From the NCBI GenBank assembly GCA_044221045.1, contig JBGAPX010000004.1:6733-70732 (forward strand): a stretch of 64,000 nt of DNA, in the 5' to 3' direction. Positions 1 through 64,000 of this stretch are shown in pieces. Made by a program: the position numbers and the translations under genes. How positions within the stretch are numbered: position 1 is the first letter of the stretch; each line of letters opens with the position of its first letter. Below the pieces are notes generated by a model that made no database searches, was not told the origin of the DNA, and saw nothing but the letters and a program-made list of their open reading frames with translations. This DNA is from Gemmatimonadales bacterium. Lineage in GTDB: Bacteria; Gemmatimonadota; Gemmatimonadetes; Gemmatimonadales; GWC2-71-9.

Positions 1-181
1 ACTGGCTCACCGAGCGCACCTGGTCGGTGCGGATCCGGATCCTGGCCCCCGTCAGGTCCACGAACGTGATCCACCGGGGCGCGAGCCACCGGTTGAGCTG
101 GTGCTCGATTGCCCGGGCCATCGTGGCCGAGACGGACCAGTGCCCGCACTCCGCGCAGACCAGGAAGTAGTCCGTGTTCAT
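1..181 (-). CDS. Hypothetical protein, truncated by the window edge (MNTDYFLVCAECGHWSVSATMARAIEHQLNRWLAPRWITFVDLTGARIRIRTDQVRSVSQ...)
   Basis: Hand-translated: ATG at 181-179 preceded by AGGAAG; frame open to the window edge; CxxC motif. Not in the ORF track. Confidence 0.6.
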   Translation of the reverse strand, partial: MNTDYFLVCAECGHWSVSATMARAIEHQLNRWLAPRWITFVDLTGARIRIRTDQVRSVSQ

Positions 182-206
182 CCGGCTTCCTGGGTTTGGC
201 GTGGTC

Positions 207-356
207 CTACACGGGCATCAGTACAGCGGGTGCCGCCGGACGCGCGCGGGCCGTGCGGAGCTGCGGGTAGACCGCGCGCTCCGCGGCGCGGATCGCGAAC
301 GAGGGCTCGTAGCGATCCTCCGGCGTCTCGAGCAGCAGGAGACGGATATCCAGCAT
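207..356 (-). CDS. 49-aa small protein (MLDIRLLLLETPEDRYEPSFAIRAAERAVYPQLRTARARPAAPAVLMPV)
   Basis: Perfect SD AAAGGAGG 4 nt before ATG (356-354); TAG at 209-207; 3' part of track ORF 207..491. Confidence 0.6.
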   Translation of the reverse strand: MLDIRLLLLETPEDRYEPSFAIRAAERAVYPQLRTARARPAAPAVLMPV

Positions 357-411
357 GGGCCCTCCTTTCGCGCGGGGGGGGCGGGAGTGGCGCGGCGGAC
401 GGCGTCCACCC

Positions 412-536
412 GTGCCGGGAGTCGCGTATCCGTGGTCCGCGTGGCCGTCGGCCGCCGGCCACCCCTGCCCCATCAATGGCGATCGCCCCACCCGTGACCG
501 GCACAGGTGGGGCGATCTGCCCTCGGGGACGCGACC
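412..536 (-). ncRNA. Putative structured RNA motif, copy 2
   Basis: Closing stem GGTCGCGT..CCG / CGG..ACGCGACT encloses two hairpins (481-517 with a 12-bp perfect stem; 441-462); shares flanking sequence with copy 1. Confidence 0.45.
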
Positions 537-543
537 GGATGGG

Positions 544-687
544 TCAGCTCGCCGAGGTCACCTGGGTGCCGTGGTTGTCCTGCGCATGTGTGTCCGTCGC
601 CGGGAACTGCCCGCGCGGAAACGCGGCCGGAGCCGCGCCTTGCACGCCTGGGTCCCGCGCGATGGTCGTCGAACTGCCGAGTGTCAT
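544..687 (-). CDS. Possible 47-aa small protein (MTLGSSTTIARDPGVQGAAPAAFPRGQFPATDTHAQDNHGTQVTSAS)
   Basis: GAGGA SD before ATG at 687-685; fills the gap between the two RNA motifs; no recognisable domain. Confidence 0.3.
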   Translation of the reverse strand: MTLGSSTTIARDPGVQGAAPAAFPRGQFPATDTHAQDNHGTQVTSAS

Positions 688-698
688 GCGTTCCTCAA

Positions 699-789
699 GT
701 GCCGGAAAAAAGAAAGTCGCGTCTCCGGGGCGGGTGCCCCGCCTCGATGATGAGGCGGCGGGACACGATGCCATCGGGACGCGACTCCC
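699..789 (-). ncRNA. Putative structured RNA or attenuator, copy 1, ending in a U-tract
   Basis: 15-bp stem GGGAGTCGCGTCCCG / CGG(A)GACGCGACTTTC, inner hairpin CCGCCTC-ATCATC-GAGGCGG, then TTTTTT; begins just downstream of a sigma70 promoter. Confidence 0.5.
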
Positions 790-800
790 AAGCGGGGCCA

Positions 801-829
801 ACAATACGAATGGCGCCGCGCGCTGTCAA
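801..829 (-). promoter_or_regulatory. sigma70-type promoter
   Basis: TTGACA (829-824) - 17 nt - TATTGT (806-801) in a very GC-rich background. Confidence 0.75.
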
Positions 830-842
830 TAGCCGATCCGGC

Positions 843-1580
843 TCAGTGGCCGGTGGTGTCCACGGTGAGCGAGAAGCCGTTGGCGCCCGCCTGCATCCGG
901 ACCACCTCGCGGCCGTCCTTGTCACGCACCCGCAGCATGGCGCCGGTGGAATCGGCGAGCAGCCGGACCAGGCTGCGCCCGAACTCGTCGCTGACCTTGA
1001 TGTTGGCGCCGTGCTTGTCGGCCAGGAGCTGGACCAGCTCGCCCTTGTCGCCGGTGGCCTCGACCTGGACCTTGCCGCCCAGGTCGGCGTGCAGCTCGAA
1101 GGGATCGCCCTCGCGCAGGCCGGCCTCGGCGTCGCGCGTGACCATCACCCGGCGCACCAGCCCGGACGGCTCGAAGGTGATCTCACCGAGGCTCACCCGG
1201 CCCTGCTCGCTCGGGGCGCAGCGGAAGCCGCGTTCGATGTCCATGTCGCGCCCGCCTTCGGGCTCGAGGACGCAGCTTTGGAGGGCGCGACCGGCCGGCT
1301 CGGAGGTCAGGACGACCGTCGCATTCAGTTCTGGGAGGTCGCCCGTCCGGGCGCGGCGCACCGCCACCTGCCGCAAGGTGCCCACGGCCTGGCCGTTGAG
1401 CAGGAAGGGCATCTCTGCACGGGCCGCGCCTTCGCTGGTCCAGACCGCGGCGTGCTGCACCGCGCTGGCGATGGCGTCCCGGGTGGCGGCCTTGGCTTGC
1501 CGCCCGAGCGTGATGAGCAGCATGCCGACGGCGAAGACGCCGAGGGCGCCGAGACCGATCCTGGACCAGAGGCTCTTCAT
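843..1580 (-). CDS. Hypothetical N-terminally membrane-anchored protein, 245 aa
   Basis: GGGAGG SD; N-terminal TM segment; plausible protein composition. Confidence 0.75.
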   Translation of the reverse strand: MKSLWSRIGLGALGVFAVGMLLITLGRQAKAATRDAIASAVQHAAVWTSEGAARAEMPFLLNGQAVGTLRQVAVRRARTGDLPELNATVVLTSEPAGRALQSCVLEPEGGRDMDIERGFRCAPSEQGRVSLGEITFEPSGLVRRVMVTRDAEAGLREGDPFELHADLGGKVQVEATGDKGELVQLLADKHGANIKVSDEFGRSLVRLLADSTGAMLRVRDKDGREVVRMQAGANGFSLTVDTTGH

Positions 1581-1648
1581 GGGTCCTCCCTGAAACGTCG
1601 GATGGGGCGGAATACTGGGCGCCCTACGACACGCTGCGGGGGGCAGTT

Positions 1649-2902
1649 TCAGGCTGGGACGGCGGTCCGGGCCAGCTCGCGGCCGAGGAAGTCCCGCGCG
1701 GGACCCGCCTCCGTGAGCGCCAGGGCGCGGCGCAGGGCGGCATGCGCCTGTTCCCGCTGCCCGATCTCGGCGAGAAGCCGACCCCTCGCCGCGTGGAACC
1801 AGGGGGAACGTTCCAGGGCCGGAACGCCCGCCAGCCCCTCGAGCTCCTGGAGGCCGGCCGCGGCACCGCGCAGCTCCCCGACGGCCACCGCGCGGTTCAG
1901 CCGGACGACCGGGGAGTCTTCGAGCCGCACCAGCTTGTCATAGGCGGCGACGACGCGGCTCCAGTCCGTCGCCCGGAAGGAGGGGGCGGCGGCATGCAAC
2001 GCGGCAATCTCGGCCTCGAGGTGCAGGCGCGTCACGGGATCGCCGCCGATCGCAGACGCCAGGTGGCGGAACCCGGCGGCGATGAGTCGCCGATCCCAGC
2101 GGCCGCGGTCCTGGTCCGGCAGCAGGATCAGCTGCCCGCCGTCGGCGCGCGCCGGCAGCCGCGCGGCGAGCAGGCAGGCCAGCCCGGCGAGCGCGTGCGT
2201 CGTGGATCCCTGCGTCGAGGGATGCATCGAGAGGGCCTCGGCCAGCCGCAGCGACTCGGCGCAGAGGTCGAGGCGAATCGGGTCGGGGCCGCGGGTGGGC
2301 GCGAATCCCTCATTGAAGATGAGGTAGACCACCTCGACGGCGGCCGGCAGCGCCGCCGCGAGCGCGGCACCGTCGGGAAGGAGCGCGACGAGTTGCGGCG
2401 TCGCGCGCAGGGTACGCTTGGCCCGCACCAGCCGCTGCGCAATGGCGGCCTCCTCGACCAGCAGCGCACGGGCAATTTCCCGGGCACTCAAGCCCGCTAC
2501 CAGGTTGAGGGCGAGCGGCACCACGACGTCGCGTGGGAGGGGCAGGCTGGCGCAGGTCATGAGGAGGGCGAGCAGGTCGTCGGGTACGTCGGTGGTCTCT
2601 GGCGCGGCCCGCGCGGACTCAGCCGCCAGCGCGGGCGCGAGCCGGTGGGCGGTGGATTCGCGTCGCAGCCGGTCGAGCGCGCGCCGCCACGCCGCCTGGT
2701 AGAGCCACGCCGCGGGATCCTCTGGAATCCCCCCGAACGGCCAGGTGCGGAGTGCAGACAGCAGCGCGTCCTGGATGGCGTCCTCGGCCAGGTCGAACCG
2801 CTCCGGTCCCAGCCGGCCCACGAGCGCGGCGACCACGCGCCCGTAGGCATGCCGGAACAGGTCGGCGACCAGCCCGGGGACGGCCGGCTCAGTCCTGCTC
2901 AC
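1649..2902 (-). CDS. ECF RNA polymerase sigma factor with C-terminal TPR-like extension (ECF42/DUF6596 type)
   Basis: Motifs AEDAIQDA, WPFGGIPEDPAAWL, IAQRLVRAK, YLIFNEG, DQDRGRWD, VRLNRAVA; GTG start overlaps the yciI end. Confidence 0.9.
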   Translation of the reverse strand: MSRTEPAVPGLVADLFRHAYGRVVAALVGRLGPERFDLAEDAIQDALLSALRTWPFGGIPEDPAAWLYQAAWRRALDRLRRESTAHRLAPALAAESARAAPETTDVPDDLLALLMTCASLPLPRDVVVPLALNLVAGLSAREIARALLVEEAAIAQRLVRAKRTLRATPQLVALLPDGAALAAALPAAVEVVYLIFNEGFAPTRGPDPIRLDLCAESLRLAEALSMHPSTQGSTTHALAGLACLLAARLPARADGGQLILLPDQDRGRWDRRLIAAGFRHLASAIGGDPVTRLHLEAEIAALHAAAPSFRATDWSRVVAAYDKLVRLEDSPVVRLNRAVAVGELRGAAAGLQELEGLAGVPALERSPWFHAARGRLLAEIGQREQAHAALRRALALTEAGPARDFLGRELARTAVPA

Positions 2903-3242
2903 CGATCTCGACCTCGCGCACCTCCACCCAGCCATTGTCCACGTGGGGACAGTCGCGCGCGATCGCCAGGGCGCCGTCGAGGTCGGGCGCCACGATCACG
3001 AAATAGCCGCCGACCACGTCCTTGGTCTCGGTGAAGGGGCCGTCCACCAGCCGGCCCGCCGCGTCCCGGCCGACGCGGCAGCCCACGCCGTCGCGCAGCT
3101 TGACGCCGGCCGTCAGCTTGCCCGCGGCCGCCATGCGCTCGGTCCACTCGGTGTAACGGGTCACGATGGCCTGGATGTCGGCCGGGGAGAGGTCGGCGTA
3201 GGTGGCAGGATCCTCGTGCAGCAGCAGCAGGTAGCTCGGCAT
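2889..3242 (-). CDS. YciI/DGPFAETKE family protein
   Basis: DGPFTETKDVVGGYF motif, C-terminal VEVREV; usual partner of ECF42 sigma factors. Confidence 0.9.
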   Translation of the reverse strand: MPSYLLLLHEDPATYADLSPADIQAIVTRYTEWTERMAAAGKLTAGVKLRDGVGCRVGRDAAGRLVDGPFTETKDVVGGYFVIVAPDLDGALAIARDCPHVDNGWVEVREVEIGEQD

Positions 3243-3331
3243 GATCGGCTCCGGGGTGTGGGCTCGCGGCCGCCCCCACGGCGGCCGCTCACCCTTCAGA
3301 CGGGCGAGCGGGCCCCCGCTCGACCACGCGG

Positions 3332-5707
3332 TCAGCGGGAGGGGGCCGGGAGGTCGGGGAGGCCCATCGCCGCGCGCACCGCCCGGAACCGGGGCTCGTC
3401 CCAGATGGGGGCGAACCACGAGACGTTGAGCGGCGCGGAGTACAGCATGCCATCGCGGGCCGCCTGGGCCCGTTCCAGCCAGTCGAGGGCGGCGGCGCGC
3501 TCCCCGAGACTCACCAGGCCGATGGCCACCGAGGCGGGCGAGGCCCTTCCCGCGCGGCCCTCGGCCTCGAGCTCCCGGAGCAATTGCGCTGCGCGGGGGC
3601 GATCGCCGGCGCCCGCCACCGCGGCAACGCGTACGCCGCCGAAGGGATTCTGCGGGGCGAGGCGCATGGCCTCGTCGAGGGGCTGGACGGCCTTCGCCGC
3701 ATCGCCGGTCCACAGCAGCGAGGACCCGAGGAAGGCGTACCCGGTCCACAGGCCGGGCGCGAGGTCGATGGCCCGGCGGCCGACGGCGGCGGCGGAGTCG
3801 CGCAGCCCGGCCAGGGCCAGCAGGTAGCCCAGCTCGCCGGTGACGATGGGCGACATCGGATCGATGCGCGCCGCCGCCTGCATCGCCGCGACCGCGTCGG
3901 CGGGGCGGCCCACGCAGGCGTAGAGCTCGGCGAGCCACTGGTGCGCCGAGGCGTAGGTGGAGTCGGCGGCGATGGCGCGGCGGAGCGCCTGCTCGGCGTC
4001 GGTCCAGCGGCCCAGGCTCTTGTAGAGCTGTCCCCGGGCGGCGTGCGCGTCGGCCAGGGTGCTGTCCAGCGCGAGGGCGCGCGCGGCGGCGCGCTCCACG
4101 ATGGGCAGCACCGAGTCCACGGGGGTGGGCCCATAGACCGGCAGCAGGCCGAGGGCGTCGGCGAGGCCGGCCCAGGCGCGTGCGAAGGTGGAGTCGCGCG
4201 CGATGGCCTGCTCGAAGTAGCCGGCGGCGCGGCGCAGGGACGCCTCGCCGCGCTGGCGCCAGTGGAAGCGCCCCTTCAGGTAGAGATCGTAGGCGGCCAT
4301 GTCCTCGGTGGCGCGCGTGGCGACGGGCGCGGCCGGCTCGAAGGCCACCTCGAGCGCGCTGGCGATGGCGCGGCCGATCTCCTCCTGCACCTGGAAGACA
4401 TCCTTGACCTCGCGCTCGTAGCTCTCGGCCCAGCGCACCAGGCCGTCCGACGCGCTGGTCAGCTGCACCGCCACGCGCACGCGGTCGCCGCCGCGGCGCA
4501 CCGAGCCGGCAAGCAGGTTGGCGACGCCCAGCTGGCGGGCCACCTCGCGCGGCTCAGCCGCCCGACCGCGCAGGGCGAAGGCGGCGGCGGATGACGCCAC
4601 CCGCAGGCTCGGTACCCGCGACAGGGCGATGGTGAGCTCCTCGGTGATGCCGTCGGCAAAGTAGGCGTCGGCGGAGTCGCCGCCGCTCAGGGCGAGCGGC
4701 ATCACGGCCAGCGAATTGGGGGCGACGGCGGCGGTCGCGGCGCGGCGCCCGAACAGCCACCAGGCAAGCGTCAGACCGAGCACCACGGTGGCGGCCAGCG
4801 CCGGCAGCCGCCAGCGCAGGGCGGGCGCGGCGGCGGCCCCGAGGGGGCCACCCGCGAGTGCCGCGTCCAGGGCGACGACGACCTCGTCGGCGGTGGCGGG
4901 GCGCTGGGCGGGGTCCTTGGCCAGGCAGCGGTGGACCAGGGCGGCGAGCGCGGGGGGCACCGCCGGTCCCAGCGGCTCCGGGTCGCGGGCCACGATGGCG
5001 GTGAGCAGCTCGCGCGGAGGAAGGCCGGCGAAGGGCGCGCGACCGGCGAGCATCTCGTAGGCCATCGCGCCGAAGGAATAGAGGTCGGCGCGGTGATCGG
5101 TGGCGGGATCGGCGGCCGCCTGCTCCGGCGCCATGTACCCGAGGGTGCCGAGCGACGTCCCGAGGGCGGTGAGCGGCGCGCCGCCCGAGACGGTGGGCGT
5201 CACGGGCCGCTCGTGGCCGGCCGACAGCGCCTTGGCCACGCCGAAGTCGGTGACCATGGCGGCGCCGCCGGAGAGCAGCACGTTGTCCGGCTTGATGTCG
5301 CGGTGGACCACGCCGTGGGCGTGGGCAAAGGCGAGGGCCCGCGCAGCGTCGCGGAGGATCGGCACCGCCTCCCGGGGCGGGATGGTACCGCGCTGCTCCA
5401 GGGCCGCGCGCAGCGACTCGCCCGCGACGAACGGCATGGTGTAGTAGGGGAGCTCCCCGAGCACGCCGGTGCCGAGCACCGTCACGATGTTCGGGTGCTG
5501 CAGCTGGGCGGAGAGCTGCACCTCCTGCTCGAACCGCTCGCGGTTCACGCCCGCGGCAAGCTCGGGGGCAAGGACCTTGGCGACGATCCGCCGACCGAGG
5601 CTCCGGTCGAGCGCCAGGAAGACGCGCGACATGCCCCCGCCGCCCAGTTCCCGTTCGACGGTGTACTGGGCGCCAAGGGACTGCTGCAGGGCGTCGCGGA
5701 GGTCCAT
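3332..5707 (-). CDS. Hanks-type Ser/Thr protein kinase with TM, TolB-like and TPR domains
   Basis: ELGGGGMSRV, HRDIKPDN, DFG, YMAPEQ; YFADGITEEL and AYDLYLKGR TPR module. Confidence 0.93.
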   Translation of the reverse strand: MDLRDALQQSLGAQYTVERELGGGGMSRVFLALDRSLGRRIVAKVLAPELAAGVNRERFEQEVQLSAQLQHPNIVTVLGTGVLGELPYYTMPFVAGESLRAALEQRGTIPPREAVPILRDAARALAFAHAHGVVHRDIKPDNVLLSGGAAMVTDFGVAKALSAGHERPVTPTVSGGAPLTALGTSLGTLGYMAPEQAAADPATDHRADLYSFGAMAYEMLAGRAPFAGLPPRELLTAIVARDPEPLGPAVPPALAALVHRCLAKDPAQRPATADEVVVALDAALAGGPLGAAAAPALRWRLPALAATVVLGLTLAWWLFGRRAATAAVAPNSLAVMPLALSGGDSADAYFADGITEELTIALSRVPSLRVASSAAAFALRGRAAEPREVARQLGVANLLAGSVRRGGDRVRVAVQLTSASDGLVRWAESYEREVKDVFQVQEEIGRAIASALEVAFEPAAPVATRATEDMAAYDLYLKGRFHWRQRGEASLRRAAGYFEQAIARDSTFARAWAGLADALGLLPVYGPTPVDSVLPIVERAAARALALDSTLADAHAARGQLYKSLGRWTDAEQALRRAIAADSTYASAHQWLAELYACVGRPADAVAAMQAAARIDPMSPIVTGELGYLLALAGLRDSAAAVGRRAIDLAPGLWTGYAFLGSSLLWTGDAAKAVQPLDEAMRLAPQNPFGGVRVAAVAGAGDRPRAAQLLRELEAEGRAGRASPASVAIGLVSLGERAAALDWLERAQAARDGMLYSAPLNVSWFAPIWDEPRFRAVRAAMGLPDLPAPSR

Positions 5708-5747
5708 GCGGGTCCGGGTAAGACGACCGGGCGGACGGAAAGGTTGC

Positions 5748-6296
5748 CTAGAGCTGGCCGTCGAGCCCCAGCTGGTGGTAGTAGTGCACCACCTCGTCCT
5801 GGTGCTCGAGCAGCCAGTCGATCGAGGGCTCGCGGCGCATCGCCTTGCGGAGGGCCTTGGCGGTGGCCTCGCGGTGGGTCTGGAACAGCACGCGATGGTC
5901 GAAGTCGGGAGCGTCGAGCACCGCGGGATCGAGCCAGACCGCGATGATGATCCCGAGCTCCTCCACGCGGTCCTTCGGAATGTCACCGCTGCGGACCGCG
6001 TCCAGCACCCCGTTGGCAATCGCCGCCTGCACCGTGCCCATGAAGATGTTGGTGTACCGGCTGTCGTCCACGGTCACCTTGCTCACCATCAGGGTGGCGG
6101 GCTTCACCTGGACGTCACTGTTGAGGATGGCGAAGACCCGGGTATGCCCCTTTACCTGGTCGCCGACCAGCGTGGCCAGCGCGGTGCCGACCGGTCCGTC
6201 GAGTTCGCCGATGACCACTTCCGGCTCGGCGGCGGACCAGGACGGCTCGGCCTCGACGAGGGCTTCACCGGTGCGGAGGACGATGCGCTGGGACAT
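5748..6296 (-). CDS. fae: Formaldehyde-activating enzyme (Fae) family protein, divergent paralogue type
   Basis: GEALV, KPATLMVSKVTV, MGTVQAAIANGVLDAV, EPSIDWLL; 182 aa matches Fae size. Confidence 0.85.
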   Translation of the reverse strand: MSQRIVLRTGEALVEAEPSWSAAEPEVVIGELDGPVGTALATLVGDQVKGHTRVFAILNSDVQVKPATLMVSKVTVDDSRYTNIFMGTVQAAIANGVLDAVRSGDIPKDRVEELGIIIAVWLDPAVLDAPDFDHRVLFQTHREATAKALRKAMRREPSIDWLLEHQDEVVHYYHQLGLDGQL

Positions 6297-6304
6297 GAGT
6301 GTTC

Positions 6305-6377
6305 CGGGAAACGGGAAACGGGAAACAGAAGCAGGAGCCCAGAAATGGAAGGGGGAAGGGGAAGGGGGAAAGGGGGG
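6305..6377 (+). repeat. Purine-rich tandem repeats (CGGGAAA x3; GGAAGGG(GG) x3-4)
   Basis: Read directly from the sequence. Confidence 0.85.
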
Positions 6378-6397
6378 ACGACGTCGCGCCGTCCCCC
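6373..6397 (-). terminator. Hairpin downstream of the M28 peptidase gene
   Basis: GGGGGACG..CGTCCCCC stem followed on the minus strand by a pyrimidine tract. Confidence 0.5.
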
Positions 6398-6413
6398 TGC
6401 CCTGTGCTGCTGC

Positions 6414-8048
6414 CTACTTGAGGCGCGGCTTGGTGGTCCTGGGGGCGGACTGGCACTCCGGCCAGGCGGTGGGGATGGGCCGTCGCGGGCCGCTGGTGGT
6501 ATCGGCCCGGGCCCGCTCGGCGAGCGCCGCGAGGTCCACGCGCTCCCGGGTGACGGTCGCGGTGTCTTCCGCAGCCATGTAGGCCAGCATCGCGGTGAGG
6601 GTCGCGGTGGCGCGCAGGTCGTCGAAGACCACCTTGTCGTAGGTGTCGCGGTTGGTGTGCCAGGTGTAGTTGCCGTAGTCCCAGCCGTGGGCGCCGAGGC
6701 TGGTGGCCGGGAGGCCCCAGCAGGCGAAGGAGGCGTCATCGCTCCCGCCGCCGGAGGGGAAGCCCGGCCCGCCGAAGGTGATCGGCTTGCGAAGCTCCTC
6801 CGGCAGCCGGGCCAGCCACCCCTCGAGGTGGCGGGCCAGGTCGGGAAGGCCCGCCGCGCCGAGGCGGACAATCCGGCCGGTGCCGTTGTCCTGGTTGAGG
6901 AGCACCTGCAATCCCTCGCGCACCTCGGGATGGTCCTCGCTGAAGGCGCGGGAGCCGACCAGGCCGTTCTCCTCGGAGGTCCAGTGGCCCACGAGGATGG
7001 TGCGGCTGGGATTGGGGAGGACCTGCTTGAGGATGCGCATGGCCTCCATCATGACCACGGTGCCGGTGCCGTTGTCGGTGGCGCCGGAGCCGCCGTCCCA
7101 CGAGTCGAAGTGGGCCGAGAGCATCACGTATTCGGCCGACCGGCTGCTGCCGGGGATGACCGCGACCGTATTGAACACGGGCTGCTCCCCCAGCAGCTCC
7201 GCGTCGAGGTTGAGGCGGAGCCGGGAGCCCTGGTTCCGTTCCGTCAGGCGATAGACCAGCCCGTAGTCCTCGCACGAGAGCGCGACGGCGGGGGCGCGGG
7301 TGTTGTAGGTATCGAAGATCTCGATGGTGCCCCAGGCGTCCTTGGGTCGGCTGGTGATCATCCCGGCGATCCCGGCTTGTTCCATCCGCTGCCCGAGCTC
7401 GCCGGTGCCGAGTGCCAGGCTGTAGCCGGTGCCGCGGACGCTGGGGCCGGCCCATTCCCGCCGGACCTGGGCGCGCAGGCTGTCCATCCGGACCTTCGAG
7501 TCCGGGGTGGCGTTCTTCTCCCAGTTTTCGACCGGGCGGCAGGTGGGCTGCGGGGCGGAGACCAGCACGAACTTGCCGCGGGCCTGGGGCAGCCAGCGGA
7601 CAAACTCGGTGCTGTCGGCAAAGCGGGGCAGGATGACCGTTGCGGCGGTCAGGTCCTTCTTCCGGGTCCCGGGACTGAAGCCCAGCATGGTGCCCTCGAG
7701 AGTTCGCACCCGGGGGGCCACCAGGTCGATGTGTGAGGTGCCGCGGCGCCAGCCCCGCCAGGTGCCGGCCTTCTCATTGCGGGCGGTGATGCCCCAGCCG
7801 GCGTAGGTGCGCACCAGCCAGTCGTTGCCGCTCTTCTGGAGCGCGGTCCCGGTGAGGCGGGGGCCGATGGAGTCGAACAACACCTGCGCCAGGGTCTCGG
7901 CACGCGAACTGTCCATCCCGAGGGACCAGATCCGGCGCAGGGTGGGGTCCTCGGTGGCGAAGGTCTGGGCGGTGAGCGGGATCCGCGGCGCAGCGAGGGC
8001 GACGAGCAGCGCGAGGCCGCGCACGAACAGGGAGCGCATGAGAGGCAT
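6414..8048 (-). CDS. Secreted M28-family metallopeptidase (carboxypeptidase Q-like)
   Basis: Signal peptide; IGPRLTG, SAHFDSWD, GATDNGTG, SEENGLVGS, GSDDASF, WHTNRDTYDK. Confidence 0.9.
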   Translation of the reverse strand: MPLMRSLFVRGLALLVALAAPRIPLTAQTFATEDPTLRRIWSLGMDSSRAETLAQVLFDSIGPRLTGTALQKSGNDWLVRTYAGWGITARNEKAGTWRGWRRGTSHIDLVAPRVRTLEGTMLGFSPGTRKKDLTAATVILPRFADSTEFVRWLPQARGKFVLVSAPQPTCRPVENWEKNATPDSKVRMDSLRAQVRREWAGPSVRGTGYSLALGTGELGQRMEQAGIAGMITSRPKDAWGTIEIFDTYNTRAPAVALSCEDYGLVYRLTERNQGSRLRLNLDAELLGEQPVFNTVAVIPGSSRSAEYVMLSAHFDSWDGGSGATDNGTGTVVMMEAMRILKQVLPNPSRTILVGHWTSEENGLVGSRAFSEDHPEVREGLQVLLNQDNGTGRIVRLGAAGLPDLARHLEGWLARLPEELRKPITFGGPGFPSGGGSDDASFACWGLPATSLGAHGWDYGNYTWHTNRDTYDKVVFDDLRATATLTAMLAYMAAEDTATVTRERVDLAALAERARADTTSGPRRPIPTAWPECQSAPRTTKPRLK

Positions 8049-8136
8049 CCGATGGGGGTGAGCAGCGGGCCGGCGATAGCCGGCCCGTGGAGGATACGTG
8101 GCAACGCCCGGCGACGTTGAGCCGCCGGCGTCGGGA

Positions 8137-9015
8137 CTAGCGGCCCTGGATGGTGGCCAGGACGGTCTGGAGGTTGAGGGTCCGGGACTGCTCCTGGATC
8201 TGCTCCTGCACCCTGGGGAAGAGGTTGCGGGCCTCCTCCTGGAAGCGGGCGAAGAGCGCCCGGAGGTCGGCGGCGCTCAGGGACCGGCCCTGGGCGTAGT
8301 ACTGGCTGGCCACGTGGCCCAGCGCGTAGGTCGAGCCGAACGTCACGGCGGCGCCGGCGGCGACGCCGGCCGCCCCGCCGATCATGCTGCCGAAGAGGCC
8401 CTTGGTGAGCCCGCCCAGGACCCCGCGGACCACCCCTTCCATTACCTGGGCCGCCGCCCCGATGCCGAGGGTGCCGGCCAGGTCCTTGATCTGGTTGGCG
8501 TCGAGCTGCTGGCCATGCCGCTGGCCGATCTGGTACACCAGACGGAGCTGGAGCGGAATGATCGCCATGGTGGCGAGGCGCTCGGGCAGCAGCTCGAGGG
8601 CGCCGGTGAGCATCGCCTGGCGCATGATGAGGTCATTGAGGTCGGGACTCGGGGGCGCGCCGGTGCCCACCTCGAGCGGCGCGGTCGGGCCGGCGTTGCC
8701 CTCGAGCCCGAGCGCGCTCCGCAGGTCGTCGAGGAAGCGCTGCTCGGCCTCGGACGCGGGGCCGTCGGCGTGGCAGGCGACCAGGGCCGTCTGGTAGGCC
8801 AGGCGGCGGGCCGGCTCGTCGGAGAGCTGGCGTGCCAGTTCGGCCGGGCGCACGGTGCCTTCGGCAATCTGGCGGGCGAGGGCATCGAGGTCGGTGACGC
8901 CTGCAGCGTCGGCGACGGCGCGGAGCGCAGAGGTCTCGCGCGGGTCCTGACGGCCATCCGCGAGCGCGGCGGCGAGCGCGATGGTGACGATGAGCTGCTG
9001 GTCGGTGGCATTCAT
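8137..9015 (-). CDS. TerB-like/DUF533 domain protein with DUF697-like C-terminus
   Basis: AAALADG..E and VACHADG..AEQRFL TerB-like motifs; IIPLQLRLVYQIG and TFGSTYALG. Confidence 0.7.
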   Translation of the reverse strand: MNATDQQLIVTIALAAALADGRQDPRETSALRAVADAAGVTDLDALARQIAEGTVRPAELARQLSDEPARRLAYQTALVACHADGPASEAEQRFLDDLRSALGLEGNAGPTAPLEVGTGAPPSPDLNDLIMRQAMLTGALELLPERLATMAIIPLQLRLVYQIGQRHGQQLDANQIKDLAGTLGIGAAAQVMEGVVRGVLGGLTKGLFGSMIGGAAGVAAGAAVTFGSTYALGHVASQYYAQGRSLSAADLRALFARFQEEARNLFPRVQEQIQEQSRTLNLQTVLATIQGR

Positions 9016-9327
9016 GGGGCCCCCCGGTGTGTACAGACAGCAGGACGTGGCTGGCGTAAACAATAACGGCCCGCCGGCCGGCGGTCATGGCGGCCGGGGC
9101 TCGGATGCCGGGTGGTCGGTCGGGGGGATGGGTCGGCGCCGCAGGTGCGGCGGGCGCGCCGCAGTCCCTCCAATACTCTGGACAAAACTGGTGGATCCGC
9201 GCCCTCCCAGGGTGGTCCCCGGGTGCGGGTTGTAACGGCCTGCCGGCGGCGCGGATGGCCTTGAGGTGCATAAAGATACCTTCACCTGCACCTCACCCGA
9301 ACCGTTGCGGTTGCCCGGGAATGCCTC

Positions 9328-9356
9328 TTGACGCTCCGGGAATCGGCCGGAATATT
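9328..9356 (+). promoter_or_regulatory. Candidate sigma70 promoter for the susCD locus
   Basis: TTGACG - 17 nt - AATATT. Confidence 0.5.
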
Positions 9357-9613
9357 GGCTGCCGCGCGGGCACGGTCTTGGAGCGTCCCTCCAATTTTGC
9401 CCCCCCGCTTTCCGCGCTTCCAAGCGTGATACTGCATCGCCCGCCCCGTGGGTGGCCGCCCCCGGGCCGCATCGACGCAGCCGTCCGACTGCCTCAGATC
9501 GCGTGGTCGCCATGCGGGCACTCCCGCCCCGCCAGAGTCCCAGGATTCCCGCCCGCCAGCACCGCACCGGTGCTGGACGGGCCGCCGCCTTTGCACGCGT
9601 TGGTGGTCCCCAT

Positions 9614-9641
9614 GCTCCGGCCCCTGTGGCCGGGGCTTTTT
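9614..9641 (+). terminator. Intrinsic terminator in the susC 5' leader
   Basis: GCTCCGGCC-CCTGT-GGCCGGGGC then TTTTT, 33 nt before the susC ATG. Confidence 0.65.
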
Positions 9642-9674
9642 GCTGGTGAACGTTCCTGAAAGGAAGCACGCTCT

Positions 9675-12650
9675 ATGAATCGGCCAAGGCACTTGTTTGG
9701 CGTGCTCATGGCGGCACTCTGGCTCAGCCCGCTCGCGGCGCAGCAGACGACGGGGGGGCTGCGCGGGCACATCACCGACGAGGCGTCGCAGCGCCCGATC
9801 GCGGGCGCGACGGTCTCCATGGGCTCCCGCACCACGGTGTCCCGTGAGGACGGGACCTACCAGCTGACAGGCGTGGCGGCCGGGGAAGACTCGGTGCGGG
9901 TGCGCATGATCGGGTACGTCCCGGTGGCGCGGGCGGTGCGGGTGGCGGCGGGCGAGATCGTGGGCCTGGACATCTCCCTGACGGCGCAGGCGGTGGACCT
10001 CTCCGAGATGGTGGTGATCGGCTACGGCGAGCAGCAGGCGGGCAACATCATCGGCGCCGTCACCAGCGTCACGGCGGACAACTTCAACACCGGCCGCATC
10101 ATCACCCCGACCGAGCTGATCCAGAGCAAGGCGGCGGGTGTGCAGGTGGTGGAGAACAACGAGCCGGGCGGCGGGACGACCATCCGCATCCGCGGCGCGA
10201 CCTCCATCAACGCCAGCAGCGACCCGCTGATCGTGGTCGACGGCATGCCGCTCGGCACCGGCTCGGGGAGCGGCGTCAGCGTGGGCCGCGATGCGCTCAA
10301 CTTCCTGAACACCCAGGACATCGAGAGCATCACGGTGCTGCGCGACGCCTCGGCCGCGGCGATCTATGGCGCCAACGCCGCCAACGGCGTGGTGATCATC
10401 ACCACCAAGACGGGCAAGGGCCGCACCTCGCCGCGGTTCGAATACAGCGGCAGCGTCTCGGCGTCGAGCATCACCAAGACGCCCTCGATGCTCAACGCGG
10501 CGCAGTTCCGCGCGGCGGTGACGCAGTACGCCCCCGGCAACGTGGCGCAGCTGCAGAACGCCAACACCGACTGGTTCGACCTGGTGAGCCGCACCGGCTA
10601 CGGCCAGGAGCAGAACTTTGCCCTGAGCGGTGCGGGGACCAGCTCCAACTACCGGCTCTCGTTCAACTACCTGGACCAGGACGGCATCATCCAGGGGACG
10701 ACCGCCAAGCGGATCGGTCTCGGCATCAACTACAACCAGCTGCTGCTGAACGACCGGCTGAGCCTCAAGACGAACATCCGCGGCAGCCGGCAGGAGGACA
10801 AGTTCACGCCGGGTGGCGTGGTGTCGAACGCGGCGCAGTTCGGCCCGACCCAGCCGGTCAAGGACAGTCTGTCGACCACCGGCTTCTTCGAGTGGACCGG
10901 CGGCATCCAGTCGGCCGACAACCCGGTGGCGATCCTGAGCCTGGCCCGGGACAAGGCCACGACCTACCGCGGCATCGGCAACGTGCAGGGCGGCTACCGG
11001 CTGCCCTGGATCGAGGGCCTCGAGGCCAACGTCAACGTGGGCTTTGACGTGACCAAGGCCGACCGGGTGTCGTTCAATCCGAGCGTGATGCACAGCGAGA
11101 CCAAGAACTCGCACTTCGGCAACTACTTCCGGCAGAACCCGACGCAGCAGAACGCGCTGGCCGAGGCGTACCTCAACTACGCCCTGCCGCGGCAGGTGGG
11201 GCCGGGCTCGCTGGACCTGACCGGCGGCTACTCGTTCGCCAAGTCGCATGCCGAGTTCCCGACGGTGCAGGCGGAGAGCCTGAGCACCGACCTGCTGGGC
11301 ACCAACGGCGTGCCGTCGGCCAAGACCACCACGGCCCGGCTGTTCGTGACCGACGCGCGGCTGATCTCGCTGTTCGGGCGGGCCAACTACAACGTCAACG
11401 ACCGCTACCTGGCGGCCTTCACGCTGCGGCGGGACGGCTCGTCGCGGTTCGGGCCCGGCAACCAGTGGGGCACGTTCCCGTCGGTGGCGCTGGCGTGGCG
11501 CCTGTCGGAGGAGTCGTTCCTCAAGGGGCGGTACAGCCTGTCGGACCTCAAGCTGCGGGGCTCGTGGGCGCGGACCGGCAACCAGTCGTTCGGCGACTAC
11601 CTGTTCCAGTCGACCTACACGGTGGGTGACGCGCAGGCGCAGTACTGGATGGGGAACGGCTTCGTGACCACCATCCGGCCGAGCGCGGTGGACCCGAACA
11701 TCAAGTGGGAGGCCACCCGGTCGTTCAACCTGGGCCTCGACTTCGGGTTCAGCAACCAGCGCTTCACCGGCACGGTGGACTGGTACGACAAGAAGACCAC
11801 CGACCTGATCTTCTCGGTCCCGGCGGCGGCCGGCACGGTGCCGGGCGACTTCGTGACCACCAACATCGGCAGCATGCGGAACCGCGGCCTCGAGTTCACC
11901 CTGAGCGCCAAGGTGCTGCAGGGGAGCGCCGAGAACCGCAACAGCCTGCGCTGGACCGCGGACGTGACCGCGGCGCACAACAGCAACGAGCTGCTCACCA
12001 TCACTCCGTTCGGCGGCGCCGCGCAGCAGATTCTCACCGGCGGCATCGCGGGCGGCGTGGGCCAGACCATCCAGGTGCTGCGGCCGGGCGAGCCGATCAA
12101 CTCGTTCTACGTGTACAAGCAGCTGTACCAGAACGGCAAGCCGGTGGAAGGGTCGTACAAGGACATCAACAACGACGGCGTGGTGAACCAGAACGACCGC
12201 CGGCCGTTCCACGACCCGGCGCCGAAGTGGATCCTGGGGCACTCGTCGTACCTGACCTACGGCAAGTTCGACGCGAGCTTCACCCTGCGGGCCTACCTGG
12301 GCAACTACGTGTACAACAACGTGGCCTCGAACCTCGGCACCTACTCCGAGGTGACCCGCGGCTCGCCGTACAACCTGCACTCGTCCGTGCTGGAGACCGA
12401 TTTCACGACACAGCAGCTCTTCTCGGATTACTATATTGAGAAGGCGTCGTTCCTCCGGATGGACAACATCACGGTAGGGTACAGCTTCGACCTCCGCGGC
12501 CAGTCGGCGCGGGTGTACGGCACGCTGCAGAACGCCTTCACCATCACCGGCTACAGCGGGGTGGACCCGACGGCGGGCCTCAATGGCATCGACAACAATC
12601 TCTATCCGCGCTCGCGCACCTTCAGTGGTGGCCTGAGCCTCCGCTTCTAG
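9675..12650 (+). CDS. susC: SusC/RagA family TonB-dependent transporter
   Basis: VVIGYG, IRIRGATS, PLIVVDG, DIESITVLRDASAAAIYG..AANGVVIITTK, DGSSRFG, IKWEAT, C-terminal F; AGGAAG SD. Confidence 0.97.
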   Translation: MNRPRHLFGVLMAALWLSPLAAQQTTGGLRGHITDEASQRPIAGATVSMGSRTTVSREDGTYQLTGVAAGEDSVRVRMIGYVPVARAVRVAAGEIVGLDISLTAQAVDLSEMVVIGYGEQQAGNIIGAVTSVTADNFNTGRIITPTELIQSKAAGVQVVENNEPGGGTTIRIRGATSINASSDPLIVVDGMPLGTGSGSGVSVGRDALNFLNTQDIESITVLRDASAAAIYGANAANGVVIITTKTGKGRTSPRFEYSGSVSASSITKTPSMLNAAQFRAAVTQYAPGNVAQLQNANTDWFDLVSRTGYGQEQNFALSGAGTSSNYRLSFNYLDQDGIIQGTTAKRIGLGINYNQLLLNDRLSLKTNIRGSRQEDKFTPGGVVSNAAQFGPTQPVKDSLSTTGFFEWTGGIQSADNPVAILSLARDKATTYRGIGNVQGGYRLPWIEGLEANVNVGFDVTKADRVSFNPSVMHSETKNSHFGNYFRQNPTQQNALAEAYLNYALPRQVGPGSLDLTGGYSFAKSHAEFPTVQAESLSTDLLGTNGVPSAKTTTARLFVTDARLISLFGRANYNVNDRYLAAFTLRRDGSSRFGPGNQWGTFPSVALAWRLSEESFLKGRYSLSDLKLRGSWARTGNQSFGDYLFQSTYTVGDAQAQYWMGNGFVTTIRPSAVDPNIKWEATRSFNLGLDFGFSNQRFTGTVDWYDKKTTDLIFSVPAAAGTVPGDFVTTNIGSMRNRGLEFTLSAKVLQGSAENRNSLRWTADVTAAHNSNELLTITPFGGAAQQILTGGIAGGVGQTIQVLRPGEPINSFYVYKQLYQNGKPVEGSYKDINNDGVVNQNDRRPFHDPAPKWILGHSSYLTYGKFDASFTLRAYLGNYVYNNVASNLGTYSEVTRGSPYNLHSSVLETDFTTQQLFSDYYIEKASFLRMDNITVGYSFDLRGQSARVYGTLQNAFTITGYSGVDPTAGLNGIDNNLYPRSRTFSGGLSLRF

Positions 12651-12692
12651 GCACCCGACCGGAACCCTGAACACTCACCAAGGGATTGAGAC

Positions 12693-14261
12693 ATGAATCG
12701 CAACTATCGCTCGATGCTGGCCGGGGCCGCGCTCATCTGCGCGGGACTCAGCGGCTGCACCGATCCGACGGTCTCCCCGTCGAGTACCGTGTCGGAGGAC
12801 CAGATCTTCAAGGATCCGGGCTCCTATCAGGCCTTCCTGGCCAAGATCTACGCCGGGTTCTCGACCACCGGCCAGCAGGGGCCGGCCGGCAACAAGGACA
12901 TCCAGACGATCAGCGACGAGGGCTTCTCCCAGTACATGCGGCTCTACTGGCAGCACCAGGAGCTCTCGAGCGACGAGGCGGTGCTGGCCTGGGGTGACGG
13001 GGCCGTGCAGGAGTTCAACGGCCAGGTCTGGGGCTCCAGCAACGACTTCCTCGGCGCCATGTTCGCCCGGATCTACATGGAGGTGGGGTGGGCCAACGAG
13101 TTCCTGCGGCAGACCACCGATGGGGTCCTGTCGGAGCGCGGGGTGAGCCCCGGCCTCAAGGCGCAGATCCAGCAGTTCCGGGCCGAGGCGCGCTTCCTCC
13201 GGGCGCTGGCGTACTGGCACGGGGTGGACCTGTTCGGGCCGATCCCGGTGGTGACGGTGAACAACCCGACGCCGCCGAAGCAGAACACCCGGACCGAGGT
13301 GTATGACTTCATCGTGAGCGAGCTCACCGCGATCCAGCCGGACCTGCCGTCGGCGGGCGCGGGGACCTACGGGCGCGCCACGAAGGAAGCGGCCTCGATG
13401 CTCCTGGCCAAGGTCTACATGAACGCCGAGGTCTACACCGGGACGCCGCACTACGACCTGGCCATCAACGAACTCAACAACGTGATTGCGGGGCCGTTCT
13501 CGCTCGACCCGAGCTACGAGCACCTGTTCCAGGCGGACAACCACACGTCGCCGGAGATGATCTTCCCGATCGTCCAGGACGGCATCCATACCAAGAGCTA
13601 CGGGGGCACCACGTTCCTGATCCACGCCTCCTGTGGCAACGCGATGGACCCGGCCGACTACGGCGTGGACGGCTGCTGGTGGGGGCTGCGGCTCAAGCCC
13701 GAGGCGTACAACCGTTCGGTGAACGATCCGCGCGGCGCGTTCATCTACAACGACACCACGACCCAGTCGATCGCCATCGCGAACCTCACGAACTTCGCCA
13801 ATGGCATCCCGGCGCCCAAGTTCACGAACATCAAGTCGACCGGCGGCCAGGGCTCGGACGCGGCCTTCCCGGACACCGACTTCCCGATGTTCCGCCTGGG
13901 TGATGCCTACCTGATGTACGCCGAGGCGGTGCTGCGCGGCGGCGGCGGCAACACCGGGACGGCGCTGGGCTACGTCAACGCCCTGCGGCAGCGCGCGTAC
14001 GGCGACAACAGCGGCGACATCACCCTCGGCCAGATGGACCTCCAGTTCATCCTGGATGAGCGGGGCCGGGAGCTGCTGTGGGAAGGCCACCGCCGCACCG
14101 ACCTCGTCCGCTACGGCCTGTTCACCGGCAACGGCTATGTCTGGTCGTGGAAGGGCAACGTCCAGGCCGGCGCCGCCACGCCGGACTACCTGAACCTGTA
14201 CCCGATCCCGGCCTCCCAGCTGTCGGCCAACCCGAACCTGACGCAGAACCCGGGCTACTAG
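12693..14261 (+). CDS. susD: SusD/RagB family glycan-binding lipoprotein (starch SusD-like)
   Basis: Lipobox LSGC; EARFLRALAYW, FRLGDAYLMYAEA, ILDERGRELLWEGHRRTDLVRYG, QNPGY. Confidence 0.97.
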   Translation: MNRNYRSMLAGAALICAGLSGCTDPTVSPSSTVSEDQIFKDPGSYQAFLAKIYAGFSTTGQQGPAGNKDIQTISDEGFSQYMRLYWQHQELSSDEAVLAWGDGAVQEFNGQVWGSSNDFLGAMFARIYMEVGWANEFLRQTTDGVLSERGVSPGLKAQIQQFRAEARFLRALAYWHGVDLFGPIPVVTVNNPTPPKQNTRTEVYDFIVSELTAIQPDLPSAGAGTYGRATKEAASMLLAKVYMNAEVYTGTPHYDLAINELNNVIAGPFSLDPSYEHLFQADNHTSPEMIFPIVQDGIHTKSYGGTTFLIHASCGNAMDPADYGVDGCWWGLRLKPEAYNRSVNDPRGAFIYNDTTTQSIAIANLTNFANGIPAPKFTNIKSTGGQGSDAAFPDTDFPMFRLGDAYLMYAEAVLRGGGGNTGTALGYVNALRQRAYGDNSGDITLGQMDLQFILDERGRELLWEGHRRTDLVRYGLFTGNGYVWSWKGNVQAGAATPDYLNLYPIPASQLSANPNLTQNPGY

Positions 14262-14288
14262 GCCCGAACCGCAACGCAGTGGAACCAA

Positions 14289-14324
14289 CCCGCGGCTTCG
14301 CCGTTTCGGCGGTGAAGCCGCGGG
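14289..14324 (+). terminator. Strong hairpin after susD (terminator or mRNA stabiliser)
   Basis: 16-bp stem CCCGCGGCTTCGCCGT / GCGGTGAAGCCGCGGG with a TTCG loop and a short T tract. Confidence 0.7.
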
Positions 14325-14349
14325 GCTTTCCCCCTCCCCGGCTCGCACC

Positions 14350-15933
14350 ATGACCCCTGCTACACGATTCGTCCGTTCCGGAGTGCTGGCCCTGGCGCTC
14401 CTGGCCTGTGGGGATGGGCCGACCGACGCCCACGGCAATCCCAACCCGCCGCCCCCCCGCCCCACCGTGCCGGCCACCTGGCGCGCCAGCGGTCACATGG
14501 CCACCGGCGACGTGATGGTGCACCTCTTCGACTGGCGCTGGGCCGACATCGCCACCGAGTGCGAGAACGTGCTCGGCCCGGCGGGGTTCCGGGCGGTCCA
14601 GGTCTCGCCCCCCCAGGAACACAGCATCGTGCCCAGCCATGACTGGAGCGAGCGCTACCAGCCGGTGAGCTACAGCCTGGGGCGGAGCCGCTCCGGCACC
14701 GAGGCCGAGTTCACCGACATGGTGACCCGCTGCCACACCGTGGGGGTGGACATCATCGTGGACGCGGTCATCAACCACATGACCAACTTCCCGAGCCCCG
14801 GCACGGGGAGCAACGGCACCGCCTACACCAAGTACGACTACCCCGGCCTCTACACCTCGGCCGATTTCCACCCGCCCTGCACGGTGAACAACTACCAGAG
14901 CGCGGCCAACGTGCAGGACTGCGAGCTGTTCTCGCTGCCGGACCTGGCCACCGAGCGGCCGGGGGTGCGGCGGACCATCGCCGACTACCTGCTGGCCCTG
15001 GCCCGCCTGGGCGTCGCCGGCTACCGGATCGATGCCGCCAAGCACATCCAGCAAGCCGACCTCGATGCCATCCTCGACACCGTCAACGTGACCCTGCAGG
15101 GCGAGGGCCGGCCGCTGCCCTACGTGTACCTCGAGGTGAGCGGCGCCTCGGGCGAGGCGATCGGCGAGGGGGACTACTTCGGCATCGGCTATTCCTCGGG
15201 CGGGGCCGCCGACATCACCGAGTTCACCTTCACCGGGACGGGGAACAAGTTCCTGGGCACGAACGGCGAGCATGTCTCCCAACTCAACCCGGCCGGGCCG
15301 GCGGGCTCCCAGTTCTCCGAGCTGGCCTGGGGCATCATGCCGAGCGCCAAGGCGCTGGTGTTCCTGCAGAACCACGACACCCAGCACAACTGCGGGCTCG
15401 ACTACCGCGACGGCGACGTCTTCCGGCTGGCGAACGTCTGGATGCTGGCCGAGCCGTACGGCTACCCGCTGGTGCTCTCGAGCTTCGCCTTCAGCTGTCC
15501 CGGCGGGAACAGCATGGGACCGCCCTCGGACGCGAACGGCTGGACGCTGCCGGTGACCTGCGCGAGCAGCCTGGAGACCGCGGCGATCGGCAAGTGGGTG
15601 TGCGAGCACCGCGACCCCGCCATCCGTACCATGGTGGCGTTCCGACGGGCCGTGGCCGGCACCCCCGTGACCCACTGGTGGGACAACGGCGCCAACGCGA
15701 TTGCCTTTGCGCGGGGGACGCTGGGCTTCGTGGCCATCAACCGCGAGGCCGACAGCCTGCAGGTAACGATTCCCACCGGCCTGGCGCCGGGAACGTACTG
15801 CGATCGCCTGACCGGCGGGCGGAACGGTGCCGCCTGCGTCGGTGGTTCGCTGCAGGTGGATTCCACCGGCGCAACCCCGGTGCTGCTGGCCCCGATGCGG
15901 GCGGTGGCGGTGGATACGGGGACGAAGCTCTGA
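14350..15933 (+). CDS. GH13 alpha-amylase, lipoprotein (actinobacterial/animal-like type)
   Basis: Lipobox LLAC; VHLFDWRW, RYQPVSY, DAVINH, GYRIDAAKH, LEV, FLQNHD. Confidence 0.93.
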   Translation: MTPATRFVRSGVLALALLACGDGPTDAHGNPNPPPPRPTVPATWRASGHMATGDVMVHLFDWRWADIATECENVLGPAGFRAVQVSPPQEHSIVPSHDWSERYQPVSYSLGRSRSGTEAEFTDMVTRCHTVGVDIIVDAVINHMTNFPSPGTGSNGTAYTKYDYPGLYTSADFHPPCTVNNYQSAANVQDCELFSLPDLATERPGVRRTIADYLLALARLGVAGYRIDAAKHIQQADLDAILDTVNVTLQGEGRPLPYVYLEVSGASGEAIGEGDYFGIGYSSGGAADITEFTFTGTGNKFLGTNGEHVSQLNPAGPAGSQFSELAWGIMPSAKALVFLQNHDTQHNCGLDYRDGDVFRLANVWMLAEPYGYPLVLSSFAFSCPGGNSMGPPSDANGWTLPVTCASSLETAAIGKWVCEHRDPAIRTMVAFRRAVAGTPVTHWWDNGANAIAFARGTLGFVAINREADSLQVTIPTGLAPGTYCDRLTGGRNGAACVGGSLQVDSTGATPVLLAPMRAVAVDTGTKL

Positions 15934-15945
15934 GGCTTCACAGCG

Positions 15946-16022
15946 GGGAAGAGGGAAGAGGGAAGAGGGAAGACGGAAGAGGGAAGAGGGACGAGGGCAG
16001 CGGGACGAGGGAAGAGGGAAGC
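15946..16022 (+). repeat. 11 tandem copies of heptamer GGGAAGA (some degenerate)
   Basis: Counted directly; fills most of the gap between two GH13 genes. Confidence 0.9.
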
Positions 16023-16057
16023 GGACACGCAAACGACCGGCTCAGGAGATGGCAAGG

Positions 16058-17398
16058 ATGCGCACGCACGATTCTCTCGTGGCGGGGGTGGTGGCCCTCG
16101 CGACGATGGCGGGGCCCCTCGGGGCCCAGGCGCTGGCCCCCGACACGTCGTGGGTGCGTCGGAGTGCCCTCTACGAGGTCTTCGTCCAGGACTTCTCGCC
16201 CTCGGGGGACTTTCGCGGCGTGATCGCGGGCCTCGACCGGATCCAGTCGGCGGGCGCCGACGTGGTGTGGCTGATGCCCATCCATCCCATCGGCGAAAAG
16301 AACCGCAAGGGCACGCTCGGCTCCCCCTACGCGCCGCGCGACTACCGCGCCATCAACCCCGCCTACGGCACCGCGGACGACTTCCGCGCGCTGGTTGCGG
16401 CGGTGCACGCCCGGGGGATGAAGCTGATCCTCGACTGGGTGCCGGATCACACCTCGCCAGACCATGCCTGGGTGACGGACCACCCCGACTACTACTTCCG
16501 TGACGCGCAGGGGGTGCCGATGGTGCCCCGCGACGCCGACGGCAAGCTGACCGACTGGACCGACGTGGCGCAGCTCGACTTCGGCAACCCGGCGCTGCGC
16601 CGCGAGATGACCACCGCGATGCAGTGGTGGCTCACCGAGTTCGGGATCGACGGATTCCGGGTGGATGTCGCCGGGTTCGTCCCCATCGGCTACTGGCGCG
16701 AGGCGCTGCCCGCGCTGCGCGCCGCGGTGCCCCGCCCCATCCTGCTCCTGGCCGAATGGGGAGACCTGGCGCTGCACGGCGCCGGCTTTGACCTCACCTA
16801 CGGCTGGGACGCGTACAAGCGGCTCAAGAAGGTCTGGGGCGGCGGTTCGGCCTCGGACTTCATCCGTGACGAGGTCGCCGACCTGCGCCAGATGCCGCCC
16901 GGCGGGATGCGGCTGCGCTTCACCACGAACCACGACGAGACCGCGTGGGACAAGCCGCCGGTGGCGATCTTCGGCGCGGGGGCCGGCGCCCGTGCGGCCT
17001 TTGCCGCGATCACGCTGCTGCCGGGCCGGCCGCTCCTCTACAACGGGCAGGAAGTCGAGAGCCCCCAGGCGCTGCCGCTGTTCGAGCGGGAGCTGGTGCA
17101 GTGGGACCAGCCGCAGGCCGACAGCGCGGGGGCCTTCTACCGCCGAATCCTGGAGCTGACCCGCACCCAGCCCGCGCTCATCCGCGGCGATTTCGTCCCG
17201 ATCAGCACCGACTCGCCGCACGACGTCATGGCCTACCGGCGGGGCGGGATCGTGGTGCTGGTAAACCCGCGGCCCAGGGCGGTGCGGGTGCACGTGACCG
17301 GGATCGAGCTCGGAGGGCGGAAGGACCTGCTCACCGGCCGTACCCAACGCGGCGACCGCCTGACGCTGCCCGCGCACGGCGTGCTGCTGCTGCAGTGA
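16058..17398 (+). CDS. Secreted GH13 alpha-amylase family glycosyl hydrolase
   Basis: AGGAG SD; WLMPIHPIG, GSPYA, DWVPDHT, GFRVDVAG, LAEW, TNHDE. Confidence 0.92.
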   Translation: MRTHDSLVAGVVALATMAGPLGAQALAPDTSWVRRSALYEVFVQDFSPSGDFRGVIAGLDRIQSAGADVVWLMPIHPIGEKNRKGTLGSPYAPRDYRAINPAYGTADDFRALVAAVHARGMKLILDWVPDHTSPDHAWVTDHPDYYFRDAQGVPMVPRDADGKLTDWTDVAQLDFGNPALRREMTTAMQWWLTEFGIDGFRVDVAGFVPIGYWREALPALRAAVPRPILLLAEWGDLALHGAGFDLTYGWDAYKRLKKVWGGGSASDFIRDEVADLRQMPPGGMRLRFTTNHDETAWDKPPVAIFGAGAGARAAFAAITLLPGRPLLYNGQEVESPQALPLFERELVQWDQPQADSAGAFYRRILELTRTQPALIRGDFVPISTDSPHDVMAYRRGGIVVLVNPRPRAVRVHVTGIELGGRKDLLTGRTQRGDRLTLPAHGVLLLQ

Positions 17399-17433
17399 TC
17401 GCTGTTCCCCGCCGCCCGCGCACGGTGACCCCG

Positions 17434-19911
17434 ATGATGCGCCCCGCACCGCTCCTGCTGCTCTGTGCCGCGCTGCTGGCCCCGCCGGTGGCGGGACAGG
17501 GCACGCGGTGGTCCATGGACCCCGGGTGGCGATTCACCCGCGGCGACCCCACAGGGGCCGAGCAGCCCCGGTTCGACGACCGCGCGTGGCGCCAGCTCGA
17601 CGTACCGCACGACTGGAGCATCGAGGGCACCCCGCGGGAGGACGCCCCGGGCGGCGGCCGGGTGGGGTACTTCCCGAACGGGACCGGCTGGTACCGCAAG
17701 ACCTTCCGGCTGCCGAAGGGCGCGCTGACCGGCGCCGTCTGGCTCGAGTTCGACGGCGTCTACATGAACAGCGACGTCTGGCTCAACGGGGTGCACCTGG
17801 GCCGGCGGCCGTACGGGTACGCGAGCTTCGCGTATGACATCACCCGCCAGCTCCGGCCCGGGGACAACGTCGTGGCGGTCCGGGTGGACAACGCCGCCGA
17901 GCCCAACTCCCGCTGGTACACGGGCAGCGGGATCTACCGCCATGTCTGGCTCCGCACCATGACCCCGCTGCACCTGGGCCACTGGGGCACCTTCGTGACC
18001 ACCCCTCGCGCTGACTCGGCACGGGCCGAGATCGCGGTGCGGACCCGGATCGAGAACGACGGCCCGGCGCCGCGCCGGGGTGTACTGGAAACGGCCGTGG
18101 TCGAGCCCGGTGGGGGGCTGCTGACCCGGGTGGAGACGCCGTTCGACATCGGCGCGGGGTCGAAGATCGAACTGGAGCAGACGCTGACGCTTGACGCGCC
18201 ACGGCTCTGGTCGGTCGAGTCACCGCACCTGTACACGCTGAGGTCGGTCATCTCGGATGGGGGCACACGCGCCGTCACCCATGACCTCGCGGACACCCCG
18301 TTCGGCATCCGGTCCACCGCGTGGGACGCCGACCGCGGCTTCCTGCTGAATGGCCGGCCGGTGAAGCTCCGCGGCGTCAACCTGCATCACGACGCCGGCG
18401 GGCTCGGCGCGGCGGTGCCGGAACGGGTGTGGCTGGAGCGGCTCACCGCGCTCAAGGCCATGGGTGCCAACGCCATCCGCACCAGCCACAACCCGCCCGC
18501 GCCGGAGTTCCTGGACCTGTGCGACCGGCTGGGCTTCCTGGTCATGGCCGAGGCGTTCGACGAGTGGACCATGGGGAAGGTGCCGGAGGGCTACCATCGC
18601 TATTTCGCGGAGTGGTCGGAGCGCGACGTCACGGACTTCGTGCGCCGGGACCGGAACCATCCGTCGATCGTGCTGTGGAGCGCGGGGAACGAGATCGGGG
18701 AACAGACCGCGCCCGAGGGCGTGGCGGTGCTGCAGCGGCTGCTCGACCTGTTCCATCGCGAGGACCCGACCCGGCCGGTGACCACGGGGAACGACAACAT
18801 CGCCGCCGACGGCCGGCCCGCCACGCTGCCCTTCCTCGAGGCCCTCGACATCGTGGGCTACAACTACGTGGACCGGTGGCGGGAGCGGCGCGAGCTCTAC
18901 GCCGAGCCGGACCGCCACGACCACCCGGACTGGAAGATGATCGGCACCGAGAGCGGGACGATCTTCCAGTCGTTCGACGAGCAGTACTCGCTGGGCGACG
19001 ATCCGGCGGTGGTGCGTCCCAACTACACCTCGGGCATGATCACCGCCGAGCGGCTGTGGAAGTGGGTCACGCTGCACGACTACTTCAGCGGCAACTTCAT
19101 GTGGACCGGGATCGACTACCTGGGCGAGAGCACCTGGCCCTTCAAGGGGTTTCCCTCCGGGGCGATGGACCTCACGGGCCAGCCGAAGGACATCTACTAC
19201 CTGTACCAGAGCCTGTGGCGCGCGGAGCCGGTGCTGCGGCTCTTCCCGCACTGGAACTGGCCGGGACGCGAGGGCCAGGTGATCCCGGTGCTGGCCTACT
19301 CCAACTGCAACATCGTGGAGCTGTTCCTCAACGGGCGTTCCCTTGGCGAGCAGCGCAAGGAGTTTCCAGCGCCGGGCACCGCCGGGGGATGGAACACCTA
19401 CGCCGAGCCCCGGGTGCATCCGACCACGACCGACCTGCATTTCCGCTGGGACGTGCCCTACGAGCCCGGGGTGCTGCGGGCGGTGGGCAAGCGGCGCGAT
19501 GGCACCGCCGCCTGCGAGGCCGAGGTCCGCACGGCGGGACCGGCGGCGGCGCTGCGGCTCCAGGCGGCGCGGGACACCCTTTCCACCGCGCCGGGGGACG
19601 TGCTGCTGGCGCGGGTGGAGGTGGTGGACGCGGCGGGCGTGGTGGTGCCCGGCGCGAGCCAGGAAGTTCGGGTGGCGGTGCGCGGCGGCGAGCTCGTGAC
19701 GCTCGACAACGCCGACCTGCAGGACCTCACCCCGTATGGCGGCGACCGGCGGCGGGTGTTCCACGGGCGCGGGCTGGCGGTCATCCGCGCGGCAGGCCCC
19801 GGCACGCTGACGCTGACCGCGACGGCCGATGGGCTCGCTCCCGCCACCCTGACGCTGCCCGTGGCCCGTGGCGCGGCTCCACCGACCATCCCGGCCGTGA
19901 CGCGCCGATGA
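17434..19911 (+). CDS. Secreted GH2 glycoside hydrolase (beta-galactosidase-like)
   Basis: VPHDWSIE, FDGVYMNS, SRWYTGSGIYR, NAIRTSHNPP, RNHPSIVLWSAGNE, WTGIDYLGE. Confidence 0.93.
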   Translation: MMRPAPLLLLCAALLAPPVAGQGTRWSMDPGWRFTRGDPTGAEQPRFDDRAWRQLDVPHDWSIEGTPREDAPGGGRVGYFPNGTGWYRKTFRLPKGALTGAVWLEFDGVYMNSDVWLNGVHLGRRPYGYASFAYDITRQLRPGDNVVAVRVDNAAEPNSRWYTGSGIYRHVWLRTMTPLHLGHWGTFVTTPRADSARAEIAVRTRIENDGPAPRRGVLETAVVEPGGGLLTRVETPFDIGAGSKIELEQTLTLDAPRLWSVESPHLYTLRSVISDGGTRAVTHDLADTPFGIRSTAWDADRGFLLNGRPVKLRGVNLHHDAGGLGAAVPERVWLERLTALKAMGANAIRTSHNPPAPEFLDLCDRLGFLVMAEAFDEWTMGKVPEGYHRYFAEWSERDVTDFVRRDRNHPSIVLWSAGNEIGEQTAPEGVAVLQRLLDLFHREDPTRPVTTGNDNIAADGRPATLPFLEALDIVGYNYVDRWRERRELYAEPDRHDHPDWKMIGTESGTIFQSFDEQYSLGDDPAVVRPNYTSGMITAERLWKWVTLHDYFSGNFMWTGIDYLGESTWPFKGFPSGAMDLTGQPKDIYYLYQSLWRAEPVLRLFPHWNWPGREGQVIPVLAYSNCNIVELFLNGRSLGEQRKEFPAPGTAGGWNTYAEPRVHPTTTDLHFRWDVPYEPGVLRAVGKRRDGTAACEAEVRTAGPAAALRLQAARDTLSTAPGDVLLARVEVVDAAGVVVPGASQEVRVAVRGGELVTLDNADLQDLTPYGGDRRRVFHGRGLAVIRAAGPGTLTLTATADGLAPATLTLPVARGAAPPTIPAVTRR

Positions 19912-22559
19912 GCCGGCCGCAGCGTGCCGCCCGCCTGACGGCCGGCCGGGCGATGCTCTTCGCCGCGGCGCTGTCGCTGCCGGCCCAGGTCCAGGCCCAG
20001 CGGCCCGCCACCCGGTCGGCGTACATCGACCGCGCCGGGGTGATGCGCTGGACGGACGACCGCTCGGAGGTTGCGCTGTTCGGCGCCAACTACGTGATCC
20101 ACACCGCCAGCGACTACCGTGCGGCCGGGCTGGTCGGCGGCGACCGCAAGGCGATGATCGACGAGGACATGGCGCAGTTTGCCCGGATGGGATGGGACGG
20201 GCTCCGGCTGACGTTCTGGGGCGACTGGGAATCGGCCGACAGCCTGGGCAACCTGCTCGCCACTGATCACCTCGACCTGCTCGACTGGCTGATTGCCCGG
20301 GCCCGCGCGCGCGGCATCTACATGCTGTTGAGCCCCATCCAGCTCTACAACGCCAAGTGGCCCGACGCCCTGTCCGACACCACCGCCCCCGGCTTCGGCC
20401 GGCGCTACCCGCGGGAACGGATGGGGACCGACCCGGCGGCGATCGCGGCGCAGGTGACGTACCTGCGGCAGATCCTCACCCACGTGAACCCCTACACTGG
20501 CGTGGCCCTCAAGGACGAGCCGGCGATCCTCTTCCTGGAGCTGGTGAACGAGCCGGTGCACCATCCGGAGGACCTCGCGGGTTCCGTCCGCTACATCAAC
20601 ACGCTGACGGACGCCGTCCGCTCGACCGGGTGCCGCACGCCGATCTTCTACAACGTGAGCCAGGACTTCCGGATCGGCGAGGCGATCCGGCGCTCGAAGG
20701 CGCAGGGCATCACCTTCGGCTGGTACCCGTCGGCCCTGAGTGCCGGATACGAGCTGCCGGGCAACTTCCTGCGCGCTGTGGACGACTTCCCCGACATGCG
20801 CCGCCCGGAGCTCGCGCGGCTGCCGCGGATCGTCTACGAGTTCGACAGCCCCGACCTCCGCACCGGCACGATGTACCCCGCGATGGCGCGCACCTTCCGC
20901 GCGGTGGGGGCGCAGTTCGCGGCGATGTTCGCGTACGACATGCAGCGGACGGCCTCGCGCAATCTTGGCTGGCAGACGCACTACCTGAGCCTGGCCTATA
21001 CCCCGCGGAAGGCGATGAGCGCCATCGTGGCCGCCGAGGCGATGAAGCGGCTGCCCCGCGGGAAGGACTACGGGCCGTACCCCGGCAACACGCGGTTCGG
21101 GGACTTCCACGTCTCGGCGGAGGAGAACCTGGGCGAGCTGGTGTCGGCTGACGCCTTCCTTTACGCCGGCTCCACCCGCTCCACGCCGCCCGACCCTGCG
21201 GCCCTGCGCCGGATCGCGGGGTACGGCTCGTCACCAACGGTGGCCTACGGCGGCGAGGGGATCTACTTCCTGGACCGGGTGCGAGCCGGCCTGTGGCGCC
21301 TGGAGGTGTACCCGGACGCGGTTCCGGTGCGGGACCCGTTCGAGCTGCCCCGCGCCGACAAGGTGGTCACCCGGGCGATACGCCGCCCCTGGCCGATGAC
21401 CGTGCAGCTGACGGACCTCGGACCCGACTTCTCGGTGCAGCCGGTGACGGCGGGCAATGCCGGCCTGACGCGGGCCACGGCGGGCCGGTTCGTCGTGACG
21501 CCGGGAGTGTACCTCCTCAGCGCGTCGGGACCGGTGGATGTCGCCACGCTCCCGACGCACCTGGGCCAGGTGGGCATGGCCGAGTACCACGCCCCGCCCG
21601 AGGACACGCTGTCCACGGTGGTGACGCCCCTCGCGCCGGCGGCGCTGGTGGCCGGCCGCGACGCGGTGCTGCGCGCCCGCGTGGTGGACCAGACGCCGCC
21701 GGATTCGGCGCGGCTCTTCCTGCGGCGCACCGCGGGGGACTGGTACCACGCCTATCCCCTGCGGCCCGCCGGGGGCTACGAGTACGCCGCCACGGTGCCG
21801 GGAGCGGACCTGCGCGCGGGGCCCTACGAGTACGTGATCACGCTGTACCGGGACGGGGCCCCGACCACCTTCCCTGGCGGCCGGGCAGCGCAGCCGTGGG
21901 ACTGGAACTTCGGCACCGAGGGCTCGTGGCCCCTGCCGGTGGTGGACCCGGCGACCCCGCTCACGCTCTTCGATCCCGCCACCGACATGGGACGGCTTGC
22001 CTTCACCCGCATCGGCGATGCAGGGCGCAGCGGGCGGTTTCAGGTGACGCTCTCGCCGCTCACCTCCGCCCCGGCCTTCCACCTGCCCCTCCCGGTGGAC
22101 GCGCAGGGCTGGAGCCCGGCCGACTACACCGCCTCCCTGGTCATCGCCGACCGGGTGGGGGCCCGGCGGGAGGCGATTGCCGGCGCCACCCGCCTGCGCC
22201 TGCGGGGTCGCGGCCTCGGCCCCGGGCAGTCGGTGCACCTCACCCTGATGGAAGCGGATGGCACCAGCTGGAGCACCGCGGTACCGCTCGATAGCGCGTG
22301 GGCCGACCTGGAAGTCGCCCTCACGCGCCTCGAGGCGGGGCGCGGGGTGCTGCTGCCGCAGGGCTTCCCGGGGGAGTGGAACTACTGGGTGGGTCCGGCC
22401 GCCGGGCGGGGCGGCCCCGGAGATCGGCCGCGGCTGGAGCAGCTGGAGCGGCTGCAGCTCTCGCTCCGGCGCGATGAGGGGACGGCGGTGGCGCCGGAGG
22501 GGTACGGGGTGGAGGTGGAGTGGGTGCGGCTCGAGTTCGGGAGCCCGTCGGCGCGCTGA
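19908..22559 (+). CDS. Secreted clan GH-A glycoside hydrolase (GH147/GH5-like) with long C-terminal extension
   Basis: GVMRW..FGANY, HLDLLDWLI, HVNPYTG, ELVNEP (acid/base), IVYEFD (nucleophile); ATGA coupling to GH2. Family assignment is from recalled similarity. Confidence 0.7.
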   Translation: MSRPQRAARLTAGRAMLFAAALSLPAQVQAQRPATRSAYIDRAGVMRWTDDRSEVALFGANYVIHTASDYRAAGLVGGDRKAMIDEDMAQFARMGWDGLRLTFWGDWESADSLGNLLATDHLDLLDWLIARARARGIYMLLSPIQLYNAKWPDALSDTTAPGFGRRYPRERMGTDPAAIAAQVTYLRQILTHVNPYTGVALKDEPAILFLELVNEPVHHPEDLAGSVRYINTLTDAVRSTGCRTPIFYNVSQDFRIGEAIRRSKAQGITFGWYPSALSAGYELPGNFLRAVDDFPDMRRPELARLPRIVYEFDSPDLRTGTMYPAMARTFRAVGAQFAAMFAYDMQRTASRNLGWQTHYLSLAYTPRKAMSAIVAAEAMKRLPRGKDYGPYPGNTRFGDFHVSAEENLGELVSADAFLYAGSTRSTPPDPAALRRIAGYGSSPTVAYGGEGIYFLDRVRAGLWRLEVYPDAVPVRDPFELPRADKVVTRAIRRPWPMTVQLTDLGPDFSVQPVTAGNAGLTRATAGRFVVTPGVYLLSASGPVDVATLPTHLGQVGMAEYHAPPEDTLSTVVTPLAPAALVAGRDAVLRARVVDQTPPDSARLFLRRTAGDWYHAYPLRPAGGYEYAATVPGADLRAGPYEYVITLYRDGAPTTFPGGRAAQPWDWNFGTEGSWPLPVVDPATPLTLFDPATDMGRLAFTRIGDAGRSGRFQVTLSPLTSAPAFHLPLPVDAQGWSPADYTASLVIADRVGARREAIAGATRLRLRGRGLGPGQSVHLTLMEADGTSWSTAVPLDSAWADLEVALTRLEAGRGVLLPQGFPGEWNYWVGPAAGRGGPGDRPRLEQLERLQLSLRRDEGTAVAPEGYGVEVEWVRLEFGSPSAR

Positions 22560-22560
22560 C

Positions 22561-22941
22561 TCAGGGCGCGCGGACGTTCGCCGTGCTGGCGAAGATGCGC
22601 GCCGCCACCACCAGCTCCACCAGGGCCCCGGGGGAGAGGAGCAAGTCCCCGCTGCGGAACACCGGCCCCGCGGCGGACCGGACCTCGATCTCGAGGACAC
22701 CGCCGTTGACCAGTGCGGCCTGCGGGATCACGAAGTGACTGGCCATGCCGGGGTGCACCGTGCCCAGGCGGCGGTTGATGCCGTGGCCGGTGACGTAGAC
22801 GTCCACCGGGACGGCGTGATTGCTCGTCACGTCGACGGCCGTGGGCACCGGGGCCGGGGTGCCGGGAGCCGCGCCGGCGTTGCCACCACCGCACGCGGAG
22901 GCCAGGACCAGGGCCAGGATGAGGAGCGGTCGGGCACGCAT
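22561..22941 (-). CDS. Hypothetical lipoprotein, 126 aa
   Basis: GGAGG SD; lipobox LASAC. Confidence 0.75.
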   Translation of the reverse strand: MRARPLLILALVLASACGGGNAGAAPGTPAPVPTAVDVTSNHAVPVDVYVTGHGINRRLGTVHPGMASHFVIPQAALVNGGVLEIEVRSAAGPVFRSGDLLLSPGALVELVVAARIFASTANVRAP

Positions 22942-22965
22942 GGATTCCTCCGGGAAGACGGGCCT

Positions 22966-23184
22966 TCAGCGTTCCGGCGTGGGCGCCCCGGCGCGGGCGG
23001 CCCGGAACGCCAGCATGAGCATGAGCAGTCCGAAGCCGAGCAGCGCGAGCCCCCACCAGAGGTTCACGTTGATGCCCAGCGACCGGGCGTAGATCTCCGG
23101 ACCGGAGACGATCCCGAAGCCGGCGAGCAGCACGCCGAAGATCGTGAACATCAGCCCCATGGGCAGGCGCAGGTCGAGTTGCAT
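22966..23184 (-). CDS. Small two-TM membrane protein associated with the SSS transporter
   Basis: DLRLPMGLMF..GINVNLWWG; starts 7 nt after the symporter stop. Confidence 0.8.
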   Translation of the reverse strand: MQLDLRLPMGLMFTIFGVLLAGFGIVSGPEIYARSLGINVNLWWGLALLGFGLLMLMLAFRAARAGAPTPER

Positions 23185-23191
23185 GGCGTGA

Positions 23192-24901
23192 TTACCAGAA
23201 GATGATGTTGAGGACCAGCGTGAGGCCCAGGACCACGGCGCCGAGCGTGGCCGGCCGCTGGAACCAGGTGAGCCCGTGGTCGGACTGGCGCGGGGTGAGG
23301 GCGTAGACCAGGCCGCGGAGCTCGTCGTCAGTCTTGAGGCGCGGGGTGGCGAGCGAGATCCCGATCGTGGCGAGGAAGCAGGCGCTCCACGCCATGATGG
23401 CGGTCCAGAAGTTTTGGGCCATCTCGCTCGGGTAGGTGTGCAGCACCGCGCCCAGGAACCCGCCCTTGAGGCCGGCCACCGCGCCGTGCGGCAGGGTGAG
23501 CCCGTGGTGGGCCGCGGCGGCCAGGGTGCCGAGCAGCAGGCCGTAGAAGGCGCCGTGGCCGGTGGTACGGCGCCAGAACATGCCGAGCAGGAAGGTGGCG
23601 AACAGCGGGGCGTTCACGAAGGCGAACACCAGCTGCAGCATGTCCATGATGTTGTTGAAGCGGGTGGTGGCGTAGGCCGCGCCGACGCTCAGCGCGATGC
23701 CGAAGACGGTGGCCGCGTGCCCCATCCGGAGGTAGTGCCGGTCGGTCTGGTGGGGCCGGATGTACGACTGGTAGATGTCGTAGGTCCACACCGCGTTGAA
23801 GGCGGTGACGTTGCCCGCCATCCCGGACATGAACGAGGCCATGAGGGCGGTGAGCCCGAGGCCCAGCAGGCCCGACGGCAGGTAGTGCGCCAGCAGCACC
23901 GGCATGGCCAGGTTGTAGTTGGGGTTGCCGTCGGCGCCGAGGGGCAGGAGGCCGCCCCGCCCCTGGTGGAGCGCGATGGCGATCATCCCCGGCACGATGA
24001 CGAGCATGGGGAAGAGCATCTTGGGAATGGCGGCGAGCAGCGGGGTGCGGCGGGCGGCGAGCATCGACTCGGCGGCCATGGCGCGCTGCACCACCAGGAA
24101 GTCGGTGCACCAGTAGCCGAACGAGAGCACGAAGCCGAGGCCCATGGCCATCCCGAACCACTCGACGCCCATCGGGTTGGCGTCGGCGGAGCCCAGGTGG
24201 CGCCAGCTGTCGGACCAGGCCCCGGCGGCGTAGCCGGCCCCGGTGGCCACCGGCTCGAGCTGGGCAGTGAGGCCGGCCCAGCCGCCCACGTCCTTGAGGC
24301 CAAGGAGGACGAGGGGCAGGAAGCCCAGGACGATCAGGAAGAACTGCAGCACCTCGTTGTAGATCGCCGAGGTGAGGCCGCCGAAGAAGATGTAGACCAG
24401 CACGATGACCGCGGAGAGGATCACGCTGGCGTGGAAATTCCAGCCCAGGACCAGCTCGAGCAGCTTGGCGAGCGCGTACATCGAGATGCCGCTGGAGAGC
24501 ACCGTCATCACGGCGAAGGTGATGGCGTTGAAGCCGCGGGTCTTCTCGTCGAAGCGGAGCCGCAGGTACTCGGGCACCGAGCGCGCGCGGCTGCCGTAGT
24601 AGAAGGGCATCATGAAGATGCCGACGAAGACCATCGCGGGAATGGCGCCGACCCAGTAGAAGTGGCTCGTCATCATCCCGTACTTGGCCCCCGACGCGGC
24701 CATCCCGATGACCTCCTGGGCGCCGAGGTTGGCCGAGAGGAAGGCGAGGCCGGCGATCCAGGTGGGGATGGACCGTCCCGAGAGGAAGAAGTCCTCGCTG
24801 CTCTTCACGTGGCGCCGGAGCACGAACCCGATGCCCAGGACGAAGGCGAAGTAGACGATCAGGATGGCGTAGTCGATCCCGCCGAGCTGGATCTGGGACA
24901 C
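23192..24901 (-). CDS. Sodium:solute symporter (Na+/galactose-like)
   Basis: FFLSGRS, FLSANLGA, SVPEYLRLRF, GGLTSAIYNEVLQ, YWCTDFLVVQR. The start codon is non-canonical or approximate. Confidence 0.93.
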   Translation of the reverse strand: MSQIQLGGIDYAILIVYFAFVLGIGFVLRRHVKSSEDFFLSGRSIPTWIAGLAFLSANLGAQEVIGMAASGAKYGMMTSHFYWVGAIPAMVFVGIFMMPFYYGSRARSVPEYLRLRFDEKTRGFNAITFAVMTVLSSGISMYALAKLLELVLGWNFHASVILSAVIVLVYIFFGGLTSAIYNEVLQFFLIVLGFLPLVLLGLKDVGGWAGLTAQLEPVATGAGYAAGAWSDSWRHLGSADANPMGVEWFGMAMGLGFVLSFGYWCTDFLVVQRAMAAESMLAARRTPLLAAIPKMLFPMLVIVPGMIAIALHQGRGGLLPLGADGNPNYNLAMPVLLAHYLPSGLLGLGLTALMASFMSGMAGNVTAFNAVWTYDIYQSYIRPHQTDRHYLRMGHAATVFGIALSVGAAYATTRFNNIMDMLQLVFAFVNAPLFATFLLGMFWRRTTGHGAFYGLLLGTLAAAAHHGLTLPHGAVAGLKGGFLGAVLHTYPSEMAQNFWTAIMAWSACFLATIGISLATPRLKTDDELRGLVYALTPRQSDHGLTWFQRPATLGAVVLGLTLVLNIIFW

Positions 24902-25075
24902 GATGGGGGCTTCCGGGGTGCGGGCTGGGTGAGTGGGAGGCCGCCGGGCGGCGCTCCCCGGTCCAGCCGCCCGGGAGGACCGCGACGCCCGCCGTATGTT
25001 TCACGCCGCGCCCCCCGGGCGCAAGGTCCGCTGGCCGACCGGCCCGACGAACCGTACCTTAACGCCACCAGCCCC

Positions 25076-27148
25076 ATGCGCCGTCCCTCACGACTTCCCC
25101 TGACCGCCCTCGCCGCGGTGGCCCTCGCGGCCGCGCCGCTGGCGTCCCAGGTCTCCGTGGCGTCCCCCGACGGGCGCACCCGGGTGACCCTCGAGGTCCT
25201 CGAGGACCGCCTCACCTGGCGGCTGGACCGCGACGGCCGCCCGCTGATCGGTCCCTCGCGCCTCGGCCTCCGCTTCGAGGGGCAGGCGCCGATGGACTCG
25301 GGCTGGGCGATCCGCGACACCACCCGCAGCGCCCACGACGCCTGGTGGACCCAGCCCTGGGGCGAGGTCGCCCGGGTGCGGGAGCAGTACAACGAACTCG
25401 CGGTCGGGGCGGAGGAGGACTGCGTCGTCATCCGGGGGCAGGAGAACGCCGGGCCCGGCTGCCGGCGGCTGGTGCTCCGGGTGCGCGCCTTCGACGACGG
25501 CATCGGGTTCCGCTACGAGGTCCCGGAGCAGCCGGGCTTCGGGCGCTACGCCCTGACCGAGGAACTGACCCAGTTCGCCTTCGTGGAGAACCCGCGGGCC
25601 TGGTTCATCCCCTCCGACCGGCCGCGGATGGACCGCTCCGAGATGCTCTACAGCGCGGGGCCGGTGAGCCTGCTGCAGCGGGTGCAGACGCCGCTCACCA
25701 TGGAGTCACAGGACGGTCGCACCTTCATGGTGCTGCACGAGGCCAACCTGGTCGACTACCCCCGGATGAACCTCAAGGGCGGGTGCATCGAGTGCCGGAC
25801 CCTGCAGGCCGACCTCGCCCCCATGGCCGACGGCATCCTGGCCCGCGGGGAGGCCCCGCTCATCACCCCGTGGCGCACGATGCAGCTCGCCGACCGCGTC
25901 ACCGAGCTTTCCCCCGCGCTGCTCGGCCTCAAGCTCAACCCGCCGAGCGCCATCGCGAACACCGGCTGGATCCACCCGATGAAGTACGTGGGCATCTGGT
26001 GGGGGATGCACATCGGCACCATGACCTGGAGCTCCGGCCCCACGCACGGCGCCACGACCGAGAACACCCGGCGGTACATCGACTTCGCGGCGGCCAACGG
26101 CTTCGGCGGCGTGCTGGTGGAAGGGTGGAACACCGGCTGGGACGGCGACTGGATCCGCAACCGCAACGCCTTCTCGTTTACCCAGGCGTACCCCGACTAC
26201 GACCTGCCCGGCCTCGCGGCCTATGCCCGCTCCCGGGGCGTGCGGCTCATCGTCCACAACGAGACCTCGGGCGGCATCCGCAACTACGAGCGGCAGCTCG
26301 ACAGCGCGTTCACCCTGTACCAGTCGCTCGGCCTCGACGCGATCAAGACCGGGTACGTCACCGACACCATCGACGGCGGGCACGATCACTGGTCGCAGGT
26401 GGCGGTGCAGCACCACCGCCGCGTGATCGAGGCCGCCGCGGCACACGGCATCATGGTCGATGTGCACGAGCCGCTGCACGACACCGGCGAGCGGCGCACC
26501 TGGCCCAACATGATGACCCGCGAGGGCGCCCGCGGCCAGGAGTACAACGCCTGGAGCGGCGACGGCGGCAACCCGCCGGAGCACGAGACCATCCTGTTCT
26601 TCACCCGGCTGCTGGCCGGGCCGATGGACTACACCCCGGGCGTGTTCGACCTGCTGATCGAGCGCGGCACCGGCCGCCCCCGCGCCGCCGGCGAGCCGCG
26701 GGTGCGCACCACCCTGGCCAAGCAGCTGGCGCTGTACGTGGTGCTCTACTCGCCGCTGCAGATGGCGGCCGACCTGCCGGAAAACTACGAACGGCAGCCG
26801 GCCTTCCAGTTCATCCGCGACGTGGCGGTGGACTGGGACACCACCCGGGTGCTCGACGGCCGCATCGGCGACTACGTGGCGGTGGCCCGCCGGGAGCGCG
26901 GGGGCCAGACCTGGTTCCTCGGCGCCATCACCGACGAGCAGCCGCGCACCCTCGACCTGCCGCTCACGTTCCTGCCCCCCGGGCGCCGCTACATCGCGGA
27001 GATCTACGCCGACGGCCCCGGCGCCGACTGGCGCGACAACCCGCTGCCCGTCGCCATCACCCGCCGCGCCGTGACCAGCGCCACCCGCCTGCGCGTCGCG
27101 CTGGCCCCTGGCGGCGGCCAGGCCATCCGGATCCGACCCGCCCGATGA
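25076..27148 (+). CDS. GH97 alpha-glucosidase (SusB-like)
   Basis: KYVGIWWGMH, YIDFAA, VLVEGWN, HNET, HEP, REGARGQEY, GPMDYTPG, YSPLQMAADL. Confidence 0.95.
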   Translation: MRRPSRLPLTALAAVALAAAPLASQVSVASPDGRTRVTLEVLEDRLTWRLDRDGRPLIGPSRLGLRFEGQAPMDSGWAIRDTTRSAHDAWWTQPWGEVARVREQYNELAVGAEEDCVVIRGQENAGPGCRRLVLRVRAFDDGIGFRYEVPEQPGFGRYALTEELTQFAFVENPRAWFIPSDRPRMDRSEMLYSAGPVSLLQRVQTPLTMESQDGRTFMVLHEANLVDYPRMNLKGGCIECRTLQADLAPMADGILARGEAPLITPWRTMQLADRVTELSPALLGLKLNPPSAIANTGWIHPMKYVGIWWGMHIGTMTWSSGPTHGATTENTRRYIDFAAANGFGGVLVEGWNTGWDGDWIRNRNAFSFTQAYPDYDLPGLAAYARSRGVRLIVHNETSGGIRNYERQLDSAFTLYQSLGLDAIKTGYVTDTIDGGHDHWSQVAVQHHRRVIEAAAAHGIMVDVHEPLHDTGERRTWPNMMTREGARGQEYNAWSGDGGNPPEHETILFFTRLLAGPMDYTPGVFDLLIERGTGRPRAAGEPRVRTTLAKQLALYVVLYSPLQMAADLPENYERQPAFQFIRDVAVDWDTTRVLDGRIGDYVAVARRERGGQTWFLGAITDEQPRTLDLPLTFLPPGRRYIAEIYADGPGADWRDNPLPVAITRRAVTSATRLRVALAPGGGQAIRIRPAR

Positions 27149-29097
27149 CCACCCGCACCAAGGAACTCACGCCCCTGCGCGCGCTGGCGCGCGTGATGGG
27201 GGTCGCCACCCGCTACACCGATGGGCTGGGCCGCCGGGTGACCGTGGCCCCCGAGACGCTGGTGCGGGTCTGCGCCGCGGTCGGGGCGCCCGTCACCTCC
27301 CCGAGCGACGCGGCGGATGCCCTCCGCGCGGTACGCGCCCACCGCCGGGCCGAGCTGGTCCCGCCGGTCCTGGTGGCCTGGGACGGCACCCTGGCGCCCT
27401 TCCGCGTGGGAGGCTCGGGGCCGCTCAGCTTCGAGTTGCGCCTCGAGGACGGCCAGCGCGCGGAGCTGGAGGAGTTCGACCGGTGGCTGCGGCCCAAGGG
27501 GCCGCTGCCGGCGGGGTATCACCGGCTCACGGTCGACACGGCCGGGCAGCAGGTGAGCACCACGGTCATTGCCTCGCCGGTCCATGCGTGGCGGCGGCCC
27601 GGGGCGCGGCACAGCTGGGGGATTGGCACCCACCTGGCCGCGCTCCGCTCGGCCCGCAGCCGCTCGGTGGGGGACCTGCGCGACCTCGAGTCGGTGTGCC
27701 GCTGGATCCAGGGCCAGGGTGGCGACCTCGTCACCGTGCTGCCGCTGCTCCCGACCTTCAACACGCAGTGGCCCGAGTGCAGTCCCTATTCCCCGGTGAG
27801 CCGCCTCTTCTGGTCCGAGTTGATCCTCGACCTGAGCGAGGCGCACCGGCCCACCGAGGCGCCGGCCATGCTCGACGTGACCCGCGCCGATGCCGAGGTA
27901 CGGGCCGCGCTCGCGGGGGCGCCCCTGCCGGCGCCCGAGGCGCTGGACGAAGAACTGGTGCGCTACGCCCGGTTCCGCGGGGCGCAGGCGCGCCTGGGCC
28001 GCAACTGGCGCGACTGGCCGGCGGCGGCGCGGGCCGGCACCCTCGCACCGGACCAGGTGGACCCGGACGAGGAGCGGTTCCACCTCGTGGCCCAGCACGC
28101 GGTGCGCGGCCAGCTGCGCGCGCTGCGCCAGCGGCTCGACCGGGACGGCTTCCGCCTGGGACTGGACCTCGCGGTGGGCGGCCACCCCGACGGCTACGAC
28201 CCCTGGTCGCGGCAGGCGCTGTTTGCCGGCGGGATGTCGGTGGGCGCGCCGCCCGATGGCGGCTTCCCCAGTGGCCAGGACTGGGGCTTCAGCCCCGTGC
28301 TCCCCGAGGCCTCGCGGCGGGAGGGCCATGCCTACCTGGCCGGCTCGATCGCGCACCAGGCGAGCCTGGCCGGCGTGCTCCGGGTGGACCACATCATGGC
28401 CTGGACCCGGCTGTACTGGATTCCCCACGGTTTCGGGCTGCACGACGGTACCTATGTCTCGTACCCGGCGGAGGAGTTGTTCGCCATCCTGGCCCTCGAG
28501 TCGAACCGGCACCGCTGCGAGGTTGTCGGCGAGAACCTCGGCACCGTACCCAAGGAGATCTTCGAGGCGCTGCCGCGGCACCGGATCTGGGGCATGTACC
28601 TGGCCATGTTCCAGGCGTCCGCGGGCCCGGACGTGGCACCGCCCACCGCCGCCGACATGGCGCTCATCGGCACGCACGACACGCCGACCTTCGCCGGCTG
28701 GCTGGCGGGCCATGACATCGCCGACCGGGTGCGCTACGGGCTGCTGGCCGAGTCGGGCGCGCCGGCCGCGATCCAGGAGCGGCTGCAGGCGATGGGCTGG
28801 CTTGCGGCGCACCTCGGGGTCCCGGTGGAGGACCGTCCCCGGTTCCTGCTGGCCCTGCTCGAATGGCTGGGCCGCTCCGGCAGCCCCCTGGTCGTCCCCT
28901 GGCTCGAGGACCTCTGGCTGGAGGGGGTGGCCGTGAACCTGCCGGGCACCCCATCCACGCTCCGCCCCAACTGGCAGCGCCCGATGAGCCGCCTGCTCGA
29001 CGACGCGTTCCAGGATCCCCAGGTGGCCGTCCTCCTCGAGCACCTGCAGCAAGCCCGGCAGGCCGCGCCCGGCGGCCCCGTGTCCGATCACCCCTGA
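27145..29097 (+). CDS. malQ: 4-alpha-glucanotransferase (GH77)
   Basis: SPYSPVSR, DLAVG, GAPPD..GQDWG, LRVDH, GENLG, GTHDTPT, NLPGT..PNW. Confidence 0.93.
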   Translation: MTTRTKELTPLRALARVMGVATRYTDGLGRRVTVAPETLVRVCAAVGAPVTSPSDAADALRAVRAHRRAELVPPVLVAWDGTLAPFRVGGSGPLSFELRLEDGQRAELEEFDRWLRPKGPLPAGYHRLTVDTAGQQVSTTVIASPVHAWRRPGARHSWGIGTHLAALRSARSRSVGDLRDLESVCRWIQGQGGDLVTVLPLLPTFNTQWPECSPYSPVSRLFWSELILDLSEAHRPTEAPAMLDVTRADAEVRAALAGAPLPAPEALDEELVRYARFRGAQARLGRNWRDWPAAARAGTLAPDQVDPDEERFHLVAQHAVRGQLRALRQRLDRDGFRLGLDLAVGGHPDGYDPWSRQALFAGGMSVGAPPDGGFPSGQDWGFSPVLPEASRREGHAYLAGSIAHQASLAGVLRVDHIMAWTRLYWIPHGFGLHDGTYVSYPAEELFAILALESNRHRCEVVGENLGTVPKEIFEALPRHRIWGMYLAMFQASAGPDVAPPTAADMALIGTHDTPTFAGWLAGHDIADRVRYGLLAESGAPAAIQERLQAMGWLAAHLGVPVEDRPRFLLALLEWLGRSGSPLVVPWLEDLWLEGVAVNLPGTPSTLRPNWQRPMSRLLDDAFQDPQVAVLLEHLQQARQAAPGGPVSDHP

Positions 29098-29111
29098 GGC
29101 TACGCACGCCC

Positions 29112-30704
29112 ATGGCATCCCACGCCGCCACCGCATCCGCCGCCGGGTCCGCCGTCCGGACCAAGCCGCGGCTCTCGTTCTGGGAAATCTGGAACATGAG
29201 CTTCGGCTTCCTCGGCATCCAGATCGGCTTCGCGCTGCAGAACGCCAACGTGAGCCGGATCTTCGAGACCCTGGGCGCCAAGGTCGAGGACATCCCCATC
29301 CTCTGGATCGCCGCGCCGGTCACGGGGCTCCTGATCCAGCCGATCGTGGGCTATTTCAGCGACCGCACCTGGAACCGCCTGGGCCGGCGGCGGCCGTACT
29401 TCCTTGGCGGTGCGATCCTCGCCTCGCTGGCCCTGCTGGCCATGCCGAATTCCCCCACGCTCTGGGTGGCGGCCGGGATGCTGTGGATCATGGATGCCTC
29501 GATCAACATCTCGATGGAACCGTTCCGCGCCTTCGTGGGCGACAACCTGCCCTCGGAGCAGCGCACCACCGGCTTCGCGATGCAGAGCTTCCTGATCGGC
29601 ACCGGCGCGGTGGCGGCTTCGGTCCTGCCGTGGGTGCTCACCACCTGGTTCGGGGTGAGCAACGAGGCGCCGCCCCACGTGATTCCCGACTCGGTCCGGC
29701 TCTCGTTCATCTTCGGCGCGGCGGTGTTCTTCGCGGCGGTGCTGTGGACCGTCCTCCGCTCGCGGGAGTATTCCCCCGAGGAGATGGCCGCCTTCGCGGA
29801 GAACCAGGTGCGCGAGGTCAGCGGCCGTGAAGCGCGCACCCCCGCGGCCTACGCGGCCCTCGGCGGCCGGCAGGTGCAGCTGGGCGCGATCCTCATCGTG
29901 GTCGGCGCACTGGCCAGCGCCTGGCTGGCCCGCGCCGCGGCCTACCAGGTGATGATCCTGTCCGGCGGCGTGGCGGTGGTGGGCATGCTGCTCATCGTGA
30001 GCGGGATGATGCAGAAGGGCGGCCACTACGACAACGGATTCGTCACCATCCTGAATGACTTCGGCGACATGCCGCGCACCATGAAGCAGCTGGCGCTGGT
30101 GCAGTTCTTCTCGTGGTTCGCGCTGTTCGCGATGTGGATCTACACCACCCCGGCGGTCACTGCCCACCTCTACGGGGCCACCGACGCCACCTCGGCCCGC
30201 TACAACGAGGGCGCCAACTGGGTGGGGGTCGGGTTCGGCGCGTACAACGGCGTGGCCGCCATCGTGGCCTTCGCGATCCCGGTGCTGGCCCGGCGCACCA
30301 GCCGCAAGGTGGCGCACGCCATCTGCCTCTGCTGCGGCGCCCTGGGCCTCCTCTCGATCCTGGTGCTCTCGGACCCGCGCCTGCTGCTCGGCTCGATGGT
30401 CGGGGTGGGGATCGCGTGGGCCAGCATCCTGGCCATGCCCTACGCCATCCTGACCGGCTCGCTGCCGCCGTCGAAGATGGGCTACTACATGGGCGTCTTC
30501 AATTTCTTCATCGTGATCCCCCAGATCGTGGCGGCCGCGATCCTGGGCTTCTTCGTGCAGCGGTTCTTCGGCGGCGAGGCCATCTATGCCCTCGCCATCG
30601 GCGGGGGTTCCCTCCTCCTTGCCGCCCTGCTCACCCTCCGGGTCGAGGACCGGGACGACACCACGGCGACCCCATGGCACCCCGGCTTTCCTCCCTCGGT
30701 CTGA
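29112..30704 (+). CDS. MFS maltose/maltooligosaccharide transporter (SLC45-like)
   Basis: IWNMSFGFLGIQ, SDRTWNRLGRRRPY, MEPFRAFVGD, YMGVFNFFIVIPQ. Confidence 0.92.
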   Translation: MASHAATASAAGSAVRTKPRLSFWEIWNMSFGFLGIQIGFALQNANVSRIFETLGAKVEDIPILWIAAPVTGLLIQPIVGYFSDRTWNRLGRRRPYFLGGAILASLALLAMPNSPTLWVAAGMLWIMDASINISMEPFRAFVGDNLPSEQRTTGFAMQSFLIGTGAVAASVLPWVLTTWFGVSNEAPPHVIPDSVRLSFIFGAAVFFAAVLWTVLRSREYSPEEMAAFAENQVREVSGREARTPAAYAALGGRQVQLGAILIVVGALASAWLARAAAYQVMILSGGVAVVGMLLIVSGMMQKGGHYDNGFVTILNDFGDMPRTMKQLALVQFFSWFALFAMWIYTTPAVTAHLYGATDATSARYNEGANWVGVGFGAYNGVAAIVAFAIPVLARRTSRKVAHAICLCCGALGLLSILVLSDPRLLLGSMVGVGIAWASILAMPYAILTGSLPPSKMGYYMGVFNFFIVIPQIVAAAILGFFVQRFFGGEAIYALAIGGGSLLLAALLTLRVEDRDDTTATPWHPGFPPSV

Positions 30705-32350
30705 TCGCGGCGGGGGCGGCGCTCGCCGCTGCCTGCCAGCGCCCCGCCCCATCCGGCGCCGAGGGGGCACGCACCGTCGCGGCCACCACTCCGGCGGCCG
30801 CCCGGTACTGGAACGGCGCCACCATCTACTTCCTGCTCACCGATCGCTTCGCCAACGGCGACACCGCCAACGACCATGCGCTGGGGCGCGCGCACGACGG
30901 GGCGCTCTACCGCAACTTCGAGGGCGGTGACCTTGCCGGGGTGCGGCAGCGCATCGAGTCGGGCTATTTCGACAGCCTGGGGGTGACCGCCCTGTGGCTC
31001 ACACCCTTCGTGGAACAGATTCACGGCAGCGTTGACGAGGGCACGGGCAAGACCTACGGCTACCACGGCTACTGGGCCCGTGACTGGACCGCCGTCGATC
31101 CGGCCCTCGGCACCAGGGACGAGCTCAAGGCCATGGTCGACGCCGCCCACCGGCATGGGCTCCGGGTCCTGATGGATGCGGTGATCAACCATCCCGGCCC
31201 GGTCACGCCGCAGGATCCCGCATGGCCCGCCGACTGGGTCCGCACCGAGCCGCAGTGCCGGTACGACAGCTACGCCAGCACCACGGACTGCACCCTGGTC
31301 CCCACGCTTCCCGACATCCGCACCGACCGCGACTCCGCAGTGGCCCTGCCGCCTGCCCTGGTGGAGAAGTGGCGCGGCGAGGGCCGCCTCAGCACGGAGG
31401 AGGCGAGCCTCGACGCGTTCTTCCGCCGGACCGGGTATCCCCGCGCGCCGCGGTACTACCTGATCAAGTGGCTCACCGACTGGGTGCGGGAGTACGGCTT
31501 CGACGGCTACCGTCTCGACACCGCCAAGCACTTCGGGGAGGCGGTGAGCGCGGAGCTCAAGCGCGAGGCCTCGCTGGCGTACGAGGACTGGAAGCGGGCC
31601 CACCCCACGGAGGTCCTCGACAGCCTGCCCTTCTACATGGTGGGCGAGGTGTACGGCTACGGACCCGGCGGAGGGCGGGACTACGACTTCGGTGACCGGA
31701 AGGTGGACTACTTCGCCTTCGGCTTCGACGCGCTGATCAACTTCGCGTTCAAGGCGGAAGCGCACGGCTCCCTGGATACCCTGTTCAGCCGCTATGCCGG
31801 TGCGCTCCAGGACGGTGCGCTGGCCGGCGTGGCCCTGCTCAACTACGTGAGTTCGCACGATGACGGCGGGCCCTATGACCCGGCGCGGCAGGACCCGCTC
31901 GGCGCCGGCACGCGGCTGCTCCTGGCCCCGGGCGGCGCGCAGATCTACTACGGCGACGAACTGGCGCGGCCGCTGCAGGTGCCCGGCGCCAATGGCGACG
32001 CCAACCTGCGCTCGCCGATGAACTGGCCCGACCTCGCCCGCGGCGGAAGCACCGCCGCCACCCTCGAACACTGGCGCCGGCTGGGCCGGTTCCGCCGAGC
32101 CCACCCTGCGGTCGGTGCGGGCGCGCACCAGACGCTCCAGGCCTCGCCGCTCATCTTCAGCCGAGTCCTGGGCCCCGACCGGGTGGTGGTGGCGCTGGAC
32201 CAGCCCGCGGGCCGGAAGACCATCCCGCTGTTCGGGCTCTTCGCGGACGGGACCACCCTGACCGATGCGTACTCCGGGCAGCAGGCCCTGGTGACCGGAG
32301 GCACCGTGACCCTCACGACACCCGGCCGGCTCGCCCTGCTCTCCCAATAG
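30674..32350 (+). CDS. GH13 alpha-amylase, lipoprotein (MalS-like)
   Basis: Lipobox AAAC; YFLLTDRF, YHGYW, DAVINH, GYRLDTAKH, VGEVY, SSHDD. Confidence 0.93.
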   Translation: MAPRLSSLGLIAAGAALAAACQRPAPSGAEGARTVAATTPAAARYWNGATIYFLLTDRFANGDTANDHALGRAHDGALYRNFEGGDLAGVRQRIESGYFDSLGVTALWLTPFVEQIHGSVDEGTGKTYGYHGYWARDWTAVDPALGTRDELKAMVDAAHRHGLRVLMDAVINHPGPVTPQDPAWPADWVRTEPQCRYDSYASTTDCTLVPTLPDIRTDRDSAVALPPALVEKWRGEGRLSTEEASLDAFFRRTGYPRAPRYYLIKWLTDWVREYGFDGYRLDTAKHFGEAVSAELKREASLAYEDWKRAHPTEVLDSLPFYMVGEVYGYGPGGGRDYDFGDRKVDYFAFGFDALINFAFKAEAHGSLDTLFSRYAGALQDGALAGVALLNYVSSHDDGGPYDPARQDPLGAGTRLLLAPGGAQIYYGDELARPLQVPGANGDANLRSPMNWPDLARGGSTAATLEHWRRLGRFRRAHPAVGAGAHQTLQASPLIFSRVLGPDRVVVALDQPAGRKTIPLFGLFADGTTLTDAYSGQQALVTGGTVTLTTPGRLALLSQ

Positions 32351-32420
32351 ACGCGGGCCCTGGGGCAGCGTTCAACGGGCCCGTCGTGCGTCGGAAGGCT
32401 CCCACGAACCCGCCGGCCGA

Positions 32421-32429
32421 TGCTACCAT
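32421..32429 (+). promoter_or_regulatory. Extended -10 promoter candidate for the GxxExxY gene
   Basis: TG-C-TACCAT, 21 nt upstream of a GTG start that has a GGAGG SD. Confidence 0.45.
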
Positions 32430-32450
32430 GGGGTCGAGCCGGGGAGGCCC

Positions 32451-32837
32451 GTGAGCCTGGTCGAGCACGACACCAACCAGCTGAGCCAGGCGACCATCGG
32501 TGCCGCCATCGAGGTGCACCGTCACCTGGGGCCGGGGCTGCTGGAGTCCAGCTACCAGGCCTGCCTTGGCCGTGAGCTGGAATTGCGAGGCATTTCCTAC
32601 GAACGCGAAGTCGTCCTGCCGCTCGAGTACAAGGGCGAGCGGCTCGCCAAGTGCTACGTGATCGACCTGGTGGTCGGCGGGCGGCTGCTGGTGGAGGTCA
32701 AGGCGGTCGAGCGGCTGCTGCCGATCCACACCGCCCAGCTGATCACCTACCTGCGGCTCAAGGGGTTGTCGGCGGGGCTCCTGGTCAACTTCCACGTGGA
32801 GCAGCTGGTCCGCGGCGTCCGGAGGGTCCTCCTGTAG
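32451..32837 (+). CDS. GxxExxY protein (PD-(D/E)XK nuclease superfamily)
   Basis: VHRHLGPGLLESSY signature; IDLVV..VEVK; AQLITYLR; GLLVNF. Confidence 0.95.
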   Translation: MSLVEHDTNQLSQATIGAAIEVHRHLGPGLLESSYQACLGRELELRGISYEREVVLPLEYKGERLAKCYVIDLVVGGRLLVEVKAVERLLPIHTAQLITYLRLKGLSAGLLVNFHVEQLVRGVRRVLL

Positions 32838-32839
32838 AC

Positions 32840-32932
32840 GTCTCCGTGCCTCCGTCGTGAGATGTCACCACGGAGACACGAAGGGCATGAAGCCAGTCAC
32901 GTCTCTCCGTGCCCTCCGTGTCTCCGTGGTGA
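32840..32932. repeat. Three-arm inverted repeat built from CTCCGTG units
   Basis: Arm A 32840-32860, reverse-complement arm B 32865-32892, arm A' 32905-32932; B and A' match at 25 of 28 positions. Confidence 0.85.
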
Positions 32933-32948
32933 TCCCACCCTGCCCCTC

Positions 32949-34829
32949 CTACTCCCGCAGCCACACCCCCGCCCCGTGTGCCGGCAGCTGCACCCGGAGG
33001 CTGTCGCCCGACGTCACGGCCTGACCCTCCACCGGCCAGAGGGCGCGGAAGCTCCCGCTCGCCGGGACCGCCAGATCCACGGACTGCTCCGAGGCATTGA
33101 ACGCCACGATCGCCTGCTCCCCGCCCAGGGCCCGTTCGTAGGCCAGCACGTTATGCGCATCGTCGGTGACCAGCCACCCCGTGGTGCCGTCTACCCACAG
33201 CCGGAGATGCGCCTTCCGCAGCGCGATCAGCTCCCGATAGGTGCGCAGGAGCGCCGTGTCCACCGCGACCGGGTCCCGGTGACGGGGCCGGCCGAACGGA
33301 TCGGCGACCTCGTCCTCGTAGGTGAGATCACTCCAGACCACCGGCTTCCGCTCGTCCGGGTCGTCAGCTCCCCACATGCCCGCTTCGTCACCATTCCAGA
33401 TATGTGGCGCGCCGGTCCAGGTGAACTGCTGCACCAGGACCTGACGCTGGATCAGCCGCGTCCGGGCGTCGGGGCGCCCCAACCGGTAGGCCGGGTTCTC
33501 ACGCGGGGTGACGCCGTACTTGAAGATGCCGGGATTGTAGATCGAGGTCGCGAACCGCGGCGTATCGTGGCTCGCGGTCAGGTTCATCATGGTGCGGTAG
33601 TGCGCCGGCGGGATCCCGCGGGCGATCGAATCGAGCGCGTGGGCGTACCCGGAAGGGGTCAGTGCCGGCTCGGCCTGCGCCAGGTAGCTGCGCGTCGGGG
33701 CGAACCAGCGGTAGTGCATCACCGCGTCGAAGACGTCTCCCTGCAGCCAGGGCGCGGGGTCGTACATGCGGGGCCAGTCCTCGAACCAGACCTCCCCCAC
33801 CAGGTACGCCTCGGGATTGATGCCCCGCACGAACCGCCGGTAGTCACGCCAGAAGCCGAGCGGGACCATCTCTGCCACGTCCAGCCGGAACCCGTCGATC
33901 CCGTCCGAGGGGTCGCCATCGCCGTTGGGATCGAGCCAGCGCCGGCTCACGGCATAGACCAGGTCCTTCACGCCGGGCACCAGGTTGCCCTCGATCGCGC
34001 CGTGGGTCCGCCCCTCCGGCCGTCCCACCTTCTTCCACTCCGGCAGCGAGGGCACCCCGACCCAGCCGCGATACCGGAACTCGTTGGTGTCGGGGGTGGC
34101 CGGGTCGTCGAACTGCTGCACCTCGTACCAGTCGGCAAAGCGCGAGTCACGCTGCCGGGCCACCAGGTCCTTCCAGGCCGGGAAGTTCACGCCGGTGTGG
34201 TTCCACGAATAGTCGAGGATGATCCGCATCCCCCGCCGGTGCACCTCGGCGACGAGCTTGAGGAAAAGGCTGTCCGCGGCGGTCCATCCCCAGCTCGACG
34301 GGGTGAGCGGGTCCTCGCCCGCCATCTTCGCGGCGTCCCCCCGCGGGTCGGGGCCGAAGTTGCGGTCCACGTGCGGGTAGCTGGCTGCGTCGTACTTGTG
34401 CAGCGAGGGGGCGTCGTTGATCGGATTGAGGTAGAGCGCGGTCACGCCGAGGGACTCGAGGTAGTCGAGCCGGTCGAGGAGGCCCTGCAGGTCCCCGCCG
34501 TAGCGCCGCCACTGGGCAGTCCCGTAGAAGTCCTTGCCGGTGGCACGGGCCCATGGCTCCTGCCGGTACCAGTCCCAGGTCCAGGGTGTCACCTGCCAGC
34601 CGGCGGGGGCCGGGTCGGGGGTGAATGTCCGGATGTCCTCCAGCGTCGGGTCGTTGCCGGGATCGCCGTTGCGGAACCGCTCCACGAAGACCTGGTACCA
34701 GATAGCGTCGGCGGCCCAGGCGGGCGGGGCGAGGTTCGGCGGGGGCGCGGCCGCGGGGGCGGGATCGCGGGCACACCCCCCGAGCAGGGCGAGGAGCAGG
34801 ACCTGGACGGGGCGGGGCAAGGCACGCAC
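32949..34829 (-). CDS. GH13 neopullulanase/cyclomaltodextrinase-like lipoprotein
   Basis: Lipobox LGGC; WYQVFVERFRNGD, RRYGGDLQG, SLHKYD, GFRLDVAE, VGEVW, SHDTPR. Confidence 0.92.
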   Translation of the reverse strand: MRALPRPVQVLLLALLGGCARDPAPAAAPPPNLAPPAWAADAIWYQVFVERFRNGDPGNDPTLEDIRTFTPDPAPAGWQVTPWTWDWYRQEPWARATGKDFYGTAQWRRYGGDLQGLLDRLDYLESLGVTALYLNPINDAPSLHKYDAASYPHVDRNFGPDPRGDAAKMAGEDPLTPSSWGWTAADSLFLKLVAEVHRRGMRIILDYSWNHTGVNFPAWKDLVARQRDSRFADWYEVQQFDDPATPDTNEFRYRGWVGVPSLPEWKKVGRPEGRTHGAIEGNLVPGVKDLVYAVSRRWLDPNGDGDPSDGIDGFRLDVAEMVPLGFWRDYRRFVRGINPEAYLVGEVWFEDWPRMYDPAPWLQGDVFDAVMHYRWFAPTRSYLAQAEPALTPSGYAHALDSIARGIPPAHYRTMMNLTASHDTPRFATSIYNPGIFKYGVTPRENPAYRLGRPDARTRLIQRQVLVQQFTWTGAPHIWNGDEAGMWGADDPDERKPVVWSDLTYEDEVADPFGRPRHRDPVAVDTALLRTYRELIALRKAHLRLWVDGTTGWLVTDDAHNVLAYERALGGEQAIVAFNASEQSVDLAVPASGSFRALWPVEGQAVTSGDSLRVQLPAHGAGVWLRE

Positions 34830-34894
34830 GGGGGCTCTCTCCGCTGGGGATGACGGAAGAAGGTATCCCCCGCCGCGGCGACCGGCCACCGGCC

Positions 34895-36124
34895 TCAGAT
34901 CACGTGCTTGGCCCGGAGCTCCTCGACGCCCGCGGCATCAAAGCCCAGCTCCGCGAAGAGGTCGGCGGTGTGCTGGCCCAGGTCCGGGGCGGGGGTGCGG
35001 ATCCGTCCCGGAGTGCCGGTCAGCCGCGGAGTGACGTTGTGCATCTTGATCGTGCCGAGCTTGGGGTCCGGCGCGTCCACGAAGACCTCGCGCGCGACGA
35101 TGTGCTCGTCGGCCACGAGCTGGCTCACGTCGTAGACGGGAGCGGCGGTGATCCCGGCGGCCTCGAAGAAGGTGATGTTCTCCTCCAGGGTCCGGCTGCA
35201 GATGAAGCCGTCGATGATCCGGTCCAGCTCATCCACGTGCGCGATGCGGTCGGAGTTGGTCCGGAACCGGGGGTCGCGGATCAGCTCCGGCTTGCCGATC
35301 GACTCCATGAGGCGCTCGAACATCGGCTGCATCGAGGCCGAGACCGCGAGGAACCGCCCGTCGCGCGTATGGTAGACGTTGCGGGGGGCGCTGACCTGGA
35401 GCCGCGAGCCGATCCGGATGGGGATCTCGCCGGTGTGCTGGTAGACCGCCGCGTCGGGGCCCACGATCGAGATGAGGGGCTCGAGCAGCGAGAGGTCCAC
35501 CACCTGCCCCGCCGCGCCATGCTGCTCCCGCGCCCGCACGGCGGTGACGACGGCGAAGGCACCGTAGGTGCCGGCCACCATGTCGGCCAGCGCCACGTTG
35601 GGGAGCACCGGCGGGTGGCCTGGAAAGCCCGTCTTGGCGGCGAACCCGGACATGGCCTCGATGAGGGTCCCGAAGCCCGGGCGGGTGCGGTAGGGGCCGG
35701 TCTGCCCGAACCCCGAGATGCGCACGATGATGAGCTTCGGGTTGCGCGCCAGCAGCTGGTCGGGGCCGCAGCCCATCTTCTCCAGCGTGCCGAACTTGAA
35801 GCTCTCCACCATCACGTCGGCCTTCTCCACCAGCCGCAGCAGCAGCGCCCGTCCTTCCGGCAGCCGCAGGTCCAGGGTGATGCTGCGCTTGTTCCGGGCG
35901 TAGACCTTCCAGAACAGGCTCTCCCCGTTGGCCGCCTTCCATTCGCGCAGCGCATCGCCAGTGCCCGGGTCCTCGACCTTGACCACGTCGGCGCCGAAGT
36001 CGGCGAGGAGCAGCGTCAGCATGTTCCCGGCCACCAGCCGGGAGAGGTCCAGCACCCGGATGCCGGTCAGCGGCAGGGGTTCCCCGTCGGGGGCGGCGTC
36101 GGGGGCGGTCGCATCGGTGGTCAT
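34895..36124 (-). CDS. CaiB/BaiF family (class III) CoA-transferase
   Basis: LTGIRVLDLSR, LADFGADVVKVE, RNKRSITLDL, ISGFGQTGPY, APDLGQHT. Confidence 0.95.
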   Translation of the reverse strand: MTTDATAPDAAPDGEPLPLTGIRVLDLSRLVAGNMLTLLLADFGADVVKVEDPGTGDALREWKAANGESLFWKVYARNKRSITLDLRLPEGRALLLRLVEKADVMVESFKFGTLEKMGCGPDQLLARNPKLIIVRISGFGQTGPYRTRPGFGTLIEAMSGFAAKTGFPGHPPVLPNVALADMVAGTYGAFAVVTAVRAREQHGAAGQVVDLSLLEPLISIVGPDAAVYQHTGEIPIRIGSRLQVSAPRNVYHTRDGRFLAVSASMQPMFERLMESIGKPELIRDPRFRTNSDRIAHVDELDRIIDGFICSRTLEENITFFEAAGITAAPVYDVSQLVADEHIVAREVFVDAPDPKLGTIKMHNVTPRLTGTPGRIRTPAPDLGQHTADLFAELGFDAAGVEELRAKHVI

Positions 36125-36218
36125 GACGGCTCCGGCGGAACGTGAAGACCTTGCATCATTGCACGACGGCTTGAAGCGGCCGTGAATTGTCCGTGAGGCC
36201 CGGCACGCCGGGCCAGTC

Positions 36219-36965
36219 CTAGATGTACTGCTGGAAGAGCAGCATCGCGATCGTGGTCGCCCCCACCAGCACCGCGATGGTGCGGCTCTCCGCGGCGTCA
36301 TAGGCCTCGGGGAGGATCTCGATCAGCACCATGTAGACCATCGCCCCCGCGGCGAACCCCAGGCCCACGGGCAGCGCCGGCCGCACCCGCTCCACCACGA
36401 GGTACGCGGGCAGCGCCATGACCGGCTGCGGCAGCGACGAAACGATGGACCACCCCGCGCAGGCCCACAGCGAGACGCCCCGGGGCCGCATCACGGCGGT
36501 GATGGCCAGGCCCTCGGGAATGTTGTGGATGGCGAGGGCCACCGTGATCGCGATCGCCAGCGACTCGCCGCCGCCGAAGGAGACGCCCACGGCCACCCCT
36601 TCGGCGAAGGAGTGCACCGTCATCACCACGACCAGCAGCAGCATCCGCCGCGCCCCCGCCCCGGACAGCGACGCGAACTCGATCTCGTGCTCCCCGAGCA
36701 GCCACTGGGTGACGAGGATGAACAGCACGCCCGCGGCCGCGCCCAGGAAGGTCCGGGTCGGCCCGTGCTGGACCCCTTCCGCCAGCAGGCCCAGGCTGGC
36801 CCCGAGCATCAGGCCCGCCGCGATGGCGCCGGCGGCGGCCACGGCCCGCCCCGAGAGCTCCGTGATGAACCGGAACGGAATGGCGCCCAGCCCGGTGGCC
36901 AGCGCCGTCACCAGGGCGCTCAGGAATACTGCCCAGAGGATCGGGACCCCCGCCAGATCGGTCAC
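36219..36965 (-). CDS. ZIP family metal transporter (GufA/ZupT-like)
   Basis: ATGLGAIPF, HSFAEGVAVG, AIHNIPEG, FAAGAM. Confidence 0.9.
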   Translation of the reverse strand: MTDLAGVPILWAVFLSALVTALATGLGAIPFRFITELSGRAVAAAGAIAAGLMLGASLGLLAEGVQHGPTRTFLGAAAGVLFILVTQWLLGEHEIEFASLSGAGARRMLLLVVVMTVHSFAEGVAVGVSFGGGESLAIAITVALAIHNIPEGLAITAVMRPRGVSLWACAGWSIVSSLPQPVMALPAYLVVERVRPALPVGLGFAAGAMVYMVLIEILPEAYDAAESRTIAVLVGATTIAMLLFQQYI

Positions 36966-37690
36966 CCGCCGCCCCCCATCAGCGCCACGATCCCTGCGGC
37001 AATGCTCACCACCACCGCGATGGCGGTGCGGCCCGCCAGCCGGTAGCTCTGCGGCAGCAGTTCGGCCACGATCAGGTAGAGGAGGGCGCCGAAGGAGGCC
37101 CCGATCAGCCACGGCAGCGTGGCCGGCAGCGCCGACGCCAGGTAGATCACCGACACGGCCACCAGCGGCTGGGTGGTCCGCGCCAGCACGGCCATGCCCG
37201 CGACGGCGCCCGCGCGCCAGCCCCGGCGGGTCAGCAGCGCCCCGAGGACCGCGCCCTCTGAGATGTTGTGGATCGCGAACGTGAGGATGAGGAACCGGGC
37301 CAGCGGGCCGTTCACTCCGGCCGCCGCGCCGATCGCCACGCCCTCGGCCGCGGAGTGGAGGGCGCTCGCGAGGATCTCGCCGGCATCGGTATCCGCGGGC
37401 GCGGAGAGCCGCGCCGTCACCGCCAGGCCCCCGGCAGGCTCCCGCGGGCTGCTGTCGGCCAGCCGGACCGCCAGGAGGCCCGCGAAGGCCCCGAGCAGGG
37501 TGGCCGCCGGCGCCACGGCCTGGCCCGTCGCGAGCAGCACGTAGCCGATCCCCAGCATCAATCCCGCGGCCGCCGCCGTGGCCCACCCCACCGCGTGCCT
37601 GGCGAACCAGCCCCAGGTGCCCAGCAGCGCCCCGGGCCCCGCGGCCAGGGCGGCGGCAAGCCCCCACAGGAGGAGCGCCTGGGCTTCCAT
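36962..37690 (-). CDS. Divergent ZIP family transporter paralogue
   Basis: LHSAAEGVAIG, AIHNISEG; GTGA overlap with the next ZIP gene. Confidence 0.8.
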   Translation of the reverse strand: MEAQALLLWGLAAALAAGPGALLGTWGWFARHAVGWATAAAAGLMLGIGYVLLATGQAVAPAATLLGAFAGLLAVRLADSSPREPAGGLAVTARLSAPADTDAGEILASALHSAAEGVAIGAAAGVNGPLARFLILTFAIHNISEGAVLGALLTRRGWRAGAVAGMAVLARTTQPLVAVSVIYLASALPATLPWLIGASFGALLYLIVAELLPQSYRLAGRTAIAVVVSIAAGIVALMGGGG

Positions 37691-37877
37691 CGGGGTCGAC
37701 GTGATCGGGAGCCTGCCGGAGTGTCGAAGTGGTGCTGCACCGTCCGGGGTGTGGCAGGGGAAGGTAGCGGTGACAGGGTGAACCGGTGGCCGGAAGTGTC
37801 GCCGGGATGACGCAGGGGGCGGCGCAGCGAGGAGCGTCTGCTCCCCTGCGGGCAGGTCCGGATGGGGGCTGTGGGCG

Positions 37878-39083
37878 CTACTGCACCGCGTTCATCATGT
37901 CGAAGATCGGCAGGTACATCGCCACCACCATGCCGCCGACGATGACGCCGAGGATGACGATCATCATCGGCTCCATGAGGGAGAGCAGGGCGCTGACCGC
38001 GACGTCCACTTCTTCATCGTAGAAGTCGGCGATCTTGGACAGCATCTCGTCCAGGCCGCCGGTCTGCTCGCCGACGGCGATCATCGAGATCACCATCGGG
38101 GGAAAGACCTTGGACTTCTCCAGCGGGCCGGCGATCGTCTCGCCGCCCGCGATCGAGTTGCGGGACTCCATCACCGCGTCGTGGATGACGCGGTTGCCGG
38201 CGGTCTTGGCCGTGATCTCGAGCCCGTCGAGGATGGACACGCCGGAGCTGATCAGGGTGCCCAGGGTCCGGGTGAAGCGGGACACCGCCGACTTCCGGAG
38301 CAGGTCGCCCAGGACGGGGGCGTTGAGCATCATCTGGTCGATCTGCTTCTGGCCGTTGGGCGTCTTGTAGTACGACCGGATGGCGTAGACGATCCCGACG
38401 ATGATCAGGATCAGGGCCCACCAGTAGCTGATCAGGAAGTCCGACATCGCGATCACGATGCGGGTGGGGAGCGGCAACTCCATCCCGACGCTGGCGAACA
38501 TCTTCTGGAAGGTCGGGATCACGAAGATCAGCAGCACCGCCACGGCGATGCCGGCCACCGACATGATGACGCCCGGGTACACCATGGCGCCCTTGACCTT
38601 CCGGATGAGCGCGTCGCTCTTCTCGAGGAAGGTGGCCAGGCGGAGCAGGATGGTGTCCAGGATGCCGCCGGCCTCGCCGGCGGCCACCATGTTGACGTAC
38701 AGCTCGGTGAAGGCCTTGGGGTGCTTGCTGAAGGCGTCGGCGAGGGTGTGGCCGCTCTCGACGTCGAAGACCACCTGCTTGGTCACCTCGGCCAGGGAGG
38801 GGTTCTCGGTCTGCCGGGCCAGGATGTCCAGCGACTGCACCAGCGGCAGGCCCGAGTTGATCATCGTGGCGAACTGCCGGGTGAAGATCACGATGTCGCG
38901 GGTCCGGATGCCCTTCTTGCCGAAGCTCAAGCTCAGCTGCTTGGGCTGCTCCCGGACGTTCACCACGATCATCTTCTGCTGCTTGATGTGCTTCAGGACG
39001 TCGTCGCGGGTGGGCACGTCGAGGGTGCCCTTCATGATCTGGCCCGTGGCGGCGTTCCGCGCGGTGTACTCGAACACTGGCAT
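37878..39083 (-). CDS. pilC: Type IV pilus inner-membrane platform protein
   Basis: FTRQFATMINSGLPL, AGEAGGILD, GEQTGGLDEML, AMYLPIF. Confidence 0.96.
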   Translation of the reverse strand: MPVFEYTARNAATGQIMKGTLDVPTRDDVLKHIKQQKMIVVNVREQPKQLSLSFGKKGIRTRDIVIFTRQFATMINSGLPLVQSLDILARQTENPSLAEVTKQVVFDVESGHTLADAFSKHPKAFTELYVNMVAAGEAGGILDTILLRLATFLEKSDALIRKVKGAMVYPGVIMSVAGIAVAVLLIFVIPTFQKMFASVGMELPLPTRIVIAMSDFLISYWWALILIIVGIVYAIRSYYKTPNGQKQIDQMMLNAPVLGDLLRKSAVSRFTRTLGTLISSGVSILDGLEITAKTAGNRVIHDAVMESRNSIAGGETIAGPLEKSKVFPPMVISMIAVGEQTGGLDEMLSKIADFYDEEVDVAVSALLSLMEPMMIVILGVIVGGMVVAMYLPIFDMMNAVQ

Positions 39084-39101
39084 CCGGGGCTCCTGGTCGG
39101 C

Positions 39102-40232
39102 TTAGCGGCGGCCCGCCGGCTTGGCGGGACCCTTCTGCATGTCGCCCATCTCCTGCTCCTCGAGCGGCGTCTCGCCGCACATCCGCATCAGCTCGTTCGG
39201 GTCGCCGGAGGCGCGGAGGCACTCCTCCAGCGTCACCTCGCGGCTCATGTACAGCTGGAACAGCGAGTCGTTCATGGTCTGCATGCCGTGCTTCTTGCCC
39301 GACTGCAGCGCCGAGTAGATCTGGTGCACCTTGTCGTCGCGGATCAGCGCCCGGATGGCGGGCGTACAGACCATGATCTCGCACGCCATGGCCCGGCCGC
39401 GGCCCTTGGCCTTCTGCAGCAGCGTCTGGGTCACGACGCCCTCCAGCACGAACGCCAGCTGGGCCCGGACCTGCTGCTGCTGGTTGGAGGGGAACACGTC
39501 GATCATGCGGTTGATCGACTCCGCCGCCGAGTTGGTGTGCAGCGTGGCCAGCGCCAGGTGGCCGGTCTCCGCGATGGTGAGGCAGGCGGCCATGGTCTCG
39601 AGGTCGCGCAACTCGCCCACCAGGATCACGTCGGGGTCCTCGCGCAGCGCGTACTTGAGCGCGTTGGCGAAGCTCTTGGTGTCGGTCCCGACCTCGCGCT
39701 GGTTGATGATGCACTGCTGGTGCCGGTGGATGAACTCGATCGGATCTTCCACCGTGATGATGTGGCCCTTGCGCTCCTTGTTGATCTTGTCGAGCACCGC
39801 GGCCAGCGTGGTGGACTTGCCCGAGCCGGTGGGCCCCGTGACCAGGATCAGGCCGCGGGGCTTCTCGGCCAGCTTGGCCATCACCGGCGGCAGCCCCAGG
39901 TCCTGGAACGTCCGCACGTTGAAGGGGATCATCCGGACGACCATCGCCACGCAGCCGCGCTGCTTGAAGACGTTGCCGCGGAAGCGGGCCAGGTTCTGGA
40001 TGCCGAAGCTGAAGTCGAGCTCGTCCTCGGTCTCGAAGCGCTTCTTCTGGTTCTCGGTGAGCACCGAGTAGGCCAGCGCGAGGGTGTCCTTCGGCGTGAG
40101 GACGTCCGGGGCGGCGGCGTTGGTGATGTCGCCGTCGATGCGCAGCTTGGCCCGCTCCCCGGCGGTGATGTGGAGGTCGGAGGCGTCCTTCTCGATCATC
40201 TCCTCGAGCAGCGCGCGCAGGTTGATCGTCAT
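39102..40232 (-). CDS. pilT: Type IV pilus retraction ATPase
   Basis: ASDLHI, GPTGSGKSTT, LREDPDVILVGELRD, AETGHL, AIRALIRDDK. Confidence 0.96.
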   Translation of the reverse strand: MTINLRALLEEMIEKDASDLHITAGERAKLRIDGDITNAAAPDVLTPKDTLALAYSVLTENQKKRFETEDELDFSFGIQNLARFRGNVFKQRGCVAMVVRMIPFNVRTFQDLGLPPVMAKLAEKPRGLILVTGPTGSGKSTTLAAVLDKINKERKGHIITVEDPIEFIHRHQQCIINQREVGTDTKSFANALKYALREDPDVILVGELRDLETMAACLTIAETGHLALATLHTNSAAESINRMIDVFPSNQQQQVRAQLAFVLEGVVTQTLLQKAKGRGRAMACEIMVCTPAIRALIRDDKVHQIYSALQSGKKHGMQTMNDSLFQLYMSREVTLEECLRASGDPNELMRMCGETPLEEQEMGDMQKGPAKPAGRR

Positions 40233-41944
40233 CCGGCCGTCTCCTTGATGACTTCCTCGAGCGAGGTGACCCCGCGCTCGACCTTCTTCATGCCGTCCAT
40301 GCGGAGCGTGAGCATGCCGTCCGCGACCGCCTGGTCCCGGATCTCCGCCACGGAGCCGCCCCGGAGGATCAGGCGGCGCAGTTCAGGGGTGAGGGCCATG
40401 ACCTCGTACAACCCCGCCCGGCCCTTGTAGCCGGTCCCCCCGCAAGTGTCGCACCCGCGCCCCTTCATGAAGGGGATGTCCTTGTAGTCAGCGGGGTTAT
40501 CCCCCAGGGCCTTGAGCTCCTCGTCGGTGTAGGTGTGCGGCGCCTTGCAGTCCTTGCAGATACGCCGCACGAGCCGCTGGGCCACCACCAGGTTCACCGC
40601 GGAGGCCACGTTGAAGGCCTCGATGCCCATGTCGATCATGCGGGTGATCGTCGAGGGGGCGTCGTTGGTGTGCAGCGTCGACAGCACCAGGTGGCCGGTG
40701 AGCGCCGCCTTGATGGCGATGCCGCCGGTCTCGAGGTCGCGGATCTCGCCGATCATGATGATGTTCGGGTCCTGCCGCAGGAACGCCTTGAGCGCCGCCG
40801 CGAACGTCAGCCCGATCTCGTTCCGGACGAGGACCTGGTTGATCCCCATCAGGTTGTACTCGACCGGGTCCTCCGCCGTCATGATGTTGGTCTCGATCGT
40901 GTTGACCCGGGACAGGGCGGAGTACAGCGTCGTCGTCTTCCCCGACCCCGTCGGGCCGGTCACCAGCACCATGCCGTAGGGGTTGAGGATGTTCCGCATC
41001 AGGTCCTGCTCGGCCTTGGGCTCGAAGCCGAACTTGGACAGGTCGAGCGTCAGGTTCCCCTTGTCCAGGATCCGCATCACGATCTTCTCGCCGTAGATGC
41101 ACGGGAGCGTCGAGACCCGGAAGTCGATCACCCGGTTGCCCATCTTGAGCTTGAGCCGGCCGTCCTGGGGTACCCGGCGCTCGGCGATGTTGAGCTGGGA
41201 GAGAATCTTGATGCGCGAGGTGAGCGCCGCCTTCATCTTGACCGGCGGCTTCATGACCTCCTGCAGCGCGCCGTCGATCCGGTAGCGCACCCGGATCTCG
41301 TGCTCGAACGGCTCGATGTGGATGTCCGACGCGCCCCGCTTGACCGCGTCGGTCAGCAGGCCGTTGATCAGCTTCACCACCGGGGCGTCGTTGATCTGGG
41401 CCTGGCTCGCCGCCTCGTCTTCCTTCTCCTCCACCACCTCGACGTCGGCGTCCCCCAGCGACTCCATCTCCTTGAGCAGCGTCTGCATCTGCTCGTCGGA
41501 GCTCTCGTAGTGCTTCTCGATCAGGTTGCGGAGCGTGTACTCCCCCGCAATCACGGGGAAGAGGTCGTAGCGGGTGATGAACTTGAGGTCGTCGAGCACG
41601 CCCGTCTGGGTCGGGTCCGCCATGGCGACGGTGAGCGTGCGCCCCTCGCGCTTCAGCGGCAGCACCACGTGCTTGAGCGCGAAGTCCGAGGGGATCAGCT
41701 TGAGCATCTTCGGGTCGACTTCAAACCGCGTGAGATCCACCGCCGGCATCCGGTACTGGCGCGCCAGCACCTTGGTGATCTCCAGTTCCTGGATCAGTCC
41801 CAGCTTGACCAGGACGTATCCCAGGCGGTGGCCGGACGACTTCTGCTCAGCGAGAGCCGCCCCGAGCTGGTCCCGGGTGATCAGCCCTTCACGAATCAGA
41901 ATGTCGCCCAGCCGGTCGTTTCCTCCGGCCGCTGCTGTCGCCAT
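40229..41944 (-). CDS. pilB: Type IV pilus assembly ATPase
   Basis: ASDIHIEP, ERRVPQDGR, GPTGSGKTTT, LRQDPN, two CxxC motifs; RLGDIL MshEN-like N-terminus. Confidence 0.96.
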   Translation of the reverse strand: MATAAAGGNDRLGDILIREGLITRDQLGAALAEQKSSGHRLGYVLVKLGLIQELEITKVLARQYRMPAVDLTRFEVDPKMLKLIPSDFALKHVVLPLKREGRTLTVAMADPTQTGVLDDLKFITRYDLFPVIAGEYTLRNLIEKHYESSDEQMQTLLKEMESLGDADVEVVEEKEDEAASQAQINDAPVVKLINGLLTDAVKRGASDIHIEPFEHEIRVRYRIDGALQEVMKPPVKMKAALTSRIKILSQLNIAERRVPQDGRLKLKMGNRVIDFRVSTLPCIYGEKIVMRILDKGNLTLDLSKFGFEPKAEQDLMRNILNPYGMVLVTGPTGSGKTTTLYSALSRVNTIETNIMTAEDPVEYNLMGINQVLVRNEIGLTFAAALKAFLRQDPNIIMIGEIRDLETGGIAIKAALTGHLVLSTLHTNDAPSTITRMIDMGIEAFNVASAVNLVVAQRLVRRICKDCKAPHTYTDEELKALGDNPADYKDIPFMKGRGCDTCGGTGYKGRAGLYEVMALTPELRRLILRGGSVAEIRDQAVADGMLTLRMDGMKKVERGVTSLEEVIKETAG

Positions 41945-41998
41945 CGCCCCACTGATGCTGGATTGTGAAGTCTGACAACGGTTTACGCCGATTGATCT

Positions 41999-42026
41999 AA
42001 GCTAGGTTGTCGGGGTGAGGTGTCAA
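41999..42026 (-). promoter_or_regulatory. sigma70 promoter candidate for pilB-pilT-pilC
   Basis: TTGACA (42026-42021) - 16 nt - TAGCTT (42004-41999). Confidence 0.55.
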
Positions 42027-42035
42027 GGAGGGTTG

Positions 42036-42151
42036 GGCGGCTCGGCGGCTCGGCGGCTCGGCGGCTCGGCGGCTCGGCGGCTCGGCGGCTCGGCGGCTCG
42101 GCGGGCCGACGCTACCGCCTTACCGCCTTACCGCCCTACCGCCCTACCGCC
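42036..42151. repeat. (GGCGGCTC)x8 followed by (YTACCGCC)x5, partially complementary octamer arrays
   Basis: Counted directly: 42036-42104 and 42112-42151. Confidence 0.9.
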
Positions 42152-42824
42152 CCCCCTCCACCCGAAGCCGCCCCCGTACCCGGGCCAGGGTGGCGGGACC
42201 TACCCCCGGCACCCGGACCAGGCTGTCCACGGCGGGAAACGGCCCATGCCGTTCCCGAAAGGCCACGATCTGCCCCGCCATGTATGGCCCCACGAACGGC
42301 AGCCCCTCGAGCTCGGCGGCGGTGGCGGTGTTCAGGTCGAGCGGGGTGGGCTCTGCCGCCGCCCCGGCCGGCGGCGCATCGCCGACCGACGCTGCCCCCC
42401 GCCCGGAAGCCCCGGCAGTCCCCGACCCGGCGCCTGGTTCGCCCGAGAAGGCCGCATACGGGGCGATCGCCGCCAGGAGGCCGGGCCCCACCCCGGAGAC
42501 CCGATCCAGCCCCTCGAGGCCGCCGAAGGGCCCCCGTCGCTCCCGATCGGAGACGATGGCCCGGGCCAGACCCGGCCCCACCCGAGGCAGGCGGGCGATC
42601 TCGGCCGCCGGCGCCCGGTCCAGATCGATCCGGTCCCCAGCCCCGAGGGGCCGGGCATGGGCCAGGCTGGAGTCCCGGTGTGCCCGCGGGATGCCCGGGG
42701 GCCCCGCCCCCTGGAGGGTCACCTCGCCAGGCGGGATCCCGGGATGGCCCAGCGCCACCCGGACCCCCTGCCCCAGCACCGCGAGGCCCAGCAGCAGCAG
42801 GACCGCCCGCCGTTCGGGAGACAT
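42144..42824 (-). CDS. comEA: ComEA family helix-hairpin-helix DNA-binding protein
   Basis: Two HhH modules: IDLDRA..LPRVGPGLARAI and LDLNTA..LPFVGP..VPGVGP. Confidence 0.88.
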   Translation of the reverse strand: MSPERRAVLLLLGLAVLGQGVRVALGHPGIPPGEVTLQGAGPPGIPRAHRDSSLAHARPLGAGDRIDLDRAPAAEIARLPRVGPGLARAIVSDRERRGPFGGLEGLDRVSGVGPGLLAAIAPYAAFSGEPGAGSGTAGASGRGAASVGDAPPAGAAAEPTPLDLNTATAAELEGLPFVGPYMAGQIVAFRERHGPFPAVDSLVRVPGVGPATLARVRGRLRVEGGR

Positions 42825-42911
42825 CGTCCACAATGCACCGCGCGCCGCCTTCCGGGGGGAACGCGGCGACGCGGACAGTGGCGGAACAACCCGGCGCGGC
42901 CTGCCGGGCGG

Positions 42912-43826
42912 TCAGTGGCGGCGGATCAGCGCCAGGCCCACGTCGCCCACCACCTGCAGGCTCTGGGGGCTCACCTTGTCGAGGCTGTCGGCGGGAGTGT
43001 GCCAGTAGGCGTTGTCCGGCCCGTAGGAGAAGTCCACCACGTCAATGGCGCGGATCCCGGCCTTCTGCAGCTCGACGTGGTCGTCGATCAGCGTCGGCCC
43101 CTGGCCCGGCGCGTTCACGAATACGTCGGCGTGCCCGATCTCCTTGGCCACCGTCCAGACCAGGTCCACCACCTCCGGCGCCCCGAGTACCGACTGGCCC
43201 TCCGGCAGCAGCCGGAGGTCGCGGTCGGCCACCAGGTCGAGCAGCACGGCGTACAGCGGCTTGGGGCCGGGCGGCTGGTGCGCGGCGTAGTACCGCGACC
43301 CGATCAGCACGTCATTCGGCTCGGCGTGGAAGTCGGCGTAGTCCTCCCCGTCCACGAACAACAGGTCGACACCGACCGAGGGGGGCTGCTGCTTGAGGGC
43401 GTCGGCCATGCCGAGCAGCACCGCCACCCCGGATGCCCCGTCGTTGGCGCCGGGGACGGGCGTCCGGGGCCCGGTGTAATTCGGGTTGTCGGACACGGGC
43501 CGGGTGTCCCAGTGCGCCAGGAAGAGCACCCGCTCCCGCGCGGCGGGATTGAACCGGGCCACGAGGTTCACCATCGGCAGCGTGTCGCCCTTGGCGGACA
43601 CGTGGGTCCACGCCTGCACCACCAGGGTGTCGGCCCGGGTGCGGAGCAGCGAGTCGAGCCAGGCGGCGGTGGCGACGTGCGCCGGCGTGCCGGGGATCCG
43701 GTAGCCGAACGCGACCTGGCGCTCGAGATAGGTGAAGGCCACCTCCCCGTTGAACTCGCGGGTGGGCGGCGCCGCGTCACGGCAGGCGGCGGCAAGCAGC
43801 ACGGCAGGCAGGAGGAAGCGGCGCAT
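42912..43826 (-). CDS. M28-fold lipoprotein, probable glutaminyl cyclase (Bacteroidota type)
   Basis: Lipobox AAAC; QVAFGYRIPG, AHWDTRP, GANDGASGV, DGEDY, LLDLV, DDH, YWHT. Confidence 0.8.
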   Translation of the reverse strand: MRRFLLPAVLLAAACRDAAPPTREFNGEVAFTYLERQVAFGYRIPGTPAHVATAAWLDSLLRTRADTLVVQAWTHVSAKGDTLPMVNLVARFNPAARERVLFLAHWDTRPVSDNPNYTGPRTPVPGANDGASGVAVLLGMADALKQQPPSVGVDLLFVDGEDYADFHAEPNDVLIGSRYYAAHQPPGPKPLYAVLLDLVADRDLRLLPEGQSVLGAPEVVDLVWTVAKEIGHADVFVNAPGQGPTLIDDHVELQKAGIRAIDVVDFSYGPDNAYWHTPADSLDKVSPQSLQVVGDVGLALIRRH

Positions 43827-43850
43827 GGTCGAGGAAGAAAGACGGAGGGC

Positions 43851-43882
43851 GGGGAAGGGGGAAGGGGGAAACGGGAAACGGG
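43851..43882 (+). repeat. Purine-rich heptamer repeats (GGGGGAA, CGGGAAA)
   Basis: Same two unit types as 6305-6377, in swapped order. Confidence 0.8.
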
Positions 43883-43906
43883 CTTCGGAACCTGCCGCCG
43901 GGCCGC

Positions 43907-46900
43907 CTAGCGGTAGTCCCCGGCATAGAGCGACAGCTGGAACGTCGCGGCGACCGACATCTGGGAGAACTTGCGGTCCAGGTGGCGTGCCTCGTTGAGG
44001 GAATAGCTGAACTGCAGCCCGCCGGTCATGATGCGGCCCAGGTCGGTATCGAAAGTGGCGCGGAATTCCCGCCGCCGGGTGTCGGAGACGGTGCGGCAAT
44101 CGGCCTGGCCGCTCTGCTGCAGGCAGGAGAGGCTCTTGGACAGGATGCCCGTCAGCTGCGAGCGGATCACGCGCCGGGTACGGCTCAGCGCCCCCGGCAG
44201 GGCAAAGGCGTGGCTGAAGCCCGCCGTGATGTCGTCCTGGTCCACCCGGGTGCGGTTGCCGTTGGCCAGGTTGCGCTGGGCCACGGCGGCCCAGGTCACC
44301 GAGAGCACCATGCCGTTGGCGAGCGTCAGCTGGGCATCCGGCGTGACCGTCCGGTTGCGCTGACGGCTGACGTACGGGAGGCCGCCGGTGTTGGGCACCG
44401 TGGTCTCGCCGCGCACCTGGCGAAAGGTGGCGCCGACCCCGACCAGGGCCACCGGGAAGCCGTGGATGGCACGGGTGAGCCGGAGGGTCCCCTTGGGCCA
44501 CTCCCGCTGGAAGGTCTCGGAGGTCAGGTACCCCTCGGTGGTGCGCTGGAACCGGTTGGTCCGCGAGCGGGCGTACCCCAGCTGGAAGCTCATGCCGAAG
44601 GGGAGCTCAGCACCGGACTGGAATGTCGTGGTGCGGACCTCCGAGGCGCCGAGGGCGGAGTCGCCCTGGGCGCGGAGGAACCGGTCCAGGCCGCCGAGTG
44701 CCAGCTGGAAGCCAAGGTCGGGGTCGAAGGCGGCGAGGTCGAAGGTCCCGGCGCGCGTCAGGCGGTCGCTGATGTCAAACGGCCGCAACCGGCGGGTGGC
44801 ACGGGCCAAGGCGCTGGAATCGCCCACCAGCCGGCCCAGGAGCCGGCCGTACTCCACCGCGGCGCCGTACTCCCGCTGCCGCGTCTTGTTGAGGGTCTGG
44901 GGCAGGATGAACGCCCCCGTGGTGTCCCCGTCCTCGCGGATGGGGTCGCGGCTGGTCAGGCTGCGACTCAGGACGAAACTGCTGGCCGTCTGGTAACGGG
45001 GCCGGAGCCAGCTGGTGACGCGCGGCGCCAGCAGCAGCGAGGTGCCCAGCTGGCGGTCGCGCTCCACGCCCACGTCCATCCCGAAGAGGCTGCGGCGGGC
45101 GCGGCCGGCCACCCGGCCCAGGCTGGTGCTGTCGCTGTAGCGGCGCAGGTCCCGGGTGCTGGTCAGGTCGCCGGAGAGGGTCAGCATGCCGAGCGGCTGC
45201 CAGGTGAGCCCGGCGGTGTTGCGCCAGGTGTGGGTCAGCGAGACGGCCGGCCGCACCAGGCTGTCGAGGCCGCGGCGGACGGGCACGTCGTACGCCAGCA
45301 GGTCGCCCTGGTTGCGGAGGAGCCCGGTGCCCATCCGGATGCTGCCGGGGGCGAAGTTGACCTTCGGACGGGCGAGCGCGGCCGCCCCGTCGGTGCGCCG
45401 CAGGAAGCCCGGGAGGCGCCGCACCAGGCCGCTCAGGTCCAGGGTGGGGCCGTGGCGGCCCGACTGCAGCAGGTAGGTCGCCTGCAGGTTGCGGGTGCTG
45501 TTGCTGGCCTCGGAGAGCTCGGTGGTGCTGCGCGCGTCGGAGAAGTTGCCCGAGACGCTCAGCGGATCGACCAGCCCGCGCACCAGCCACGAGCGGCCCC
45601 GCTTGGTGCGCCGGACCGCGAAGCTGTAGCTGAGCGACCAGCTCTCCGGGGTGCGCAACCGCGCGAGGTCCTTCCCGAGGATGTCCGTGCCGGTGAGCAG
45701 CTCGGGCGCCACGGAGGAGCGGGCGTAGTTCACCTGGATCGGCAGCACGATGCCCAGGCTGGTGGGGAGGAACCGCTCCACCCGGAGCCCGGTGGCCAGC
45801 TGCAGCGTGCCGGTGGTCCGGTAGGAGGGATCCCGCCCGATCTGCTGGAAATAGCCGTCCTGCCGCACATAGCCGATGCTCAGGTCGCCCACGTCGGACG
45901 CGACCAGGCGCGCGTCGAGCGCCAGTGCCGACCCGACCCGCGCGATGGGTTCCGTGAGGCGGATGTCGTCCACCCAGACCTCGGCGCTGTCGGTGGGGTC
46001 GTTGCCGCTGCGGCGGTAGATGCCGGCCGCGATCTCCTGCACCTCGGCCAGGTTGGGCGGGTTCACCGCCGGGTCCTCGATGTGGGCCAGGTAGGGGCCG
46101 TCGCACAGCACGTAGGCCACCGACACGGTGTCGCCCCCGCAGGCCACCCGGGCCGCGCTGTCGGCGGGGAGCCCCTGCAGCCGGCGCGACTCGATCTGCG
46201 CACGCAGCTCGCGCCACTTGTCCAGCCGTACCCGGAGCTCGGGCTCCCAGGTGGCGGTGGCCGCGTTGGCGGAGAACTGGTAGAAGTTGCGGCTGTCGCT
46301 GCCGGCGCGGATGAAGACCTCGAAGTCGCGGCTGTCCCACCCCGGCCCGCGCCCCCGGGCCCAGGCCCGGAGCTCCTTGTAGCGGAGCAGGTTCTGGGGC
46401 CCGCTCGGGAAGCGGAAGTAGGCCTCCGCCCGCTGGCCCGGCAGGATCTCCCGCGCGATCACCCGCAGGGAGCGTTCGTTCACCTGGCTGCCGAACTCGC
46501 CCTTGCCGCCGCCCTTCTTGTCGAGCCCGCCCCGCACCCCGGGCGGCGAGGTGTACCCCAGCTCGATGTTCTCGGTCGAGACCGTGGAGGACACCACCTC
46601 GCCGTTGCCGGGGGCGTCGGTGGCGCCGGCGATGCTCTGCACGGGCTTCTCCGATCGCCGCACCCAGGGCGAGCCGAGGAACCGCATCCGCCCCAGCGCC
46701 CAGAAGGTGCGCACGTCCGGGCCGCCCTGGTCCGGGGCGGCCACGGCGGTGATGCGGAGGTGCTTCACCAGGCGGATGTTGGGGGAGCCAAGCCGGTACT
46801 GCTCGGTGCGCAGGGGCAGCCGGTACAGTTCCCACTGGCCGGAGTCGGCCGCGATTGCGCCGGTGCGCACGAAGTACGGGCTGCCCCGCAAGTCCACGAC

Positions 46901-49900
46901 CCAGCGCAGGACGTTCTCGCCGGAGCCGGTGGCGTCCAGCTGGTTGTCGTTGTCGAGGTCCTCGGCGTCGAGCGCGCCGTTGCCGTTGCTGCAGCGGGCG
47001 CCGAGGTCGCCCCAGCGGTAAACCGTCACCACGTTGTCCAGCTCCTGGCGGCACAGCGGCACCCCGGCGGTGGGCACCCCGTCCACCGCGAGCTGGTCGG
47101 GCCGGTCGCCCAGGATGCCGATGTCGTCCTGGGCGGCGTTGAAGACGCCGGTGGACTGCCGTTCGGTGTCGAGCCGGCCCAACCCGACGAACTGGCGCCC
47201 GGCGAAGACGGAGTCGCCGGCCTGGACCGAGAGGCTCTCGGGCGCCATCGCCACGGCGTCCTCGCTCACGGAGCCGAGATCCACCACCAGCTGCAGCCCC
47301 GCGGAATCGACCGACCGGTCCCCCGCCCGGAACACCCAGAACTCGAGGAACTCGTTCTTGGAGAGGTCGGTCCCGGTGGAACTCAGGCTGGTGACCATCG
47401 AGCGCCAGCGCGGGGCGTTGGGCCGGGTGGGCAGGGTCCACCGCGACCGGGCGGTGAGCCGGCCGGCGCTGGTGTCCGGCTGGAGGGTCATGAAGAGGAC
47501 GGTCTCCAGCTGGTCCTGCTGGCCCACCACCTGGATCCGGGGATCGATGTCCCGGGCCCGCAGCTGCACCACCTCCCCGCTCGTGCGGTCCTGGACCAGG
47601 TTCTGCCAGGTCATCTGCACCGCGTCGGTGGTGTCGAAGGCGGTCTTGCCGAGCACCACCTCCGCGCCGTCGGCGAACTGCGGCCGGCTGCCGAACTCCC
47701 ACAGGGTCTCGCGCAGCGACAGCTGCACCCCCGGGTCGCCCTCGAACTCCTCGAGGTAGGCCTGCCCCGACCGGTTGGGATCGGGGCGCGTGAAGGCGAG
47801 CTCGCCGTTGAGGTCGAGCCGGGAGGGGGCCGTGGCGGGCGCCGAGGTGAGCCGGTTGAGGAAGCGGGTGACGGCGTCGGGCCGGAAGCGCAGGTCCGTG
47901 CTGATGCCCCCGACCATGTGCGCCTGCGCCTCGAAGCCCAGCTGGGGCCGGTTGAACGCGCTCTGCTCCACCTGGTAGAGGCCGAGCAGGTTGATGCCAC
48001 CGGTCTCGCCGAGGCTGTACCGGGTCGACAGGCCGTAGATCTGGGTGGGCGCCACGGCGAAGACGCCGCGCTCCTCGAAGCGGGCCTGGATGGTGGCGCC
48101 GCTGCCGCCGAAGAGGGTCTGGGGGTCGGTGAAGGTGACCTGGCCCAGGTCATAGTTGATGCTGTAGTCGGTGCCCTTGTCGAGCTTGCGCCCGTTGAGG
48201 TACAGCGTCTCGCTGCCGTCACGGATCGAGAGCGCGCCCAGGTCGAGGGTGGAACGGTCCCCGCTGGAGCTGGCGTTGTACTGCAGCCGGAAGACGAACT
48301 TCGCCGGTGGGCCCTCGCTGTAGAGGAGGTAGCCCGGCGTCCGGTACAGCGAGTCATTGCGCTCGGTCGGGAGCAGCTTCGCCGGGTCGGCGAAGGGCTG
48401 CGCCGAGGGCAGCACGATATACGACTCCTTGATGGTGAACGCGGCGCTGGGATCCCGGGTGCGGGGAAAGAGCCGGTCCTGCAGGTTGAAGGCGGTGGGA
48501 TCGTTCGGGGTGGCCAGGCCGAGTTCCGCCAGGTAGGTCGCCGCCGCGCCGGGGCGGAGCGGCCGCTCCGACCGGTTGATGCTGAGCGTGACCCGGAGCG
48601 AGGCCGGGTCGAGATCGGCGCCGGCCACCCGGTAGACCTGCCGCATCTCGTGCCGGAAGGTCGGCCGGGAGGCATCCACCCGCGGCTGCACGATGAGCCG
48701 CAGCGTGTCGCGGGGCGGCTGCCCGGGAGGCACCGGCGTGTCGGCCGACGGGAAGGTCCCGACCCGCCCCGCCCCGCTCTCGTAGCTCACGGCGAGGTAG
48801 TCGTTGGGGTCCAGCCGGCTGGCCAGCGCGAACCAGAGGCCCGTCGGATCCACGTAGTAATCGAGGTCCCGCTGCAGCAGCTGCCACTGCGCCGTGACCT
48901 TCTGCGTGGTGTCGGCCCCGAACGCGACGGCGTTGATGCCGCCCAGGTTCGGGTTGACGCCGCTGCGTGAAGGGGGGCGGTACCGGTACACGCGCACGTC
49001 ACCCTGCACCGTGACCGCCGGGGGCAGCCCCGACGGGCTCAGCTGCAGGATGTCGAGCTGCGGATAGCCCGGCAGCTGGGCCGGGTCCACCACCCAGAAG
49101 AAGCGGCTGCCCTCGAAGTCGAGGTCCCGGGCCTCGCGATCCTGCGGCTGCACCACCGTGCTGCCCACGCTGTAGGTGCGCTCGGCCATCACGCTGCCCT
49201 TCTGCGTGGCTGCGATTCCCTGGAAGGTGAACGCCCCGACGTCGAAGGTGGCGTTGACGCCGAAGTTGTTGGCCGGGATCGCTGCGGTCAGGAAGCGGGA
49301 GGCCGGCGGCCGGAACACCACCGTCCCCACCTCGACCCGGCGCACGATCTCGTCCTCCAGCCCCTGGTAGTAGAGCTGCAGGTTGTTGCGCGCGGTAAAG
49401 TCCCGCTCCGTGTCGTAGTCCACGTCCACGTGCAGCCGCTGCCCGATGAGGCCGCCGGTGCGCAGGGCCAGGTAGGTGTCGAGCCGGGGGGCCTTCCAGC
49501 TGCCGCGGCAGCCGGAGTTGAGGTCGAGGTACTGGCTCGGGGTGCAGCGCAGGTTCTTGAGCCGCTCGCTGCGCACCTCGAGGCGGGCGTTGCCCTCGAT
49601 GTTGAGGTCGGCGTAGCGGCGGTCGAGCCCGAGCGCCCCGCGTCGGGCCGGGGTAGTATCCTGTCCCGGCTGGGCGCGCCGGCCGTAGACCTGCCGCAGG
49701 CGCCAGGCGGTGACGCGGGCGGACCAGAGCGAGTCCCGGTCGGCGGCCACGGCGCTGTCCCAGGCGGCCCGCGCCAGCGCCGCAGGCCGGCGGGGCCCGG
49801 CGTCCCACGGGGAGCGCAGGACGGCCGGCGCGCGCAGGGTGAGCCCCGGCGCGGACCGGAAGCGGAGCCAGACGGTGAAGGTCGTATCGCCCTGGGCCGC

Positions 49901-49951
49901 CAGGCCTGCCGGGACGGCCAACAGAAGCGCCACGCAGGCGAGCAGACGCAC
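43907..49951 (-). CDS. sprA: SprA/Sov-like very large outer-membrane beta-barrel protein (~2014 aa)
   Basis: Signal peptide; VDYDTERDF..NNLQLYYQGLEDEIVRRVEVG, GTDYSINYDLGQV, LEFWV, DLGSVSED, EDLDNDNQLD, VWVDDIRL. Confidence 0.85.
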   Translation of the reverse strand: MRLLACVALLLAVPAGLAAQGDTTFTVWLRFRSAPGLTLRAPAVLRSPWDAGPRRPAALARAAWDSAVAADRDSLWSARVTAWRLRQVYGRRAQPGQDTTPARRGALGLDRRYADLNIEGNARLEVRSERLKNLRCTPSQYLDLNSGCRGSWKAPRLDTYLALRTGGLIGQRLHVDVDYDTERDFTARNNLQLYYQGLEDEIVRRVEVGTVVFRPPASRFLTAAIPANNFGVNATFDVGAFTFQGIAATQKGSVMAERTYSVGSTVVQPQDREARDLDFEGSRFFWVVDPAQLPGYPQLDILQLSPSGLPPAVTVQGDVRVYRYRPPSRSGVNPNLGGINAVAFGADTTQKVTAQWQLLQRDLDYYVDPTGLWFALASRLDPNDYLAVSYESGAGRVGTFPSADTPVPPGQPPRDTLRLIVQPRVDASRPTFRHEMRQVYRVAGADLDPASLRVTLSINRSERPLRPGAAATYLAELGLATPNDPTAFNLQDRLFPRTRDPSAAFTIKESYIVLPSAQPFADPAKLLPTERNDSLYRTPGYLLYSEGPPAKFVFRLQYNASSSGDRSTLDLGALSIRDGSETLYLNGRKLDKGTDYSINYDLGQVTFTDPQTLFGGSGATIQARFEERGVFAVAPTQIYGLSTRYSLGETGGINLLGLYQVEQSAFNRPQLGFEAQAHMVGGISTDLRFRPDAVTRFLNRLTSAPATAPSRLDLNGELAFTRPDPNRSGQAYLEEFEGDPGVQLSLRETLWEFGSRPQFADGAEVVLGKTAFDTTDAVQMTWQNLVQDRTSGEVVQLRARDIDPRIQVVGQQDQLETVLFMTLQPDTSAGRLTARSRWTLPTRPNAPRWRSMVTSLSSTGTDLSKNEFLEFWVFRAGDRSVDSAGLQLVVDLGSVSEDAVAMAPESLSVQAGDSVFAGRQFVGLGRLDTERQSTGVFNAAQDDIGILGDRPDQLAVDGVPTAGVPLCRQELDNVVTVYRWGDLGARCSNGNGALDAEDLDNDNQLDATGSGENVLRWVVDLRGSPYFVRTGAIAADSGQWELYRLPLRTEQYRLGSPNIRLVKHLRITAVAAPDQGGPDVRTFWALGRMRFLGSPWVRRSEKPVQSIAGATDAPGNGEVVSSTVSTENIELGYTSPPGVRGGLDKKGGGKGEFGSQVNERSLRVIAREILPGQRAEAYFRFPSGPQNLLRYKELRAWARGRGPGWDSRDFEVFIRAGSDSRNFYQFSANAATATWEPELRVRLDKWRELRAQIESRRLQGLPADSAARVACGGDTVSVAYVLCDGPYLAHIEDPAVNPPNLAEVQEIAAGIYRRSGNDPTDSAEVWVDDIRLTEPIARVGSALALDARLVASDVGDLSIGYVRQDGYFQQIGRDPSYRTTGTLQLATGLRVERFLPTSLGIVLPIQVNYARSSVAPELLTGTDILGKDLARLRTPESWSLSYSFAVRRTKRGRSWLVRGLVDPLSVSGNFSDARSTTELSEASNSTRNLQATYLLQSGRHGPTLDLSGLVRRLPGFLRRTDGAAALARPKVNFAPGSIRMGTGLLRNQGDLLAYDVPVRRGLDSLVRPAVSLTHTWRNTAGLTWQPLGMLTLSGDLTSTRDLRRYSDSTSLGRVAGRARRSLFGMDVGVERDRQLGTSLLLAPRVTSWLRPRYQTASSFVLSRSLTSRDPIREDGDTTGAFILPQTLNKTRQREYGAAVEYGRLLGRLVGDSSALARATRRLRPFDISDRLTRAGTFDLAAFDPDLGFQLALGGLDRFLRAQGDSALGASEVRTTTFQSGAELPFGMSFQLGYARSRTNRFQRTTEGYLTSETFQREWPKGTLRLTRAIHGFPVALVGVGATFRQVRGETTVPNTGGLPYVSRQRNRTVTPDAQLTLANGMVLSVTWAAVAQRNLANGNRTRVDQDDITAGFSHAFALPGALSRTRRVIRSQLTGILSKSLSCLQQSGQADCRTVSDTRRREFRATFDTDLGRIMTGGLQFSYSLNEARHLDRKFSQMSVAATFQLSLYAGDYR

Positions 49952-50070
49952 GTGGGGGCGAGGGGCTCGGGCGGAACGGGAAGCAAGAGGCTTGTAGCCG
50001 CGGGACACCGGGAATATACTGGCCGGAGAGAGTGGGTACAACTCGTTACCATTCGGAGACTTCGCCACTC

Positions 50071-51609
50071 GTGCGCCTGCTCGACCGCTACCTGGTCCGC
50101 CAGTTCCTGCCGCCCCTGGTCTTCGCCTTCCTGGCGATGACCAGCATCATGCTGCTCAACCAGATTGCCCGCCGGTTCGGGGCGCTGGTGGGCAAGGGGC
50201 TGCCCTGGTCGGTCATCGGCGAGGTCTTCCTGCTGTGCCTGCCGTTCATCATCGCCATGACGCTGCCCATGGCGGTGCTCGTGGCCATGCTCTACACCTT
50301 CAGCCACCTCGCCGCCGACAGCGAGATCACCGCCATGCGGGCGAGCGGCCTGAGCGTGGGGCAGCTGGTCCGCCCGATGATCCTCACCGGGGTGGTCATC
50401 ACGGCGGCGAACTTCTGGTTCACCGACCAGGTGCTCCCCGAGAGCAACGCCCGGCTGCGCAACCTGCTCATCAACATCCAGCGCAAGAAGCCGACGCTCG
50501 AACTGCGGGAGCAGGTGATCAACGAGATCCCCCCCTCCGGGCTCTTCCTCCGTGCCAGCCGCATCGACGCCACCTCCGGCCGGCTCCGCTCGGTGACCAT
50601 CTACGACATGGCAGGGACCGACAGCCGCCGGGTGATCTACGCCGACAGCGGCGTCATGGGCTTCACCGACGTGGGCACTGACCTCCAGCTCAAGCTGTAC
50701 GACGGCTCGGTGCACGCCTTCCGGCAGAGCGACGCGGCGCTGATGCAGGTGACCGACTTCCTCACCAACACCATCCGGGTGCGGGACGTCTCCAACCGGC
50801 TCGACCTCGAGGCCAACGACGGGGTGCGCGGCGACCGCGAGATGACCAGCTGCGAGATGATGAAGGTGGTCCAGGGGGCCGAGTACGAGGTCCGGCTGGC
50901 CCAGGCCCGGCGGCGGGCCACCGCGGAGCGGGACCTCCGCGCCCTGCTCGTGCTGCCGGCCGTGGCGGTGCCGATGCGGGCCTCCCGCCCCGCGATGCCG
51001 GCCTATTGCCGGGCCTTCGCCGCCCTCGGCCGAAGGCTGGGGACGGACAGCGCCGACCTGAGCACACACCCGGAGGACTTCGAGGACCCGGTCGCCACAG
51101 GCTACGGTGACACCCCGGACGTGGTGCCGCTGCAGGCGCTCACCCCCCCGCGGCCCCGGGTGCCGGGACTGCGGGAACCGTCGTCGCTCACCTCGTGGGC
51201 GGAGGTGTCCGCGGCCCGCGACGAGATCAAGACCTCGGGCGGCCGCGCCAACCAGTACCGGGTAGAGGTCCACAAGAAGTGGGCGATCAGCGTGGCCTGC
51301 CTGGTCTTTGCGCTGGTGGGCATCCCGATGGCCCTGCGCTTTCCCCGCGGCGGCATGGGCCTGGTGATCGGCGGCGGGCTGTTCGTCTTCGCCATCTACT
51401 ACGTGGGGCTGATCGCGGGGGAGGGGCTCGGCAACAAGAACATCGTGGCCCCGTGGCTCGCCATGTGGGCGCCCAACCTGATCTTCGCGGCGCTCGCGGT
51501 GGTCGGCATCGTGCGGGTGAGCAAGGAATCGGGCTCCACCCGTGGCGGCGACCTGGCCGAGCTGTGGGACACCCTCACCGGCCGGTTCCGCCGGCGGAAG
51601 GCGGCCTGA
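50071..51609 (+). CDS. lptF: LPS export permease LptF (YjgP/YjgQ family)
   Basis: LLDRYL, TLPMAVL, SEITAMRASG, VEVHKK, AMWAPN. Confidence 0.88.
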   Translation: MRLLDRYLVRQFLPPLVFAFLAMTSIMLLNQIARRFGALVGKGLPWSVIGEVFLLCLPFIIAMTLPMAVLVAMLYTFSHLAADSEITAMRASGLSVGQLVRPMILTGVVITAANFWFTDQVLPESNARLRNLLINIQRKKPTLELREQVINEIPPSGLFLRASRIDATSGRLRSVTIYDMAGTDSRRVIYADSGVMGFTDVGTDLQLKLYDGSVHAFRQSDAALMQVTDFLTNTIRVRDVSNRLDLEANDGVRGDREMTSCEMMKVVQGAEYEVRLAQARRRATAERDLRALLVLPAVAVPMRASRPAMPAYCRAFAALGRRLGTDSADLSTHPEDFEDPVATGYGDTPDVVPLQALTPPRPRVPGLREPSSLTSWAEVSAARDEIKTSGGRANQYRVEVHKKWAISVACLVFALVGIPMALRFPRGGMGLVIGGGLFVFAIYYVGLIAGEGLGNKNIVAPWLAMWAPNLIFAALAVVGIVRVSKESGSTRGGDLAELWDTLTGRFRRRKAA

Positions 51610-52686
51610 GTGCGCCTGCTCGACCGCTACGTGCTGCGCTCGTGGATCGTGATCTTCGTGCTCACCGCCATCGGCTTCCCGGTGGTGTCCATCATGATCA
51701 ACATGACGGACAACCTCGAGCGGCTGCTCGACCGCGGCCTCAAGTTCCCCGAGATCCTGACCAGCTACGTCTACGCCCTGCCGGAGAACATCTTCCTGGT
51801 GATGCCGGCGGCGGTGCTGTTCGCCACCGTCTTCACCATCGGCAACCTGGGCCGGCACTCGGAGCTCACCGCCGCCAAGGCGGGGGGCTGGAGCTTCCAC
51901 CGACTCGCCTTCCCGATCTACCTCGCCGCCTGCGGGGCCGCGGTGCTCGCCTTCGTGGTGGGGGAGCTGGCGCCCGAGTCGACCAGCCGGCAGCTGGAGC
52001 TGCAGAAGGCCAAGCTGGCCAAGCCGCGCACTGCCCGGTACAACTTCGTCTTCCGCGCCGACCAGGGCTGGGTCTACACCATCCGCTCGCTCGACGTGCA
52101 GAACCGGATGCTGCGGCAGCTGGTGTTCGAGCGGCAGGGCAAGGGCGCCGACTATCCCGACCTGGCACTCACGGCCGACAGCGCGACCTACGATGACACG
52201 CTCCACACCTGGCACCTGTGGCACGGGACCAGCCGCCGGATCCTGGAGAACGGCACCCAGGTGGCCTTCCGCTACGAGTCGGCGCGGCTGCGCGCGCTGT
52301 CGCAGGAGCCGGTGGACCTCCTGGCCGAGCCGAAGGCGCCGGAGGAGATGCGCTACAAGGAGCTGACCCGCTACATCGACGCCCTCAAGCGCTCCGGGAA
52401 CGACACCAGCAAGATCGAGGTCGACCGCGCGCTCAAGATCGCGCTGCCCGCCACCTGCCTGGTGATCGCGCTCTTCGGGGCGCCGCTGGCCATCACCTCG
52501 CCGCGGCAGGGCACCGCCATCGGCATCGCCATCAGCCTGGGGACGACGGTGGTGTTCCTGTCGTTCATCCAGCTCTCCAAGGCGGTGGGTGTGACCGGCG
52601 TGGTGAATCCGGTGGCCGCTGCGTGGGCGCCGAACATCTTCTTCCTGGGCGCGGCCCTGTGGCTGCTGCGGCGGGTGCGGACCTAG
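51610..52686 (+). CDS. lptG: LPS export permease LptG (YjgP/YjgQ family)
   Basis: LLDRYV, SELTAAKAGG, PEEM, AAWAPN; abuts lptF. Confidence 0.88.
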   Translation: MRLLDRYVLRSWIVIFVLTAIGFPVVSIMINMTDNLERLLDRGLKFPEILTSYVYALPENIFLVMPAAVLFATVFTIGNLGRHSELTAAKAGGWSFHRLAFPIYLAACGAAVLAFVVGELAPESTSRQLELQKAKLAKPRTARYNFVFRADQGWVYTIRSLDVQNRMLRQLVFERQGKGADYPDLALTADSATYDDTLHTWHLWHGTSRRILENGTQVAFRYESARLRALSQEPVDLLAEPKAPEEMRYKELTRYIDALKRSGNDTSKIEVDRALKIALPATCLVIALFGAPLAITSPRQGTAIGIAISLGTTVVFLSFIQLSKAVGVTGVVNPVAAAWAPNIFFLGAALWLLRRVRT

Positions 52687-52739
52687 CACCGCCCCCGGGC
52701 GCCGTACCGCGCCACCGGCTTCCCTTCCATATTTCGCCC

Positions 52740-54338
52740 ATGGCCTCCCCCCGCCCCATCATCGTCGGCACCGGCATCGCCGGGCTGTGGACCGCCTGGC
52801 GGCTGGCCAACGAGGGGCAGGCCTCGGTCCTGGTGACCAAGGGCGTGCTGGCCGACAGCGCCAGCGCGTGGGCCCAGGGCGGGGTGGCGGTGGCGCTCGG
52901 CCCCGGCGACAGCCCGAGCCAGCACGCCGCCGACACCCTTGCCGCCGGCGACGGCCTCTCCGATCCCGAGGCGGTCCGGATCCTCACCAAGGAAGGCCCC
53001 GACCGGATCCGCGAGCTGCTCGAGGCCGGCGCGATCTTCGATCGCGGGCCCGACGGCTCGCTCCGCTTCGGGCTGGAAGCGGCGCACACCCAGCCGCGCA
53101 TCATCCACGCCGGGGGCGACCGCACCGGCGCCGCGATCGTGGCTTTCCTGACCCAGATCCTCCGCCGCCACCCGCTGGTCGAGATCCTGCGCTACACCGA
53201 GGTCGCCGCGCTGAGCCACGACGGGTCCCGGCTCACCGGCGTGATCGCGCTCCGCAACGGGCAGCCGGTGGAGCTGCTGGCCCGCGACGTGGTGCTTGCC
53301 ACCGGGGGCGTGGGGCAGCTCTACGCCGTCACCACCAACCCGCTGGTGGCCACCGGCGACGGCTGGGCACTGGCGTGGCGGGTGGGCGCCGAGCTGCGGG
53401 ACATCGAGTTCCTGCAGTTCCACCCCACCGCGCTCAAGCTGCCGGGCGTGAACCCGGCGCCGCTCATCACCGAGGCGGTGCGCGGAGCCGGCGGGATCCT
53501 GGTGGACCGGGACGGCCGCCGCTTCGCCTTCGACGCCGACCCGCGCGGGGAGCTGGCCCCGCGCGACGTCGTGGCCCGCGCGGTCGCTGCCGCCGACGCG
53601 ACCGGCGGGGCCTGGCTCGACGCCCGCGAGATCCACGACTTCCCCGCCCGCTTCCCCGGGGTGACCCAGATCCTGGCCACCCATCACCTTGATCCGGCGC
53701 GCAACCTGATCCCGGTGGCCCCGGCGCTGCACTACGCCATGGGCGGCATCCGGACCGACTTCGACGGGCGCACCACCCGCGAGGGGCTGTGGGCCGTGGG
53801 CGAGGTGGCCTGCACCGGCGTGCACGGCGCCAACCGGCTGGCCTCCAACTCGCTGCTCGAGGGGATGGTCTTCGCCGACCGGGTGGCGCGGGCGCTGGTG
53901 GCCCGGCGCGGGCCGGGCGACTGGGGCGATGGGCCCGCGACGCACCCGGTGCCCGCCCTCCGGGCCGAGGCCTTCGCCGCGCGATGGCGGCCGGCGGCCC
54001 ATCGCGCGGCCAAGGTCCCCGCCTTCCCGCCCGCCGCGCCGCGCGCCCGCGATGCCGACGAGGTGGCCGCGCCGGTGCGCGAGGACATCCGAGCCATCAT
54101 GACCACCGACGTCGGCATGGTGCGCACCGAGGCGGGGCTGCGCCGGGCACGGCGCGCGCTCACCGCCCTCACCGCGCGGCTTCCCGCCGACGCCTGGCGT
54201 TCGCACAACATGCTGCTGGTGGCGCGGCTGATCACCCATGCGGCGCTGCGCCGGCGGGAGAGCCGCGGCGGCCACCGCCGCCTCGACTATCCCCCGGCGG
54301 CCCGGCCCGCCGCGCCGCCGAGCCGGAGTCCCGCATGA
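52740..54338 (+). CDS. nadB: L-aspartate oxidase
   Basis: IVGTGIAG, WAQGG, QFHPT, TEAVRG, ELAPRD, HYAMGG, HGANRLASNSLLEG, ESRGGH. Confidence 0.95.
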   Translation: MASPRPIIVGTGIAGLWTAWRLANEGQASVLVTKGVLADSASAWAQGGVAVALGPGDSPSQHAADTLAAGDGLSDPEAVRILTKEGPDRIRELLEAGAIFDRGPDGSLRFGLEAAHTQPRIIHAGGDRTGAAIVAFLTQILRRHPLVEILRYTEVAALSHDGSRLTGVIALRNGQPVELLARDVVLATGGVGQLYAVTTNPLVATGDGWALAWRVGAELRDIEFLQFHPTALKLPGVNPAPLITEAVRGAGGILVDRDGRRFAFDADPRGELAPRDVVARAVAAADATGGAWLDAREIHDFPARFPGVTQILATHHLDPARNLIPVAPALHYAMGGIRTDFDGRTTREGLWAVGEVACTGVHGANRLASNSLLEGMVFADRVARALVARRGPGDWGDGPATHPVPALRAEAFAARWRPAAHRAAKVPAFPPAAPRARDADEVAAPVREDIRAIMTTDVGMVRTEAGLRRARRALTALTARLPADAWRSHNMLLVARLITHAALRRRESRGGHRRLDYPPAARPAAPPSRSPA

Positions 54339-55354
54339 GCCTGGCCCTCCCCGTCATCGAGCCCACCCGCCTCGCCGCCGCCGAGATCCGCGCGCTGCAG
54401 GAGGAGATCCGGGCCCTGGCCTCGCGGCGCCGCGCCGTGATCCTGGCGCACAACTACCAGCGGGCCGAGGTCCAGGACGTGGCCGACTACGTCGGGGACT
54501 CGCTCGGCCTCTCGCGCACCGCCGCGGCCACCGACGCCGAGGTGATCGTGTTCTGCGGGGTGCACTTCATGGCGGAGACCGCGGCCATCCTCGCGCCCGC
54601 CAAGCGGGTGCTGCTCCCGGACCTGCGCGCCGGCTGCTCGCTGGCCGACACCATCACCGCGGCCGACATCCGGGCCTGGAAAGCCCGCTTCCCCGGCTAC
54701 ATCGCGGTGGGCTACGTCAACACCACCGCCGAGGCCAAGGCGGAGCTCGACTACTGCTGCACCAGCGGCAACGTGCTGGAGGTGATCGACGCGATCCCGG
54801 ACGAGCAGGGCATCCTCTTCTGCCCCGACTTCTTCCTCGGCGCGCACGTGCGCCGTATGCGGCCCCACCGCCGGGTCGAGGTGTGGCTGGGGGAATGCCA
54901 CGTGCACAAGGACATCAACCCCCACACCCTCGACCGGATGCGGGAGGAACACCCGGCGGCCGAGGTGCTGGTGCACCCGGAGTGCGGCTGCGCGGGGCAG
55001 CTGATCTACGCCATGGGCCGGGGCGACATCCCCGCGGACGGGATCCACGTCGCCTCCACCGAGCGGATGATCCAGCTGGTGCAGGAGCGGCCGGTGGACG
55101 AGTTCATCATCGCCACCGAGACGGGGATCATGCACCGCATGGAGCTGCTGGCCCCGGCCAAGCGCTTCTACGCCGCCGACCGCGCCGCGGTCTGCGCCTT
55201 CATGAAGACCATCACGCTCGAGGCCACCCGCGACGCGCTCGCGCTCGACCGCCACCACGTGACCGTCCCGGCCGAGGTTGCGAGCCGGGCGCGCCTCGCG
55301 CTCGACCGGATGGTGGCACTCGGCCCGGGCGTGGCCCGGAAGCCGGGCGACTAG
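54335..55354 (+). CDS. nadA: Quinolinate synthase
   Basis: ILAHNYQ, FCGVHFMAE, GCSLA, CHVH, VHPEC, CAFMK. Confidence 0.96.
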   Translation: MSLALPVIEPTRLAAAEIRALQEEIRALASRRRAVILAHNYQRAEVQDVADYVGDSLGLSRTAAATDAEVIVFCGVHFMAETAAILAPAKRVLLPDLRAGCSLADTITAADIRAWKARFPGYIAVGYVNTTAEAKAELDYCCTSGNVLEVIDAIPDEQGILFCPDFFLGAHVRRMRPHRRVEVWLGECHVHKDINPHTLDRMREEHPAAEVLVHPECGCAGQLIYAMGRGDIPADGIHVASTERMIQLVQERPVDEFIIATETGIMHRMELLAPAKRFYAADRAAVCAFMKTITLEATRDALALDRHHVTVPAEVASRARLALDRMVALGPGVARKPGD

Positions 55355-55372
55355 TCCCCCGCCGGGGCGACC

Positions 55373-55975
55373 ATGCGGCACCGCACCCTCGTCGTCTCCG
55401 CCCTCGTCCTCGGCCTGGCCGCCACCTGCGCCGCCACCGGGACCTCCCTGGTGCCCGCCAGCCTCATGCTGGGGCCCTGCCTGCGCGACTGGACCAGCCC
55501 CTCGTCCTACGGCGCCCGCCAGAGCCCGCTGGCCTCCGTGGACGCGCCCCTCGGCGACGGGGCGCTCCGGTTGTGCTACGGGCGCCCCGCGATGCGGGGG
55601 CGGACCGTCTACGGCGGCCTCGTGCCGTGGGATACCCTGTGGCGCATGGGCGCCAACGAACCCACCCGGCTCTACCTCAACCGGCCGGCCACCGTGGCGG
55701 GCATCCCGCTCGACGCGGGCCGGTATTCCCTGTACCTGCGCCCCGGCGCCGCGGGATGGACGCTGTTCGTGAACCGCTCGGTGCGGCACTGGGGCAATGA
55801 CTTCTCGCTCGCGGTCCGGGCGCACGAGGTCGGCTCCACCCCGGTGCCGGTGGTGGCCCTCCCCGAACCGGTCGAGACGCTCACCGTCCGGCGGGTGGCG
55901 GCCGATAGTGGCAGGATGGCCCTGGCCTTCGACTGGGAACGCACCCGGGTGGTGCTGCGAGTGAGTCCACGATGA
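55373..55975 (+). CDS. DUF2911 domain-containing exported protein
   Basis: RQSP, YGRPAMRGR..YGGLVPW..WRMGANEPT, AGRYSLY. Confidence 0.85.
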   Translation: MRHRTLVVSALVLGLAATCAATGTSLVPASLMLGPCLRDWTSPSSYGARQSPLASVDAPLGDGALRLCYGRPAMRGRTVYGGLVPWDTLWRMGANEPTRLYLNRPATVAGIPLDAGRYSLYLRPGAAGWTLFVNRSVRHWGNDFSLAVRAHEVGSTPVPVVALPEPVETLTVRRVAADSGRMALAFDWERTRVVLRVSPR

Positions 55976-56847
55976 TGATCGAACGCGACCTCCGCGCCCT
56001 GATCGGCGCCGACGCCCGCCGGGTGGCGCAGGTGGCCCTGGCCGAGGATGGCGAACGCGACATCACCACCGAGGTGAGCGTCGCGGCCAGCCAGGTCGGC
56101 ACGGGAGTGCTCGAGTTCCGCAGCGGCGGGATCGTGGCGGGGATGCCGTACGCCGACGCCGTGGCCACGGCATGCGGGCTGCCGCCGGTGACCTGGTACC
56201 ATGCCTCCGGCGCGTCGGTCCCCGCCGGCACCACCCTGGGGCTCCTGCGCGGCGACCTCGCCCGCATCCTGCGGGCGGAGCGGCCGCTGCTCAACCTGCT
56301 GCAGCGGGCGGTCGGCATCGCCAACCTGACCCGCCGCTATGCCGACGCGGTGGCCGGCACCGGAGCCCGGATTCTCCACACCCGCAAGACCGCGCCCGGC
56401 CTGCGCCTGCTCGACGTCACGGCGGTGGTCGCCGGCGGGGGGCACGTGCACCGCCTGGGGCTCGATACCACGGTCATGGTGAAGGACAATCACTGGCAGG
56501 CGCTGGCGCGAAGCGGACGGACGCTGCGGGCCGCCCTGGAACAGGCGCGGGCCGGCGGGATCATCGAGTGCTTCGTGGAGGTGGAATCGGGGGGCCAGCT
56601 GGAGCAGGCCTGCGCGGCGGGCGCCACCCGGCTGCTCGTCGACAACCAGGACCCGGCCACCGTGCGGTCGTGGACGGTGCGGGCGCGAACGCTGGCTCCC
56701 GGCATCGAGATCGAGGCCACCGGCGGCATCACCCTCGAGAACGTCCGGGCCTTTGCCGAGGCCGGGGTGGATTACATCTCGATCGGCGCGCTGACCCACA
56801 GCGTGCAGGCGGCGGATGTGGCCCTGGAGGTTGCCGAGGCGGGGTAA
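55972..56847 (+). CDS. nadC: Nicotinate-nucleotide pyrophosphorylase (carboxylating)
   Basis: ALAED..DITT, AERPLLN, TRKTAPGLR, HRLGL, KDNH, EATGGIT, ISIGALTHS. Confidence 0.96.
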   Translation: MMIERDLRALIGADARRVAQVALAEDGERDITTEVSVAASQVGTGVLEFRSGGIVAGMPYADAVATACGLPPVTWYHASGASVPAGTTLGLLRGDLARILRAERPLLNLLQRAVGIANLTRRYADAVAGTGARILHTRKTAPGLRLLDVTAVVAGGGHVHRLGLDTTVMVKDNHWQALARSGRTLRAALEQARAGGIIECFVEVESGGQLEQACAAGATRLLVDNQDPATVRSWTVRARTLAPGIEIEATGGITLENVRAFAEAGVDYISIGALTHSVQAADVALEVAEAG

Positions 56848-56857
56848 GGACTTAGGG

Positions 56858-56896
56858 GGGAAGCGGGAAGCGGGAAGCGGGAAGCGGGAAGCGGGA
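56858..56896 (+). repeat. (GGGAAGC)x5
   Basis: Counted directly. Confidence 0.9.
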
Positions 56897-56945
56897 TCCC
56901 GAAGCTACCGCGACTCCCTCGGGTACGCCGTGCTTCCCTGCCGCA

Positions 56946-57009
56946 GTATCGCCTTGCCACCTTACCGCCCTACCGCCTTACCGCCCTACCGCCCTACCGC
57001 CCTACCGCC
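56946..57009 (+). repeat. (YTACCGCC)x6 plus 2 degenerate units
   Basis: Counted directly; same unit as 42112-42151. Confidence 0.9.
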
Positions 57010-58355
57010 CACCGCTTCCAGCCGTAGTACACCGGCACGCCGGACAGGATCACCGCCACATCCACCACGAAGGCCTTCGGCTCGGACACCAGGTAGTTGC
57101 CGAGCAGGAACAGCGACCCCGCAAGGAAGAGCAGCGGCACCCCTGGGTAGCCCGCCGTGCGGTACGGCCGCGGCAGCTCCGGCCGGGTGCGCCGCAGCAC
57201 GAACACCGCCGCCACCGCCAGCGCGTAGAACGGCCAGATGCCGATGACGAACTGGTCGGCGAGTTCGGTGAAGGTCTTGATCAGCACGAAGATCACGCCC
57301 AGCACCGCGGCCAGGACGATCGCGGCGGTCGGCGCGCCCGTCCGGGGGTCGACCCGGGCGATCGCCTTGGGAAAGAGCCCGTCCTCCGCCATCGCGAAGA
57401 AGATCCGCGGCGCGGTCATCATCGAGCCGTTGAGGGTGCCGAAGGTGCTCACCGCCACCGCCGCCGAGATGGCCACGATGCCGGCGGGGCCGATCAGCAG
57501 GCTGGCCACGTCGGCGGCCACCAGCTCCGCCTGCTGCATCTGCCCGATCGGGATGAGGTAGAGGTAGACCAGGTTGGCGCCGAGGTAGAGCACCACCACG
57601 ATGGACGTACCGATCACCAGCGCGCGCGGCAGGGTGCGCTGGGGGTCCCGCACCTCCCCGCCGACAAAGGCGAGGTCGGCCCAGCCGTCGTAGGCCCACA
57701 GGATCGAGACCATCGCCAGCAGGAAGGGCGAGGCAGACACCGCGGCCCGCTGGTCCAGCATGGGGCCGACCCCCAGCCCATCACCCAGCAGGAAGCCGAG
57801 CACCACCAGCGCGGCGAGCGCGCCCACCTTGAAGGCGGTGCTCACGTTCTGGATCACCGCGCCGCGCTTGATGCCGAAGTAGTTGACCGTGGCCACGAGG
57901 ATGATGAAGCAGGCGCCGAGGGCCTGGTCGCCCCGGACCGGCAGGCCCAGCAACGGGGCCGCCGGGTCCAGCCCCACGGTCCGCAGCGAGTAGGCCGAGG
58001 CGGTGATGCCGATGGCGCCGTAGGCGCCGGGCCGGATGATCAGCAGCTCGGCCCAGCCGAACAGGAAGGCGGTGAGCGGCCCGAACGCCTCCCGCAGGAA
58101 GACGTACATCCCGCCGCTGCGGGGAAAGGCGGCCGCCAGCTCGGCGTAGGTGAGCGCGCCGCTGACCGCCACCACGCCGCCCACCACCCAGGCCAGCAGG
58201 AACAGCGGCACGTCGTCGATCCGCGTGGCCACCGAGGCCGGGGTGCGGAAGATGCCGCTGCCGATGGTGGAGCCCACCAGCACGGCCACGGCGCTCCACA
58301 GGCCAAGGCGGCGGGACAGGCGTTCGCCCCAGGGATCTTGGGGGGTCTCTGTCAT
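56994..58355 (-). CDS. APC family amino acid permease
   Basis: GSTIGSGIF, YAELAAAFPRSGG, WAYDGW, RPYRTAGYP. Confidence 0.95.
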   Translation of the reverse strand: MTETPQDPWGERLSRRLGLWSAVAVLVGSTIGSGIFRTPASVATRIDDVPLFLLAWVVGGVVAVSGALTYAELAAAFPRSGGMYVFLREAFGPLTAFLFGWAELLIIRPGAYGAIGITASAYSLRTVGLDPAAPLLGLPVRGDQALGACFIILVATVNYFGIKRGAVIQNVSTAFKVGALAALVVLGFLLGDGLGVGPMLDQRAAVSASPFLLAMVSILWAYDGWADLAFVGGEVRDPQRTLPRALVIGTSIVVVLYLGANLVYLYLIPIGQMQQAELVAADVASLLIGPAGIVAISAAVAVSTFGTLNGSMMTAPRIFFAMAEDGLFPKAIARVDPRTGAPTAAIVLAAVLGVIFVLIKTFTELADQFVIGIWPFYALAVAAVFVLRRTRPELPRPYRTAGYPGVPLLFLAGSLFLLGNYLVSEPKAFVVDVAVILSGVPVYYGWKRWAVGR

Positions 58356-58527
58356 GAAGAACCGGGGATGGGGAGGGGAATGGTCTGGGCCGGGTGGCAG
58401 TCTGTAAAGCATGAACTTGCCTTGAGTTGCCGCGCTTGACAACCCGTGTCCCAAGCCCGTTCTTTCCCCCCGCTGCCGGGGGGACCGGCGGCCCCCCGCA
58501 CGGCCAGAATCACCCGGAGTCACAGGC

Positions 58528-60471
58528 ATGAACGAGCAGGCCGCTGGCGGCGCCCAAGGGTACCGCCGCGTAGCCCTGATGGCGGCAGGCCTCGCAGTCG
58601 GCCTGATCACCCTGGGCGGCATCACCCGCATCGCCGGGGCCGGGATGGGTTGCGGGCCCGACTGGCCCCTCTGCAACGGCCGCATCCTCCCCACCCTCTC
58701 GGACCCCCTGGAGCTGATCGAGTGGAGCCACCGCTGGGTGGCGGCGATGCTCTCCGCGATGGTGGTCTGCCTCGCCGCCCTCACCTGGAAGCGGCACCGC
58801 GGCGACGCCTTCCTGCGCGGGCCGGCCTACGCCTCACTCTTCGTGCTGGTGCTCCAGGTGGTGCTCGGCGCCGTCACGGTGAAGTACTTCAACGCCGCGC
58901 CGACCGTCGTCATTCACCTCACCAACGCGATGCTGCTCCTGGCCATTCTCGTGGTGGCCGTGCTCCGCGGTGGCGAACGCCTGCGGGGCGAGCCGGTGGT
59001 GCCGGGACGGTCGCGGACCGCCGCGGCCATCGGCACCGGGTTCGCATTCGTGGTGCTCACTTTCGGGGCCTTCGTCGCCAACTACGACGCCGGGCACTAC
59101 TGCCTGGGATTCCCGCTCTGCGCAGGCACCTACACGCCGCCGGCCGAGGCGCTGGGCCGGCTGCACTATGTGCACCGGGTCCTGGCGTTCCTGTTCGTGG
59201 GGCACGCGCTGGGCATGGCGTTCGGTGCGGCCAAGCTCCGGGGCGAAGGCGCGGACAGCTACCGCCGGGCGGCCTGGTGGCTGGCGGGGCTGGCCGTGCT
59301 GCAGGTGAGTGTCGGGGCGGCCATGATGCTCCAGCTGATGCCCACCTGGCTCCGCGCCGGGCACCTCCTGGTCGGGTCCCTGGTCTGGGTGGCCTCGGTG
59401 GTGCTGGTGTTCCGCTCCCGCCGCGTGCTCGACGCCCGGGGCGTGGTGAGCCAGGACCCGGCCAACGATCCTGGGAGTATCATCGGGGCGGCGACCAGCC
59501 CGCTCGACGCCCCCGCGCCAGCGCCGGTCGCTGTATGGAAGGACCTGGTCACGCTGACCAAGCCTCGGATCATCTCGCTGCTCCTGCTCACCACCGTGGC
59601 CCCGATGTTCATCACGGGCCGCGGCATGCCATCCCTCTCCCTGGTCCTGTGGGTGCTGCTCGGCGGCTACCTCATGGCGGGCGGCGCCAACACCGTCAAC
59701 ATGTGGTTCGACCGGGACATCGACCACCTCATGTCGCGCACCCGGCTGCGGCCCATCCCGTCCGGGCGGATCCCCGCGTGGGCGGCGCTGGCCTTCGGGC
59801 TGGGGCAGGGCGCGATCGCGTTCTGGATCTTCTGGACCCGGGTCAATCCGCTGGCGGCGTGGCTGGCATTCGGCGGCTACGCGTTCTACGTGGTGATCTA
59901 CACCGCCTGGCTCAAGCGCCTCACCACCCAGAACATCGTGATCGGCGGCGCGGCCGGCGCCTTCCCGCCCCTCGTGGGCTGGACGGCCATGACCGGCTCG
60001 CTCGACCTGCCGGCGATCTACCTCTTCGCCATCATCTTCTTCTGGACCCCGCCCCACTTCTGGGCTCTGGCGCTGATCAAGCGGCAGGAGTACGCCAAGG
60101 CGGGCGTGCCGATGATGCCGGTCGTCTCGGGCGAGCACTGGACCAAGGTGCAGATGCTGGCCTACACCCTGATGCTGATCCCGCTCACCGTGATGCCGAC
60201 GGTCTTCGGGGCGCTGGGCCTGTTCTACGCGGTGGCGGCCCTGGCGCTGGGCGGGCGGCTCCTGTGGCTCAATATCCGGGTGCTCCGGGAGCAGGGCGTG
60301 TCGCCGACCACCTGGAAGATGTACAAGTATTCGCTGCTCTACCTGGCCCTGCTGTTCGTGGCCATGGGCGTGGACCGGGCCGTGCCGTTCGGGCACCGCT
60401 TCGAGCGGGGCGATGTGCTGATCCTCGACCGGCCGGAGGACGGCTGGCCGGCGCCCCGCTGGTCTCCGTAA
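58528..60471 (+). CDS. ctaA-ctaB: Fused heme A synthase (CtaA/Cox15) - heme O synthase (CtaB/CyoE)
   Basis: N-half: CGPDWPLCNG, IEWSHR and three further His; C-half: LTKPRI, DRDIDHLMSRTRLRP, QNIVIGG, WTPPHFWAL. Confidence 0.92.
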   Translation: MNEQAAGGAQGYRRVALMAAGLAVGLITLGGITRIAGAGMGCGPDWPLCNGRILPTLSDPLELIEWSHRWVAAMLSAMVVCLAALTWKRHRGDAFLRGPAYASLFVLVLQVVLGAVTVKYFNAAPTVVIHLTNAMLLLAILVVAVLRGGERLRGEPVVPGRSRTAAAIGTGFAFVVLTFGAFVANYDAGHYCLGFPLCAGTYTPPAEALGRLHYVHRVLAFLFVGHALGMAFGAAKLRGEGADSYRRAAWWLAGLAVLQVSVGAAMMLQLMPTWLRAGHLLVGSLVWVASVVLVFRSRRVLDARGVVSQDPANDPGSIIGAATSPLDAPAPAPVAVWKDLVTLTKPRIISLLLLTTVAPMFITGRGMPSLSLVLWVLLGGYLMAGGANTVNMWFDRDIDHLMSRTRLRPIPSGRIPAWAALAFGLGQGAIAFWIFWTRVNPLAAWLAFGGYAFYVVIYTAWLKRLTTQNIVIGGAAGAFPPLVGWTAMTGSLDLPAIYLFAIIFFWTPPHFWALALIKRQEYAKAGVPMMPVVSGEHWTKVQMLAYTLMLIPLTVMPTVFGALGLFYAVAALALGGRLLWLNIRVLREQGVSPTTWKMYKYSLLYLALLFVAMGVDRAVPFGHRFERGDVLILDRPEDGWPAPRWSP

Positions 60472-60575
60472 GGCCTGACGCCGCCGCTCGTGGACTCCCC
60501 GGGGGGAGTCGGGCACCCTCAGCCCGGCTCCCCCTGCCCTGTTTCGCCGCTCCGGTTTCCCGGTAGCTTTCCCCC

Positions 60576-62375
60576 ATGACGACCCCCGCCGCCCCGTCCC
60601 GCCGGAAGCTGCGATCGCCGACGGCCCTCAAGCGCCTGCTGCCGCTGATCCGGCCCCATCGCGCCGCGCTGGGGCTCGCGGTGTTCTGCCTCGTCGCGAG
60701 CACCGCAGCCAGCCTGGCCTTCCCACGACTCACCGGATGGCTGCTCGATGCCGCCTTCCTCCAGGGCGGGCGCGAGCAGCTCGACCGCAAGGCGCTGCAG
60801 CTGATGGCCGTGGTGCTCGCGCAGGCGGCGCTCAACTATGGCCAGGCGTACCTCCTCGCGGCGACCGGCGAGCGGGCCATCGCGGGGTTGCGCACCGCGC
60901 TCTACAACCGGCTGCTCGAGTTCCCGGTCGGGTTCTTCGCCGAGCGCCGGACCGGCGAGCTGGTGAGCCGCCTGACCACCGACATCGGCCTGCTGCAGGG
61001 AACCGTGAGCCACCAGGTGGCCGAGTTCAGCCGCCAGCTGCTCACGCTGGTCGGCGGCATCACGATGCTCGTTATCGTGCAGCCGCGGCTCACGCTGACT
61101 TCCCTCGCGGCGGTGCCGATCGCGGTCGGGGCCATCATCTTCTTCGGGCGCCGGCTGCGGCGGATGAGCACCGGGGTGCAGGACCGGGTCGCCGACGCCA
61201 CCGCGGTGGCCGAGGAGGCGCTCGGCCAGATCCGGACGGTGCAGAGCTTCGTGCAGGAGGACCACGAGCGTCGCCGGTACGCCGCCCGGATCCAGGAGGC
61301 GGTGACCGCGGCGCTGGTGCGGGCGCGGGTCCGGGGTGTGTTCTTCGGCGTCATCACCCTGGCCACCTTCACGGCAATCGTGGTGGTGCTGTGGCAGGGC
61401 GGCCGCCTGGTGCTCGACGGCAGGCTGACGCCCGGGACTCTCTTCACGTTCATGATCTACACGATCATGATCGCGGGCTCAGTGGCCTCGCTGGTGTCGT
61501 TCTTCAGCAACTACCAGGAGTCAGTTGGCGCGGCCGAGCGGGTCTTCGAACTGCTGGAGCAGCCCAGCGCGCTCCGGGATCCGGTGGGTGCGCCGCCGCT
61601 GGCCCAGCCGGCCGCCGGCCGGGTGGCGCTCGAGGGTGTCGGGTTCCGGTACCAGGCCGGCACGGACGATCGCTGGGCGCTGCGCGATGTGTCGCTCACG
61701 GTGGCACCGGGTGAGGTCGTGGCGCTGGTGGGCCCCTCGGGCGCGGGGAAGACCACCCTGGTGTCGCTGCTGCCGCGGTTCTGGGACGTCACGGAGGGTC
61801 GGGTGACGCTCGACGGCCGGGACGTCCGGGAGATTCCCCTGGCCGACCTGCGGCGGAGCATCGGGCTGGTGCCGCAGGAGCCCGCCCTCTTCAGCGGCAG
61901 CATTCGCGAGAACATCGCCTACGCGCGGCCCGAGGCTGGCCTGTCGGATATCGAGGCGGCTGCCCGCGCCGCCCATGCGCACGAGTTCATCGAGCGGCTG
62001 CCCCAGGGGTACGACACGGTGGTTGGCGAGCGGGGTGTCAAGCTCTCGGGGGGCCAGCGGCAGCGGATCGCCATCGCGCGCGCCATCCTCAAGGATCCCC
62101 GGGTACTGATCCTCGACGAGGCCACCAGCAGCCTGGATACCGAGAGCGAGCGCCTCATCGAGGACGCCCTCGAGCGGCTGCTGGTCGGCCGTTCCACCCT
62201 GATCATCGCCCACCGGCTTTCCACCGTGCGCCGCGCTGACCGGCTGGTGGTCATGGACCATGGCCGGATCGTGGAGCAGGGGAACCACGCCGAATTGCTG
62301 GCTCAGGGAGGGCTCTACGCCCGGCTCTATCAGCACCAGTTCCGCGAGGGAGATCCGGAGGCGGTCCTCCGCTAG
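60576..62375 (+). CDS. ABC exporter, fused permease/ATPase (MsbA-like)
   Basis: TGELVSRL, GPSGAGKT, LSGGQRQR, LILDEATS, IAHRLST. Confidence 0.95.
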   Translation: MTTPAAPSRRKLRSPTALKRLLPLIRPHRAALGLAVFCLVASTAASLAFPRLTGWLLDAAFLQGGREQLDRKALQLMAVVLAQAALNYGQAYLLAATGERAIAGLRTALYNRLLEFPVGFFAERRTGELVSRLTTDIGLLQGTVSHQVAEFSRQLLTLVGGITMLVIVQPRLTLTSLAAVPIAVGAIIFFGRRLRRMSTGVQDRVADATAVAEEALGQIRTVQSFVQEDHERRRYAARIQEAVTAALVRARVRGVFFGVITLATFTAIVVVLWQGGRLVLDGRLTPGTLFTFMIYTIMIAGSVASLVSFFSNYQESVGAAERVFELLEQPSALRDPVGAPPLAQPAAGRVALEGVGFRYQAGTDDRWALRDVSLTVAPGEVVALVGPSGAGKTTLVSLLPRFWDVTEGRVTLDGRDVREIPLADLRRSIGLVPQEPALFSGSIRENIAYARPEAGLSDIEAAARAAHAHEFIERLPQGYDTVVGERGVKLSGGQRQRIAIARAILKDPRVLILDEATSSLDTESERLIEDALERLLVGRSTLIIAHRLSTVRRADRLVVMDHGRIVEQGNHAELLAQGGLYARLYQHQFREGDPEAVLR

Positions 62376-62546
62376 GTCGTTTCGCTACAACCCGATGGTG
62401 GGCCTGTCCGGGTCGGGCCTCGGCGGTGCTACCTGGGTCCGCTGCGGGCATCCGGGCAGGGGGAGGCCTCTGGAAAGGAGCCTCCGCCGGTGATAGCCTT
62501 AACCCTCGTCCGGATTCCCCCTTCGATTCCCAGCCCAGACGGTCTC

Positions 62547-63944
62547 ATGCGCCTGCTGTTGCCCCCCCTCGCACCGGTGGCGGTCCTGTTGTTGGTCGGG
62601 TCGCTGGCCTGCGACTCCGACGATTCCACCAAGCCATCGCCACCTCCCCGGTTCGTGGGCGCCAGCGTCGCGGCCAATCCGAACAATGCCATCAGCGCGA
62701 CGGTGACCCTGACCGCCACGGGCTACGACAGCGTCTTCGTCCGCTTCTGGCACGACAGCGTGCCCGCCCAGCGGACGCCGTCCACGGCGTTCCTCGCGGA
62801 ATCGACGCTCACGCTGCCGGTGCTGGGCCTCGACACGGCGGCGGGGTACTCCTTCGAGGTCATGCTCGAGCGCAAGGGCAAGAAGCCCCGGGCGGCGGAC
62901 ACGCTGGCATTCACCAGCGGCTCGCTTCCCGCCTGGATCCCGGTGGTGGGCACGGTCGGTACCGACACCCTTCCCGGCTACCTGCTGCTCAGCCTCCCCA
63001 ACGGTCCGGTGATCGTCGACAACCTCGGCAAGGTGGTCTGGTACCGGTTCCGGCCGGGCGGGGTGCTCGGCTCCTGGACCGGCCAGCCAAACGGCACCTA
63101 CACCTGGCTGAGCGCCGCGGATTCCTCCGGCTACTACGTTCACGACGTGCTGGGCGAGGAGACCGGGCGGCTGGCGTGCGTGGGATACAAGACCCGGTTC
63201 CACGACGTGCTGGTGCAGGCGACCGGCGACGTGTGGATCATGTGCGACGAGGAGACCATCGAGGACTTGACCGCCTACGGGGGCATCGACACGGCGAAGG
63301 TGACCAGCACCGTGGTGCAGCATCTCGACCCCTCCGGCCAGGTCGCGTTCCAGTGGCGTTCCATCGACCACCTCTCCTTCGCCGAGAGCGACCCCTCGCT
63401 GCTCACGGGCGCCGCGGTCAACTTCACCCACGGCAACGCGATAGAACTGGATGCCGACGGGCTGCCCCTGGTCTCGTTCCGCAGCCTGGACGAGATCGTC
63501 AAGATCGATACCGCCACCGGCAATGTCCTGTGGCGTTTCGGCGGCCTGGCGAACCAGTTCACGATCCTGAACGACACCAAGGGGGCCTTCCAGCGCCAGC
63601 ACGGGCTCCGAGTGGTCGGGCTGGGGCACCTGCAGTTCCTCGACAACGGGACGCAGGTCCCGAGCCGGCTGGTGCGCTACACGCTCGATACGCTGGCCAT
63701 GACGGCCACCCTGGACTGGGAGTTCACCGACACGCCCACAACCTTCGCGGCGGTGGGCGGCTCCACCCAGGTTCTGTCCAACGGCGGCGGGCTGGTGAGC
63801 TTCGGTCCGGCCGGCCGGGTAGTCCAGGTTGATGCCGCCGGAGCGCGGGCGTGGGAACTGAGCGGCATCAACGGGACGTACGTCTTCAGGGCCCAGCGGC
63901 TCACCTCGCTGTACTTCCCCGCCAGCGGCCCCGAGCACCGGTAG
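62547..63944 (+). CDS. Aryl-sulfate sulfotransferase (ASST) family lipoprotein
   Basis: Lipobox SLAC; FHDV, THGNAI, SFRSLDEIVKID, RQHG, YVFRA. Confidence 0.8.
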   Translation: MRLLLPPLAPVAVLLLVGSLACDSDDSTKPSPPPRFVGASVAANPNNAISATVTLTATGYDSVFVRFWHDSVPAQRTPSTAFLAESTLTLPVLGLDTAAGYSFEVMLERKGKKPRAADTLAFTSGSLPAWIPVVGTVGTDTLPGYLLLSLPNGPVIVDNLGKVVWYRFRPGGVLGSWTGQPNGTYTWLSAADSSGYYVHDVLGEETGRLACVGYKTRFHDVLVQATGDVWIMCDEETIEDLTAYGGIDTAKVTSTVVQHLDPSGQVAFQWRSIDHLSFAESDPSLLTGAAVNFTHGNAIELDADGLPLVSFRSLDEIVKIDTATGNVLWRFGGLANQFTILNDTKGAFQRQHGLRVVGLGHLQFLDNGTQVPSRLVRYTLDTLAMTATLDWEFTDTPTTFAAVGGSTQVLSNGGGLVSFGPAGRVVQVDAAGARAWELSGINGTYVFRAQRLTSLYFPASGPEHR

Positions 63945-63962
63945 GCTGCCTCCGCTGCATCC

Positions 63963-63999
63963 GACGGGCCCGGGTCTCAGGTTCTGACCCGGGCCCGTC
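63963..63999 (+). terminator. Terminator-like hairpin
   Basis: Perfect 14-bp stem GACGGGCCCGGGTC / GACCCGGGCCCGTC. Confidence 0.75.
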
Positions 64000-64000
64000 T

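Follow-up and report, generated by a model that had tools for sequence, protein, structure and literature searches.

A Y-RNA-like promoter-proximal RNA as a candidate regulatory leader of an RNA-repair regulon in Gemmatimonadota

RtcR, the known sensor for RNA repair, is a protein, and to our knowledge the switching-on of RNA repair outside the enterobacteria is largely unexplained. In the enterobacteria RtcR (sigma-54, CARF) controls RtcB repair operons (rsr-yrlBA-rtcBA, rtcBA), and the Y RNAs of Salmonella lie inside the operon. According to 10.1101/312249, all characterised Y RNAs possess a long stem formed by their 5' and 3' ends. Ro60 contacts chiefly the 5' strand of this stem, and bacterial Y RNAs conserve that strand alone (10.1101/312249 and PMC4201824); the Ro60-binding motifs given in PMC4201824 are GNCGAAN0-1G for YrlA/YrlB and GGUCCGA for vertebrates. 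In the translation-stress regulon of Anabaena, which serves damaged translation machinery, a cis element is shared by genes that include the trn tRNA array, rtcB and dpsA, and according to PMC8421152 it is a DNA repeat that covers the -10 box and the TSS and is bound by a repressor. Attenuators and protein-dependent antiterminator RNAs combine a promoter-proximal helix with a U tract.

We describe here a conserved RNA that resembles several of these systems and lies at the left end of the window, i.e., of the whole 64,000-nt stretch of Gemmatimonadales DNA that was analysed. The features of the locus, all on the minus strand, are as follows.

829-801, minus: sigma-70-type promoter, TTGACA-17-TATTGT, with 10/12 consensus matches
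706..794, minus: RNA1, a promoter-proximal structured RNA of 85-89 nt (fold and model R1)
544..687, minus: spacer containing ORF1, a 47-aa frame that is probably no gene
518..536, minus: lineage-specific segment GGUCGCGUCCCCGAGGGCA, which mimics the RNA1 5' strand and is the 5' strand of copy 2 of the initial annotation
481..517, minus: conserved hairpin GAUCGCCCCACCUGUG...CACGGGUGGGGCGAUC with a 16-bp perfect stem in the fold; in relatives it resembles a terminator
378..471, minus: long imperfect hairpin (full-leader fold) that carries, close to its tip, the box (A)CGCGACUCCC(G), 427-416
207..367, minus: SD (367-361) and ORF2 (356-207, 49 aa), a real, genus-specific small gene
1..181, minus: ORF3 (81 aa), which runs past the left edge of the window and is followed outside it by rtcB (410 aa)

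The promoter, which the initial annotation had already read on this strand, is the sole promoter-like site in 1-1600, where shuffled sequences give 0.1 expected. The protein encoded downstream of ORF3 is RtcB by its PF01139 match (3.5e-63), and the stretch 829-357 is best explained as a promoter followed by the 5' leader of an operon for RNA repair, ORF2-ORF3-rtcB. This operon had been overlooked because its genes lie past the window's left edge. Metatranscriptome RNA contigs from two studies cover 568-794 and 614-783, and both cross the U tract of RNA1; one of them ends at 794, where a transcript start had been predicted, the contigs being thin (depth 2-3) and their ends not reliable. The RNA contigs of four runs leave 379-567 uncovered, and X17 is empty over 369-1107; such contig gaps do not show absence.

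The conserved 5' strand of RNA1, GGGAGUCGCGUCCCG, occupies 789-775. Its closing helix comprises 8 bp between GTCGCGTC (785-778) and GACGCGAC (723-716) and continues past a one-nucleotide bulge, A724, as CCG/CGG (777-775 with 727-725), while the U tract UUUCUUUUUU (715-706) follows directly after the 3' strand. A G+C-rich helix and a U tract thus stand between promoter and genes, where they may act as an intrinsic terminator; RNA contigs cross the U tract, and a terminator scan over the locus did not call RNA1, as its loop exceeds the size of 3-8 allowed by the rule. Folded alone, RNA1 (copy 1 of the initial annotation) reaches -51.1 kcal/mol (z -4.9), which none of 200 shuffles equalled, and it scores 59.6 bits with R1. 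The claim of a functional structured RNA on the minus strand, in which the closing stem is conserved while the interior varies, is supported. The inner hairpin varies across the family, so RNA1 has no aptamer-like core of conserved sequence. RNA1 is 97.6% and 98.8% identical to its counterparts in two sister species, from which rtcB differs at 86-87 of 411 third codon positions (~21%); RNA1 and copy 2 are both much better conserved than the surrounding spacer and synonymous sites.

The family loci were collected with the 5' motif, and R1 was built from such loci, so the identity of the 5' strand in nearly all members, and its variation at a single helix position among 52 distinct sequences, is partly built in. 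R1 matches at E<=1e-4 were obtained in 10 of 101 genomes of the order. Among 80 loci bearing the 15-mer, 23 were confirmed by R1 and all 23 belong to Gemmatimonadota, Longimicrobiales included; among the loci tested, the family is confined to this phylum and spans two of its orders. A promoter of the TTGACA-17-TATTGT form precedes GGGAG by 6-13 nt in 43 of 55 distinct family loci, and the remaining 12 have near-consensus variants. Several copies with differing cargo may reside in one genome (three in G098). A looser 18-mer pattern (<=2 mismatches) gave matches in 209/401 genomes, a tally that is mostly chance and was replaced by the model-based count: among the 29 loci inspected (L035-L064 without L059), promoter and partner strand were found in four (L037, L040, L055, L056), and the others were coding DNA. 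Searches of 1-6000 and 380-860 against Rfam 15 (E<=10) returned chance matches alone, the best ones in 380-860 being miRNA hairpins with 12.6-21.8 bits versus cut-offs of 44-100. The family is absent from Rfam 15, in keeping with the initial annotation, and in the limited library that we searched no paper tied Gemmatimonadota to Y RNA, Ro60, Rsr or RtcB-associated RNAs.

The 52 sequences share the long stem of paired 5' and 3' ends: 92.8% of helix cells are paired, as compared to 24-59% when the partner strand is slid by 1-3 columns. The 3' strand alternates between C and U (26/25) opposite a fixed G and between A and G (26/23) opposite a fixed U, which yields 25 GU and 23 UG pairs at these two positions versus one unpaired case at each. 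The apical pairs contain 13 double-change cells, and the observed score was reached by none of 500 shuffles. Homologues with structural variation, on which the RNA reading had been made to depend, were thus found, and the variation is strand-specific and compatible with G-U pairing. Almost all changes of the 3' strand are transitions by which G-U pairing of the transcribed strand is preserved, and this argues for selection on RNA. The proposal of a DNA site at cassette boundaries loses its support for the same reason, G-U pairs being valid on one strand only. An integron attC or a related DNA repeat would work on either strand and recur at cassette borders; here the genome has two copies alone, both in one leader, and across the family the element always lies behind a promoter.

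The same-strand cargo of RNA1 includes ORF3 and/or RtcB, and in the genome under study it is ORF2-ORF3-RtcB. Other loci carry Hen1 with a Pnkp-like kinase (L138, L184), tRNA arrays (L073, L067, L184, L157, L154), tandem Usp (L078, L083, L084, L108), DksA/TraR-type proteins (L079, L056), an EF-Ts domain protein (L158) or baeRF family 10 (L077). In 201 genomes of the order, RNA1 was found upstream in four of six Rsr loci; of the other two, one is truncated at the end of its contig and one shows no such RNA. RNA1 lies within 1.5 kb of 7/30 RtcB loci, which means that most RtcB genes of the order are without it or possess a form missed by the model. The association with repair cargo is non-random.

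Downstream of RNA1, the leader carries the second element of the initial annotation (copy 2, 536-412), in which GGTCGCGTCCCCGAGGGCA and ...CGGATACGCGACTCCCGGCAC repeat both helix strands. Two motif copies do exist: 0.00 chance occurrences of the 5' motif pattern are expected in the window, and the genome has exactly two, both in this leader. Their equivalence as tandem copies did not hold, copy 2 scoring 9.8 bits with the copy-1 model. By itself copy 2 folds with z -2.5 (4 of 200 shuffles as good). Its 5' strand is limited to three close species: the segment GGUCGCGUCCCCGAGGGCA, in which positions 9-11 change, occurs in the genome under study, G137 and G357, and is absent at the equivalent place in G397, G059 and G161. 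The 3' strand of copy 2 is a box shared by the whole family, which in other loci resides in a hairpin loop. Copy 2 is, in fact, the distal leader: its 5' segment is specific to the lineage, and a terminator-like hairpin and a box hairpin come after it. The perfect inner stem noticed earlier is real, although its length of 12 bp was set too low (16 bp in the fold, 517-481), and most family loci have, between RNA1 and the box, a stem GCCCCRCC...GGYGGGGC that is followed by a U-rich run. On the plus strand copy 2 scores 12 bits with R1, since the 5' motif reads as the box on the opposite strand; an antisense gene at this place was considered and rejected, the plus strand there having no visible promoter.

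The box is the exact complement of the RNA1 5' end, GGGAGUCGCG(U). It was found 300-710 nt downstream of RNA1 in 36 of the 52 loci examined, where the conserved hairpin is present as well, and a 12-nt block is invariant in all six aligned leaders. Its flanks pair into enclosing stems whose sequences are unrelated, with an average of -16.2 kcal/mol for matched versus -12.2 for mismatched flanks; counting the enclosing pairs as a control discriminated poorly (12.3 vs 8.9), and the energy comparison was used instead. In the full-leader fold RNA1 retains its own helix. No covariation of the 5' strand with the box was seen, because neither side varies. The sole variant 5' strand (L105) is without a usable box, a box-like word lying inside the ORF3 coding sequence. 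Complementarity of the 5' strand or box to the tRNAs of this genome gave CGACTCCC in 1/36 tRNAs and no pattern.

RNA1 always stands behind a strong promoter, and its varied cargo shares a relation to RNA repair and translation stress, so we read it as the common leader of a regulon: a Y-RNA-like, promoter-proximal regulatory leader of RNA repair, to which we assign a probability of about 0.5. To what is observed (the family, helix, promoter, cargo spectrum, loop box and transcripts crossing the U tract) this reading adds termination, a trans factor and a direction of control, which we infer. The closing helix with its U tract would act as a leaky terminator, so that a short capped-off RNA is made and part of the transcripts read through. 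A trans factor would read the invariant 5' strand and set the amount of RNA polymerase or stable mRNA that reaches the cargo; it could be a protein (Rsr where present) or the complementary loop box on read-through transcripts. Such a leader would be similar to attenuators and antiterminator RNAs, the second terminator-like hairpin before the genes of relatives included, but what RNA1 conserves is the terminator-like helix rather than a sensor domain. Moreover, the 3' element that complements its 5' strand is placed far downstream, in a loop, and an alternative antiterminator fold is hypothetical here. From RtcR control the locus differs by its sigma-70-type promoter and by having a leader RNA, rather than a protein sensor, as the conserved element; no activator gene was seen beside the ORF2-ORF3-rtcB operon in the stretch examined. 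With the Anabaena regulon it has in common a shared cis element before tRNA arrays and rtcB, whereas the evidence here favours an RNA helix, and a second conserved element is found in a hairpin loop. In a phylum that has received little study, one RNA element would then mark an apparent whole regulon (RtcB, Hen1-Pnkp, Ro60, spare tRNAs, and release-factor-like, EF-Ts-, DksA- and Usp-type proteins), providing a direct handle on the membership of the response and on its inducing signal.

Much of the same evidence would suit a bona fide Y RNA, i.e., a stable trans-acting sRNA whose helix binds Rsr/Ro60 and whose place at the head of operons reflects co-expression; in genomes that have lost Rsr, another repair protein, for instance RtcB or ORF3, would bind RNA1, and the RNA would take part in RNA repair as a tether or cofactor. 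The paired-end helix, the fixed 5' strand, the variable rest and the U-rich 3' end are as in Yrn1 of D. radiodurans and YrlA/YrlB of Salmonella, and like them RNA1 is located on the same strand near rsr, where present, and near rtcB. GUCCCGA in its 5' strand is one base (an inserted C) from the vertebrate GGUCCGA, four of the six Rsr loci of the order have RNA1 within ~0.6-1.4 kb upstream on the same strand, it is likewise upstream of Rsr in L067, L074, L075, L151 and L185, and Salmonella operons combine rsr, Y RNAs and rtcB (10.1101/312249). However, most RNA1 carriers show no Rsr: TROVE occurs in just 6/201 genomes of the order and in 1/5 further genomes of the genus, while the assembly under study (92% complete) has none by the Pfam TROVE model or by tblastn with relatives' Rsr, nor a Ro60/TROVE gene within ~4 kb on the same strand. 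The 5' strand is unchanged even where Rsr was not found, and the cargo extends well past rsr and rtcB to Usp, DksA-like, EF-Ts-like and Hen1-Pnkp proteins without known Rsr link. RNA1 contains GUCCCG(A) instead of the bacterial GNCGAAN0-1G, and it has no tRNA-like domain: no T arm, D arm or acceptor-like stem-loop was detected in the region by Rfam or by ARAGORN on L003, while the RNAs of some relatives (L071, L073) contain GGTTCGAAGCC-like words. In some Rsr loci a separate tRNA-like RNA beside rsr could be the true partner. In addition, RNA1 always comes first in its transcript, with its own sigma-70-type promoter and further conserved leader elements after it, in distinction from bacterial Y RNAs. 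A search of the genome with RF00019 (Y_RNA) gave nothing, and as the Deinococcus control also stayed below the cut-off, this model is unfit to test bacterial Y RNAs. We consider the Y RNA identity possible, with the odds clearly against it. An RNA with the architecture of a Y RNA is kept sequence-perfect in genomes without detected Ro60 and so has a function independent of Ro60, and in this respect RNA1 bears on the origin of Y RNAs.

The leader could also dispense with any protein. In this unlikely variant, RNA1 would be an RNA switch for an RNA-damage regulon, its 5' strand toggling between two partners: its own 3' strand, weakened by wobble pairs, giving the terminator and the short RNA, and the complementary 10-12-nt loop box on read-through of the same or sister operons. 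The leaders of the regulon would then interact in cis and in trans and, independently of RtcR or Rsr, control the output of RtcB, Hen1-Pnkp, Rsr, spare tRNAs and stress proteins, a Y-RNA-shaped module having been recruited as a regulator. Alternatively, the 15-mer (+3 to +20) and the box, as its inverted copy, might be DNA operators of a translation-stress repressor, with the helix secondary, much as the Anabaena repeats lie over the TSS of the trn operon and of rtcB. The distance of the motif from the -10 box is fixed, and nearly all members share its sequence, which does not hold for its RNA partner strand; the box, exactly its reverse complement, is equally invariant. But the G-U-keeping transitions of the 3' strand follow the transcribed strand, an operator does not need the stems of unrelated sequence that enclose the box, and the spacing of motif and box varies (300-710 bp), which makes this explanation improbable. 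It is harder still to see the region as an ordinary 5' UTR with terminators and two small genes, in which the likeness of the copies is a functionless local duplication. ORF2 is indeed a conserved small gene, with 37 occurrences of GCCCCACCTG in this genome the inner hairpin may belong to a widespread kind of terminator, and the 10-mer box occurs 15 times, estimated near chance; nevertheless, the RNA is conserved over two orders with structure-preserving changes, RNA1 and copy 2 outconserve the spacer and nearby synonymous sites, and the link to repair cargo is non-random. We therefore regard such a UTR as highly improbable.

The small ORFs of the locus differ in coding status. Each copy had been described as preceding an SD-led ORF of ~48 aa; both ORFs exist, yet as a pattern of genes this did not stand, since ORF1 behaves like non-coding DNA. 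ORF1 (687-544, 47 aa, with GAGGAA before its ATG) lies in a spacer that is 78.5% and 75.0% identical to those of the sister species, with differences distributed as 12/7/12 over codon positions, 15/48 residues changed and a 3-base gap in one comparison, and it has no homologues outside three close genomes; it evolves neutrally and is probably no gene. ORF2 (356-207, 49 aa, SD AAAGGAGG) is 95.3% identical to its sister-species counterpart and has homologues in G397, G059 and G161 with 52-69% identity. By our reading its N-terminus, MLDIRxLLL..PEDRYxPS, is kept via synonymous changes, including an AGC/TCG serine switch. ORF2 is a real, genus-specific small gene. ORF3 homologues are located downstream of RNA1 in many loci. 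ORF3 matches no Pfam or NCBIfam family, and a database search returned 14 homologues, none of them named. Its predicted model is a small beta-barrel (pLDDT 84.7), for which a PDB comparison, with no match at E<=0.001, gave weak rows that include Rv3208A, DUF903 lipoproteins and Hfq.

Our analysis of the minus-strand operon at the left end of the window yields a selected promoter-proximal RNA helix, a second conserved hairpin and, in a loop, a box complementary to the helix's 5′ strand, with varied repair and stress cargo behind this leader. The minus-strand order is promoter, RNA1 (the promoter-proximal structured RNA), a spacer bearing ORF1, copy 2 (the distal leader), ORF2, ORF3 and rtcB, with a convergent TerC/Alx gene beyond. 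Because the first base of the window is base 6733 of its contig, C31, most of the genes served by the leader lie outside the window. The leader elements are as follows:

829-801, minus strand: promoter TTGACA-17-TATTGT, a near-consensus match
785-778, minus strand: RNA1 closing helix, 5′ strand GUCGCGUC
723-716, minus strand: RNA1 closing helix, 3′ strand GACGCGAC
715-706, minus strand: tract UUUCUUUUUU, directly after the RNA1 3′ strand
536-412, minus strand: copy 2, in which both GGUCGCGUCCCCGAGGGCA and CGGAUACGCGACUCCCGGCAC recur

The promoter described in the initial annotation is the sole promoter-like site within 1-1600, where shuffles give an expectation of 0.1. Folded in isolation, RNA1 reaches -51.1 kcal/mol (z -4.9), equalled by none of 200 shuffles, and copy 2 contains a perfect 16-bp hairpin enclosed by GGUCGCGUCCCCGAGGGCA and CGGAUACGCGACUCCCGGCAC. 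The 5′ motif, with 0.00 chance occurrences expected in the window, has only these two sites, RNA1 and copy 2, across the 3.6-Mb assembly. A scan of the region against Rfam 15, the check proposed at the outset, returned chance hairpin matches at best.

The whole locus is present in the same-genus genome G137, and in other genomes a promoter is followed by the same 5′ end, GGGAGTCGCGTCCCG, then by an interior that differs and a 3′ strand that matches. From an alignment of 24 such RNAs (A1) we built R1, a model with 14 base pairs, which finds RNA1 in its own genome at 59.6 bits and no other credible match; the next one (E 0.013) lies within coding sequence. The proposed search of related genomes did recover homologues: of 101 genomes from the order, 10 have R1 matches at E ≤ 1e-4. 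An exact 15-mer scan of a species-level genome collection gave at least 119 stretches; flanks were taken for 80 of them and tested with R1, which confirms 23 of these 80, all in Gemmatimonadota (Gemmatimonadaceae, Gemmatimonadales, Longimicrobiales and Longimicrobium). Matches in other phyla score at most 30.6 bits and were treated as chance. Our literature search found no paper linking Gemmatimonadota to these RNAs, and the phylum is absent from the main text and searchable supplementary files of Chen et al. 2014.

In A6, an alignment of 52 distinct family members on which the 14-pair helix was scored, standard pairs occupy 92.8% of helix cells; sliding the partner by 1-3 columns lowers pairing to 24-59%, and none of 500 shuffles attains the observed pairing or covariation score. 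The 5′ strand is almost invariant, which is partly built in because the loci were collected with the 5′ motif. Opposite G the 3′ strand carries C (26) or U (25), and opposite U it carries A (26) or G (23) in one case and A (45) or G (6) in another; the two most variable helix positions have just one unpaired case each. In the three apical pairs, 13 cells have both sides changed. A G-U pair holds only on the strand that is transcribed, so the helix is a structure in the RNA of the operon strand rather than a DNA symmetry, and the earlier idea of a cassette-boundary DNA site is set aside on the same ground. Identity to two sister species is 97.6% and 98.8% for RNA1, 92.8% for copy 2, and 78.5% and 75.0% for the ORF1 spacer, the yardstick being rtcB third codon positions, which differ at 86-87 of 411.

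Contigs from four metatranscriptome runs of four studies were placed on 1-1600; at depths of 2-3 they prove neither ends nor strand. The X15 contig spans exactly 568-794, its end at 794 being 7 nt past the -10 box, the X18 contig spans 614-783, and each of the two runs through the U tract (715-706); the X17 run covers 1-368, that is, ORF2 and ORF3. For the start predicted near 794, and for read-through, this is a weak hint. One X17 contig (171-368, depth 2.2) ends at 368, between the box hairpin and the ORF2 Shine-Dalgarno sequence; from this single contig, 368 could be a processing site, but it is only a hint.

Copy 2 had been taken for an equivalent copy of RNA1, and R1 gives it 9.8 bits. 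When leaders are compared, the order downstream of RNA1 is constant: a conserved hairpin (stem GCCCCRCC...GGYGGGGC with a U-rich tail) and then the box CGCGACUCCC, 300-710 nt from the RNA1 start and found in 36 of the 52 loci examined (two of the set duplicate others). The box is the exact complement of the RNA1 5′ end GGGAGUCGCG, and all of six aligned leaders (six of six) share an unchanged 12-nt block around it, with variable flanks. In most loci these flanks, unrelated in sequence, pair with each other (GAGCAG/CUGCUC, CGGGUAG/CUACUCG, GAUCACG/CGUGAUC, UCCCC/GGGGA), which places the box in a hairpin loop; in the own genome the hairpin lies at 471-378. Over 25 loci with near-duplicates removed, matched flanks fold at a mean of -16.2 kcal/mol versus -12.2 for 600 mismatched cross-locus pairs (Mann-Whitney p 1.1e-5, overstated since the loci are related). 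The upstream segment GGUCGCGU... occurs only in the own genome, G137 and G357, and differs among them; it can pair with the box, which is why the stretch resembles a second copy, and the closing stem initially read for copy 2 would be at best a lineage-specific alternative pairing. The word GCCCCACCTG of the conserved hairpin's stem occurs 37 times in the own assembly, so this organism may use it commonly as a terminator stem.

ORF1, one of the two small ORFs of the initial annotation, is probably not a gene: its differences from a sister species are even over codon positions (12/7/12), 15 of 48 residues are changed, one sister-species comparison has a 3-base gap, and no homologues were found outside three close genomes. 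ORF2 (49 aa) is, judged by its conservation, a real small gene, with 95.3% identity in a sister-species comparison, homologues 52-69% identical in three further same-genus species and, by our reading of the sequences, an N-terminus preserved through synonymous changes. ORF3 (81 aa), found behind RNA1 at many loci, matches no family and has only unnamed homologues; its predicted fold is a small beta-barrel (pLDDT 84.7), for which a PDB comparison gave no significant match. The rtcB product (410 aa; PF01139, 3.5e-63) comes from the single RtcB gene of the assembly. Neither the Pfam model nor tblastn with relatives' proteins found a gene for TROVE/Rsr, the bacterial Ro60, in this assembly (92% complete). 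Third positions between sister species differ at 2-3 of 50 in ORF2 and 6-8 of 82 in ORF3 (window 1-356, C31:6668-6913), versus 86-87 of 411 in rtcB; constraint at the RNA level, or exchange of that operon part in recent times, could account for this. Beyond the left edge of the window, the ORF3-rtcB spacer (C31:6581-6667), in which a G+C-rich hairpin, GGGGACGGGGGCGGAG...CUCCGCUUCCCGCGCCCC, is located, is only 73-76% identical to sister species, with a 12-13-base indel.

Among 55 distinct loci, 43 have a TTGAYN-16..18-TAnnnT promoter 6-13 nt upstream of GGGAG, and the remaining 12 have near-consensus variants. The cargo, on the same strand throughout, is listed by locus (L numbers, loci in relatives):

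ORF3 and/or RtcB: own genome, L006, L066, L072, L015, L018, L020, L024, L034, L037, L082, L118, L123, L134, L154, L172, L187 and others
Rsr with a vWA domain: L067, L074, L075, L151, L185
Hen1, then a Pnkp-like kinase: L138
Three tRNAs (Asp, Arg, His), then Hen1: L184 (oriented) 2515-2848
Twelve tRNAs, then rtcB: L073 4696-6652
Five tRNAs (Asp, Leu, His, Ala, Arg), then an HNH gene and rsr: L067 2986-3409
tRNA-His, then ORF3: L018 975-1049
Single tRNA: L154, L157 (also L018)
Unknown protein of ~200 aa and tandem Usp: L078, L083, L084
Usp alone: L108
DksA/TraR-type zinc-finger proteins: L079, L056
EF-Ts domain protein: L158
baeRF family 10 protein: L077
DUF6847, ORF3 and a nucleotidyltransferase: L111

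Genome G098 carries the RNA in three copies that differ in cargo. In 201 genomes of the order there are six Rsr loci: four have the RNA upstream in the same orientation, a contig end truncates another, and the last shows no copy. RtcB occurs in 39 of the 201, and the RNA at 7 of 30 RtcB loci (1.5-kb flanks), tallies that, like that of the motif, each include one to three of the unpublished genomes G077, G203 and G358. Six of the ten R1 carriers are RtcB-positive, and in a seventh, G059, the operon has decayed.

We favour a regulatory leader, at a probability of about one half, because the element always comes first in the transcript, its cargo is diverse yet shares one theme, several copies are possible per genome, and Rsr is rare among the sampled genomes. 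The helix and U tract would act as a leaky terminator that produces both a short RNA and a read-through mRNA, and the fixed 5′ strand would be a recognition surface at which a bound factor could set the balance between them. The closest known kind to RNA1 is the bacterial Y RNA, which it resembles, fully or in part, in its end-to-end stem, conservation of the 5′ strand alone and proximity to Rsr in relatives. That RNA1 is itself a Y RNA, which is not mutually exclusive with a regulatory leader, would account for this architecture and the Rsr link, but many Rsr-less carriers and the unrelated cargo stay unexplained, and we hold it as a tentative, rather doubtful reading. RNA1 differs from Y RNAs in having no GNCGAA motif and no tRNA-like module, and in that no Rsr gene was found in its genome, so we do not file it among them. 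Improbable in our view is that the 5′ motif and the box are DNA operators; this would account for the invariance and the inverted box, while the G-U pattern and the stems around the box would be left over.

In relatives, tRNA arrays separate the leader RNA from the repair genes. Asp and His tRNAs are targets of colicin E5-type anticodon nucleases and Arg tRNAs of colicin D-type ones, which suggests spare or decoy tRNAs. According to one report (PMC8421152), tRNA arrays in Anabaena are co-regulated with rtcB via DNA repeats, unlike the RNA helix of the Gemmatimonadota family. Immediately upstream of rsr at L075 (4586-4711) lies a tRNA-like RNA (Rfam tRNA model, 41.8 bits; no tRNA call by ARAGORN) with normal D and T arms and a 66-nt insertion in place of the anticodon arm; the Rsr of that species may have this RNA as its true partner.

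In some sister genomes the leader RNA, hairpin and box are near-intact despite decayed or deleted cargo: L065 (G059) keeps the leader with ORF3 and rtcB reduced to fragments, L070 (G161) keeps it with ORF2 only, and at L068 (G137 contig 3) synteny with G357, at its tRNA-HNH-rsr locus, stops just past the box.
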